DNA of 64,000 nt from Utricularia gibba. Lineage: Eukaryota > Plantae > Magnoliophyta. The notes beneath the pieces are model-generated. The model did no database searches and was not told the DNA's origin. It saw only the letters and a list, made by a program, of their open reading frames with translations. Shown here piece after piece: positions 1-64,000 of this stretch. The stretch covers positions 1,426,001 through 1,490,000 of the forward strand of contig NEEC01000014.1 in NCBI GenBank assembly GCA_002189035.1, in the 5' to 3' direction. The stretch's first letter is position 1; each line of letters starts with the position of its first letter. A program made the position numbers and the translations under genes.

Positions 1-1633
1 GGGGATGTGTATAAAGGGGAATTTAAACCTGTGATCGGCCGTGCAGCTCCCCAAATGGTCGCGATCAAGAAGCTTAATTCGAGGGGATTTCAGGTACCCA
101 CACCAATTCCTCTCTATGAGTTTAAATTGACTCGTGCAACTGTATTGGATTCTGAGTTCTGGTGTGGTTTCCTTCATCTGATGTCTTGAAACTCTTTCCA
201 TGCTTTGAGCAACCAAGATGCAGTTGAGATATCAATATGTTGAGAACGTATGTGATCCAGTAGACTGACTGATGTTGTATTTTCTCAGGGGCATAAGCAG
301 TGGGTTACAGAAGTTCGGTTTCTAGGAGTCCTTGATCATCCAAACCTTGTAAACCTCTTAGGATATTGTGCAGTGAATGGGGAACGAGGAATTCACAGGC
401 TTTTGGTTTATGAGTATATGCCTAACAGGAGCTTGGAAGATCATCTCTTTAACCGCTCTGCCCCTGTTGTTAGTTGGATAACCAGACTCAAAATAATGCT
501 TGGAGCAGCTCAAGGAATGGCCTATCTGCACGAAGGGCTCCAAACCCCAGTAATCATTTTGTTGCATATCGAAATTTTTCTATTTCCCTAGTTGATGTGG
601 ATGGATTGTGATATGGTATATAGTATTTAAGGTAGTTGTACCACAGTTGGTGACATGATATTGAGCTTCTTCCCCCACAGATTTGATAGTATATCTGATT
701 TGCAGAAGGCTTATAAGATCTTCATTTCTGAGTTTGAGATGGTGCAATCTGTGTGATTTCTCATCAGGTGATACATAGAGACTTCAAATCCTCTAATGTG
801 CTACTGGACAAGGATTTCAATGCCAAGCTCTCTGACTTTGGGCTGGCAAGGGAGGGACCAACCGGTGATCAGACTCATGTCTCCACCGTGGTAAGTCAAG
901 TATCTTCAGCTCCATATACTTAAACGGCATGTTAAAGCTTTCTCCAATAAAACGCTGCTTTGAAATATCCTTCCTATGGTTTCCATCTTCTTGCAGCATC
1001 AAGTTTTAGCTGTAGCCTAAGCTGTTTCTAGACATCTCAGTGTCCTGATAGTTTCTCAATATGAATCCATAAAAGATCACTTGATTCTTGAACTGCTTTT
1101 GGTTACTGCAGCCTGTTGGGACACATGGCTATGCTGCCCCAGAATATGCAGAAACGGGGCGTTTGACTGCCAAGAGCGATGTATATAGCTTCGGAGTTGT
1201 TTTGTATGAGATACTTACCGGAAGGCGTACACTGGAGAGAGACCTCCCATCACCAGAACAGAAGCTAATAGAATGGGTGAGGGAGTCCCCTCATGATACA
1301 AACCGGTTCATATGGATCATGGATCCACGCCTACAAAATGCATTCGACATACGAGCTGCAAGAAGAATTGCACAATTGGCAGACAAGTGCTTGAGCAAGA
1401 ATCCCAAAGACAGACCCGCCATGAGTGAAGTGGTAGAAATATTACAGCAAGCTTTGGAAGAATCAATGTTGAACCCCAGTTCTGTTCCAAGCAAATCACC
1501 CCACAGAAAGAATAGACCTGCTGCTGTTATTCCAGGAGGAAGGATACCCATCCTGCACAGGCAAGTGCACCTTCAGCCACATACACACTGCACAGCGCAC
1601 TCCTCCACAAAAACATCCCAAGGGATTTACTGA
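1..1633 (+). CDS. Receptor-like cytoplasmic Ser/Thr kinase, RLCK-VII (PBL/PCRK-like), 5'-truncated by the window edge; exons <1-93, 289-549, 768-890, 1112-1633
   Basis: Spliced translation gives kinase motifs [50 protein letters not shown] and [11 protein letters not shown]; GT-AG boundaries keep the frame. Confidence 0.92.
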
Positions 1634-2063
1634 GCTCTTTTGCTTCCTTCATGTTGGTACATTCTAGCTTTGGCATCTGAGGTTCCTGAGCTTCTTCTGA
1701 TTTGAATTCTTGTGGTTAATGACAGGCTTGAAGTGGAGTGATGGAGCTTCCAGATGCACATAACATAGGAAGTTAGGGACAGAATGGAAGCTTGCATGTT
1801 CCACATGTATGTTCTCTTCTGTTCATGTTTTTTTGTTTTTTTGTTTTTTTTCTGTTCAATCTCCATGTACACACTTCACATTTCGTGAATATTCTATCAA
1901 AATAAAGAGATGTACCAATTTCAAATGCGAAGTCTTCAAAACAAGGATCATCATATACAATGGCTAACGTGCAGGAATACCATACCAGAACACATTATTT
2001 CTGCACCTGAAACAATGTGAAGCTCTCATGCCTTGAGATCTTATTCACCAAGTGCAGCATAAA

Positions 2064-3300
2064 TTACTCAGCACTTCTAACCAAAGCACCCACTTTTTCA
2101 AGATGATCCAACACACTGCAGAGCTTGGGGCATTCATAGTCTTTGATGAGAAAAGCAGGTCTTGCCTTCATCAGCAAGTCCGCCGGGTTTCGAGTGGTCA
2201 AGCCGAGGGTCGGCATTCCGGCGGCAACCCCGGCTTGTATGCCGGAAACAGAATCCTGAACATATAAAAGCATCATGAAATCCATGTGTTCAGAAGCAAA
2301 AGCAGGCTATGAACAATGTGTTCTGAGAAGAAGACTAGCCTCAAACACAAAGGCATGCTCCTTGGACACTTTGAGTAGCTCAAGCGCCTTCAAATAAGGA
2401 TCTGGGAATGGCTTCGCATGCTCGCACTCACTTCCGATGATCACAACAGGAAAGAAATCAGATAGGCCAAGTTTTGATATCATCAACTCGGCATTGAGAC
2501 GAGGGGCGTTCGTTACAGCAGCCCGTTTCAGGCCATGATCATCGATCCATTTCGTTAGCTTTTGCAACCCCTTGATGGGTTCCAACTTGTCCTCAGCAAT
2601 CCTGAAGGGAAACTAGGAACTGTATAGAGTTTCTGATGGTTTGGGAACAGGGTAAAGGGAGAAAGATGATCAAACCTCCTAAACATCGCCTCCTTGTCGT
2701 CAAGAAATTTGACACCACGTTCATGATCATCGGGAAAAAGGAAAGATGCAACATCGTCATTGTGCTTTCCGGCGATGTTTTCGACATAGAACTCCTCTGA
2801 GATTGGAACGCCACCATTATACCCAATCTGTTACAGAAAAACATGAGACCCAAATACCAGAATGAAATCAAATCATGGGTAGCATTCATCATATTCGGAG
2901 ATGAAGCTGAAAGGGAACTTGACGTGCACTTGAATGCACAAACGACAAACGCAATGAAAAAGAAGTGTAAGCGAATGCAGGAATGTAACCCACTTCTTGG
3001 AGCATTTCCTGAAATGCGTAGAAGTGAAAGGGATCTGAATCACATAGTGTTCCATCAACATCAAAGAGTATTGCTTCAAGTGGGGCGAGTTGAAGAAGAG
3101 TACGAGCTCTGGAGAACAAACAAGTGGACATGAATTCATCATCACGAAGAACAACAAGAATCAAGTTTGCACGCATGCGAGTGCTCTGTTGGATTCATAG
3201 TTGAGGTTTTCATTGTATATCAGATACATCAGTCGCCTATTCGCCACAACTTGAAGAGCATAACAGACTTATTACCATTACAAGATTCACCATCTGGCTC
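2064..3300 (-). CDS. SGPP: Haloacid dehalogenase-like sugar phosphatase (SGPP-like); first exon and start codon uncertain
   Basis: LAPLEAILFDVDGTLCDSDP (HAD motif I), GVPISEEFYVENIAGKHN, KRAAVTNAPR, KPFPDPYLKAL and EDSVSGIQAGVAAGMP lie in successive GT-AG exons. The 5' exon near 3270-3300 is a guess. Confidence 0.85.
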
Positions 3301-4192
3301 CTGGAAACAAAGAGCATATTCTATAACAAGCATTTCTTTTCGATCGAGATTTTCCAGAATTTTGCAAAGATGTCCTTGGAATCGAAAACATGTTCTAGTT
3401 TCAATGATCCAACGTTTTCTTTGTCCGAAAACCCAACAAACCAAAACCAGTCGTCCGAGATAGCGCCAGTAAGCACAGCCAAGATCATGAAGAAGAAGCG
3501 AAAACAGAATGGGCGCAAATCGAACGGAAAACATACCCATCAAAAGAAGGCGATGAATCTTCGACGGGAGCCATGAATTCTCAGAGGCCGTCTCTCTCAG
3601 CGTGCTCTCGCTCCTACGAACTTCACAATAAATAGGAGCTGTTTCTACGCAGGGTTAACGCCTACTCTCTCCACCAACAAAAAAAAAGAAAAACAAGAAA
3701 AAAACCAAAGCATATTCGCCTCGATTCCACCCGGAACAAAAGTTCTGCGAATCTCATGCCAAATCCTTGCACAATAAGACAAGAAATATCCCATGTCATG
3801 AACATGACATGCAGACCATTTGTCAACCGAGCTCGCACTAAAGCAGCAACCTTTAAGACAAGGCGTTCGTCACAGTAATTGTTATGTGGAAGGGAAGAAA
3901 AGATCTCAACTTTTGATTCTGCAGACGAAGCTTTTTCTATCTGAAGGCTAGAAAATCTACAACAAGAACAGTAATAACCATTTCAATTAAGAACAAACGA
4001 ATGACGAAGCCACTCAGCCTTTACAAAATTTCAGAGATTCTGCATTCCCTCCTCGCCTCTTCTGCCTACTACAACCGAACTTGTTTACACAAGAAAGAAA
4101 CTACAAAAATTTTCTACTGCACCCGGCACCACATATCGAAGCTGCCGGCCGGATATGGTGGTTCCAGATAAATATCATGGTGCATAAGGTTT

Positions 4193-7100
4193 TCAAACAT
4201 ACTTGCCAGATGATTTCCAGATCCTGCCTTCGAGAGATACCACCATGACTGTAACATCATCGTGGTACTTGCGTCGATCGCCTTGAGGAATGTCTAGAAG
4301 ATCATGAAAGTCCATTCCTGCCACAGGAAGAAGTGGACAGGTAAAAAAGACTAATTCCAACTTGAATAGAATACATGGAAAGCATGTTCCTCATTTTGAT
4401 CACATATGAGCAGACCGGAGTCACATTACCGGCTTTTCTTGCAGCACGAGACAGTAGCTCCTCTATCAGACTCTGAGCAGGGTCTCCATCAGGGTACTTC
4501 TCCATACAATGCCGAACATGGGAAATCACCTCTTGGTTGCTAAAATACTGATACAATCCATCAGAAGAGAGCACCAAGAACTGATCTCTGGGGCAAAGTC
4601 TGTGGTGATGAAGAGAAGGTACACATGATATGTAGGGAGCTGTGCCAATATAATCATTCCGAAACATCTCTAACAAAGAGTCATTCCATTTCCGCTGCAC
4701 CATCATGCAACACAAACTATTAAAGAAGGGAAATCATATGCAACTGAAGCAAGAAAAAAAAAAACTAAATCATAGAGTCATTATACAGCTATCTGAAACT
4801 CCCACCAGAAGAATATTACTTACGATGAAGTGATACATGCACAACATGTGCTAAAAAAGGTATATAGGCATAGAGAGGAGTATGTTTTATTCAATGATTT
4901 GAGTAGTAAACCTGTTTTAAGAACCCAGCTCCAAATGCTCGAGTAACTTTAAGGCGACCTTTAACTCTACCATTCACAATACAATTTTTGTCATCCGGAT
5001 GTTCTTGCTTGATTCTAAGTACTTCCTGCACATAGTAGAACAAAAAATAGTATATCACAAACTCTTGATCTCATAATGGATCTTCAGTTGGCTGTGATTT
5101 AACAGAAGCGAAGCATATTTATCACGAAGCAAGAGATCAAGAATTCAATCAATATCAGTATGTTTTATGGCAAAAAGGGAAGATACTTTGACTGAAATAT
5201 GACATGATGATGAGAAACAAAGCAATAAGCAGCGTAAAAGCACAAACGACACTAGAAAAATAGTATCCTCCAGCATCCATTCACCAATATCCAGATCTAA
5301 ACCAAAGATAGTTAAAAAAAACAATCTCTTTTATGGAATTTGAAAAATTAAGAGCATTGCACAGAGACCATGAAGGACAGGATTACCTCTTTGATGCTAG
5401 TGCTATGGTCAGTAGACAATTGACGAGCAGTTAACCTCATAGAATGATGATGATGAGCTTGAATCACTGATTCATCCCTCTTTCCATTAACAATACCGCA
5501 TTCTTCAACTATACCATCATTGTCTAGCTCACCAGTTCCACCGACCACCGACTCTTCTGTACCACGAGTAACTCTTCTAGGCACGAGTTGTGCTACAATG
5601 GCTCGACTATCCCCAAGATTCATTACATACACATCTTCATCCCTCATCAACACAACCAACAAGCATGATCCCATTAATGCAAGCTCTGGGTAGCGATCAA
5701 GGACACTGTCAGTTAATTCCAAGTATGCCTGTTCGGTCTTATCAAGAGCTCTGGCCATTGCTCTCAAGACGGACTCATGATCAACAACATGTAACTTTTG
5801 CTTTCTATCAATTCCATTTGTTCTCTCCCTCCCCATTTCCAAATCTGCTATGTAGCTATCCCTGTTTTCATCAGTTGCTTTATGCTTTGACTCCGACCAA
5901 AATCTCCATGGAAACATTCTACCAGTATCCTTGTCCGCATGCCTATTCAAGAAGCCATGTTTAAGCTTTGAAAGCAACAAAGACCTCCTACTTACAGCAG
6001 AACCTGCATTCTTCACACTCAAAGCGTCATCAACAGTGAACGAAAATCTTTGGGAGCCTGATAAATCCAGCCCATCTTCTGGGTGATCATCAACTAAGAA
6101 TTCCCATAGTCTCCTTCTCCTAATCTCCATTTCTTGACCTCCAAACATCACTTTCTTAATTATTTGTGATTCCCCTTCCTGCCTACCCTCGAACAGAGAA
6201 GAATTTTGGGAGACATTTGTAGCATCCGATGCTATACCTGCATCTGCAGTAGTCCAAAATAAACCTTCTAATTCTCTAAACATTGCTTTGTACAAATGGC
6301 TCATCAGAAATTCTGGGGCGTCCGGTCCATTAAATCCATCATAAATACCAACAAACAACCACCCCAACTCCTCTGACACAACCACATGAACTCGATCCTC
6401 GCCAGCTTTCCCCGACGCCCATTGAACATTTCCCTCACAACCGATATCCAGTGCATGTTTGCAGTCATCAATTTCAGAAGAAATATCCTTCCCTGCCCTA
6501 TTTACCAGATTCCGAACCGGAGCCACAGAGAAATTTCTAGACAATGTTTTCCTCATCCTAGACATGCCCTTCTTCTTCCTCCTTTTCGAGGGAATTTCAC
6601 CAAGAGGGGCCGAAAAAGGCACTCCACCAGTATCACCAGAGCAAGCACATTCCAGAGGCCCCGAGACAGCCAAGCGCTCAATTGGCCCAGACATAAAGAA
6701 AGTCCTTTCCTGCTGACCCGAAGAGAGATCCGCGCCGCGAGGCAGCCGCTGCAGTGGCAATGCACTAAACGATGAAGTGCTCTGAAACCCGTCAAGTAAT
6801 ACATTATTCCCAGAAGACTTAGGAATCCCAGCAGGAAAGCCCCTTGTTGTACCACTAGTAGCGCTCAAATGATTAGGGCCCTCGTTGGTATCATCATATG
6901 TGTCAACAAGTTGACTCACAGTTATAGGAGTGGACGAGTTCGCGCTCACCGAAGCTCCGGATATAGCTCGGAATCCCGTGTCCTGAGATAGAGACTTAGA
7001 AGGGGGCTTCTGCTGGCCCGGATCGTCGAAGCGGAAAGACTGTGAAGGGGAAATAAAGCGATCGGAGTGAGTCGGGGACAGGAATCGGGCCGAGGAACGA

Positions 7101-7231
7101 ACGTAGCAAAAAGAGTGCCCAAGGTTTTCGTCAACTGGAGCATTTTCATCCCAAATGGTGTCTGGTTCAGACTGACTTGCGCCATTCACCGGATTGAAAC
7201 ATTGAAAAACCTGCGAAAACCCCGCACCCAT
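4193..7231 (-). CDS. PLL1: POLTERGEIST-family protein phosphatase 2C (PLL1-like); exons 7231-5387, 5025-4912, 4694-4430, 4317-4193
   Basis: [13 protein letters not shown]-terminus (Gly2/Cys acylation type), [53 protein letters not shown], and the C-terminus [24 protein letters not shown]. Confidence 0.93.
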
Positions 7232-8989
7232 CACATCCGCCGACTCATCCCCGACCCCAGAACCCCTAAACCGAAGTACCCACACAGACCCAAAAAGAAT
7301 GACAGAGGAAACAGCTTTGCTTTGATAATTTTACATCAAATCAAGCACAAGAAATTGGAAATTATCCTTTCCCCCTCCACTATCTGCCTGAAGTCTTCAC
7401 CTTTCCCGATGCACATCCCGAAGAAATTAAGGGATCGAAGAGAAAACAAAGATGGTGGAGAAGGTAGAGAAGAAGAGCAGTTTTCTGCTCCGTTTCTGAG
7501 TAGAGAAAGAGAGAGCATGAGTCAGAGGACCGAAGTAGAAAGAGAACAAGCAAACAACTCTTGGGCTGTAATCCCCTGTGTGCCATCCTTGTCTGTGCAT
7601 CCAAAGTGGTAGGTTTGAATTATTTCTATTTTTTTTATTAGTACATCTTTATTTACTTTAATTCTTTTCTTTTGTCCTTTTTTTTACTTTATAGTTACCA
7701 CAAAATTTCTACATCTCTATTTTGAAGTAATTTAAACATTTTTTTAAAAAAATACTACCTTCTTTTATCATACATTGTTAACTATATGTTCATAATTATA
7801 TAATTTTCATTTATAATTATGCATATTTATGTAAGACTAGAAGTTTAGATAACATTATTTCACATTGATTACAAATAAGAGATAAAATATATTAAAAAAT
7901 AATAATTATTCTAATCTTATTTGATACATTTTTTTTCAAAAAAAAGAACATAAAACCATAAAGATTAAGTGATTTAAAAGAATAATATGGAATAAGAGTA
8001 ATGTAGATCCTCATTAGTAAATGCTATTAAAATACAATAATGCATATATTAATGAACCAGCCATGGGTGATGGATGCGGGTGCAGGGGAGTCGTGAAGCA
8101 TGGGATCGCCGCTCCGCGAGGAGAGAGAGAGAAGGAGAGGGATAGACATTTGAAAACGTTCGTGAGTTGTTGGTTGAGGAGGTGCTGACCTTTTCTTTTT
8201 CTTCCCTTCCATTTTCAAATATTTTGAACTACCGGGCCCCACCGAGGACTTTCTTTTATTTTCTAAAAACAATTGTCCCCGACGCGAGTCGGACACGGAT
8301 CACTGTTCCGGGGTTCAGACGTGTCTCTGTGTATATTTCAAATATTGAGTATTTGGTAAACATATGCAGTATGCACTTTGTATATATTAAATCATTATTA
8401 ATTATGTTTTTAAATAATTTAACTAATTTTTTAGCCTAATTATGAAGTTGAATTGAATTGGATGATTGAATTCATTATTTTAAAAAAAAATGGTGTAAAT
8501 ATTTTTAAAAAACAGTTATTTGATGGAATATTGGATTGTAAAAAAAAAATGGTGGACAGCTCAGAATCGGTACTCGAGAGGTTGATCCTTCTTCGTCTCT
8601 CTTCTGTATCTTCTCTATTGTTTGCGGTGGGAGTTTTGAGGTCCCTATTCGATCCCGATTAGTGCAATTTTTGTGAAGTGCTAACGTTTTTTTCTCTTAG
8701 GGTTTATTATGGAGAAATTTGTGTTTATTGGTTTTGAATGGGGAGACGTTTGATTCATGGTTTTATGATCGATTCGGGAGGTGCTGTTTCTTTTTCATTT
8801 TCAATTTAATTTTTTTTTTTGAATCGGGGTGGAGGAATTACTCAACGACGCTATTCTGTGGATTCGTGTAGCGGGAGAGGAATTATTTTCGATTCTTTTG
8901 TGCAATTTTGAATGGCGTATCATGGGGATATACTTCTGCAGGAATTGAAGAGCTAGGGATTACAAAGGGAAAATATACGATTTTGAAGC

Positions 8990-10727
8990 ATGGCGTGTAG
9001 GGGATTTTGGGAATGCCTATTGAAGCTTTTGAATTTTATTTTACTCCTCGCGGGTTGGCGATGATTGGCTATGGCATATACCTCTTTGTGGAGTACAAAA
9101 CTGCTGGTTCCAGTGGCGATGATCTGCCACTTCCTCCCTCAAGTTCGGAGACAATCTTTCTTAATCGGCCTCTGCTAATGGCTGTGTCTTTGGGTGATAA
9201 CATTTTTGACAAGTTGCCAAGAGCTTGGTATGCGAAAAAATTGGGGATTTTCCATTTTTATTTTTGTAAGCCACATGGTACAACGTTATAATTGAATAAT
9301 CTGTCTGAGAGTAATCATGGTGAAAATGATTAAAAAATTGATGAAATTAAGAATTGTATTTATTTATTTGAGAAAGCAGTTCCTTGCTAACTCCATAGGT
9401 TCTTCGTTCTTTACCTGCAGGTTCATATATCTTTTCACTGGAGTTGGTGTAGTTGTTCTCTTAATTGCTTGTTTTGGCTGCATTGGAGCATCAATGCGGA
9501 TTAGATGCTGTCTGGCTTGTGTATCCCTGCATAAATATAGTTTTAGTATGCTTAATTTAGCTAGCTCTATACTTTGTTGTTCACTGCTCTAGGAGCTATT
9601 GGTTTCTTAACATAATACAGTATTCTGTGTTTGTGGTATTGCTCATATTGCTGGAGCTGGGTTTAGCAGCATTTATATTCTTCGATAAGGGCTGGAAAGA
9701 GGTTAATATCTCCCATTTTTTCATTTCACTCATTATATGTTCAAGTTTAATGACTAATGGATGGCAGGAAATCCCACATGATAAAACTGGAAACTTCGAT
9801 CAAATTTATGATTTCCTGGATGACAACTGGAAAATATTCAAGTGGGTGGCCCTTGGTGTTGTTATATTTGAGGTAATGATAATTATATGCTTTCCAATTT
9901 CATTTTACAGGATAGTGATGCAGAGAATACGTTTTTCTTGGTCTTGATTCTTGTTTCCATTAAACTTTTTTGCGGAATGGATCTCTGTTATTATGTTATA
10001 TATCTTCTTCATGGTGTCTCACTGGACCATGGAATTTGGCCTTCTGGCCTGTATAATAGATTTGGTACAAGGGGTATCGTACTTGTTTGCTCCTAGAGAG
10101 CATATTTTGTGTCTGTTTCCCATGGGAATTTTGCCTGGATCAATGCTTATTTTGTTAGAATGTAGCAATTGCCCTACTGGTTATTTGATTCTTTAGCTAC
10201 TCTCAAATTTCAGGCGCTTCTATTTTTGTTAGCACTTGTTGTTAGGGCAGCAAATAGACCAGCAGACTATGACAGCGACGAGGAATATATATCAGGCCCC
10301 AGGCAACAGATTCGGCAGCCCTTGATAAGCAGGTCAGCTGTTCCAGCCACGGGTGTCCCTGTTACTGGTATCCTGGATCAGCGACCAAGCAGAAATGATG
10401 CATGGAGTACACGCATGAGGGAAAAGGTAATTTGTGTTGATTATTGGCGTTTTACATGCATGCCCTTTTGGTCGTTTGTTGAACTTAAAATGCTTAAACG
10501 GATCGCTTTTCTAGAGCAGATGATGCTTTCTGAATTTTTCTATTCCCTACTCTGAATAGTTCTCACGATGGGGTTATTGGCTTTCGATACTTAGAGTTGC
10601 TTGTTTTCCCGTAAAACAGTATGGACTGGATACAACCGAGTTTACATACAACCCAGCGGATCCAAACAGGAGCCAGCTAGCTGCAACTCAGGCCCCCGAG
10701 GAAAGGAGTCGATGCACTATAATGTGA
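8990..10727 (+). CDS. TOM2A: Tobamovirus multiplication protein 2A (tetraspanin-like); 6 exons; 1-nt frameshift at about 9052-9056 in this sequence
   Basis: MACRGFWECLLKLLNF, then in a shifted frame LAMIGYGIYLFVEY; LPRAWFIYLF, RNDAWSTRMREKYGLDTTEFTYNP, and a C-terminal CaaX motif CTIM*. Exons 8990-9227, 9421-9520, 9621-9701, about 9768-9872, about 10213-10426, 10620-10727. Confidence 0.88.
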
Positions 10728-11042
10728 TGATCATTCCGGTGTGATGCTTTGCTTTCTCTGCATAGTTTCTCTCAGAATTGCTAAATCATGCCCCTGTAAA
10801 GTGCTGTAATCTTCTGATTTCTCATGCATGTTGCCTTCAATCTCAGCTTCCTTGAAGGGGCTACGTATACTTGTAACTTTGTGATTACTGTTGAACCTGC
10901 CCTCAAATTGTTTGAAGGTGCCTTCAAGTTTTCGAATTCGGAATCAGAAGATGAAGATATCGTTGAAGCTCCAAGAAAATCAGCACCGGAGCAACGATCT
11001 GCCGCCGCCGCTGCCGCTCATCCTCCGTGCGAAGTTACGGTA

Positions 11043-11594
11043 ATGATATTCAGTCATCCATTTCTGTCTCAGTTGTCCACGGCCACCGCCGCCTCCTCCT
11101 GCTCCTCCGCCGCTACTCCGACGCCCTCTACCCTGACTCTGAAATCAGGGTCCGGTCTATTCGGTTCCCCGAGAAGCCCCCCTCGTCATCTCTGCCAACT
11201 ACCCAAACCCCACCTTCTCCCTCGTCTTCAAACCCCAATTCGGCTCATTCTCCCTGCGGAAATCCACATTTTCTCACCCGGAACCGTTTCCGACAGCGAA
11301 CCCGCAAATCGGTTTCAGATTCGATTTGGTTCCCAGAGATGATGGTAGCGTTGATGCCAAGCCAAGAAGAATGGCGATGGAGAGCTAGAGGCCTTGAAGT
11401 GCATCTGAAAACTGTAGGCGTTCGAAAAAGAGATGAGAATGGAGTGAAACCCGAAGCTTCTAGATCAAATCTGGAGAAGAGCAGCAGAAACAGGGTGCTG
11501 TGCCGCCATTGCTGCTGCTGATTTGGAAAATGAGTTGCAGAGAGCTCTACAAGCTGCCGCACAGCAATTCCCTGGACTGCGGCTCAGGCGATAA
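11043..11594 (+). pseudogene. Unidentified Ser/Pro-rich plant protein gene, reading frame interrupted
   Basis: GC-rich, coding-like stretch between TOM2A and GMD. The frame from ATG 11043 (MIFSHPFLSQLSTAT...TLKSGSGLFGSPRSPPRHL) stops at 11342, and protein-like text continues in other frames to TAA 11594. No family recognised with certainty. Confidence 0.4.
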
Positions 11595-11731
11595 AAACTG
11601 TAATTAAAAAATGTTAAATTTTTATTGGAATATTTTGCAAAGGGAAAAAGGGAAAAGAAAAATAAGAAAATGCGGCTGTGTGTGTTATAACAATCATCAG
11701 TTTTCTGTGTATACCTAAAATTCATTCCCCT

Positions 11732-12838
11732 ATGGCTAACAGTAACCACACCGACGGGAGATCTGAATCGGAGTTGGGGACCGCCGCGCCGAAGCGGAAG
11801 GTGGCGCTCATCACCGGAATCACGGGGCAAGATGGATCGTACCTCACGGAGTTTCTGCTGGGGAAGGACTATGAAGTGCACGGCCTTATCCGGCGGTCGT
11901 CCAATTTCAACACCCAGCGCATCAACCACATCTACATTGACCCTCACAACACCCAGAAGGCGCGGATGAAGCTTCACTATGCGGATCTCACGGACGCCTC
12001 TTCCCTCCGCCGCTGGGTCGACACCATTCTTCCCGATGAGGTCTACAATCTCGCCGCCCAGTCCCACGTCGCCGTCTCCTTCGAGATCCCGGACTACACG
12101 GCGGATGTGGTCGCAACTGGTGCCCTTCGCTTGCTGGAGGCTGTCCGTTCTCACATCGCCGCCACTGGGCGGTCTCACATCAAGTACTACCAGGCTGGGT
12201 CATCGGAGATGTTCGGATCCACGCCGCCGCCGCAATCGGAGACCTCCCCCTTTCACCCCCGCTCACCCTACGCGGCAGCTAAATGTGCCGCTCACTGGTA
12301 CACCGTTAATTACCGTGAGGCTTACGGCATTTTCGCCTGCAATGGGATTCTCTTCAATCACGAGTCTCCTCGCAGAGGCGAGAACTTCGTGACGCGGAAG
12401 ATAACCCGTGCTGTAGGCAGGATCAAGATCGGTCTCCAAAGCAAGCTATTTCTGGGAAATCTTCAGGCCTCGCGGGACTGGGGCTTCGCCGGAGACTACG
12501 TGGAGGCGATGTGGCTGATGCTGCAACAGGAAAAACCAGATGACTATGTGGTGGCGACGGAAGACTCACATACTGTGGAAGAATTCCTCGACATCGCGTT
12601 TGGGTACGTGGATCTGAACTGGAGAGACCACGTAGTAATCGACAAGAGATACTTCCGGCCAGCGGAGGTCGACAATCTGAAAGGTGATGCAAGCAAGGCG
12701 AAGAAGGTGCTGGGATGGAAACCCAGAATCGGATTTGAACAGTTGGTGAAGATGATGGTTGATGAAGATATTGCACTAGCCAAGAGGGAGAAGGTTCTGG
12801 TTGATGCTGGTTACATGGATGCTCAGCAGCAGCCTTGA
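11732..12838 (+). CDS. GMD: GDP-mannose 4,6-dehydratase (MUR1/GMD1 family), intronless, 368 aa
   Basis: [14 protein letters not shown] Rossmann motif, [54 protein letters not shown]. Confidence 0.97.
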
Positions 12839-14333
12839 TGACAAAAAAAAAGCTTCAGTATTTAGGATTCTTATACAAATCTCTGGTTCAACTCGGGTAT
12901 CCCTGACCATAGACATGAATGAAACTGAAAACATCAATGAGTAATGTCCCTTTGTGATTCTTAAGAGCATCTGATTCTCATTTCTTGCTATGTTCAATTC
13001 TACTTCTTCCCACTTGGTGATGGAAGGAGATGCTTTCGTGTGAGCTTGAAATGGTTCAAGGTACGGCGCTCCAGGAATCCTCTTTTTCCCTCTGTTCTTC
13101 TCATTCATGCATATTCACTTGATGCATTTGTTAACTGTGGCATCATCTCTGTGTTGCATTTCGGCATTGTATTCCTTTTGCTGATCCTGAAGCCTAATCA
13201 AGTGAATGAAAACAAGCTATCTGAACTCTACGTGAACTTGGGAAGTTTATCATACAGAAAATCTACATGATGGTTTCTTTGTTTCCCCCAAGCTGTTGTG
13301 TTTTCATTGGTTTTCTGAGTCTGGCAGTCATTAATCTGCGCCTCTGTTAATTCATCATGCTGCTAATCACATCATCTTAGCTTTGTTTGTTTCATAGGTG
13401 TTTTAAATTTTCATGAATTTTTTTTATATTTAAAACCAAGAACGGATAAACAAAATTTCATGAATTTCGAATCACAACATTTGGATCATAGCATGTCTTT
13501 TATGAATGTTAACATAAATTTATCTTTAGAACATCAAGGATTCATAAGACTATTGGATTTCATAGATCAATATGACTATCTTGAAACGAGTGTCGAAATA
13601 ATATGTTGTGATTAGTTTGAATTATAAATATTTGAAAGACATTGTATTGTAAATTCAAAAATTTAAATTATTGATTTTTTAAAATATTTATTTTATTGAT
13701 TAAATAAAATATTACTTATAAAAATTATAATATATTAAGTTTTAACATATATAATTTATTTTATTAAATTTTATAATATAATACAAAGTATTATTATGAC
13801 ATTATATTGGTTATATTCATATAATTTTAAAATTAATTTTATTCTATATAATTTGAATCAAAGCTTAAAAATACAAATCAATCTCCAAATACACCAAAAT
13901 TTGTTGTATTCTTCAAAATTTTTATTTTTTTTTATCAAAATTTTAAAATTAGAAAATGAATTTGGAACATTGGTTAAGGCACCCGGTTTTGACGTGATGT
14001 AGACTACTAGACTCAACTTAAAATTGATTATCATAATATAAATCATAAATAAAATTCTGAAATTAATATTTTTATGATAAGAAATAAGATATGTTTGTGG
14101 AATATTTTCGATTTGGATGTATATTAAAATATTTATATTTATGTAACAAATAAATAAATAAATAAGACGAATAATAATAATTTATATACTTTAAAAAATA
14201 GGTTGAAAAATAAAAATTGAGTTAAAGCTGGTTGTCTAAAAAGGCGCGATTGCGTCCAAGTTTCCATCTTCTATCTGTTCTGTTAGAGGGGAGACACAAC
14301 AAGGCGGCAGCCGGGTAAGAAAAGAGAGAGGCC

Positions 14334-16540
14334 ATGGAGTCGTTGATTCTGCCTGCGCCGAAGCCATCGCCGGCGTCGTTGAGCGTCTCCGTTCCCTCGT
14401 TGGGGCTGCGTCGCCTCCATTGTTCTCGAAGCGTCTCACGGAATCGTATTGTACGCCCTAGGACTTTCTTGTTATTTTTCCTCTTCTTCTGATTGCCTCG
14501 CCTCAAGTTTTGATTTTTAACGGATGCACGTTGCTGTCGCGTTGTGGGTTTCGCGGATTTGGAGTTTTGGTTTTCATGGAGTTTCCCTTTTTGTCGTGTC
14601 TTTTGTTTCCTAATGCAGGCATGTGAGTTGACAAAGCCGATTCATTATGCGAGGCATCATGTTCCGATTCTCAACCAGCAGACACTTCCGAAACTTATGC
14701 ACGCCCAACGCCTCGAGAACGCGGTGAATACGAAAGGTGGTAACAAGATTAAGATATTTTCGGGAACAGCCAATCGCGGCCTCTCCGAGGTGAACATGGG
14801 AAATTTTTATGAAGTCCGTTCATGTAATGTTCTGGTTGGATGTTAATCTCTGCTTATCTTGGGAATTCGTGTGATGGGTTAGGAATTGCAAGGTCGTAGG
14901 CATCATAGATTCTAACGTTTAGATAAAGCAAAGATCAGATGAACTGCCTCTCTTTGATATTGAGTTTTTTTTTTTCCCTACTAGAATGATGGTTTTTTTT
15001 ACCTTATATTGGCATGGATTCTTAGTTTCTTGAATGTTAGAGTTGAATGGATTAGTAAAGCCTAGACTCATACTCAGGAATTGCTTCAATTTTTAAATTT
15101 GAATCTGCATAATAGAAGCAGCTCTTTTTATCTGGCCTCTCACTATGGGATTTATGGAGTAGCCAGTGCCCTTGAGTTTTAGTTTGCTTCTTTCAGGAAA
15201 TTGCATGTTACTTGGGCCTTGATCTTGGGAAAATACAAATCAAGCGCTTTGCGGATGGAGAAATCTATGTGCGGCTTCAAGAAAGTGTTCGTGGTTGTGA
15301 TGTTTACCTAGTCCAGCCTTCGTGCCCTCCAGCAAATGAAAATCTTATGGAGCTTTTAATTATGATTGACGCATGTAGAAGGGCTTCTGCAAAGAATATA
15401 ACTGCAGTGATTCCATATTTTGGATATGCTCGAGCTGATAGAAAGGTAATTTTCTTGCATTTATGTGTAGCAAAGACAGCAAGGGGTACGTTTATTAGGA
15501 GAATTGCATTGAAATGTATGCTTTCATTCTACTGATACTCTTTTGTCAAAATGATCAACAGTCCCAAGGGCGTGAAGCCATTGCTGCCAAATTAATGGCC
15601 AATCTTATCACTGAATCTGGTGCTGATCGTGTTCTTGCTTGTGATCTACACTCCAGCCAGTCCATGGGATATTTTGATATTCCGGTGGATCATATCTACT
15701 GCCAGGTTCAACAAATAACCTTCCTACTTTACCCCATTCCATGTGTCAATATTCTGGGAACTAAAAAGAAGAGTTTTAACTTCTCTGTTCTTGTTGCCAT
15801 AGCCTGTCATCCTTGACTATCTTGCAAGTAAGAAGATATGCTCCAACGATTTAGTTGTGGTCTCACCTGACGTCGGAGGAGTTGCACGGGCGCGCGCCTT
15901 TGCAAAGAAGTTGTCTGATGCACCACTAGCCATAGTCGACAAAAGGCGCCATGCCCATAACGTCGCTGAGGTACATTTGCCTTTTCAGATTAGCTCTTTC
16001 TAGAAGGTGATCTTAATTCTTACATGTTTTTACTCTGTTTCTGCAACTTCATATTCCAGGTAATGAACTTGATTGGTGATGTTAAAGGGAAGGTTGCAGT
16101 TATGGTGGACGACATGATCGACACAGCAGGCAAGTGATGTTATCACTTGCAAGCAAATTCCACTCCTCTAAACACCAAAACCCAACCCTGCTGCTCTCAT
16201 GTAGGAACCATAACCGAAGGTGCGGCCTTGCTGCACAAGGAGGGAGCTCGCGAAGTGTACGCCTGCTGCACTCACGCAGTATTCAGGTGACCATCGTGAT
16301 TTGAATCTCCTCTTCCCAGCCAGCCAACTTTCTCTAACCAGCGAGCACTGTGACTGCAGCCCCCCTGCGGTTGAGCGACTGTCCAGCAGCCTGTTCCAAG
16401 AGGTCATCGTGACAAACACCATTCCGCTGCCGGAGAAGAACTACTTCCCACAGCTGACGATTCTCTCGGTCGCCAACCTGCTGGGGGAAACCATCTGGCG
16501 AGTCCACGACGATTGCTCAGTGAGCAGCATTTTCCAATGA
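14334..16540 (+). CDS. PRS: Ribose-phosphate pyrophosphokinase, class I, plastid-type (PRS1/PRS2-like); 8 exons
   Basis: Transit-peptide-like start, [69 protein letters not shown], and the C-terminus [12 protein letters not shown]. Confidence 0.95.
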
Positions 16541-17868
16541 AGAGCAGCCATTGCCGCCGCCCCAGTCGAATAGAAATAGCTCTCCCTTCGATTGCATTTG
16601 AAGCCGCCGGCGCAGCCAGGGCCGGGACTCAGTCGTTTGGCTGACACCATCCCCAGTGCTTGCTTCCCAGAACTAGAGTTGTATTTTCTGCATGCACGAG
16701 TTTTAGAATAATTTATATATAAATACACTTAATTATTAAATAATAAAACCTAAATCTTAAATTTTTATTTATAAAAATTATATAAAAATATTATTTATAA
16801 AATAAAGCCTATTTTCGATTTAATTATGGATTTTAATTGGACAAAATAATGATTTACAAGAATGAAAAATTATATTTATTTATTTTTAATATTATCAAAA
16901 AAAAATTACATATTTTTTTATCTTGTTTTCTTTTTTAATTATTGAATTTCTTGTAGGTGTAGGAGTTGGAGAAGAAGAGGAAGGCGGCGAGGTTGAGGAA
17001 GCTCAAGAGCGCCAGGAGGTAGAAGTAGTAGTCGAGGTGGCCGAGGTTGAGGTTATCGGGGATCCATCCGGGCCGCCCGTCGCCGGTTGTTATCTGGTTC
17101 ACCATGGCGACGATTAAAGAGCTCATGAAGTTGCCCAACGCCATCGTCAGGAGATCCAGAGCCGCGCACAGGCTTCTCATCGACTCCGGCGCTTGATCGT
17201 AGAAGAAGTCGCTGCGCCCGATCATCACGAACACCTCGGCGCAGCCGATGATGAAGTACTGCGGAATCTGCCACAGAATGGACATGGGAATGGACTCCAT
17301 CTGGTAGTATCCGTGTCTTTTCACGTATTGAAGTCTGATGAACTCCAGGATCCCGGCGGAGAGCATCCCAAGGATGGATATCAGGAGGCCGATGCCCATG
17401 CGCTGCAGCTGAGTGATGCCGTTGTTTCTTCCGGTAAGCAGCCGAGTGACGGGGACGATGCATCGGTCGTATATGGGTGTGAAGAGGACGATGCTCAGAT
17501 TATTGAACAGGATCATCGTGACTGTGGGGATTTGGAAGCCGGAGCTGCCGATGCTTGTATCCATTGCCAGACCTTGAAGCAAAAAAAGGTTCTGGATTTG
17601 ACAGTATATGCAAGAGAAGGTGATCCCGGTGGCCCAAATCGGCAGCAGCCTTATGACGGCCTTTGTTTCTTCCACCTGAGTCACCGTACAGAGTCGCCAT
17701 GGATCTGCTGATAACTCTAGCTTATCTTCCTCCGTCACCACCGCAGCCTTGTCAAGGAATCTGCAAGTAAACATGGATTTAGTACTCCATTGGTGCTTCA
17801 TTCTAACAGAAAAAGGCAACATACGGAAAGCTTGTAGTGTGCTGAATCCTTCTGCTTCTCTTGGTAGC
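16252..17868. repeat. Segmental direct repeat, copy 1 (PRS 3' end, spacer, NPF 3' part)
   Basis: Aligns by eye with 21683-23306 at an offset of about 5431-5438. Confidence 0.97.
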
Positions 17869-18932
17869 AGAAGCTTCAACGTCGGCGGCTTCATGCAGAA
17901 ACCTGGCGTCTTCAGGAACCCGAGCGTTAAACTTCCTCAGTGATGCTGCAAGAACTTGACAAAGTCGTGCAACAGGATTCCCATCAGGTCGTTGGTAGCG
18001 GTAGAATCGAGTTCCGCAGCCGAAGATGACGATAGCCAATCCGACGAGCATTGCCGGTATTCCGAATCCCCATTTCCAGTTAACGTTCCATTGCACCCAA
18101 GCGATGACCGTGCAGCTGAGGATGCCACCGATGTTGCCGGAGAAGTAGGTCCAACTGAAGAAAGAGCTTCTGCTCCTCAACTCCGTTTCGTCGCTCTCGT
18201 CGAACTGGTCGCCGCCGAAGGATAACACGCAGGGGCGAACTCCGCCGCTGCCAACCGCGATCATGTAAAGGGCCGTGAACAAGACCGATGTCTGTACCGG
18301 AATCGACGCCGATAACGCCAGCAAAATCATCCCCTAAACACACAGTAACAACATCGGAAAAAGGAAAGAAAATGTGTGAGAATTACACATCCACAAAAAA
18401 CATGCACGATTGCATTTCTGCGGACAAGACGGTGAATCCACCCGCTTACCAGAAGGTATATGACAAAAAAGATTAGCGTGCTCCAGTATCTCCCCAGATA
18501 TGAATCCGCCATGAATCCTCCGATCAGGGGAGTTACAAAGGAGGTGCCCATCCAGTTAGTCGCACTCACAGAAGCACCAGAACTGCTTAACCCAATCCTG
18601 CTCTTGAGGTAGACCACCATACTCCCCAGGATCCCATAAAGCCCCATTCTCTCAAAGAACAACTGCACTGCAACAACAACACATAGCATTCAGATGAGAA
18701 TGCAAATCACCTCCAGGATGTCTTTTTGTTTCGAACAACAGCAATGCATCAACTCCAAAAGTAAACGATTACTGGACGAGATATAATAAGGTAGTTGGCG
18801 ATTCAAAAACAACAAAGAAAACCGACCCAAAATGAAGATGGAAGCCTTCCAGGAACCCGTTTCCTTCTTCTTCGCCGGACTGCCGCGGAAATCCAATGTC
18901 CCATCGTTGGTGAACACCTCATCGTCCGACAT
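16935..18932 (-). CDS. NPF: NRT1/PTR family (NPF) transporter; exons 18932-18827, 18667-18450, 18333-17825, 17760-16935
   Basis: DGTLDFRGSPAKKKETGSWKA, GGFMADSYLGRY, GGVRPCVLSFGGDQFD, LCTVTQVEETKA, LQRMGIGL, WQIPQY, FFYDQAPESMRSL, NLNLGHLDYYF; four-exon layout typical of NPF genes. Confidence 0.94.
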
Positions 18933-19121
18933 GGCCTCTTCTTTTTTCTTTTCTTTTTAGAGTTGTGTAGGTTCAGTGCCCGCCTCCTTCCGGTCTCCAT
19001 ATATATACTGCAGCGGCGTTGACTTCTTGATGTTAGGATACCAGATCCGTACTTGAAACCTAATGACCGTTTTTATGGATGAAACCCTTGTTTTTTTTAA
19101 ACACAATTCAATAAAAATTCA

Positions 19122-19287
19122 TGATTTTTCGAGTATCAATTAAATTAAATATTTGAATCTGATAATATCGTATACTAAAAAATTAGTCATAATCCTTTAG
19201 TATCAAACATAAATCCTGTATTTTGAAAAGTAATCATCATGGTTTTCTATCATTAATTTATTTCACATACACTACAATCAATTTTTT
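19122..19287. repeat. NPF upstream AT-rich segment with a diverged copy at about 23328-23512
   Basis: Shared blocks in the same order: tgatttttcgagtat, ttaaattaaatatt, tttagtatcaaa, tattttgaaaagtaatcat, cattaatttattt, tacactac. Confidence 0.8.
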
Positions 19288-20145
19288 ATCATCATAACTT
19301 TATCGATGACCAATTTTTTTGAAATCGTTAATTAAACGCACCAAGTGCATAGATGCGTCCTCAGATTCGCTGTAGGGTGATTTTTTAATTTTAATATTTT
19401 TAATCAATAATTTTAATAATATTATTTAATTATTTATTTATTTAACTAGTCAAAACTCTAACTTATTCACCTGATTTTTTCATGTTTTTACCCACCTTAA
19501 TCTCGATGATCATAAGTCATCAATTGACATTGCTGTTCAGCTTTCAAAGTCTAATAATCATCATACATCGATTATCGCATTAATTCAAAGTCATCAATTT
19601 ATTTTTTGAGAATGTTGAATTTTTTATTTGAAATTTATGTTTGTGAATTTGTGAATATGATGTTATGATAAATATAGATTATTTCATTTATTTGGTTAAG
19701 ATTATAGAAATATATTCTTATTCTAGTGATAATAATACAAATAGTGTGTGAAAATTTATTTTCAAAACTCTAATTGGATCTATCTAAATAGAAAATACAC
19801 ATATTAGCTATAATATTTGTTTCATTAATTTTTCATTTAGAACTTAATTTATTTTAGTATTTTTAAAAATAATTTAATATAATTTAAATATTATAATTAT
19901 ATATCCTAACTAATTTTCTAATATACCTAACACAAAACTACAATGATGTGATAAGGCTTGTCAGTGGGAAATGTAAAAGATCAAATTTAAATAATTATTT
20001 TTAATAATATTTTTGCAATAATTTCAAATTTAATTCATAATCCAAGTTATTATCCTACAATCATTCTAAACATTTCTAAAAAAATCTCCATCTCATTACG
20101 CTCGATCAAAGCATGATATATTAGTTAACGCATCTCATAAACAAC

Positions 20146-20170
20146 TTATTATTATTATTATTATTATTAT
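20146..20170. repeat. (TTA)8 microsatellite
   Basis: Read directly from the sequence. Confidence 0.95.
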
Positions 20171-21682
20171 AAATAAATTTATCAAATAACTTCTAAATAC
20201 GCATGAAATAGCGTGATTCGAAAGCACCTTATTGATAAATTAACCTTTTCTTTTAAAAAAGTAGATGCTAATCCCTAGGAGCAATAGCTTCATACTAAAT
20301 TGCGTTGAATAAAAAAAAAAGACTACTTGATGTAATAGAATCCTATATGAGAGAGATAATGTCTGTTAGAACTGAATGTTCTTCCGCCTGAATCTTCACA
20401 AATGGGGGCCCCACTTTTTATTGCTAGTATTTTCTAACTTGCATGCATATAAAAAATTGTGTGGTAAATAAAATGTATTATCAATTATGAGTGTATTGAT
20501 GGTATAACTGAATGTTCTATTTATGAGGAAGATGACCTTCCTTTTGATTCAGCTACGTGGCCTTGGTCAACTTTTTCATTATCTTCGAATAAATCTCAAA
20601 AATTCAGAATATGTAATTAAACTTACATTTTATCACCCAAGAATCATAATCTCCTTTGCCATCAAATATAGGAGGTATGCGTTGGAGATCAGCCTCAATC
20701 CAAAGGTTGAAGGTGATTAAAAACATTAATCTTGTGTCATAATGTCATGTTTTAGATAAAAAAAAGTGTTGGATTCGAGCATGAAAGTGTTGGGTTCGAG
20801 TTGCTGAGCTTTTGTGTGTTTTTAATGATTTTGGCTCACTGTTGGGTAACCTAGGTATTGAGTATATATAAACTTTACTAAGAATGCGTGTCAACGAGGT
20901 TTTCGGTCATTCTTATTGTTCATGAGTCGTTTTTCATCCAAGGTGATCTCATAAGCATTATTTTTTTGTTAATTCTCAATACTCTATCTTTCTTACATCA
21001 ACATTATGAAGTAAGAAGCGGAGCCCATTTGAACACATGCCAACAAAAACGCGCAGAATAACAAGATAAAGAACTGAGCTAATTGTGATATCTTAACTTG
21101 ACTTGGTGTCTTAATGAAAGTATCCCATAATTGTTACTATGAAAGAATCTATAATCACAAACTAAGAGTATTAAGTTTGAGAATTTGAACTTGTGTATAA
21201 CAGAAAAAAAAGTTATAGAGTTTGTGTACAAATATGTATTTATAGTTCTTGAAAATGATGGCTACTAGATAGGAAGATGACCGTTGTTCAGGTTGCCGTT
21301 GATGTAATTTGAACTTCCTTCATCTCGGGACTCTAATTTGGTAATTTGGCTGCTTGGGCCTAGTAAGTGAAATAATCATTTTCTCATCTTGAAATTCATG
21401 ATCAGATGAATCGGGATGATCGCACACGTAATGTTCAATTATATAAGAAATATGAATTACAATAAAAAAGATTAGTTACAATCGATTATTTTTTATATTT
21501 AATTTATTATAACTGACTATTACACTATCATTTTAATATGTGGTATTATCTATTCTAATATATTAATTATTCTTCATCCTCCAACGCCAGTAGTTACAGT
21601 AGTAGTTCGAGAAGGGTCTCACCACTTGTTAGTGGTTTGAGTAAGTTAACTAGAGTTATCTCATCACTGAATAACAGTCTGG

Positions 21683-21977
21683 GAAGTGTACGCCTGCGGC
21701 ACTCACGCAGTATTCAGGTGAGCCATCGTGATTTGAATCTCCTCTTCCCAGCCAGCCAACTTTCTCTAACCTAACTAACGAGCACTCTGACTGCAGCCCC
21801 CCTGCGGTTGAGCGACTGTCCAGCAGCCTGTTCCAAGAGGTCATCGTGACAAACACCATTCCGCTGCCGGAGAAGAACTACTTCCCACAGCTGACGATTC
21901 TCTCGGTCGCCAACCTGCTGGGGGAAACCATCTGGCGAGTCCACGACGATTGCTCAGTGAGCAGCATTTTCCAATGA
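21683..21977 (+). pseudogene. Duplicated 3' fragment of PRS (end of exon 7, intron, last exon), with no 5' part
   Basis: Last exon matches 16360-16540; the upstream part has TGC>GGC and intron indels; no promoter or start codon. Confidence 0.9.
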
Positions 21978-23306
21978 AGAGCAGCCATTGCCGCCGCCCC
22001 AGTCGAATAGAAATAGCTCTCCCTTCGATTGCATTTGAAGCCGCCGGCGCAGCCAGGGCCGGGACTCAGTCGTTTGGCTGACACCATCCCCAGTGCTTGC
22101 TTCCCAGAACTAGAGTTGTATTTTCTGCATGCACGAGTTTTAGAATAATTTATATATAAATACACTTAATTATTAAATAATAAAACCTAAATCTTAAATT
22201 TTTATTTATAAAAATTATATAAAAATATTATTTATAAAATAAAGCCTATTTTCGATTTAATTATGGATTTTAATTGGACAAAATAATGATTTACAAGAAT
22301 GAAAAATTATATTTATTTATTTTTAATATTATCAAAAAAAAAATTACATATTTTTTTATCTTGTTTTCTTTTTTAATTATTGAATTTCTTGTAGGTGTAG
22401 GAGTTGGAGAAGAAGAGGAAGGCGGCGAGGTTGAGGAAGCTCAAGAGCGCCAGGAGGTAGAAGTAGTAGTCGAGGTGGCCGAGGTTGAGGTTATCGGGGA
22501 TCCATCCGGGCCGCCCGTCGCCGGTTGTTATCTGGTTCACCATGGCGACGATTAAAGAGCTCATGAAGTTGCCCAACGCCATCGTCAGGAGATCCAGAGC
22601 CGCGCACAGGCTTCTCATCGACTCCGGCGCTTGATCGTAGAAGAAGTCGCTGCGCCCGATCATCACGAACACCTCGGCGCAGCCGATGATGAAGTACTGC
22701 GGAATCTGCCACAGAATGGACATGGGAATGGACTCCATCTGGTAGTATCCGTGTCTTTTCACGTATTGAAGTCTGATGAACTCCAGGATCCCGGCGGAGA
22801 GCATCCCAAGGATGGATATCAGGAGGCCGATGCCCATGCGCTGCAGCTGAGTGATGCCGTTGTTTCTTCCGGTAAGCAGCCGAGTGACGGGGACGATGCA
22901 TCGGTCGTATATGGGTGTGAAGAGGACGATGCTCAGATTATTGAACAGGATCATCGTGACTGTGGGGATTTGGAAGCCGGAGCTGCCGATGCTTGTATCC
23001 ATTGCCAGACCTTGAAGCAAAAAAAGGTTCTGGATTTGACAGTATATGCAAGAGAAGGTGATCCCGGTGGCCCAAATCGGCAGCAGCCTTATGACGGCCT
23101 TTGTTTCTTCCACCTGAGTCACCGTACAGAGTCGCCATGGATCTGCTGATAACTCTAGCTTATCTTCCTCCGTCACCACCGCAGCCTTGTCGAGGAATCT
23201 GCAAGTAGCCATGGATTTACTTCTTCCATTTGTGCTTCATTCTAACAGAAAAGGCAACATACGGAAAGCTTGTAGTGTGCTGAATCCTTCTGCTTCTCTT
23301 GGTAGC
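21683..23306. repeat. Segmental direct repeat, copy 2
   Basis: Begins at gaagtgtacgcctgc (16252 equivalent) and ends at tcttggtagc (17868 equivalent); the core is near-identical and the edges are diverged. Confidence 0.97.
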
Positions 23307-23309
23307 CAT
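22373..23309 (-). pseudogene. 5'-truncated NPF duplicate: C-terminal half with a junction-created ATG (possible 290-aa two-exon ORF, 23309-23263 plus 23198-22373)
   Basis: Last exon matches NPF exon 4 apart from one synonymous change; exons 1, 2 and most of 3 are absent; an ATG at 23309 is in frame with GCT ACC AAG AGA. Confidence 0.8.
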
Positions 23310-24140
23310 GGATTTACTTCTCTTTGTTGATTTTTCGAGTATTAGTTAAATTAAATATTCGAAATCCATAATGTGGTGCAATCAAAACATAAATCGTAAC
23401 ATTTAGTATCAAATATCAAACATAAATGGAGTATTTTGAAAAGTAATCATTATGACTTTGTCTCATGACTTTCTCTCATTAATTTATTTTATATACACTA
23501 CTATTAATTTTTCACGCATATTTCAACTTACGCAACCCATGAGTTGCCAGCCAGCCATCCCATTGATTACACAGCCTCCGCTACACAACAAAGGCTAGCC
23601 TCCTGATAGATCTGCAACAGGATTAGGAATGCCGTAGTTCCAGATACATGTAATGATCGTATGCGGTAAATCAACAAATTAAATCATAAGATAGCGTAGC
23701 GCTTCCTAACTATCGCATTCCGATCAATCCATGACGGTGAAGATCCAGTTTACCGTACCTTAATGCATTCCATTCCGACTGTACGCCGATCCTCCGGCCA
23801 ATCAGTTTCGACGCATCTTGCCACATTCCCATCCTCGGTTTCAACCGATCTTCCAAAAATACATTAATTTGTTTAGAACTTTAATTATATGATTTAAGAT
23901 AAAATATGATTCATAAATTTATATTTTAAACGTATTTAATAAATGAATTTAAATATATTAAATTAATACATATTATAAATCATATTCTTTCACATGTTCT
24001 TGATAAATTTATCTTAATTAAATTTTAATTTAAATTTTATTGCCAAAACAGTTTCTCTTTTTCAGAATTAAAAATAATAATAATGAAAATTACTTATTCC
24101 TCCGTGGGCATTGGTTGGGGGTATCATGGTAAATGAACAA

Positions 24141-24514
24141 GGTCAATGCGACAGGGTCAAAGCGCGTAACCAGCTGGGGGTGTATTGCGTAAGCGTCAAG
24201 GGCACTCCAGAAGTCAAAATCGGTGGCCGCCGCCGGTCAAAATCTCTGGGCTGCGTCAACCAGGAGGAGGAGGCTGAAGCCGGCGACTGGAAGAGCCGGC
24301 GAGATGAATCAGGGCATTGGATTTGCAGCAGCCGCGAGCCACCTAATTATTGGAGCCGGCGGCGGTTGGGATGGGCAGATAACCAGAGCCCACAAATCAT
24401 TAGCAGCCGGCTTGGCGCAAGCCTCCTCCACGTGGCGTTCTGGTTGACTTTTCCAAATATTTCTTTTTTTAAAAAGGAGATGATTGACACACGAACTACG
24501 CGCTTGAGTTGACG
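24141..24514. promoter_or_regulatory. W-box (TTGACY) cluster plus a G-box upstream of PLATZ
   Basis: Canonical W-boxes at 24141, 24155, 24212, 24235 (minus strand) and 24444 (plus); further TTGAC cores at 24194, 24254, 24484 and 24509; CACGTG at 24429. Confidence 0.55.
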
Positions 24515-24902
24515 CTTTGAACTTTGAAGAAATTGAAATGAAATTTTTTCGAAATTTGTGATTTTATATTTTTTTATAAATAAACATATTCTAAAATTTA
24601 TTAAAAGTATAATTTAAAAGTGAAGAAATCATGGATTGAAAAAGGATAAAGAAATCTAAACTAGGCTCGGGTGTAGGTTCGGAGCTGGGTTTGGCAGTTA
24701 GCAGCTTCGGATACGTGTTTAGTGTGAAGATAAGAACGGGAGCCCCCCCGTCACCGAACTTCCTCCGCGTCTCTCTCTTTCTTTTTCTTTCCTCTGCTTG
24801 GACTTTCCACAGCCACTTTCTTTTCCTTACCTCACAGCCGTACTGTTGGCCTGACTTCCTCTCTATTGGAGAATTTTTCGGAGTTTCGCCATTTGGTTAA
24901 AG

Positions 24903-25818
24903 CTGGCGATTGAGAAACAGAGCACCCCGGTTCGTGAAATCAGGCCTTTTAATCGGAGAATCATGGTAGAGGTCTTTGCTTTCTGGGTTTTTTTTGTTAT
25001 TTGGATTGTTAGAATGGGTCTGAATAATTTTTGTTGATAGGGAGCTGGAGCGCCTGATGGAGAAGACAACCGATGGCCGCCATGGTTGAAACCTTTGTTG
25101 AAAGAGCAATTTTTTGGTCATTGTAAATCCCACGCTGATTCCCATAAAAGCGAACGGAATATGTACTGTTTAGATTGTATGGATGGTGCTCTTTGCTCTC
25201 TCTGTTTGGTTCATCACAAAGAACATCGTGCCATTCAGGTGAGGAACGCAATTTTCGCTTTCTGGTTTTTGTCCTTTTTTCAGGAATCATCGTTTTCGTT
25301 GGTTTACAGATAAGGAGATCATCCTACCACGATGTGATCAGAGTTGCTGAGATTCAAAAGTATCTGGATATCAGCTCTGTTCAGACATACATAATCAACA
25401 GCGCAAAAGTCGTCTTCTTGAACGAACGCCCCCAGCCCAGGCCGGGAAAAGGCGTAACCAACACCTGCGAAGTTTGCGATCGCAGCCTTCTTGATTCCTT
25501 CAGATTCTGCTCCCTTGGCTGCAAGGTTTCACCTTTTCACCAATTTCTTTTCAGCTGGAAGAGTTTAAGTTGACCTTTTATTGCACCTTTTTGATTCAGA
25601 TTGCTGGTACATCGAAGAATCTTCACCAAAAAGTCAAGAACACATCGCCCGAGAACAGAAAGACGGCGGTGGCTGCGGCCGAGTCAGAGGACTGGCATAG
25701 CAGTCGGAGTTTCACACCGTCGACCCCGCCACCCACCTCCATGAGCTACCAGTCCGCGAAGCGGAGGAAGGGCATCCCCCACAGAGCTCCAACTGGTGTT
25801 CTCAACATCAAAAACTAG
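24903..25818 (+). CDS. PLATZ: PLATZ transcription factor; exons 24903 (CTG) or 24963 (ATG) to 24965, 25041-25238, 25310-25525, 25600-25818
   Basis: [11 protein letters not shown]-x2-H-x11-C-x2-C-x5-C-x2-C-x3-H-x2-H zinc motif, [49 protein letters not shown]. Confidence 0.95.
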
Positions 25819-26594
25819 ACTCAGAGAAGCAGGCAGCTACATTAGCCATAAAGCCATAGAGAAAGGGTGAGAAACAAGAGAATACAGAACTATAAACAGC
25901 AAGCTTGAAGCGTAATAGCGAAATGCCGGTCTGGGTTCCGAGCTTCGGATCTAAGCACTGCGCCATGTGGTTTCAGTTTCCGGTCCTTTGTTCTTGTTTT
26001 GTCAGAACCGAAGAAGGTCGCAAGTTAGTGTAATGACACAAATTATGAAACTGAAGGTTTGTCTGTGTGTCTGTTGTACTGATTTCCACACCATGTACAT
26101 GTCTTGTTTAAACAACAGCAACATGAAAACATGTGGGGTCAACGTCTGACGTGCCATGTAACAACAAATAATATGATCAAAAACCATATTAATAATTTTG
26201 CTATTTTCATTTTAAAAAAATATAAATTTAATAACATGACTTATGAATTAAGTTCAATTCGTATAAATATAAATAAATTATGTATAAATTAGTTTGAATT
26301 TTCTGACTCTCTCATCGTCTAATAAGTTCTTCGATACTATTCATCACACGTTTGGAGAGCCATTGTGTGTTTCAATAGGGGACGAAGGTTTTTAATAAAC
26401 TAATATAATATTACAATTTTTAAATTAATATAAAATAAAAAAATATTATAACAATTCGGATCAACTCACGATTCAGAACGAATCTAGCATATCCGTAGAA
26501 ACGTAATTTTTTATGATAATTCAATAAATTCGACTCATAGTCGGTCAAATCTTATTTGTGTCCACTTTTAAATTAATATAAAGAAGATGAATTC

Positions 26595-26866
26595 GGGCCT
26601 TTTGTTGGGCTGGGCCGAGGGAATGCTCATTCATTTAAGCCCGTACGAGTGTCAGATTGGATGGAGGCTCTGAAAGGCGGCTCACGCAGACTGGCGCGTG
26701 TCAGCACGTTCCTTAAAGGGCGGTGAGGTGAAGGGTTTGAGAGGTAGTTGGGGACAGGGTCATTAGAAAGAAACCCTAATAAGTTGAATTGCCCTGCCCC
26801 TTAACACACGCGCACGCACTTCGCTGTCGCTTCATGCATCTCCAATCATCTGCATCTAAACCCTAG
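26595..26866 (+). promoter_or_regulatory. SAD2 promoter with site II (TGGGCY/GGGCC) elements and two telo-boxes
   Basis: GGGCC at 26595, TGGGCT at 26606, TGGGCC at 26611; AAACCCTAA at 26771 and AAACCCTAG at 26858, within 360 nt of the ATG. This pairing is typical of housekeeping and growth genes. Confidence 0.65.
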
Positions 26867-26950
26867 AGGAAGGTTCCAGTCGCTCGCTGTTCCCCCTGGG
26901 CTTCTTTTACTCCTTGTTCCAATCTTTCCGGGTTCGAGAACCGGAATTCG

Positions 26951-29900
26951 ATGGATCTTCAGAGCTTGGCCGTTATCCTACAAGGTGCACTCAGTCCAAA
27001 TCCTAATGAGCGGAAAGCTGCTGAAGAGAGTCTTAATCAGGTTTTTCATCTTGTCATTCACTACTCCAACTCGACCCTTTTGTTGGTTTTTGCTAGATTG
27101 AAATAAAGCGGCTTCTTTTTATCATCGAATTCCGTTGAAGCGGCTACCTTTGATAAACTTTTATTGATATTCTGAGTTGATGTCGTTGGATTCAATTGCG
27201 CTTCACTCTTTTGTTTGTGTGATTGCGCAGTTTCAGTATGCGCCACAGCATTTGGTCAGGCTTTTGCAGATCATAGTGGAAGGAAGTTGTGATATGGCTG
27301 TTAGGCAGGTTGCCAGCATATCTTTTAAGAATCTTATAGCCAAAAACTGGTGTACGAATGATCCTGGTACGCTCTCAATATTTGTGGATTATCTAGACGT
27401 AGTAGTTGGATTCCTGTAGTTGTTTTATGAGAGCATTATTGCAGGCTGACCTAATTATTGAATAATTAAATTGCGTGAATTAGAGTGCAAAAGTAGATTA
27501 AATTTCAACTCTTTTGCTCGAGTGTGTGAACTGATATTTTGCCACAGATAATTCATGTGTCAGCAAGATAACATACAGCTTGAAGCACTGTAATCTTACC
27601 TGAATGTTTTTCTACGTTCTCCTCTGGTTTGCGTGCTTTCTTTATGTGTTGGTTGTATTCTCAATAGTAACATTGTGCATGCTTCTTGGTGCTGAATGGA
27701 ACAAAGATTTGTGTCCCTCATTCCGTGGCGTAAATGTGTATGTATGCGATAAGCTGTTATAACTCTAGCTGATCGTTTTTTTCTGTTGGTGGAAAATTAG
27801 GTGAACCGTCAAAGATTCTTCCAGAAGACAAGGAAGTTGTGAGACAGAATATTCTTAATTTCGTGATGCAAGTCCCGCCACTTTTGAGGTATAAATAAAA
27901 TTTAGTGCCAGATCTTCCTTTTTATCTGTAAAGAAGTCTAAATCCTAGAACTTTTTTTGTATTGAAAAGAGTGCAGCTTGGGGAATGCTTGAAAACAATG
28001 ATACAGGAAGACTATCCAGAACAATGGCCTGCTCTTCTTCATTGGGTGAAGCATAATTTGCAGGATCAACAAGTTTATGGAGCTTTGTTCGTTCTGCGTA
28101 TTCTTTCCAGAAAATATGAGTAAGTTCCATGTGAATGTCCTTTTTTTGTATCATTTTTTTCTGAGGATTTTGTAATCTAATCGTTGTTTTAAACGGTAGG
28201 AAATATTTATGCATTTTGTGGATTATGTTTCTTTTCTTTGATAAATTGAAAGTTAGTTTTTACAAACAGAAAAATTCTCTTATCAACTTGGCTCACTGAT
28301 GTTTGGGAAATTCCAGGTTCAAATCTGATGATGAGAGATTACCTGTGCATCACATTGTTGAAGAAACATTTCAGCAGCTGCTCAGCATATTCAACCGGCT
28401 CATCCAAATACCCAACCCTTCTGTTGAAGTAGCTGACTTGATCAAGCTGATTTGTAAAATATTCTGGTCATCAATATATGTATGTACATGCGTTTTCAAG
28501 ATTTATATTACATTTTCTCACAAAAGCTTCTTGCCACTTCTAAATTTAGGATCTAAGATTTTCACACTAAGCACCCGTGATCAAGTTTCTACCTTTTAAA
28601 TTCTTTATATTATGTCTTCGTCTTCTCAGTTATATATTCCAGCAATGTTTGCATTTCTAAACTCCATTTTCTTCTGCTTGGGCCTTTTAAAAAATGGTAG
28701 CTCCCTTTAGTACATTTTCCCAGAGACTCTGGTTGCTCTTGTTGAACATACCTAATGCATTTCCTTCTTACAGTTGGAGCTTCCAAGACAGTTATTCGTT
28801 CCCAACATTTTTGATGCATGGATGATCCTTTTCTTGACTGTGCTGGAGAGACCTGTTCCTCTAGAAGGGCAGCCCGCGGATCCCGAGCTGAGAAAGTCAT
28901 GGGGGTGGTGGAAAGTGAAAAAGTGGACTGTCCACATATTAAACCGTCTTTATACACGGTGTCCTTGTCTTTTTCCCTTTTCCATTTTGTGGTTTTTTTG
29001 AGCATTTTTATTACCAATCTCACCCTTTGGTCGCCTGGTATAGGTTTGGGGATGCAAAACTTCAAAATCCTGACAACAAAGCTTTTGCACAGAACTTTCA
29101 GAAAAATTATGCTGGAAAGATTTTGGAGTGCCATTTAAACTTGTTAAATGTGATACGTGTTGGTGGTTATTTGCCAGACAGAGTAATCAATCTAATTTTG
29201 CAGTACCTCAGTAATAGGTTTGTCGACTTGAATCTAATTTCATTTTTATCTTTCTCTTCGATTAGCTGTTATATATTCTTTCTTAACTGAATGGTTGATC
29301 CAAAATTGTGTTCGCCTGTGCAGCATTTCAAAAAGTGCCATGTACCACCTGCTGCAGCCAAAAATCGACATTGTTCTTTTTGAAATAATATTCCCTCTGA
29401 TGTGCTTCAATGATAATGATCAAGTACTCTGGGACGATGACCCACATGAATATGTGCGGAAAGGATATGGTATATTGTTTCTCCTCTATGCTAATACTTG
29501 GTTTCATTCTTGCACTCCTGCCTCGAGTCACACTGCCAATTTGATCCATATGTTTTACAGACATAATTGAAGATTTGTATAGTCCTAGAACGGCTGCAAT
29601 GGATTTTGTGTGTGAGTTGGTCAGAAAGCGTGGAAAGGACAACCTGCAGAAGTTCTTGTTATTCATTGTGGAGGTTTTTAAGAGGTTAAATTTTGCTACT
29701 AACTTGATTTTCATACCATAACTAATCAGATAATGAGCTTCTTTAATGTGTCCATTTTTTAACTAGGTATGATGATGCACCAGCAGAATATAAGCCTTAT
29801 AGACAGAAGGATGGTGCCCTTCTCGCTATTGGATCTCTTTGTGATAAACTAAAGCAGTCCGAGCTGTATAAACATGAACTAGAGCCAATGATTGTTCAGC

Positions 29901-32900
29901 ATGTATTCCCTGAGTTTAGTAGTCCAGTGGGACATCTTCGAGCTAAGGTAGCTTACCCACTTGGTAATGAATATGCTTTTCCGTGGCCTTCACGCTGACT
30001 TGATCAATGGATTTGAAAGCGTTAATTTGTATGCTATTTCATCAAGTTCTACTAAAACGCTTGTTTACAAAATGGTCTTCTATGATTTTTTTTTCTTTTG
30101 TTTCTATGGAATCTGGCTTTGCATCTATTAGTTGTTTGAACATGAACTAGTCGCCTGGCAACTTATTGTTTGGGTAGTTTAATTTGAGTGATGAGCTTAT
30201 ATCATTCTTGTGCAATCCAAAATGAGCTTTTAGGCAGCATGGGTTGCTGGTCAATATGCTCATATTAATTTCTCGGATTCAAATAACTTCCGGAGGGCCT
30301 TACACAATGTTGTTGCTGGGATGCGTGATCCTGAACTCCCTGTGCGTGTCGACTCCGTATTTGCTCTACGTTCCTTTGTGGAAGCCTGCAGTGGTAAAGT
30401 GTCCATCCGTCAAGTTTTTTGTTTTATCCTTTTCACTATTATATCTAATACCTGATACTAAAATATAACTGTCTGTGCAGATTTATCTGAAATCAGACCA
30501 ATTCTTCCACAGCTTCTTGATGGTATTGTATTATTCATGGAAGCCCCACCTCTATGATGAGTGGAATCTAATATTCTGATTGCTTTCCCTAAATGTCTTC
30601 AGATTTTTTCAAACTCATGGATGAAGTTGAAAATGAAGACCTTGTTTTTACCCTTGAGACCATCGTGGACAAATTTGGGAAGAGATGGTTCCTTACGCTC
30701 TTGGCTTATGCCAAAATTTGGTGAGGATAATTTTTTTCTGTCATGCTTTGATGAATTGGCAAGAGTTCTTCTCCTTTGGCGAACTAATTTTGATCCCCAG
30801 GCTGCTGCATTTTGGAAATGCATGAATACTGCTGAAGCAGATGAAGAAGGTGATGATCCTGGTGCTTTAGCAGCTGTTGGCTGCTTACGTGCCATAAGCA
30901 CAATTCTTGAATCAATTAACAGAGTGCCTCATCTGTTTGTACACATTGAGCCTATAATGTTCCCGATAATGTCGAGGATGCTGACTACTGATGGTCAAGG
31001 TGAGCTTTTTTCTTGTGGAAACTGTTTATTTGTATTTTCAGCTTTTATTATCACATCCTTTTGAATATCCTGAAATCTGTGTTCCTTGACATTTTGTTGG
31101 CTAGTTCTTTTTTTTGGATTGTAAATCACAGAAGCATGACGTGCAATATCATCCCCATATTTGATCATAGACAATGATTTTAAATCAAATGAGTTGCTCA
31201 GAATACATACTCTGGTGCTGAAAATACTAACTCCTAGTGCATAATGACCTTTTATAACCTTTTATAACGCCATTTGCTTTCAGGTCCAGTTTCATTTTCC
31301 TCCTTATTTTTTGTACTTTTATGGCGTTTGTTTCAACTGTATTGGCGGTCCTAATGCCATTTGGTGTCTCTGTTGTTGCGTTCTTGCGTAGCATGCTAAT
31401 TTTGAATCATCAAACACTTCTACAGAGGTCTTTGAAGAAGTACTGGAGATTGTATCCTACATGACCTTCTATTTACCAACATTATCACTGGAAATGTGGA
31501 GCCTGTGGCCGTTGATGATGCAAGCTTTGTCCGACTGGGCTATTGATTTTTTCCCAAGTATGCTGCAACACCTTAAATTGTCCTTACCACGCATCATTTC
31601 TTTCTTCTTCTATGTTTTTCTGGCGCATTTTACTTTTTTTGGCATATCAGCTCTCTGATGATTGTGCTTATATGTTATTTCATTGATGATGTCAACTTCT
31701 GCCATTTTGTAATTTTTCGACCGTGCTTTCAAGTTGGTTATAATGTTTTTTTTTTGCAGATATACTGGTTCCATTGGATAATTATATATCCAGAAGCACT
31801 GAACATTTTCTCGCATGCAAGGAACCAGATTATCAGCAAAGCCTTTGGAATATGATATCATCTGTTAGTTGTTATCGTGTTAATTGTGGAGCCTGATAAA
31901 GTGAAGCCATGTAACAAATGTATTATTCTGTTCTGGCAGGTAATGGGAGACAAGAATCTCGAAGATGGTGATATAGAACCTGCACCCAAGCTCATCCAAG
32001 TGGTATTCCAAAACTGCCGGGGAAAAGTTGATCACTGGATTGAGCCTTACTTGAGAGTCACTGTGGAACGTCTACGTCGTACTGAGAAACCATATTTAAA
32101 GTGCCTTTTGATGGAAGTCGTGAGTAAATTCTGCACAACCTAAATGTTTTTTGAAGCTAATGTGGAGATAGCTATCTGAAATGTTGTTGGAACAATATTT
32201 GAAGTGCATGATTTTTTTTTCCAAGAATGATTGAATAACAAGAAAATGACTTCCTTTAGGTTGCTGATGCTCTGTACTACAATGCGTCCTTGACACTCAG
32301 CATTCTTCAGAGGCTTAATGTTGCCACAGAACTTTTCAACCTTTGGTTCCAGATGTTGCAGCAGACTAAGAAGAGTGGAGCACGTGCCCATTTTAAGAGG
32401 TGCTAGTTTAATGATGTACTTGAATTTGCATATTGTATTTTGCTAAAATGATATTGCTTATTAATTTTTAAGCATGAATATGCAGGGAGCATGATAAAAA
32501 GGTGTGCTGTCTAGGCTTGACATCGTTGCTTCCTCTCCCTGCTGAACAGTTGCCAGCAGAAGCATTGGATCGTATTTTCAAGTCCACGCTTGACCTGCTT
32601 GTGGCATACAAGGGTCAACTAGCAGGTTTTGTACACTTTTTATTTGTCTGCAATGCATTGTGGTATACTTATGTGTTGTTTGTGGATTTGGTATATTTTA
32701 TATGGTTACTTATTGCAGAGGCTGCTAAAGAGGAGGAAGAGGGTGAAGATGATGACGATACAGAAAATTTTGAAAGTGATGGTGATGAATATGATGGTGA
32801 TTCTGACAAGGAGATGGGGATTGAAGCCGAGGATGGAGATGAAGCTGATAGTCTTAAGCTTCAGAAATTGGCTGCCCGGGTTGGTGTTTCTCGTGCATTT

Positions 32901-33613
32901 TTTTCCATCTTCATTTATTAGAAGTCTATATAAAAAGTTATTACATGCAAATTTTGGCCCACATTTTGAAATGCGTTTTGTTTAAAATTTCATGCGAGAA
33001 TAATTGCAATTATTGTGGTTGTTTCAGTATAAGTTGTTTATCCATCTTGATCTTGCTTGGATTTGTAGCTGGAAAAATATTTTGGCGTATATACACACCT
33101 TTTACAAAATCTTGTTACACAACTTTTTAGCATGTGTTGCAAGGCCACCCAACGTCATTTGTGTTGCTGGGATGTTTCCATATCCACTAGTTTCTGCTTT
33201 TTTGTGAAATATTTTCACTGTTCCCACTGCATTCTCAGGCAAAAGCGTTTCGCAACTCTGATTTGGATGATGACAGTGATGATGATTTCAGCGAGGATGA
33301 CGAAGAATTGCAGTCACCTATTGATGATGTTGACCCTTTCGTTTTTTTTGTGGATACCATCAAAGGTACTCTTCTCGTCCTGGATTAGTAATAACTGGTA
33401 TCATCAAGTTTCTGGATTTTTGTGACTCAGAATTTCTATGCTGCAGTTTTGCGAGCTTCAGATCCTTTGAGATTCGAGAGACTCACACAGACTCTAGATC
33501 TTCATTATCGAGCACTTGCTGATGGAGTTGCTCAGCATGCAGAGCACAGAAGAGTGGAGATTGAGAAGGAAAGGATTGCCAAAGCTGCCGAGGCAGCAGC
33601 TGCCCCCTCATGA
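26951..33613 (+). CDS. SAD2: Importin-beta-like SAD2 (importin 7/8 family); 22 exons; 1-nt frameshift at 30677-30679 in this sequence
   Basis: [83 protein letters not shown], acidic C-terminal tract; GT-AG boundaries traced throughout. Confidence 0.93.
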
Positions 33614-34938
33614 TGCGCTTCTCTACAAGTCATCTGAACTAGCAGCACTCCTCTCGCAAAACATTAAAATAGTCTGGCCAGGTTTAAAATCAGCCCATGA
33701 GGATTGGATCATAGGAGTCCGGAGTGCACTAAGATATTTTGGTGTCATTGTGTCCAGATCGTCATCCAAAATGCTGCCTTGGGTGCAGTTTCGGACGGTA
33801 GGGAAGTGATCAGGGAGTCACGTTCCTGAGTCAAGTGGTTCTTTCTGCATAAGAAGGTCCCCCGGTTTTCAGTTTCTATGTCCGCCATGATGTTGTACCA
33901 ATTTTCTGTCAGCCAGAGTCAGCATGCTAAGGAAGTCTCTCTGATTCCGCAGATGGGAGGTTGAGAGTGTTGTCAAAATTTTGTCATACATACATGAGCA
34001 TTGGTTGTTAGCATTCTTTCCCTTGGTCGGATTGGTTCATTCCTTGTGTTGTTGCGGGGGGTTGTGTTGGTCTTTGTGCATAAGTGCATGAATTTTGTAT
34101 ATCAGACCCCATTCGTTCCTTATATTTCTCAACAGTCATCTCTGTTGGGGCATCCCTCCTGCTCTTCCTCCCACCTCTGCCTCGTTTGTAATGGTGGAGT
34201 GCCAGTCCCACTCTTTTGTGCACTCTCCTGAGCATGTAAAAAACACCCAACCAACTTTGTAGGTTATTCATTTGGTTTCAATACTGGAAACTGATGAATC
34301 GGGTTGATTGGTAAATTGAATTGCTCCTTTAAATTCTACAGTGAAAGTGGAGTAACCGGACTTGATGTGCTGCCATCATTCCAAAAACATCAGCAATGAA
34401 GAAAGTTGTGTGCAGTGACTAGTGATTGTGTTATAGAGGCTATAACTGTAGCAAGTAGAGAGCAGACTGCCCATGCTGGTTTCCTGCTTGTGGGCTTCCA
34501 TGACTTGATATTCATATGGCTCCTGAAACTCTCTGTACTTTCTTTTCTGCTTGTTTCTGATGAGGGGGATGAAATTCTGGTGGCTTAGGACTGACTGCAT
34601 TAAATTAACTTGCAACTGTTCAGCATGTTTGTTGGATTCTTCTTTTGATATCTTATCCATATCCCCCATCTGTCAACCTTTTACACCAAACAGGATTTGG
34701 AAGACTTTTCAAAGGTCTACACCCCAAAGATTTGGCTCTAAGCAAACAGTTGATGGCTTCCAAAAAGACCAACTACTTCTTGATCAGCAAAAGTCACACC
34801 AGCTGATAGCGAAAGCCTGTTATACTCAACTTTTCTGTGTGCGCGTTCCCACTCTGAGTGCAGAATCCACTTCCAAAAGAGAACTCATTACCATACACTA
34901 TTCATTCATTCTCCAAAACTCAGCTTTTTAGAGTAGCC

Positions 34939-35271
34939 ATGGCTGCAAAGTTCACCAGCTTTCTCCTCTACTTCATCTTCTTCTGCTTCTCCTTGTTTGC
35001 TGGTTCCAGGATTGCTGAGTCGTCTATGGCGGATTCCATGGCAAGCTACGGCGGGGATGACTTCGAGGCACTGATGGAGTCACAAACCAGCGCAAGATTC
35101 CTTCAAGAGCAGAGAAACTACATCGTATACGATGTCCTGAAGAAGGACCGGCCCATCTGCCGTGGGGAACCGGGATCACCGTACTCCAGAGGCAGCGGAT
35201 GCCTTCCTCCGCCCTCCAACACATACCATCGGCCCTGCTACACGTACTACAGGTGCAGGGTCTCCAAGTGA
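34939..35271 (+). CDS. RALFL: RALF-like secreted cysteine-rich peptide precursor (RALFL27/32-like), 110 aa
   Basis: Hydrophobic signal peptide, acidic pro-region (ALMES), YIVY in place of YISY, four C-terminal Cys (PIC...GC...RPC..YYRC); intronless. Confidence 0.85.
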   Translation: MAAKFTSFLLYFIFFCFSLFAGSRIAESSMADSMASYGGDDFEALMESQTSARFLQEQRNYIVYDVLKKDRPICRGEPGSPYSRGSGCLPPPSNTYHRPCYTYYRCRVSK

Positions 35272-35636
35272 AGTGTCTGCTACAGCATGTAAACTCTATT
35301 TTCCTGTGCTTCAAAGGGACCAAATAAAAGTATGAAAATGGACAGGGTGCACAGCCCCTTCATTTCTGTGTATATGATGACCATTTCATGAGAATCAGCC
35401 GCATCATTAACTATATAAAACCAGTCTACACACTCTGCAAATGCCAAGGAGAGAGGCCATTCCATCCACCTTTTGTAGAAAACTACAAACTTGCTTTGGA
35501 GAGTAGAAACATCATTTGGCTTTAAGTTCCCATACTCCTGTAGAGGTGAGTACTATCATCCAAAATGCGCAATGTGGAGAGAAGGGTAGAGCAAGACACA
35601 GCAAGGTTACGAATGAGTGAAAAAGGTTGAGCTTAC

Positions 35637-36597
35637 CATGGTTTCCTCTCCATGGAAACGATTAACTAAAGCCACATCTTTGGAAAGATGTGTTTTATGC
35701 TTGTCATCATTCCTCCATGGTTTACAAAAGCTTCCACTCAAACGGCAAACAGAGAAAACATCTTCAGGTAATCCCAATGTCGCTAAAACTTGCTTTCCCC
35801 TAAGAGACAGCATTCCTTCCTGAACCTCAGAGTAAAGAGCTTTAATTAAGTCTAGTGAACCCACAAATGGTTTCAACCCAACTGGTCAATGCACAGTATG
35901 GCACTTAGCATTTTATATTGCGTAGATTCCATGAAAAGATACAGAGGATGATCATATAAATCATGTCAGATATCCAGAAACAATTACAGATATTGCAGAA
36001 GTTAACTTATATTTACGAGGTACCAAATCTGAATTCGACAAAGAAAGTACATGGCAAGTGCTTACCCTTCCCTGTCATACAGGCAGAATGAAACTACTTC
36101 AAGTCACAGCATTCATTGCCATTTAAAACAATCCAAGACATTTTCCCGTGCGTTTGAAAGAGAGGTTAGCTGCATATTAACAGAAAATTAAACAAAACTC
36201 ACCTACATCAACAGCAAGGAAGTTAAAAAGTTGCTATCAACAAGCAAAAAGGCTTCAACTTTACGGAGAATTCTTGAATAAAAAATAGCCCGGCGACATT
36301 AACAGGATCCAAGTGGCACTTCGTGTCTGCCCCTATTACCTCCGATGCCAAAATTTCGACAGGCGGCGGTGGGGGCCGAGGAAGGGGTTTTTCAGGGAAG
36401 CCGAGAAAGCTCGAACCCGACGCATTTGTGACATCAGAAAAGACGGAAAATTTTCTTCTTTTGACGCGTTGAATTGATTTGAACCCACTGCAGTTGACCA
36501 ACGAACCGCAGAAAAGTATGCCTGATGTTCCTCTAGACTTGAGGATTACTTCACCTTCAATTCTAAATCTTGTTTGATTTTGTGAAAAATAAAACAT
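35637..36597 (-). pseudogene. Degenerate histidine protein methyltransferase 1 homolog (HPM1/METTL18-like)
   Basis: Exon-like pieces PLPRPPPPPVEILASEV...VNVAGLFFIQ, GRVSTCHVLSLSNSDLVPRKY (from 36071) and GLKPFVGSLDLIKALYSEVQEGMLSLRGKQVL match my recollection of plant HPM1 (GRVST..NSDLVPGKYEGGLKLWEGSLDL..GKRVLELGCG). The SAM motif and downstream exons are not recognisable. Confidence 0.65.
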
Positions 36598-36638
36598 AGA
36601 AAAAGCGGCGGCGTTTGTGAAAGGGGGGCAATCGCTCA

Positions 36639-38210
36639 ATGGGTTCAATGGACGGAGGAGCTTCGGCCGGTGGCGGAGGCGGAAGCCCTGCGCCGTTCCT
36701 CTTGAAAACCTACGAGATGGTTGATGATTCCAAGACGGACGCCATCGTGTCGTGGAGCGTGAGTAATAAGAGTTTCACCGTTTGGGATCCGCCGGAGTTC
36801 GCGCGCGTTCTTCTTCCGACTTACTTCAAACACAACAATTTCGCCAGCTTCATCCGTCAACTCAACACATACGTATATTTACCTCTTCTTGGAATTGAAT
36901 GTGTTCTTGGTAGTTTACTTGGATTTTGCATCTTCTGCTGAATTTGAGATGGAAAATGTTCACAAACCCTTCTTGTTGACATGATTTTGTGAGAATTCTG
37001 AAACCCATGCTACTTTTCTCAAGGATATTACCTTCTGTTGATCTAGGGATTCAGGAAGATTGATCCGGAAAGATGGGAATTTGCTAATGATGATTTTATG
37101 AAGGACCACCAGCATCTTCTTAAGAATATTCATCGTCGAAAGCCCATTCACAGCCATAGCCAGCCTCCAGTTTCAATTGATCCAGAAAGAGCTGCCTATG
37201 AAGAAGAAGTAGATAAGTTGGCTCATGAAAAGGGTGTTCTTGAAGGAAAAATATTGAAATATTTGGAGCAGGAATCTGCAACAAAGGCTCAGTTGGAGAT
37301 TCTGATACATCGTGTAAGTTCCATTGAACAAAGGCAAGAGAAATTACTTGCCTTCATGGACAAAGCATTGCAGAATCCAGACTTCGTTACTGAACTAGCT
37401 CTGAAACTCGAATCCATGAATTTTTCGGCATACAAGAAGAAAAGGAGAATTCTTCATCTGGAAAACGCAGAAGCAGCTCCGGAGGATCCTGTAATTGGAT
37501 ATCGCAGCAGTAGTTTGTCTGAGCTTGGAGACTCTTCACAGCAAAACTTGAGCAGTATACTTAGGCTGGAGCTATTGCCTGCAGTTTCAGATGTTAATCT
37601 GATTTCTAGCATTGTGATAAGCCCCAATGACAATGAGGCGAGCACTGGATGGAGAAGGGAGAGTGTGTCGAAAGATGCCCATGCCAAAGGTGCAGCTTTT
37701 TTCCGTGCCTCTGAACTTTCAGACCATGGGGCTTCTTTCAACTTGAATGCAAATTCTCCCTCACCAGGAAGATTGGGATCTGACAGCCCCGTGCTGCATT
37801 CCATCCAAAGCTCAGCTTCTATTGACGCAGGTGGCGATGATCACCTTTCCCACCTTCTAGATCTTACACTTGCATCTTCATCTGTGGAACTTTCCCGAAG
37901 TCAGAAACCTGTTGAAAGTACTCAGCCAAGTGAGGATATGTTTGCAGTGGCTCGCCTTGACTCTAATGCTGATGCAAGTGGTGATGAGGGTCCGTCTCAG
38001 GACAGCGCAGTGGACAACACCCCAACCTTATTTGCATCCTGTGATGCACCAAGCAGCGACCCTCCTGCACTGGCAACGGTGTCTGCTCGAGTGAACGATG
38101 TGTTCTGGGAACAGTTTCTAACAGAGCGGCCCGGTTGCTCGGACAACGAAGAGGCCAACTTTAGCCATCTAACGAACTACAACAGCCGAATGGAGCGTCT
38201 CACCCTGTGA
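36639..38210 (+). CDS. HSFA5: Heat stress transcription factor, class A5; exons 36639-36872 and 37047-38210
   Basis: [30 protein letters not shown]|GFRK with the conserved DBD intron, [14 protein letters not shown] coiled coil, KKRR NLS, AHA motif [14 protein letters not shown]. Confidence 0.93.
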
Positions 38211-38833
38211 AGCGCCTGAAAGCTACACTCTGCTCTGTATTCTAGGACCATTCTGTGAAGCATTGCACCATTCATTCTGTAAAGAATCTCTATTCTCGTA
38301 GTTTGCTAAGCTTCATTCGCAGTGGATTAGCTATACGAATGAAGGGCACCGTTTTTGCTTGTTGAGATGCATAGTGAAAAAAGACTGATCTTTGATGTCT
38401 TAGCAAACTGGACGATCCATCGCACATGGAAGATCTGTAGATCCAGACAAAGCATGCGTTATTCAAAATAGGTTCATGGGGAAGTGGGAACCAGACACAG
38501 GAAGGAGATACCATTGGATACCATTCCAATGGCGAATCTGGTGTCAACCCAACTCGTCTGTACAGTCCCGTATTTAATTGCTTCTGGAGTCCCGATTCCT
38601 TTCCGGAACCCAACTCCTCTGTACAGTACACCTGTAAATGGTAGTCCCCTCTCTCTGCAAATCAAACGCAGCCTGTTGCAGATTGTGATTTTCTACCAAG
38701 AACCTTGGTTTTCATTCTGAGTTTTCCGTTGCCCATCTTGGCATACATCAACCCAATTGTTCCGGGTTTGGGGTTTTTTCCCAGTTTCAGATCTCGTGTG
38801 AGTAGGGTTTCTCCGCTGACCACCCCCGCCCCC

Positions 38834-38853
38834 CTCTCTCTCTCTCTCTCTCT
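38834..38853. repeat. (CT)10 microsatellite in the GIF 5' leader
   Basis: Read directly from the sequence. Confidence 0.9.
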
Positions 38854-38923
38854 TTTGGGCATTTTGGTATTGCGTAGATTCATACGGCTGGGGTATTTCA
38901 AGAGAACGCCTGAAACGCCAAAT

Positions 38924-39858
38924 ATGCAGCAGCCCACGCCAATGTTTCCTCTCATGTCATCACTTCCGCCTACTGTCATAACCACCGAACAGATTCAGAA
39001 GGTGCTTCCTTTTTCTTCGCTGGGTATTTTATGGCTGTATTTGCGTAGGAGTATGGCGTGTTCCTATTTTTTGTTGCCTTTTTTTGTAGTATTTTCAAGG
39101 TATTTGTTAGAACTGTGCTTCTGTGATGAATTTCGAGTACTTATTGCTGCTGTTGACGATCCTCCATGCACTTGCCATTCTTAATTTTTTCTCAAAATCT
39201 TGTATATCCAGCAGTTAAACCGTAGTAATTTGTAATCATGCAGTACCTTGATGAAAACAAAAAATTGATACTGGCGATCTTGGACAACCAGAATCTTGGC
39301 AAGCTTGCTGAATGTGCGCAGTAAGTCTGCTTTTGATTGTTTTACGGGGAGGAAAAGAGGGTCTTGTCCTGTCCAGTTAACTGTATTTCAAACTAAGAAC
39401 CATTTTTGGCTCTTACTTTTAACTCGGGGATGATCAGGTATCAGACCCAACTTCAGAAGAATTTGATGTATTTGGCTGCCATAGCAGATGCACAACCACA
39501 GCCATCAGTGAGTGATCTCTTTACCAATTGCCTTGGAATAGCTCAATCAGACAGAATACTGAGTCATAAATCTTGAAAACAGTTGACTCCTCATCCTGGA
39601 ATGCAACAAGGAGGCTTTCTCATCCAGCATCCTCAGGCTGATGCCATGGCTCAGCAGATGAGTTCCATACCCCCGAGAGCACTGTTCAGTATCCCGCACC
39701 AACTGCAAGGTCCACAGATACATCAACACCTACAACCACTCAAACCAGGACCAATTAACACACATGAAGGTAATCCTAGAGATAAATCAGGTGGTGCTGC
39801 TGGTGAAGGGCGGGTAAACTCCACCACCCATGGCGGTGGAGAGTCTGAAGGAAAATAA
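38924..39858 (+). CDS. GIF: GRF1-interacting factor (SSXT/SNH domain, GIF2/3-like); exons 38924-39001, 39244-39320, 39438-39507, 39583-39858
   Basis: ITTEQIQKYLDENKKLILAILDNQNLGKLAECAQYQTQLQKNLMYLAAIADAQPQ followed by a Q/G-rich tail. Confidence 0.95.
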
Positions 39859-40757
39859 CTCATCATAGACCATGTTGTTATCTATTTCTGACTGACTGGA
39901 AAAGACTAGCCCTTCATGCCCACTACAAAGTTGGGGCTCTTTTTCAACCAAGTGATGTATGGATTCATTAGACGAAATTATCAGTCTTTTTGATTGCTGC
40001 AGACATTCGCCAGTCTAATGTAGGATGCTATGAAGCTCCCAGAGGAAACAATCAATCAATTCATGCTCATTTGAGGGCTCCATTGCTTTGCGGTGTACCC
40101 ACAAAAAAACTTGATGGAATAAGTGGAGTGGAGCAGGTTGATAGTTTCAAACTTTTCTATGAGAGCGGGTGAAACTTCCCTCGACCCTTTCGTCCCCTGC
40201 TGGATATAAATTTTTCAACTGAACTGGGGGGCATCGGTAATCCCTCTGCTGTCACCCACTAGGCCGTACAGAAGTGCCTTCCGGTGCCAGAAAAAACCTC
40301 GTCTCTTCTGGCTTTCACCAGAAATCTGACGTAGCTCCCACATCAGAAAAGTAGCCGTTGCATTTTCGTTTGAGGAGAGAGAAGTATTTAATACTAAATA
40401 ATAGCCGTTATAATTTTAGGCTTTCACAAACACCATAATTCAATATAAAACTATTTTCCAATATATTAGAAATTTTAATGTGTGTTATGGTATAAATATA
40501 TTTTTAAAATACATAAAATTAATTAATATATTATTTAATTATTAAAACAAATATTCAAAAATTTCATTAATTTATGAAGTTATTTAAATTGATGATTTTA
40601 TTACACATAAGAGCGTCTTAATAAATAGAGGTTAGTTTAAAATTAATCTTTTATCCCGTAAATATACATTCTGGAATCGCATCGTTGACTCCTGTATTCA
40701 TCCTGTTATTTTAGTGCGAAATGCATTGTAAAATCAAGCCATGCAGCAGCCAGGGAC

Positions 40758-42476
40758 TCAGACATTCTGGAGGGCGTCAGCAACAGTAACCCTGTGCTTC
40801 TCTTCTTCCTTCTGGGGGAGAACTTTGTTCTCTTTCGGTTTCTCCAATTGTTCTACTCGGAACTTCGCCTTGCCCCCAACTCATCAACCGCCTCTGCAAT
40901 TTTCAAAGTTCTTTCTGTGATCTCTATCAGCAAGAAGCACACTTGAACCGTGGGTAGAATTTCCACGGCAGGGAGAATGGAGATATTTGATGCGTTTTCC
41001 TCCTTCCCTTCTTGCCCATCCCCGGAATGGAAGACTTTCCTGTGCTCAAGTATGGTTACTTGTATCGTCTGCTGAGAAAGGGATCTCAGGGTGCTGCGCA
41101 GTTCATTGGCGGAATCGGTTGCCTCCTCGATTACAACGAGTATGTTGGATGACTTGGTCATTGTGTGCATAACTTGAACCAGCTCCTTCAGCACTGCGGA
41201 GGAAGCTGAGCATAGGTTCTTGCAGATCTTGATGAGATGATCTTTCGTGGGAGATGTTTCGGGAGTCTGGATATCGAGGGTTCGGTTGAGCTGATCCACC
41301 GAAGCGGCGCAGCCCCGGATCAGATCCCCGATCTTCAGGTACCCTTGCCATGGATGGCCGAAGCGGAAGCTCCCATGTGTAGGCTCCCACCTCCCAAAAT
41401 TAGCCTGTTGCAACATCGCAGAAGAAGGGCTCCATCAAATCACATGTGTTTCCAGTGTTTTGATTAGTTCAGTGTAAGTTCAGGAGGGGTGGAAATACCA
41501 GAGACTCCTCAGTGACTCTTGAGTGAAGGAAATCTTCATAGTTCAAGTGCTTCTTCTCCGACGAGGGACTGGGCGTGGCTTCACCGGGATTCGCAGAGCA
41601 TCCTTCTATGCAGGCTGAGCATGTTTCCAAAGAACAACACTTAGTAACACAGAAACTAGGGTTTTGGAGTTCTAGGTTATGTATGTAACTTACCATCTAG
41701 TGAATCACTGAGGCTTTTCATCTTCCTTTTGACAGTGCCATGGATCTCATCTCCTGCCCAAGTAGGGTAGACAAGCACGTTGGTGAGTATGCAGATGAAA
41801 CACCCTAATGCAGTTGTGATCACTCTGTCACTAGCCAGATCCCGCAGCTCATCTACCCGATACCCAGAAACAGAAACCATGGTGAATGTGATCATAAGAA
41901 TGGCAGCCCCGTGATCCAGGTGTGCTTTTATCACTGGAATGAAGCGCAGGAACGTCAAGGAAGACACTGCACGGGATATTCATCACATCATTCTGCATTC
42001 TCCACACTCTTTCATGTGAACAAACTGCCAAGAAATCAGGCTAGAAGAAGATGGAGATCTTCCAGACCTCACAGTACACAGCTCGATATTTTTAAAGAAA
42101 AAGTTCAGGAGTTACCCAAGAGAAAGACTGAGGCTTGAAGGAGAATGGGCTGAAACTTGTCACCTAACCGGGTAGCCATGGAATGAACCCCAAGTCCTAG
42201 CGCTCCGCCGAAGGCACCTCCAAGCATTCTATTCAAGCACTTTCCGATGGTGGCTCCGACGGTATACTCAAACACCACGATCACCGTCAAGATCGCCCAC
42301 ATGACGCTCTCCCCCCCCCTCATACAGAGGATTCATGTAGTAAAACAAAGACACCATAGAAACCGCCATCCCCGCTTTGAAGCAATGGACTACTTTCTTG
42401 GGCTCCCCTTCGCCAAGCCACAAGCTTTCCCCCATATTTCAGCTCCACAAAACCTAACAATCCTGCTCCCAGCCAT
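40758..42476 (-). CDS. ALMT: Aluminium-activated malate transporter (ALMT10-like); 4 exons; 2-3 frameshifts in C/G runs in this sequence; start uncertain
   Basis: PKKVVHCFKAG, MWAILTVIVVFEYTVGATIGKCLNR, SVSGYRVD, YPTWAGDE, WEP..FRFGHPW..YLKIG. Restoring one G at 40873-40877 extends the C-terminus to ...ADALQNV* at 40758. Confidence 0.88.
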
Positions 42477-43548
42477 TGAATTGCCTCAGTGCAATGTGGC
42501 AGCCATTCAATGGATGTTTGAAGCAGACAGCAGTTCCCTTGTACTTATATCCTTTTGCAGAGCAGTTGGTGTACGCTGAGTTAGCTCTCTTTCACCATCC
42601 AGAGATTGCCTATTTGGCTGAACTGGGATGACTCAAAAGGCAGTGTATGGCTACCTGTGCATGAACTTTCCACTCTCATTGCTTCTGAGGTCATCCTCAG
42701 TTTGCAAGCCGTATAGGGAACTAGACTTTCATAAGTAGGTAACCAATTACTTGTTTTCAGTTCAACACCACAACTTATTCTCCCATGATCCTATTTGTTA
42801 CATTTGTTTCAACACATCTCTTAAACCGAATGATTTGTTTGATATGAAAGTATAAGATTGATTTATAATATATTTAATAAAATTACGTTGTTTGATATAT
42901 AGGTATAATTATATCAACCATATGAGTATAATGATCATTTATTATAATTATATACACATATTACTTTCATATATAGTTATTTATATACTCAAATGGGAAT
43001 TTCAACATTTTTATATCTATATATTTGAATTTGTCTAAATCCTAATGATTTAAGTCCATCAAAATCTAAATCAACTAATCAAACAAAGTCGAATATGTTA
43101 AAAACTATGTTTATGATAAACATGTTGTTTAATTATAATATATAACTCCTTAATCATGTTTGTAAAAGTATTTTTGAATCGAGCAATTAATTATTTATTT
43201 ATTTTGAATACGTGTATCATATAATATTATTTTAAATATGTCTTTGTAGAATGGTTGAATGTTTAAAAATAATAATTAATTGAATATTACTTTCAAATTT
43301 ATTTAATAAAATATTAATTATTTTGAGAAATAAATTTACCTCCCGCCCAAAGTATCGGGTTGGCAGACTAATGGGTCGCACTTTACGGGTCGGGTAATCG
43401 TTTTGATGTGAATTTATTTGACTTATTTTTAAATAGAATTAGGGTCAGGGAAAAAAGGAGTTAATAAAATTAATTCGTTTTTGTAAATAATGCAGGTCTT
43501 GGAAATGGAGGTGGGCGAAATTCTCCGATCAATTTCGTGTTTGGGAAG

Positions 43549-44878
43549 ATGAGCAGCATGTTGGGCGCGGGGCCGCCATGGAAGAATCTTCTTCTTAGCT
43601 CACTCCAGGCCAATTCGCATCTCAAGCACTCTTCATATTTCCAGCTAGTAAGTGTAGCGATGGGGCACCGATTCTGAATCTGGTTCTAATTTATTTTTTT
43701 TTGCCGATTATCTGCTTCTTTGCACATTTCAGGCGACGGTTACTCCCAACGGCAGACCTTCGAATCGCACAGTTGTTTTCAGGTTGCTTTCCAGATTTTC
43801 TGATTTAGTGGCTTGTTAATGAGTGCTTCCGCGTGTCTTAATCAGAGGGTTTCAAGATGATACTGATAAGATTCTGATCAACACGGATACTCGCACTGGT
43901 AAGGTACCCTGTTTCCCCTCCTGAATTGGGGCATCTGGATTCGAGGTTTTTGTTGGGTGGTGATGAAATGTGTATGCTTCGTCAAGTAGTTTACTCTCGA
44001 GCATCCAGCGCAAATTACGTTTTGAGGCTCTTCAGTTCTTTCACACTGCTTGATAATTTATTCTATTTGAGGTTTTCTTGGCAAGTGTTGCGTGGGTTCT
44101 TCTGGTTCACGTGACAGAAAGTAGTAAAGAATATTTTATCGTTGAGTGATGAAAAGTTGCTGTAATCATCGCAGATTGATGACCTGAAGCATTGCTCCTT
44201 TGCTGAGGTTAGCAAAATTTTATCCACATTCTGCCCTTTGCATAATACCTTGGGGGTTCTTGAGTTGAACATAGCATTAAAGGTGTTGCCTGGACTTGTG
44301 CATTTTTTCTTACAGATTTGCTGGTACTTCACTGAGTCATGGGAGCAATTCCGCATCAGCGGGCAAGTCGATATGATTGATGCATCGAATTCAAATCAAT
44401 CAAAGCTTGAGGTGATTTCTCTTTTTGATCAAATAGAAGTCTCGTTACTAGAGTCATCACTCTATTGGCTGCACTTCTCACATGCCCCATCTTGTACATG
44501 TTGCAGCAAAGAGAGAAATCATGGTTCGCTTCTTCTCTTAAATCAAGACAGCAATACATGGCACCTGCACCAGGGATTCCATCTTTGAATGATGATGGCG
44601 AACCTCAGTTGCCGTCGCCCCCATTGGATCCCTCAGTTGGTCCTGTTTCTACATTTTGCCTGCTTGTGATGGACCCTCAGCAGGTCAAGGAACTCTGCTC
44701 CCCTTTGGAATTTCTGCTTGAATTTATTGGTTGCTTCCATCCTCGAGTTTCTGAAAAAGTGACTTGCTTGCAGGTTGATTACCTTAACTTAAGGAGCAAC
44801 GAGAGGTCAGTTTTCACTTCGAGCGTGAGTGGTAGCCATGAGGTGAAGCTTTGGACTTCACTCAAAGTGAATCCTTAA
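43549..44878 (+). CDS. PPOX2: Pyridoxine/pyridoxamine 5'-phosphate oxidase 2; 7 exons
   Basis: PWKNLLL...HSSYFQLATV, GRPSNRTVVFRGF, EICWYFTESWEQFRISG, QREKSWF, VDYLNLRSN, WTSLKVNP*. Confidence 0.92.
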
Positions 44879-45796
44879 TGTGATTATTGCTACGCGGACA
44901 CCCTATTTATTGCACTGCTGTTGCTTGCTCTTAACGACAATAATGATGATCTTGTTCTTGCATTTTGTGATCAACTACTGAGAAAATGATTGAATTGTCG
45001 CATGTCCCGAGTACTCACTATGAGGTCATTTTCACTCTTCCCTGCATCTACATCAACGCTGACATCTATTTTGGAAGAGAAACATTCAAGGCCTCATCTT
45101 TTTTCGCAATTTTAATTTTTTAAATTTGTATGAAGCCAATAGTCTGCTAGGGTCAACAATTTCTGGAGTATTGGAAGTACTTTTTCAAGTTGCGTATGGA
45201 TGAGTATGAGATGAGAAATATCATTGCAACAACCAAGGAATCTACATCTTATCCCATTTGTCTTCATCTGCTTGGGTGTGAATTGTGATAACGGTGTCGT
45301 ACAGAAGTCCCACTTAAGCGCCACCCGTTCGCACGCGACTTGGGTAGCAAAACCGGCCCTTTGAGTATGACGGAGGAATCTGCAGGATCTGGCTGACTTC
45401 TCGGACCAAGGTTTAGAACCAACCCATTGATTCTCTCACAGCTGCATGATAGAGTTTCTTCGCTTAATGAAGATTGTGTCGTCGAACTTGCTTTCCCTTT
45501 TACGCTTCAGTGATGTAGATTTCGTGACATATGATTTTTTATGCCGATAAGTTCTGATAATGGAATCGCACCAAAACCTGTAGATAATTGCGATGATTCT
45601 TTATACTAACACTCTATGCCGTTCGTTATTGAGGTTGGAATTGTGTGGGTTCTTTGTGCTTGACGTGAACGAATTATTCTCTTAAAGATTGTCAATTGGT
45701 TTGAGATGAATTTAACAAGCATTTTGTTTGGATGTGGTCCTATTCCTAAGAAAATTTTTTTTTTGGGTAGAGTTGTTACTGAGATAGTGAAGAGAA

Positions 45797-47398
45797 ATGG
45801 CATTTGCAGAAGCTAGAGCTGCATGGCAGAGGGCGGCCAACAGGTGTTTTGTTCAAGAAGATGCAAAAAGAGCTCCAAAATTGGCATCATCATTTGCCCC
45901 ATCAGCTATCGAAGCTGAATTGGAACCGTCAAATGCAGCTGCCAGTCAACAAATTGCTTCTACTGTATTTGTGCTGTTTGATCCCGAACCTTCATATTAC
46001 AACTTATCCCCACTAGTAGGTGGTGGCTAAAAATGCAGCCGGACTATGGATGTGGCAGGGGCTCATTGGATAAACAGCTCAATGTTGTGGATGGTGATGA
46101 AGGAAGGTGCCTGTTCAAAGAAACCTCGGAAAATTTTTTAAGTGGCGAAAGTGATTTTGTAATGGTGGATCAGCTCCCAACTGTTGAATCTGCCTTTGGT
46201 GGAGATTGTTCTTCCAAGGAGGAAAACTTCAGGACATCATCATATGGCATGGACTGCTCCGTTCATCATAAATCGGGTAATGAAGTGACTTGCAGGAATA
46301 AAGGAGAGGGAGTAATTGAGGCGTTAGTTAGCAGCAATGATAAATTGTTTGATTTGGATGCTTCTTGGGGTGGGGTTGAGAAAAGTGGTCCATGGTGGCG
46401 AACAGATGCAGAGGAGCTTGCTTTATTAGTCTCACAAAGGTCTCTTAGTCTGGTGGAGAATTGTGACCTCCCATTTCCTCAAAATTCATATGCAAGGAAG
46501 GGTCTCAATGCTGACAGAAACTCCTTTTGCCAACATAAATATTTCACTTCATCGGTTCAAGAGAGCTTAGTAGAGCCTTCCAGGTTTTTGAGTTCTAACG
46601 ATTCTACAGGAGGGAAGATGGCTGGTTGCATTTCTTTACCGAAGCAAAGGCTACCGTCAGAGAGCCAATCTGTGTAATCTCTTTATTTTCAGTTCTCGTT
46701 AACTTTCAACTTCCATTTTCTACCATTTCTGGTGCATTTAGCAACACCATCATTCTTTTGACTCAATGCAGTCTTTGAGTTTATTCTAGTTTTTGAGTTC
46801 TGATGATACTGTTTGTTTCCATTTCTTTGATCATGCGGGTTTTCTCTGCCTTCATGGATTCAAGAAAAAAAATGTGCTAGAACAAAGAGCAAGTTTTCAG
46901 TATGAATGTATCAACCAGCTTTACTGATCTCACTTGTTCTTTTACTCCCTCTGCATACAGAACAACCAATGGAGACTCTCCAAATACCAACAGACTCGGA
47001 GAGGATACTGCTAAGCTACTAGAAGCCTTACGCCATTCCCAGACCCGTGCGAGACAATCTGAGAAAGCGGCAACCGAAGCTTATGCTGAGAAAGAGCACA
47101 TCGTCAAGCTTCTACTGAGACAAGCTTCTCATCTCTTTGCATACAAGCAATGGTTCCAACTTCTCCTGCTGGAGAACAACACATATTTGCAGGTCCAAAG
47201 TCACAAAAGTCAGGCAGCCTCTCCCCTATACCCGGTTGCATCACCCCATTACAAGCCCCCTCGAAGCGGCGAAAATCACCACAACACAGTGCCTGGGACA
47301 TTGGTAAGTATGCAATAGCCTTTGCATGGGGCATAGGTCTGGTGAGTGCTGGATTGATCCTGGGTTGGGGCATTGCCTGGATCCTCCCTCCCCTGTAA
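45797..47398 (+). CDS. Conserved uncharacterised plant protein with C-terminal TM helix (At2g46550-like); exons 45797-46673 and 46961-47398; two C-run frameshifts in this sequence
   Basis: MAFAEARAAWQRAANRCFVQEDAKRAPKLA, (R)WWLKMQP, PWWRTDAEELALLVSQRSL..VENCDLP, LLEALRHSQTRAR, YKQWFQLL, KYAIAFAWGIGLVSAGLILGW. Confidence 0.85.
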
Positions 47399-47826
47399 GC
47401 TCATGTTACCTTAGTTCATTGCATCATGTAAATACTTCTCCCCCTGCCGCATGCTGATGATGAATGAGCTGCAGCATTAGTCCTGAATAGTTCCTGGTTT
47501 ATTATCTCCAAGTTATTGCAGTGAATGATGGGAGCAGCTCCTAATGGGGAATAATGGTGTAGGTGGAGGCATCGGTCATCCCATAAATGCTGCAGTAAAA
47601 AGGAGCAACTTCCCGTTAACTCTCACAGCGGTCTTTTGCTTTTTGCGTGCCTGAATTGGTGTGTGTGTTTCCGCCTGGTTCACAACCCGGCAACGTGCCC
47701 AAACGCCAATAGCGTGTGAAGATGAGAGGGAGCCAAAATCGACCGCGTGTGAGCTTCTGTGGAATCTTGAACCGCTTTTAAGAGGCCCGCCGGGTACTGC
47801 TTCCATCTCCGTCTGTTTCATCTTCA

Positions 47827-49209
47827 ATGGCCGCCCAAGTTTTGCTCAGCCTGCTCCTGCTCTCCTCCGCCGCCGTTGCGTTCTCCGATTCTCCCCATTG
47901 CCAGACCTTTGTTCCGACCTCCCTCCCTCACCCCCAGCTTGAATTCTCCATTTTGGAACGGTATGATGATGACACTTACTCCGAACCCGATTCCTTCGGT
48001 CTGTTCCACATCGATTCGCTCTCTTCTCCGGCTAACTCCACCCCGGAGTCCCTCTTCCACCTTCGGCTCCGGCGAGATGCTGCCAGAGTGAAATCACTCT
48101 CTGCCGCCGCTGCCGCTTCTATAGATTTCAGCAGCTCCGTCACTTCGGGGCTCGCGCAGGGCAGTGGCGAGTATTTCACCCGCATCGGCATCGGGACGCC
48201 GCCGAGGTACGTGTACATGGTCGTCGACACTGGAAGCGACGTCGTTTGGGTGCAGTGCTCCCCTTGCACCAAATGCTACACCCAATCCGACCCGGTTTTT
48301 GATCCGAAGGCCTCCTCTTCCTTCCTCGGCGTCCCTTGCGCTTCGCCGCTCTGCCACCGCCTCGACTCGTCGGGATGCAACAGCCGCCAGAAGTGTCTCT
48401 ACCAGGTTTCCTATGGCGACGGTTCCTTTACTGTTGGGGAATTCTCCACTGAAACGCTGACGTTTCGTAAGACGAAAGTGGATAATATTGCTCTAGGTTG
48501 CGGCCACGACAATGAGGGCCTTTTCATCGGCGCCGCCGGGCTGTTGGGGCTCGGCCATGGCAAGCTCTCGTTTCCCACCCAGGCCGGCGATCGATTTGGA
48601 AAGAAGTTTTCATACTGTTTGGTGGACCGCTCCGCCGTCGCGAGGCCGTCGTACATGGTGTTCGGCGAATCGGCGGTGTCGAGAAACGCGGTGTTCACGC
48701 CTCTGTTGACGAACCGGAAGCTGGATACGTTCTACTACGTAGGGCTCAACGGCCTTTCCGTCGGCGGATCTCGGCTCCCCGGCGTCACGCCGTCGCTCTT
48801 CAAGATGGACTCCGCCGGAAACGGCGGCGTGATCGTGGACTCAGGTACGTCGGTGACTCGGCTCTCCCGACCCGCATACGTCGCGCTGAGAGATGCTTTC
48901 CGTAGCGGCGCGTCGCACCTGCCACGCGCCCCAGAGTTCTCCCTCTTCGACACGTGCTTCGACCTCGCCGGGAAGACGGAGGTGAAAGTCCCGACGGTGG
49001 TACTCCACTTCGACGGCGCCGACGTCTCTCTTCCAGCATCGAATTACCTGATTCCAGTGGATCTCTCCGGTCGCTTCTGCTTCGCCTTCGCCGGAACGAA
49101 CAGCGGCCTGTCTATCATCGGAAACATTCAGCAGCAGGGTTTCCGGGTCGTATTCGACCTGGCGGCCAATCGGGTCGGGTTCGCCCCGAGAGGATGTACC
49201 GCCGGGTAA
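47827..49209 (+). CDS. Nepenthesin-like aspartic protease (APF2/ASPG1-like), intronless, 460 aa
   Basis: Signal peptide, SGLAQGSGEYF, both catalytic motifs DTGS and DSGT, GCGHDNEGLF, GNIQQQGFRVVFDL. Confidence 0.96.
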   Translation: MAAQVLLSLLLLSSAAVAFSDSPHCQTFVPTSLPHPQLEFSILERYDDDTYSEPDSFGLFHIDSLSSPANSTPESLFHLRLRRDAARVKSLSAAAAASIDFSSSVTSGLAQGSGEYFTRIGIGTPPRYVYMVVDTGSDVVWVQCSPCTKCYTQSDPVFDPKASSSFLGVPCASPLCHRLDSSGCNSRQKCLYQVSYGDGSFTVGEFSTETLTFRKTKVDNIALGCGHDNEGLFIGAAGLLGLGHGKLSFPTQAGDRFGKKFSYCLVDRSAVARPSYMVFGESAVSRNAVFTPLLTNRKLDTFYYVGLNGLSVGGSRLPGVTPSLFKMDSAGNGGVIVDSGTSVTRLSRPAYVALRDAFRSGASHLPRAPEFSLFDTCFDLAGKTEVKVPTVVLHFDGADVSLPASNYLIPVDLSGRFCFAFAGTNSGLSIIGNIQQQGFRVVFDLAANRVGFAPRGCTAG

Positions 49210-49439
49210 ACAACAGCAATGATGCCCCAGTGGCTACTGCATTTATGTCCCTTTCCTCTGCCCCCATTAAAGCGGGGTTTAATGCCCAACGGTCACCCAT
49301 TTCAATTAAACTACGAATCTATCCACCATAATAATAAATAACATTAATTTTTAATTATTATTTATTTTACATAAATATTATAACTAAATATTATTAAAAA
49401 AATTATAAATGCTATATTTCTTACTTTCTAAAATTGAAT

Positions 49440-49640
49440 AGGTTTTTGGATGGTCACTAGATCATATAAATCCCTAAAGTCTTAAAATTGATACAATCAA
49501 TCTCCAATGTTAAATAAAAATGGTATAATTAATCCTTTATTGACATATTTGATCTCCAAATTTTATGTATTTGGTATATTTAATTCTCAAATTTTGATAA
49601 TCAAACATAATTAGTTACAATTTTTCTACTTCAATTATTT
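49440..49640. mobile_element. Possible eroded Mutator-like/MITE terminal sequence
   Basis: Loose motif recurring about every 30 nt (aatcaatctccaatgtt, atttgatctccaaatttt, atttaattctcaaatttt), a texture seen in MULE-derived TIRs. No partner TIR or TSD found. Confidence 0.25.
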
Positions 49641-49961
49641 TTTAGATTAGTTCTTATTATTTTAAAATTAGATATATTTAATATTCATTATTTATTTATT
49701 TAATATAATTTATATTCATCTTCTTCGACCACCGTAGATCGCCGTCGATCGTCGCCAGCCACTGCTGCCAACCACCGCCGCCATTGACGTGCGATTAAAG
49801 AAAGTAGTCTTAACTAAAAATAATTGTAACGTGTGGGATAATTAAGAGTGGATGGGCATGGATCACCAGCCCCTCCATCGGACTTCATTCCATGATGGAA
49901 GCTTTGATCCCACGTTAACTTTGATTTATGACCATCTCCCTTTTCTTGTTGTCCACTCTCG

Positions 49962-51446
49962 ATGGAGGAAGGAGGAGACGGGCGGCGCTGCAAACTGGGC
50001 TTCATTTTCTTCCTGGTGGTTTCTCTTGGTCTGACGACGTCGGCCGGAGGAGCTCGGGATGAAGAAGAGGTGAGGCGATCATGCGATAGGGATCTGAGCC
50101 TTGTTCTTCCTTATCCCTACAGCAGTTTGCCCAACATGGTCTGCAGATCTCTTTGGAACTCCTACTTGTTGAGAGTAAGTGTGCTGCTGTTGAATTACGT
50201 ACACGATTCAGGAATAACTCCGCATTTGCAGTACTCGAGATCGAGAAGCAACGAGCTGACGATCGTGGTGTCCACGATATACACCAGCGGATGGGTGGGC
50301 ATCGGATTCTCGCCGGACGGGAGGATGCTGAACTCGAGCTGTATGGTTGCTTGGGTGAACGGTGAGGGGCGGGGAAGGATACGGCAGTACAAGGTGAACG
50401 GATTGATTCCCGGCGAGATCAAACCGGATGAGGGGCAACTGCCTCTCACCAATGTTCCGCCCTACATGGCTCTCAGCTCCGCCACCATTTACTTGGCGTT
50501 TCAGCTCGATCTCAACCGGTCGCCGGAGCACCACATTACGCATCTTCTCCTGGCATTCAGCACCAAGAATCCTCACCATCTCCGTCTCACTCTTCACGAC
50601 GATAAAGTTAGCATCGGCTTTGATTTCTCATCGGGTACGTGTAGCTCATCCTGCAACCCGCTCTTTGCAAAACAGCATGCAATGGCGTGCGTATTGATTG
50701 AAAAACCTTGGTGAATACCTCTCCTGAGCAGGGGAAACAAAGGCAAGTGGAGCAGCTGATTCTTCTTCTTCATCATCATCATCATCATCTGCTGCAATCG
50801 TGAATGACATGAGGACAACTCATGGAGCACTGGCTATCTTAGGATGGGCTGTTTTTCTTCCTCTGGGTACAATTTTCGCAAGGTACCTGAAGAAGAGAGA
50901 GCCCTTTGGTACTATCTTCACGTCTTGATTCAGTTCGTCGGGTTTCTCCTCGGAGTCGCTGCCATCGTCGCCGGAGTGTCCCTCAACAACATACTCCCTG
51001 TTCCCGTCCCCACCCACAAGGGCGTAGGAGTTTTCATCCTTGTCCTCACCATTCTCCAGGTATGACACAGAAGATCTGCGCATTGATCATGATAACACGC
51101 CAATGAATCTGGATTTCACAGTCGGCTCCACTGAAATCATGAATCTCAACATCTCATCATTCAGGTTTTGGCTTTCTTTGGGCGGCCGAGCGACGGGAGC
51201 AAGTACCGCAACTGCTGGAGTCTGGCGCACCACTGGATGGGCAGAGTCTGCCTTGTGATGGGCGGCGCCAATATTGTTATTGGGCTCCATGTCGCTGGCG
51301 CTGGGACGCCGTGGAAAGCAGTCTGTGGGATGCTTGTGACTTCAGTCCTGTTAGCGGTTGTTGTTCTTGAAGTAGCACTGCGTCTGGAGAGGAAGAGAGC
51401 CAAAGCAGCAGGCGCCATGCAGCACCATGAAATGGCTGTCAAGTAA
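49962..51446 (+). CDS. Cytochrome b561 and DOMON domain protein (At3g61750-like); 4 exons; 1-nt frameshift at 50902-50904; poly-Ser linker from a (TCT/TCA) repeat at about 50760-50790
   Basis: GWVGIGFSPDGRM (DOMON), HGALAILGW, WYYLH, HKGVGVFIL, HHWMGR: the four haem-ligand His motifs of CYBDOM proteins are present. Confidence 0.9.
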
Positions 51447-52843
51447 GTGGGATTAGGAAAACCGGTGTTTTGTTTTATTAATTTCTTGAAATAATTTAGA
51501 TTAAAATTTTAAATATATCAATATTTAATCATTATATAATAAAATTAGAAATCAGATTTTATTATTAATTTTAGAAATTATTGAATTTAAAGATTAAATA
51601 AAAGATTAATAAAAAAATCATATTATTTATTTTTTTACTTATTCTAAAAATACATTTATATTAACATTAAATTATACAATATTTTAATATATTAAAATTT
51701 ATAAAATATATTTTATTTTATTAAATGTTATATATTATAATTTTATATTATTTTATAAAACAATTTTATAATTTCTAATTGATTACATTTACATAATTTA
51801 AAAATTGACTATATTCTACATAATCTAAAACACAACTTTAAATTCAAGAAAAAATCCCATGTGTGTTTTTTGAAGCATGTGTAAGGAAGAATGGTGATAA
51901 AACTATGTTTTAAAATCCAACATCAAATATGAAATTAGATTTGGTATAATTTGAATCAATGATTTTTTTTTTTATTTTGATTCTATAATTTTTATAAAAA
52001 GTTATTTTTTTGAAATTTAGAAATTTTTAATTTGAATCATTATTTAGTTTTCATTACAGTATTTTTCATAATGCATTGGAATAGAAGTATGAAAATGGTA
52101 ATTGGGGAAAAGTTGGTGGCGCACAAAGGGATACATGTAGTAGGCCCATGGCATTATAAAACACTGCCTCTTTTCACAAGCTGGTGTGTGTGTACTTTCA
52201 AGCGGGTTGCATACACAAATATTTATAAATAGGGCCCAAAATTATTTGTTTTTTACATTTGGAGCTTAGCGGCAGCCTATTGGGAGGCGACAGGTGGTCA
52301 GTAGTACCACTCCGAGACCAAAAACCCTTCCCTCCTGTCCTGGTACGATCGTCCTACTCTATACAAACACACTATCGCCTCTCGTCCTCTCCGGCGACTT
52401 CGCTCCAAATCGCCGCATCTTTTCCTCCTCCGCGGACTCCAAATCGGAAATGTCTACACTGTAATATCGTGTGTCTGCTGCTGTTACGTTTTCACTGTAG
52501 ATTCCTGCAAACTCGTAGCGATTTTCCGGTGCCGTACTCGTCTCGTCTTATTTCCAGGTATTGACAACGCTGAACTCATACACTTGCTGCGACGCGAAGC
52601 TTTGTTTCTTTATTTGCTTCCTAGGGTTTCTGATTGCATGTTCTTGGGTTTTGACTCCTAGGATAGTTAGATTTCATACGATTACCAAATCCAAACGCTC
52701 CGAATCAGTCGTTATTTTGCTAGGGAGTCATTGGACCAAATTTCGATAACTGTATTTATTTACTCTTCCCTGACGAAGATGATCCCTTGCCTTTTGTTTC
52801 TGCGGCTATAAGATTGTTAAGAGACTTGGAATTATTCCTCAGG

Positions 52844-55155
52844 ATGGGGAGGGAGAAGATCGAGATCAAGAAAATAAGCAATGCAGCCGCAAGGCATGTG
52901 ACATTTTCAAAGAGACGTCAAGGTCTTCTGAAAAAGGCTCGAGAGCTATCGATTCTCTGCGAGGCGGAGGTGGCGGTGATCATCTTCTCGCAGTCCGGGA
53001 ACCTCTACCAGTACTGCTCAAGCTCCAAGTAATGACATTGCCCCGCTCCTTCCTTTCTTTTACTATAATCTATATAATGTGTGCTTTTGGTCTAACCCTG
53101 TGCTTGAGCCAAATGCATCATCTCTCCCCATCAACTTGCTTCACGATATAGAGACTCCTTCATTCATGCTCCACCTTCTTTTCCTTTTTAACGAGAGGTG
53201 TGTGTCTGCATGGCCTACGTGAATGTGTGTATCAAAAAGAGGCATTTCGACACAATAGTGTAGTTTGATGGGCTGAGGCGGCGCACCACCTTGGGCCTGG
53301 TTTGTGACTTGCGGTAGGAGGGAAACCGTACATGTTTTACCAGAATCCCCACTTGGAGTAGATCAGCTAGTGGATAAAGAGTAAATGTACATGGTTGGGG
53401 CTCCTAGATGGCTACAAGTGTTGATCTGACACGGAAACTGTAAAAAAAATGCCTGGTTTATATTATCATCACGCTTAATTGTAGAACTGAAAAAGCGAAT
53501 TACTGTTGGAAATGACAACTAGCATGATGTTGATATGGGGTGTAGTGCATTTGGCAATCCATGTAGATATAGGAACTCTTTAGGGGCTTTAAATGATCTC
53601 GCTAATAAACATACGAGTTATCTGGAGAAATTGCCACGCGGTGGTCAGCGGATAGATGAGCAGTAGTATTAAGAAGGATTTGATTTTGGGTGTATAGCGA
53701 CATTTTCATCCCACATCATAGGATGCAGGCACTTGTAGATGTTAAACATGGCCACCAGCTGGGCGGGGTTCTTTTTTAATTGGTTAGGAGAAATCTTTAG
53801 GGAGATTGTTTTCGCCGAGTTTCTCTTTAGTTACTAAGAGCTCCGTGGTTGTCTGAAGCATGGAGGATACACTCAATAAGTTCTCAATGCACATGGACTC
53901 GGAGCAGCAGCCGGTAAGTTCACTGGTACCTGTCCCATGTGCTCATTTTTTTTTTCTTCTTTGTAGAAAATCCAAAGCATATCTCTCTACCTGCCTTCTT
54001 TTTTCTTGTTTCAGGAAGGGAGCACAAGGCAGAATCAAATGAACAGGGGCGTTGAAGATGTGATGGATTACCTCAGGTTTGAATCACAGATACACCGCCC
54101 CACAACTTTTACATGCTAAAAAGGTTGCTTCAACTCAACTCCTGCAATGTTTAATTGTCATCGGAGCAGGCAAATCAATACTGAAAATTTTCTGAAGTTG
54201 AGCGAGGAAGAACTTACAAAGCTTGAGGTGAAGCTTGAAGGAATACTTGCATTAGTGAAGAATAGAAAGGTTCTGATCATCTGCACTTTAAAATTCCCAG
54301 TGATCTTGATATCAATCTTTACATGGTCAGCAGGTTTAACTTCTCATAGCATGTACTCACCGACAAGCAAAATGCAATTAAGTAGATAGTTTACCATAAA
54401 GGACCTTTTTCTTTAGGAATATCTACGCATTAGTATCTTTGCATCTGAAAGCTTTCAATGATCCTGCCAAATAATTTCAGGATTCTCACACCAACAATGC
54501 AGTCAGATGCCAATCAAGCGAGCTAAGTCACATACCTCATGAAGGTTCTGATGCAATGTCAGGAATCAGTACCAGAGGACTGTATTTCAAATACCAGCAA
54601 TTACAAAATGGTGGCCACTCAGAAGTAACTACTTATCCTGAAAGATGGACACCACCACCAACCGGTGTTTACAAAGTGAATTTTGCTGGAGTCACTATTA
54701 GTGATATGAATGTTTCTGGAGTGGGTGTGGGGATAGTGGTAAGGAACTGGAGAGGAGAATTCATGGCTGCTCAAGCAAAGTTCTGGCCTGAGTTGATGGA
54801 CGGCAGCACTACTTGTCTGTTTGCTGCTAAATGTGCTCTGGAATTTGCAGTATGCTATTCCTTCGTCCATATTTTGGTGGAAGGAGATGACCCAAGCACC
54901 ATCTACACTCTACAGAATATGCTGCAAGATCACTCTGTAGAATCTAATAATATAATCCAGGAAGCCAGAGGCTGCATGAGGCAACTTAGCAGTTGCGTCT
55001 TTTCACATCTACAAACATCAGGCAACACTGCTGCACATATGGTGGCACTATATGCAAAAAACGTTGCTGATGAAGATGTCTGGCTCATGGAAGAACCTGA
55101 TTTCCTTGTTGACATCCTTCTGACTGATAGCTCGGTTGAACCAATGATTCGCTGA
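52844..55155 (+). CDS. Divergent MIKC-type MADS-box protein (AGL15/18- or SVP-related) predicted to be fused to an RNase H-like domain; exons 52844-53028, 53859-53913, 54015-54076, 54170-54269, 54481-55155; 358 aa
   Basis: [11 protein letters not shown]...[33 protein letters not shown]; I- and K-region exons of 55, 62 and 100 nt; the acceptor ataatttcag at 54480 opens a stop-free 675-nt frame. The MADS part is high confidence; the fusion is inferred. Confidence 0.8.
54646..55155 (+). mobile_element. Non-LTR retroelement-type RNase H-like domain (RVT_3/RNase H type), no RT or other TE parts nearby
   Basis: [58 protein letters not shown] and W.EE.PDF follow the plant RNase H-like consensus WxPP..KxNxDG..GxGxVxR..G..VExD..HxxRxxNxxAHxLA. 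Confidence 0.85.
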
Positions 55156-55892
55156 AAGAAGTCTGCGGGCTCCTTTGTTCAAGGAAATGTAGTTTCCAAA
55201 ATTTATGTTTTCATACTTGCAGCATTCCTGCCAAATGTTTGTAGACGCGAAAAGACTCTCAAATGCATACTCTGGTCCCTAGTTTCAGAACTATTATTGA
55301 CAAGCCCACTACCACATTTTCAGTACTCTTAAAACAATATGCCAATCCAGCTGCACATTGCATGTCATCAAGGTCATGCGGTATCCAAATCCATAGTAGA
55401 GTATTGCTATCGAAAAACATCAACTCCATGCAAAACCCAGAGTGATCCTCCGTTCCTTAATTCAAACTATGATAAAGTAAAGTAATCATCCTCCTCACCA
55501 CTGAGTGCTCATTCTTGCAGGTCCCTCTATATGTTAAAGTTCTATTTTCTAGGAACGAGTCGATACCATTGGCTCTTGGGAATGGGAGAAACTAATACTG
55601 GGGATTAAATGTTTCCCCTAAACAGAATTCCACAGCCCCTATTGGCGGGTGAGAGAGAATAATAGGATGTAAAACACCAATAAAATGGATCATTTTGTCA
55701 GTGTAAGCAATCCTCTCCTAATGTGGTGCATATAGAGAACTCAGGAAAGCGCAGTTCATTATAAATGCTAAAAGCCATAATACTGCTCTATCTAACAAGA
55801 TCATGTTCCTTAGGAAGACAACCAAGTCTAACTAAGAACTGAAAATAAATTTTCAAAGCATGGAAGATTAATTTCAAAAGAAAGAAACTTAC

Positions 55893-56650
55893 CTCCACAC
55901 GGTCTTCAGCAATATGCTCATGATCATCACCTTGTCATCAGCGATTTGTTCGTGATATCCTCTCATAGGCTGAAAGCGAGGCAGTCAGGTTACTCCTTTG
56001 GGAGGAAGATGCCGACTTGAAGAAAGTGACGGTTAAAATCTGAAGTAGTTAAGGAAAAAAGAGATTAATGAGTAAACAAAAGCATTGACAGAATCTACCA
56101 TAGCATGCCCGTATTCATATGCAATACAACATGCGACTGGTAGTGGTGGCTTCGTAGGCTGCAGCTAACAAACTAATTCCATTTTTGTTCTGGATGGAAA
56201 GCAGTCCCATTTCAATAAATATCTCTACTTTCCTTCCCACGACAACGCCTCCGCCTCGACAACCCTATTGTGAACTTCTTTGAGTATTCTAAGTCAGCAG
56301 CACTCACCAGCTACTACTCATCGGTAGCATGAAACCGCAGTAATACACGAGGTAGTGGAAAAAAGTAGAAAGAAACTAGACATCGTCGACCTTCCGTCAA
56401 TCCTATTAGCAGCAAACAAGGAGACCAAATCTAGTCTTCAACTCGTGTTTGTGAGCAAATCTAAAATAAACCAACGTACCTCGCCCGCGAATCCCCTCAC
56501 CATCCTTTTTCCAAGCAGCGCTTTCAGCCGGCCACAAAACCTTCCTGAAATACATGTTCAGGAACTCCGACTCAGATGCTGAATCCGATCGCCATTGCTG
56601 CATCCGCTCTCATTCGAAGGTTTCGCTCGTTCGCCGCACAGAAAACGCTC
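55893..56650 (-). other. Unidentified spliced transcription unit (lncRNA or small-protein gene)
   Basis: Telo-box-like AACCCTAG near 56657; donors GAG|GTACGT (56478), CTG|GTGAGT (56308) and GAG|GTAAGT (55892); acceptors with pyrimidine tracts at about 56404 and 56040. No long ORF. Confidence 0.4.
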
Positions 56651-57144
56651 GCCGTCTAGGGTTACGCGAAGGAATCTTGCTTCCCTACGAGAGTAAAGGG
56701 GGGTTTTTTTTTCTTCTTTTCGTGATCCCGTCTCAGAGCATGGGGTTAAACTTTCCCTTTACAGGTACATTATTATTATAATCATATGGTACGGGTCAAA
56801 ATGTTGGTATGTTTAGGTATCCAAGTTAAAAATCGTACTTCTTTTGAAGCCACATAAACAGTAACCGTACACTCGTCCCTTTTTGACAATAATTAATAAT
56901 ATTGGGAAATATCAAAATTCGGTACTTTTATTTCATTAAAAATTATTCATTTATAATATTTTTATTATTTTATATGATATATAAAAATATAATAATTTAT
57001 ATTAATATTATTCTATATTAAGTAAGATGAAAAAAATTTTCTCCATATAAAATATTTTTCTATTTCATCCATAATTGATATATGATTAGTTTAATATCTT
57101 TACATTTAAGAAAATAATCTATTTAACATCCAAAAAAAACAAGT

Positions 57145-59814
57145 TCATGAAGGCAAGAAGGTGCACCCTTTGGCCTTGAGTTTTTTCTCTAAACCGAAGA
57201 ACTTGATTCCAGACAACACCGCCTCTGCAGCAGACTTCTTCATCTGCTCGCCGAGCATCTCCTCAAGAACAATCACATCAGCTTCGCGAAGCAATCCCGA
57301 CTCTTGCATCATGGAAAACACCCTCCTCGCCTCTTCTGTGGTTCCATGCTTGCACATGCCGTATATGATGGCAGAGTGAGTGATGCTGGTGCGCGAGCAT
57401 TCTTGTTCCGCCATTTCCTTCACAACCTCAACGACCCTCGCCGCGTCGTTCGACTTGCAGACATGGATGATCTTGATGGCATACTTGAACTCCATGGGGC
57501 TATCATCCACGTTAGCGAGACAGTCGTGAATCAGTGTGATTGCAGCATCTACCTCACCTTTCTCAGATGTGGCCTTGGCGAGGGAATGGTAGGCAGTAAC
57601 TGAAGGGAGTAAACACCTTTCCTTCATCAGGTTGTAGCAGTTGCAGGCTCCTTGTACATCTCCAGCTTTAGCAAAACACAAGATTGCAGTGCTGTAGGTC
57701 GTGGAGTCGAGCATCAGATTGGAGGTTTTGAGTTCATGGAAGAGACTGAGTGCGCTGGTGACTCCCCCTTTTCTAAGACAGCCATCCATAAGAGTGTTGT
57801 ATATTGGAATGCTTACATACTTTTCCATCTTCAAGTGCTGGAAGATCTCCAGAGCCACAGCTACTCCATTGTTCTTCTCCATGAGGCAAGAAAGGAATTT
57901 CGGTAGACCATCAACAACAGAGACTTTCATCCGTTGCATCTGTTCTATAACTCCATCAAACTCCTTGATCTTTTTTGATTCAACATAAGCAACTAGTATC
58001 GGATTAACCGTATTGAAATCTGGGAGGAGGTCTTGTCTAACAATCTCAAGGAAAAGTTTGGAGGCTTTTCCAACAAGCCCTGCATTGCACAACCCAGAAA
58101 TAAGGGAGCTGTATATTGTCAAATCGGCCCTATACCCAGAGTCCATCAAATCCTTGAGCATACCACAAGCCAAACCAATTCTCCCATCAGCTACATAGGC
58201 ATCAATCAATGATCCGTAAATCGCCCTACCAATCAAATATTTCCTTGCTTTCATCTCAGTAAACAGTTCATAAGCCTTATCTGCAAGATTTCTCTTGCAA
58301 AGAGCCATGATCAATGTTGAGTAAGCCATGACATCTGGTTCAATACCATCCTTTCGCATCTCCTCCCACACCTTGAAACAATCATCCAGGTTACCCTGTG
58401 AAACCAACACCTTTATCATTGCTGTGTAGGCAAAGACATCGGGTTTGCACCTGTTTCTTCTCATCTGATCCATAAGTTCCAAAACATCTTGGATTCGCCC
58501 CTCTTTGCACAAACCTTTAATCAGAATCATAAAGGTGATATTTTCCTCAAGTAAACCTTCATTCTTGAAGTCACTGTAAACAGACAAGGCCAAATTCATA
58601 TGATCTGTCTTAACTAATGCATCTAATATTCGATTGTACAGGAAGACCCTTGGTTTCACTCCATATTTCTTCATCTTTTGATACACATGGTATACCCTCA
58701 GACCCCTGCCTGCATCAGCATGCATTCTAATCAATATCTCAAACTGTTTCTCGCTGGGTGACTTCCCTTGCATATGCATCAGCTCAGGCACCTGGTCAGC
58801 ATCACGAAAGTGATTTGCACGGTTCAAAAAATATGCGAAGGCATTATAGCATGCAAAATCATGCCTATACCCTTTCTGTTTTCCTATAAAAAAGACGAAC
58901 CAAATCGTAAGCTCAAATAACAAATGATGAACATGCATGCTAAATAGAACATGTTGGATCTTCCCTAATTCTTATATCCTTAGAAGGGAGGTTAGGGAAG
59001 AGTGTACTAAAACGAAATGCAAACCTATTCATTCACATGTTGCTCTGATGTACACAATGAAATCAACCTCATTCCTGTATCCTCTATGACTAAACTTCAG
59101 CAAGAAATCTCATTCACAAATTCAGTAAGCATCATGGAATCGTGAATTCAATGTCACAACCTGGACACATTAGTTCCACCTGACTCCCATATTCTCTATC
59201 TTAGAGAACATAATTAGACACCTGCAAATCTACTCACTCCACAAGCAAAACACCTTGCCAAATTCATTTGATTTGAGGTGGCAGTGTTAAGCTAACTTCT
59301 AAAAGAATACTCAGTTCAAGCACATGAGATCAGATGCAGAGAGAAGGGAATCTGATTATAAGCAATGTAAGTTCTCATTTACCAGCCCAATGGAAAAGCT
59401 TGGAGGACAGCTTAGGATCAACGAGCGGAAACTGAAGAACCTCTGCCACCAGTTTCGGTGTCACCCGGCGGAGCCGATTAAGGTCCGTTACCAATTCGAG
59501 GTTCCAATGCTTGTGTTTTCTAAAAGCATCAACTATGTATCTGGCTATAGGAGACAGCTTCTTCGCCAACAAGAAAAATTTCTCAGATGGGTCTGTTCCA
59601 AGAGGTGGTCTTTGGTTAAGTTTTTCATCCGGGTCCCATTTCTCAAGGTCGAAAAATGGCTGCGAAACAGCAGTTGGTTGACTAGAGTTCCTGGGACTTT
59701 GACGGTTGGAGAAAAATCCGCCTCTGACGGTGGGCGATTCTGGGTTGGTTTACGGTGGCCGTAGAAGAAGTACGGCTTCTGAGGCCTGTTGAGCACCGCC
59801 TTGGCTGGTGGCAT
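57145..59814 (-). CDS. P-class pentatricopeptide repeat protein (At4g20740-like); exons 59814-59383 and 58883-57145; 1-nt frameshift at 59732-59734
   Basis: FFYGHRKPTQNRP(TVRGGFFSNRQ), LSPIARYIVDAFRK, FHWAGKQKGYRHDFACYNA, tandem 35-aa repeats, and the C-terminus VLSGIKFFGLEKKLKAKGC. Confidence 0.92.
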
Positions 59815-61362
59815 TTGAATTTAATCTACGCTGCAGCGGCGGTTTTGCCAGGAAAAAGGAGCCCAACTCTCATATTCTGCAGTATGGAGATGTGGGAGTC
59901 CGGCGGTGTCTGTATATTGTCAACAGAAGGTCAGATTTTCCAACGAACACGACATGTATGTAGAAATGCCTCAAAGATTCAAACAATGCTTTCAGAAGAA
60001 ATACACCAATAAGGACGAACACCAGTTGAAGCAACCAACCCTAATTAAAGCCGAAGAGCAATCATGAATTTTTCCTCGATCGAAATTGCCACAAAAATCA
60101 ATTCCCAAAACCGAATGACCAATCATCGACAATTTTAGATGCAACTAGAGCATATAACCCTCCATGATGGAGATTCTGTGCAACGCCCTGCGGCCGGGAC
60201 GGCTTCTCGCGATCGGGTTGCGCTGACGGCGAGATGATTCATAAACTGACCCCTGTCGACTAAAGCCACGGAGAACCTGGCTAAATTGTGTGTTCGATCT
60301 GGAGAGCCTAAGAAAGCAGCTGTACAGAGTAAAGTTAGAGAAGTTGAAGACCAACTGCCTTCGAAAAAGAAAACTGCCAGGCAAGTAAACAAGACGGAAA
60401 ACACAGTCAACCGCCGACTTCACAACACCAAGAGTAACTAAACTGCTAAACCGGGGTAAAGAGGTCGGCATATCGGTGTTCTTGATGATGCATAGTCTTC
60501 TTGTCCCTCCCATCCACGTAGGAGACCACCGTGAATCCGAAATATACCAAATATTGTGCAGTTGAAGGGAGGCGGTTGAAGCAAACCAAGAGGAAAACAA
60601 CAGTTGAAGGGAATGGTTGATTTTAGTATGATTTTTTTAGGCACCTGAGTCAGGGGAGTCGGGTAGCTGCGGATCATCCATGGCCATTGACTCAGCAGCG
60701 TTGTTCTTTGGAGCCAGTTTTGGTTTCAACCTCTGTGGCAAGCCGTTCTTAGAAGATGCCTCCGATCAATGTCTTACTTCCCGCATAATGGTTTTGCACC
60801 GGAGCCGAAGAAAACACATCTCAAACAGCATCAGGCTCAAGGGAATTATGGGACATAAATAACCGGATAACCACGAGGGCACTTCCATTCTCTTACCTGC
60901 ATGACCATGATCAACATCCCCAGGCATGACAATGCCGGCAGATCAACAATGAAATGAAAGCGCAGAATCCCCCATTCTTGTCAAGATCTCATTTTTCCCC
61001 TTATGATGCACCACTGACAGTGTACAGTGGGCGCTAACACTGATCTGCAGAAGGTGACGCACGTCGGAACTAACTGAAACTGTATAAATCCGAATCCACT
61101 TAAAAAATTAATGATCTTTTATTTTGGATTTGACTCGAGCTGCCCAAAATTTGTGTTTGCAAACAAAGGGAAGTATGAAGGGTCCGTGGGTCGCGGTGGG
61201 GGTAGGTCGGGTTTTGTTTGCTCTTCAGCAAGTGCTCGTGGAGCATGCGCCTAGCATTTAGTAGTCATAATCTTTTTGTCGGCTCTCGGGTGGCGGTGTG
61301 CTACAATTCGGTTTTATAGGGAACCAGAATCACTGTATTCAGGGCTGAGAGAGGAATTAACG

Positions 61363-63615
61363 ATGGTTTCGACGCTTAGCACTGCTTCTTTGGTCTCTGC
61401 TTGCTCCAATTCCGTTTGGCCTTCGTCTATCCCAGCCTTTCCAGGGAATAGTGTCTGGGTGCCCATTAAATTCTGGCACCCGTTTTCGTGCAATGAGAAT
61501 TTCTGTTTAACGAGAAATTCTCGTTCGGCTGGTGCTGATAAGAAGGTTAAAGCACTGGGGAATCGAGGATTTTCTGCTGCATTTACTTGTTCTGCGGATG
61601 CAGCTTCGGTATGTATATGTCAATGTTTGCATGTATATTGCGCATTTTGATGAGATGGGTTCCTCGGAATCTTACATTTTAGCTGTTTTATGGCCGCGGG
61701 CAGGGTTCCAGGGAAGTGCTGAAGGCTAGAAGTGTTTCTGTTATACTGCTTGCTGGAGGCAAGGGAAAACGAATGGGTGTAAGTTTCAATGGTTTTAGTT
61801 GCTTCAAATTAGACTAAATAATCTGCTAATCGAATTCTTGTGACTGGTTAAATCAGTTTTTTGTGAATATGGTATATTTTATCATGCTAGCTAACCTCCA
61901 GTTTTCCTAATAGTAGCTTATTTGTTTCACTTACTTTTGTTAGCCTGATGATTACCCTATTTATTTCCATAGGCAAGTATGCCAAAGCAGTATCTTCCTC
62001 TTCTCGGGCAACCAATAGCGTTATATAGGTGGGTGCCAAAGAAACTAACACAGTCAATTTCTTTGAGATACGAAATTCAATACATTACAACTGACATATC
62101 TTTGTATGGCTTATCATGTGTAGTATTTTATTCCTTTTTGTAGCTTAAATTTTAGAATGAAACATCTTGCAGTTTTTACACTTTTGCTGAGATGTCTGAA
62201 GTGAAGGAAATTGTTGTAGTGTGTGACCCTTCTTATCAAGATATATTTGAAGGTCTGGAAATTCCATAATGGTGTGTATATACATAATGCTTTCCGAGCT
62301 TGCTTTTCTTCTAGATGAAGTGGAATCATTATCCTTGTGTTATTTCAAGGCGCCAAGGAGAATATCCATGTGGATGTGAAATTCGCATTACCTGGAAAGG
62401 AGAGGCAGGACTCGGTTTACAGTGGTTTACAGGTGCATAGCTTTCTCTACTAACTGAAAGTTTTGATTTTTTTTTCCCTGATGGTGCAGATCGGCTATAT
62501 TCTTTAAAATCAAGCCTTAAAGGTTGCAAATAGTTCCCTTGTAGATTTTCCTCCTCACTTCACATGAGATTATTGCATAAAGCTCAATGATTTCACAACA
62601 TATTCTTCTAACATGATGACAGGCAAAATTTTGTGGTTGTTTATTGGAGTCAACCTCTGAATTAGCGTTTAATTTATGATGAACTTTGTGTTTCATAATA
62701 TTTCCAACATGTGTGGAAGGCTGTTCTCAGGAAATTGATTCAAATGCTGAGCTAGTTTGTATACATGATTCAGCTAGACCTTTGGTTTCAGCTGGCGATG
62801 TCATAAAGGTGTTAGTATCCGACTCTGTAATTTGTAATGATCAACAATTGATTCCACAACCCAAAAACAAAAAAAAAACAAAATAATTGATGTTTTATCA
62901 TTTGGACTTTGAACTTGTCCAGGTTCTTCATGATGCTTTGCACATCGGTGCAGCTGTACTCGGAGTTCCTGCCAAGGCTACCATCAAGGAGGTGGAAATG
63001 AAACATAATAAAATCATAGAAAATACTTTTGTGTGATGAAACATAGCAATTCTGAAATGTTTGTGCTTCAGGCAAATAGCGATTCTTTTGTGGTGAAGAC
63101 ACTGGACAGGAAAACACTGTGGGAAATGCAGACTCCACAGGTTCTTTTACATGCACAGCTGTTGAACATGTTGGACCGAGTATACCTTAACTACAATTTA
63201 AACAGGTTATCAAGCCCGGGTTGCTCAAGAAAGGCTTCGAACTTGTAAACAGGTAACTGTATTTGAATACTCCTTTGGCTGTGATGCTTTTCCCAAAAGA
63301 TAATTTCATGCTTCAAAAATCATGCACCAAAAAAATCACATACTTGTCAACTTCGTAGAGAAGGGCTTGAAGTGACTGATGATGTGTCTATAGTGGAGCA
63401 CCTCAAGCATCCTGTCTACATCACTGAAGGATCTTACACTAACATTAAGGTTGTGCGCAGACTTTCTCGCCTGCATCACGTTTGCTGAAACTTCATCGTC
63501 TTCCTGATGTGCTGTAAGGTTTCAATATTGTTTTGTTTTCACACAAATGCAGGTTACAACCCCGGATGATATGTTACTTGCTGAGAGAATACTGAACACA
63601 ACTACTGCTGCATGA
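61363..63615 (+). CDS. ISPD: 2-C-methyl-D-erythritol 4-phosphate cytidylyltransferase (MEP pathway, plastid); 11 exons
   Basis: Transit peptide, [76 protein letters not shown]. Confidence 0.96.
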
Positions 63616-63732
63616 GATTGAAAATGGTGGCTTCTTTTGCTCCTGCCGCGCGTCCCAGGGGAGCTCCTTCCACATTTTTTTTATGTTGCATGGGGCTGCT
63701 GTATCCATGTTGTGTCCATTTACAAGAATCTA

Positions 63733-63999
63733 TCACCTTGTCCACTGATTTTGACACCTTGACAACACTGAAGAAGGGGTCGAAAACTGACTCGAAGCTT
63801 GCAGCATAAAACCACAGAGATACTCACACCAGCAGACAGGCATGGGAACACTGTCATCGTGACTTGACATCATAATTAAATCTGGTCTGAATCCATGCTC
63901 TGAATTGGATATCATGGTTGAAGGTTCACTTACGTGGAGGCTTATATTAACTACTCCTTCTGGAGAGCCTCCCGTTGTATTGTTGGGTGATGAGAAAAT
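63733..63999 (-). CDS. Possible exon or 3' part of an unidentified convergent gene entering from the window edge
   Basis: Frame open from 63999 to 63733 (IFSSPNNTTGGSPEGVVNISLHVSEPSTMISNSEHGFRPDL...) with a possible donor CTG|GTGTGAG near 63831. No motif recognised. Confidence 0.25.
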   Translation of the reverse strand: MFSSPNNTTGGSPEGVVNISLHVSEPSTMISNSEHGFRPDLIMMSSHDDSVPMPVCWCEYLCGFMLQASSQFSTPSSVLSRCQNQWTR

Positions 64000-64000
64000 T

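Follow-up and report, generated by a model that had tools for sequence, protein, structure and literature searches.

The gene at positions 52844-55155 of the window (the whole 64-kb stretch of Utricularia gibba DNA that was analyzed) is very probably the Utricularia member of an old Lamiales family that combines MADS and RVT_3 domains, in which a fragment of a LINE was captured as the last exon of a MADS-box gene and then kept. The fusion is a real gene type, found so far only in Lamiales. The presence of the same fused gene in several families of the order argues for an old domesticated gene rather than a fresh splice-site accident.

Exon structure and coding frame

The fusion gene is encoded on the plus strand. 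Exon 1 (52844-53028, 185 nt, donor GTAATG) begins with the start codon at 52844, codes for the MADS (SRF-TF) DNA-binding domain and aligns with exon 1 of the orthologues. Exon 2 (53859-53913, 55 nt, donor GTAAGT) corresponds to the I region; its frame and splice sites fit, and a 10-residue peptide from it aligns with I-E-D-I-L-R-K-F-S-M of the orthologues. The K-box starts in exon 3 (54015-54076, 62 nt) and continues in exon 4 (54170-54269, 100 nt), which codes for the K1/K2 helices and is the last K-box exon in the window. An intron of 211 nt (54270-54480) follows, with the acceptor AG ending at 54480. The terminal exon (54481-55155, 675 nt) is open from 54481 to the TGA at 55153-55155 and comprises a linker (54481-54633) and an RNase H-like domain (54634-55152). 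The exons of 185, 55, 62 and 100 nt, the acceptor and the 675-nt open frame are thus all located where the original prediction had put them. The resulting CDS of 1077 nt translates into 358 aa, with every codon open and GT..AG ends on all four introns.

The product had also been expected to join a MADS domain, a partial K-box and an RNase H domain, and Pfam agrees. SRF-TF (PF00319) matches exon 1 over the full profile, positions 1-48 (1.1e-25, 89.3 bits, cut-off 26), and RVT_3 (PF13456) matches 54556-55152 (7.1e-14, 52.2 bits, cut-off 21.6). The K-box (PF01486) match covers only profile positions 11-69 of 93 and, at 20.3 bits, is below the cut-off of 30. The canonical exon series of MIKC genes is ~185, I, 62, 100, 42, 42 and C-terminal exons. 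The window has exons of 185, 55, 62 and 100 nt and is missing the 42-45 nt exon 5, while across the whole fusion family the RNase H exon stands in place of exons 6-8. A complete K-box (K1, K2, K3) is found neither in the window nor in any orthologue, all of which are devoid of K3 and the C-terminal region. Judged from its sequence, the fusion protein has retained everything from the MADS domain through the I region to helices K1 and K2, and is without K3 and the C domain.

The best matches of a neighboring PPR gene are from core Lamiales at 64-67% identity, which indicates a fast-evolving Lamiales lineage.

Fusion genes in related genomes

With the RNase H part as a query, we found Primulina proteins that have SRF-TF, K-box and RVT_3 domains (49% identity over 93% of the query, E ~1e-53); E-values of this order mean likeness far beyond chance. 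A search with one Primulina fusion protein revealed further proteins of this architecture: two genes in Primulina eburnea, others in Henckelia, Buddleja and Andrographis, and two Logan proteins. The next-best matches were all SVP/JOINTLESS/AGL24. The 358-aa product of the window aligns end to end with the fusion proteins of its relatives, displaying the same collinear order of MADS, I, K, linker and RNase H, with the linker and RNase H in one terminal exon. Exon sizes in three orthologous genes are 182/67/65/100/45/663, 182/67/62/100/42/654 and 188/70/68/100/45/645, compared to 185/55/62/100/-/675 in the window. Thus, in the orthologues exon 2 varies from 67 to 70 nt, exon 3 from 62 to 68 nt and exon 5 from 42 to 45 nt, and exon 4 has exactly 100 nt in all three and in the window. 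The terminal exon of the window is homologous to the single 645-663 nt terminal exon of the Primulina, Henckelia, Buddleja and Genlisea genes; this exon, located at the homologous acceptor, is common to orthologues in Gesneriaceae, Scrophulariaceae and Lentibulariaceae.

In phylogenetic analysis the fusion proteins (n = 7) formed one clade (100/100 support), with the window copy on the longest branch, the comparators being SVP-clade proteins only. A long branch separates the clade from these comparators. In an exhaustive profile search over 1.84 billion representatives, close relatives were limited to the fusion cluster, Genlisea and two fragments, and the next matches were zf-RVT + RVT_3 proteins at ~100 bits. 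Among the matches listed there was no fusion from the well-annotated Lamiales Sesamum, Erythranthe, Salvia and Olea, which fits both loss and split annotation. Escallonia has stand-alone RVT_3 genes with the same D-to-A change as the fusion proteins. Since no MADS exon was found within 10 kb upstream of such an Escallonia gene, there is no sign of a fusion older than Lamiales.

The original prediction knew of no described MADS-RNase H protein. This holds for the literature, in which full-text searches found no paper describing such a fusion: a survey of the Primulina MADS-box family has no mention of an RNase H or RVT domain, and in the eggplant and sugarcane MADS family papers RNase H occurs only as a qPCR reagent. 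It does not hold for GenBank/RefSeq, where such models are present under uninformative names: XP_073024844.1, ‘MADS-box transcription factor 47-like’ (Primulina eburnea), XP_051149770.1, ‘MADS-box transcription factor 18-like isoform X2’ (Andrographis paniculata), KAG8389697.1 (Buddleja alternifolia) and LOC142534052 (Primulina tabacum). None of them has a name or annotation that recognizes the fusion. These models resemble the window in their end-to-end collinearity, terminal-exon boundary and substitutions at the catalytic columns, but most of them have exon 5, and the RNase H parts are only 49-54% identical to that of the window.

The boundary of the terminal exon

According to the original prediction, a G>C change at 54523 had killed the donor of exon 5, a 42-nt K-box exon, leading to read-through of the old intron into an inserted RNase H ORF. 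The alleged donor, GAG|CTAAGT (54520-54528), does occur exactly 42 nt past the acceptor, within the conserved coding sequence of the linker (E-L-S). The C at 54523 is genuine and not an assembly error, as RNA contigs of three runs from two studies (X1, X2 and X5) cover the site without any difference. However, the orthologues contradict donor loss as a recent event. The same terminal exon, starting at the homologous acceptor and open over the homologous site, is present in Primulina, Henckelia, Buddleja and Genlisea. Moreover, the orthologues have a separate exon 5 of 42-45 nt upstream, homologous to SVP exon 5, and therefore the first 42 nt of the terminal exon are not exon 5. The homologous site reads GAA|TTCAGG in Primulina and in the transcript contig L003; in Buddleja it reads AAA|AATAAGT, with TAAGT off by one base. 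The encoded peptide around this position (Q-S-S-E followed by L/F-S/R-H) is conserved between the window and Gesneriaceae. What may speak for an ancient read-through from a 42-nt K exon is that the first 14 codons of the Buddleja terminal exon weakly resemble SVP exon 6 (D-T-Q ... L-R-T-Q versus G-T-Q ... L-R-L-Q). We consider the recent donor loss extremely improbable; attractive as it is, the single-base story is wrong for the window. One part of the claim stands, namely that the K3/C region was replaced, one exon with the linker and RNase H being in its place; the proposed route does not, the terminal exon being common to the orthologues. The likeness to SVP exon 6, and another between the linker Q-S-S-E and the SVP C-terminal motif E-G-Q-S-S-E-S, were suggestive but not robust.

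The same orthologues bear on a reading in which the locus contains two genes, namely a MADS gene cut short after exon 4 and a distinct RNase H-like gene. An ATG at 54556 does open an ORF of 199 aa, the GenBank annotation of the Genlisea aurea locus consists of two genes with the RVT_3 part on its own, and the stand-alone Escallonia genes share the D-to-A change. In Genlisea, however, one contig carries both parts, with 1.7 kb between the RVT_3 ORF and the MADS exon upstream of it, and the intermediate exons are all present and in frame. In the window, the frame stays intact from the acceptor at 54481 onward, and the stretch of linker before the ATG is conserved. In addition, the Logan transcript contigs L003 and L005 from relatives contain uninterrupted MADS-to-RNase H ORFs, so that spliced fused mRNAs are directly seen. 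Two separate genes are thus very unlikely. Neither the 199-aa ORF nor the Andrographis protein gave an exact match in the contig collection.

Origin, fold and active site of the RNase H-like domain

The C-terminal end of the fusion protein is predicted to be a well-folded RNase H-like domain. Its AF2 model has a pLDDT of 92.9, the top Foldseek matches of the model are RNase H1 and retroviral RNase H (PDB, probability 1.00), and its profile matches the RNase HI of PDB entry 4e19. A homodimer prediction for the domain scored 0.00, which gives no verdict either for or against binding.

The source of the domain is the 3′ end of an ORF2 of the LINE type. In a tblastn search with seven LINE-type proteins (zf-RVT + RVT_3 by Pfam) against 50000-58000, only 54580-55134 on the plus strand matched (25-34% identity, E down to 1e-18), corresponding to the C-terminal end of plant LINE-type ORF2. 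The C-terminal RNase H of plant LINE ORF2 belongs to the same fold and family (RVT_3) and is ~30-33% identical to the fusion genes over the domain; weak likeness extends some 20 residues further upstream. An extension of the LINE homology to the beginning of the terminal exon was considered and rejected: HMMER envelopes do extend to profile positions 11-30, but posterior values there are low and identities few, and therefore only 54580 onward is treated as LINE-derived. As originally predicted, no other transposable element parts flank the ORF. Neither RT nor zf-RVT remnants were detected next to it, and no other copy of the region or repeat is present in the 64-kb window. In contrast to a LINE, the locus is thus a single copy within the window without RT, zf-RVT or repeats, and its RNase H part belongs to a host gene and is under purifying selection there; the features of a non-LTR retrotransposon copy (RT, zf-RVT, multiple copies) are absent.

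At the D-E-D-D positions of type-1 RNase H the window has A (NFAG), C, D (EGD) and H (N-x-x-A-H). The second position is occupied by S, T or C in the orthologues. LINE-type relatives, with NFDGA and xEA, keep D, E and D, whereas all fusion proteins have NFAG and C/S/T; at the fourth position, LINE-type relatives have H as well. The window therefore lacks the set of active-site carboxylates characteristic of active type-1 RNases H. Of the catalytic carboxylates, the first two are lost in the fusion proteins but retained in the LINE relatives, which indicates that the fused domain is inactive as an RNase H.

The MADS part and the missing exon 5

By best matches, the MADS part of the fusion family appears closest to the SVP/StMADS11 clade, with tree comparators drawn from the SVP clade only. 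SVP/JOINTLESS/AGL24 (StMADS11 clade) proteins make up all the best non-fusion matches, with 39-50% identity over the MADS-K part. Their genes have a MADS domain, I region and K1-K2 exons (~185, 62 and 100 nt) in common with the fusion genes, and SVP exon 5 aligns with exon 5 of the fusion orthologues. The fusion proteins differ in having neither K3 exons, C-terminal domain nor SVP C-terminal motifs, and in having the RNase H-like domain instead. In the window, no relic of exon 5 was found in any frame of the intron 54270-54480. The same arrangement is seen in relatives as a splice form, in exon-5-less mRNAs or models (P0004 and P0008).

Selective constraint

Maximum likelihood omega values were 0.22 for the RNase H-like domain and 0.17 for the MADS exon, showing purifying selection on the former. 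In pairwise comparisons of the RNase H domain, dN/dS was 0.23-0.42 for pairs from Gesneriaceae and did not exceed 0.18 for pairs from different families. For the window against every orthologue, dS exceeded 1.4 and dN/dS was at most 0.18, indicating that the frame in the window was kept for most of its history. Compatibility with domestication had already been proposed; the omega of 0.22 combined with conservation of the gene across families supports a domesticated RNase H part. Within the window CDS, variants in RNA contigs were 7 non-synonymous versus 2 synonymous, a ratio that fits locally relaxed constraint.

Antisense transcription across the gene

RNA evidence consisted of contigs of four runs from three studies, and contigs cannot prove absence. 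The fused sense mRNA expected to join 54269 to 54481 was not seen in them; neither was any other sense transcript or sense splice junction, and exon 1 (52844-53028) had zero cover in the four runs. All the observed junctions are antisense. They belong to a spliced minus-strand RNA (53699-56730), seen in contigs of four runs from three studies, with exons at ~56480-56730, 54535-56039, 54217-54462 and ~53699-54140 and an optional cassette at 56308-56401. Its introns (54141-54216, 54463-54534 and 56040-56479, or 56040-56307) have CT..AC ends, that is, GT..AG on the minus strand. The RNA overlaps sense exons 2-5 and contains no long ORF, the longest from its first ATG being 57 aa. No matches were found for its four minus-strand ORFs in Pfam or for region 52000-57200 in Rfam (both strands, E up to 0.1), and ESM Atlas returned nothing usable for its first ORF.

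The antisense RNA may regulate the fusion gene that it overlaps. An antisense RNA, COOLAIR, is known at another MADS-box flowering gene, FLC, which belongs to a different clade from SVP. Like the RNA in the window, COOLAIR is spliced, starts downstream of the MADS gene and spans most of its body; however, the two have no sequence relation, and the likeness is one of layout only.

These observations raise the question of whether the family is functional but the window copy is silent or decaying, an intact frame lying beneath an antisense transcription unit. This would agree with the uncovered exon 1 and the lack of sense junctions in four runs from three studies, with the absence of exon 5, with the long tree branch and with the 7:2 ratio of variants in the CDS. 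On the other hand, 358 open codons, GT..AG ends on all four introns and low dN/dS (at most 0.18) at dS above 1.4 indicate a frame long kept, and relatives also have mRNAs or models without exon 5. In addition, MADS genes are often tissue-specific, and contigs from four runs of unstated tissue cannot prove absence. On balance we regard a silent copy as unlikely, although it deserves appreciable weight. A more radical view would be that the functional unit here is the minus-strand RNA itself (a long non-coding RNA or an mRNA of the 57-aa peptide), with the plus-strand frame irrelevant in this species. It is the sole RNA observed, with canonical introns and in three studies, yet it has no conserved ORF and no Pfam, Rfam or Atlas match, and it cannot account for the conservation of the plus-strand frame across families. 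As antisense transcription and a functional sense gene commonly coexist, both readings are compatible, and we find the minus-strand unit as the sole function highly improbable.

Proposed history and function

For the old Lamiales family, the following history is probable. The ancestor shared by Gesneriaceae and core Lamiales, if not by more groups, would have received a 5′-truncated LINE fragment, in sense orientation, in an intron located after K-box exon 5. In a single capture, this fragment would have become the new final exon, bringing its own stop codon and using the acceptor corresponding to 54480/54481 of the window. The window copy has lost exon 5 in addition.

As is usual for MADS proteins, the fusion protein probably binds CArG boxes in dimeric form, while canonical K3-mediated tetramers would be out of its reach. 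The inactive RNase H-like domain may serve as a binding module for nucleic acid or protein and not as a nuclease. A more specific proposal is that the domain still recognizes RNA:DNA hybrids and that the MADS factor reads R-loops formed by non-coding or antisense transcription, possibly of its own antisense RNA. Although we consider this improbable, it would, if true, link CArG-box binding to RNA:DNA structures that form during transcription; to our knowledge, no MADS-box protein is known to act in this way.

Transcription factors have emerged from transposon proteins before: FHY3/FAR1 from Mutator-like and DAYSLEEPER from hAT transposases. As in the fusion family, a mobile-element domain was recruited into a host regulator and kept by selection. 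In those cases, however, the transposable element provided the DNA-binding part, whereas here a host DNA-binding factor gained a retroelement enzyme fold at its C-terminus. Annotation easily goes wrong for this family: in Genlisea the gene appears as two, and other models take their names from rice MADS47 or MADS18. The family is a clear example of a transcription factor that has domesticated a piece of a LINE. Few plant regulators have been studied as well as MIKC MADS-box factors, whose K3 and C-terminal parts are considered essential for higher-order complexes. A MADS lineage in which K3/C has been swapped for a dead retroelement fold is thus a natural experiment on what a dimer does without tetramerization.

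Gene structure and genomic neighbourhood

The gene at 52844–55155 (plus strand) joins a MADS domain in frame to an RNase H-like domain. Exon 1 (185 nt) starts with the ATG at 52844, contains an SRF-TF domain (Pfam, 1.1e-25) and ends at a GTAATG donor. It is followed by exons 2 (53859–53913, 55 nt), 3 (54015–54076, 62 nt) and 4 (54170–54269, 100 nt), with GT..AG introns, and by a terminal exon open for 675 nt from the acceptor at 54480/54481 to the TGA at 55153–55155. The exon coordinates and open frame of the original prediction proved exact, and its 358-aa product was reproduced. Among the domains that it proposed for Pfam scanning, RVT_3 was also found above the curated cut-off (54556–55152, 7.1e-14); the K-box match is partial and below threshold (20.3 bits versus 30, profile positions 11–69 of 93). 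The region is present in one copy within the window. Upstream of the ATG (52222–52843) a TATA-like TATAAATAG lies near 52222, and a GT at 52558 with an AG at 52841–52842, right before the ATG, would fit a 5′ UTR intron, a feature of many SVP-like genes. None of the RNA contigs compared with the window covers 52222–52843.

On the minus strand, 57145–58938 (plus about 59380–59830) holds an orthologue of the PPR gene At4g20740, whose 597-aa ORF spans the C-terminal four fifths, the N-terminal part apparently lying beyond an intron. Since its best matches are in core Lamiales at only 64–67% identity, the window comes from a fast-evolving Lamiales plant.

Relatives carrying the same fusion

Searching with the translated terminal exon (54481–55152) retrieved two Primulina proteins (373 and 380 aa; identity 49%, query coverage 93%) that combine SRF-TF, K-box and RVT_3. 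With a Primulina query, this domain combination was also recovered from another gene of Primulina eburnea and from Henckelia pumila, Buddleja alternifolia and Andrographis paniculata, as well as two Logan proteins with MADS and RVT_3; all next-best matches were SVP, JOINTLESS or AGL24. The protein predicted for the window gene can be aligned with these fusion proteins end to end. When 1.84 billion representative proteins were screened with a profile built from the linker plus RNase H domain, the fusion cluster was joined as close relatives only by one fragment from Genlisea aurea and two short ones from Logan. Plant RVT_3 proteins of a generic kind followed at about 100 bits; those long ones that were scanned combined zf-RVT and RVT_3, the arrangement at the C terminus of LINE ORF2. 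A tree built from the MADS-I-K parts places seven fusion proteins in a single clade (100/100 support). Judged from these sequence comparisons, the MADS-RNase H fusion is an old gene, common to several Lamiales.

In Genlisea aurea (KE526773.1, 845–3261) a MADS exon lies 1.7 kb upstream of the RVT_3 fragment on the same strand. GenBank has a 61-aa MADS gene there and, as a separate entry, a partial 169-aa RVT_3 protein (EPS74435.1), but every exon between them is present and in frame, a 42-nt exon 5 among them, so that one fused gene has been split into two. The architecture, previously not known to have been described, does exist in database models under uninformative names; full-text literature searches turned up no account of a MADS-RNase H protein, nor does a survey of the Primulina MADS-box family mention the extra RNase H-like domain.

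Two Logan contigs, L003 (2007 nt, SRR33149123) and L005 (1240 nt, SRR33835441), carry uninterrupted ORFs from MADS start to RNase H stop; as the genomic fusion genes span 4–12 kb, both represent spliced transcripts. L003 skips exon 5, as the window gene does constitutively, and in L005 (85–1080) exon 5 is spliced to an acceptor inside the terminal exon, which removes about 39 linker residues. The fusion family is thus alternatively spliced around the linker.

Origin of the terminal exon

According to the original prediction, a G>C change at 54523 (GAG|CTAAGT) destroyed the donor of exon 5, the first 42 nt of the terminal exon being that K-box exon. The C itself is genuine, as RNA contigs of three runs of this organism (X1, X2 and X5) span the position and show the same base. 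Exact exon mapping gave 182/67/65/100/45/663 nt in Primulina tabacum, 182/67/62/100/42/654 in Buddleja, 188/70/68/100/45/645 in Henckelia and 185/55/62/100/–/675 in the window, and in all four the linker and RNase H domain form a single terminal exon from a homologous acceptor. The 42–45 nt exon 5 of the orthologues aligns with SVP exon 5 and lies upstream of this acceptor; therefore the first 42 nt of the window's terminal exon cannot be exon 5. No relic of exon 5 was found in the window intron 54270–54480. The sequence corresponding to the 54523 site is GAA|TTCAGG in Primulina and L003 and AAA|AATAAGT in Buddleja, where TAAGT is shifted out of register by a single base, and the peptide spanning the site is kept between the window and Gesneriaceae. 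On these grounds we rejected donor loss as the source of the fusion. Read-through in the distant past from a K exon of 42 nt, positionally exon 6, is a possible origin of the start of the terminal exon, but the similarity behind it is weak. A 5′-truncated LINE insertion would leave just the 3′ end of ORF2, namely the RNase H domain and stop, and such a fragment was probably captured as the terminal exon of a MADS gene. LINE-type proteins match the window at 54580–55134 only, beginning 33 codons past the acceptor, and, in agreement with the original prediction that no other transposon parts flank the gene, nothing resembling RT or zf-RVT was found within 50000–58000.

Two Escallonia species have a conserved RVT_3 gene of 193 aa that stands alone (E. 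herrerae, 10001–10582) and shows the D-to-A change (NFAG) of the fusion family. This gene is nested in a Myb gene of opposite orientation, and no MADS exon occurs within 10 kb of it; it may be one of a set of asterid RNase H-like genes that were inactive beforehand.

Fold, catalytic residues and selection

An AlphaFold model (32-sequence alignment) has a pLDDT of 92.9 and the RNase H strand-helix order; its best PDB matches in Foldseek are archaeal, bacterial, human and retroviral RNases H, with probability 1.00 throughout. LINE-type relatives in the alignment retain NFDGA, xEA and EGD. In the fusion proteins, without exception, the first catalytic site reads NFAG(A/R) and the glutamate is replaced by C, S or T; EGD is retained, and the last catalytic position is H in both groups. 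Because of these replacements the domain is very unlikely to act as a nuclease. Its pairwise dN/dS is 0.23–0.42 within Gesneriaceae and <=0.18 between families, at saturated dS. The one-ratio ML omega (0.22) is close to that of the MADS exon (0.17), in keeping with the proposed domestication, and indicates that the domain is constrained despite its catalytic losses.

The local copy calls for caution, as it may be decaying: it lacks exon 5, has the longest branch in the MADS-I-K tree and shows seven non-synonymous versus two synonymous CDS variants in RNA contigs. Yet every codon and splice site is intact although dS exceeds 1.4 to every orthologue.

RNA at the locus

Contigs from four RNA runs of three studies were compared with 51800–57500. 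They lack introns and hence derive from RNA. The stretches they skip (54141–54216, 54463–54534 and 56040–56479 or 56040–56307) all have CT..AC ends, that is, GT..AG on the minus strand, so the observed RNA is a spliced antisense transcript. It extends over 53699–56730 (minus strand, about 2.4 kb, start near 56730), covers sense exons 2–5 and has an alternative cassette exon (56308–56401). Its first exon resembles a normal 5′ UTR with a start codon (ATG 56603), the frame from the first ATG is short (42–57 codons; longest ORF 57 aa), and no match was found in Pfam, Rfam or Atlas. The contigs read straight through the second and third of the proposed sense introns and end near 53700–53800, inside sense intron 1. 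The four sense junctions, including the predicted 54269/54481, are all missing from these contigs (tissues unspecified) and no contig reaches exon 1, although contigs cannot show absence. In homopolymer runs outside the CDS, RNA contigs have one extra A after 57131 (X1, X6), which looks like an assembly error, and one extra T after 53945 (X5, X6), which may be a polymorphism.

Proposed function

Domain content, loss of catalytic residues, selection and fused mRNAs in relatives are established by the data; function can be proposed from what is known of MADS proteins, in which MADS and I serve DNA binding and dimerisation, K1–K2 provide dimer contacts and K3 mediates tetramers. As a type, the fusion protein is a MIKC factor whose retroelement domain has been domesticated. 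By analogy, it would be expected to dimerise on CArG boxes and to be incapable of forming canonical quartets. The RNase H-like domain would serve as a new C-terminal binding module, perhaps for RNA:DNA hybrids or for proteins.
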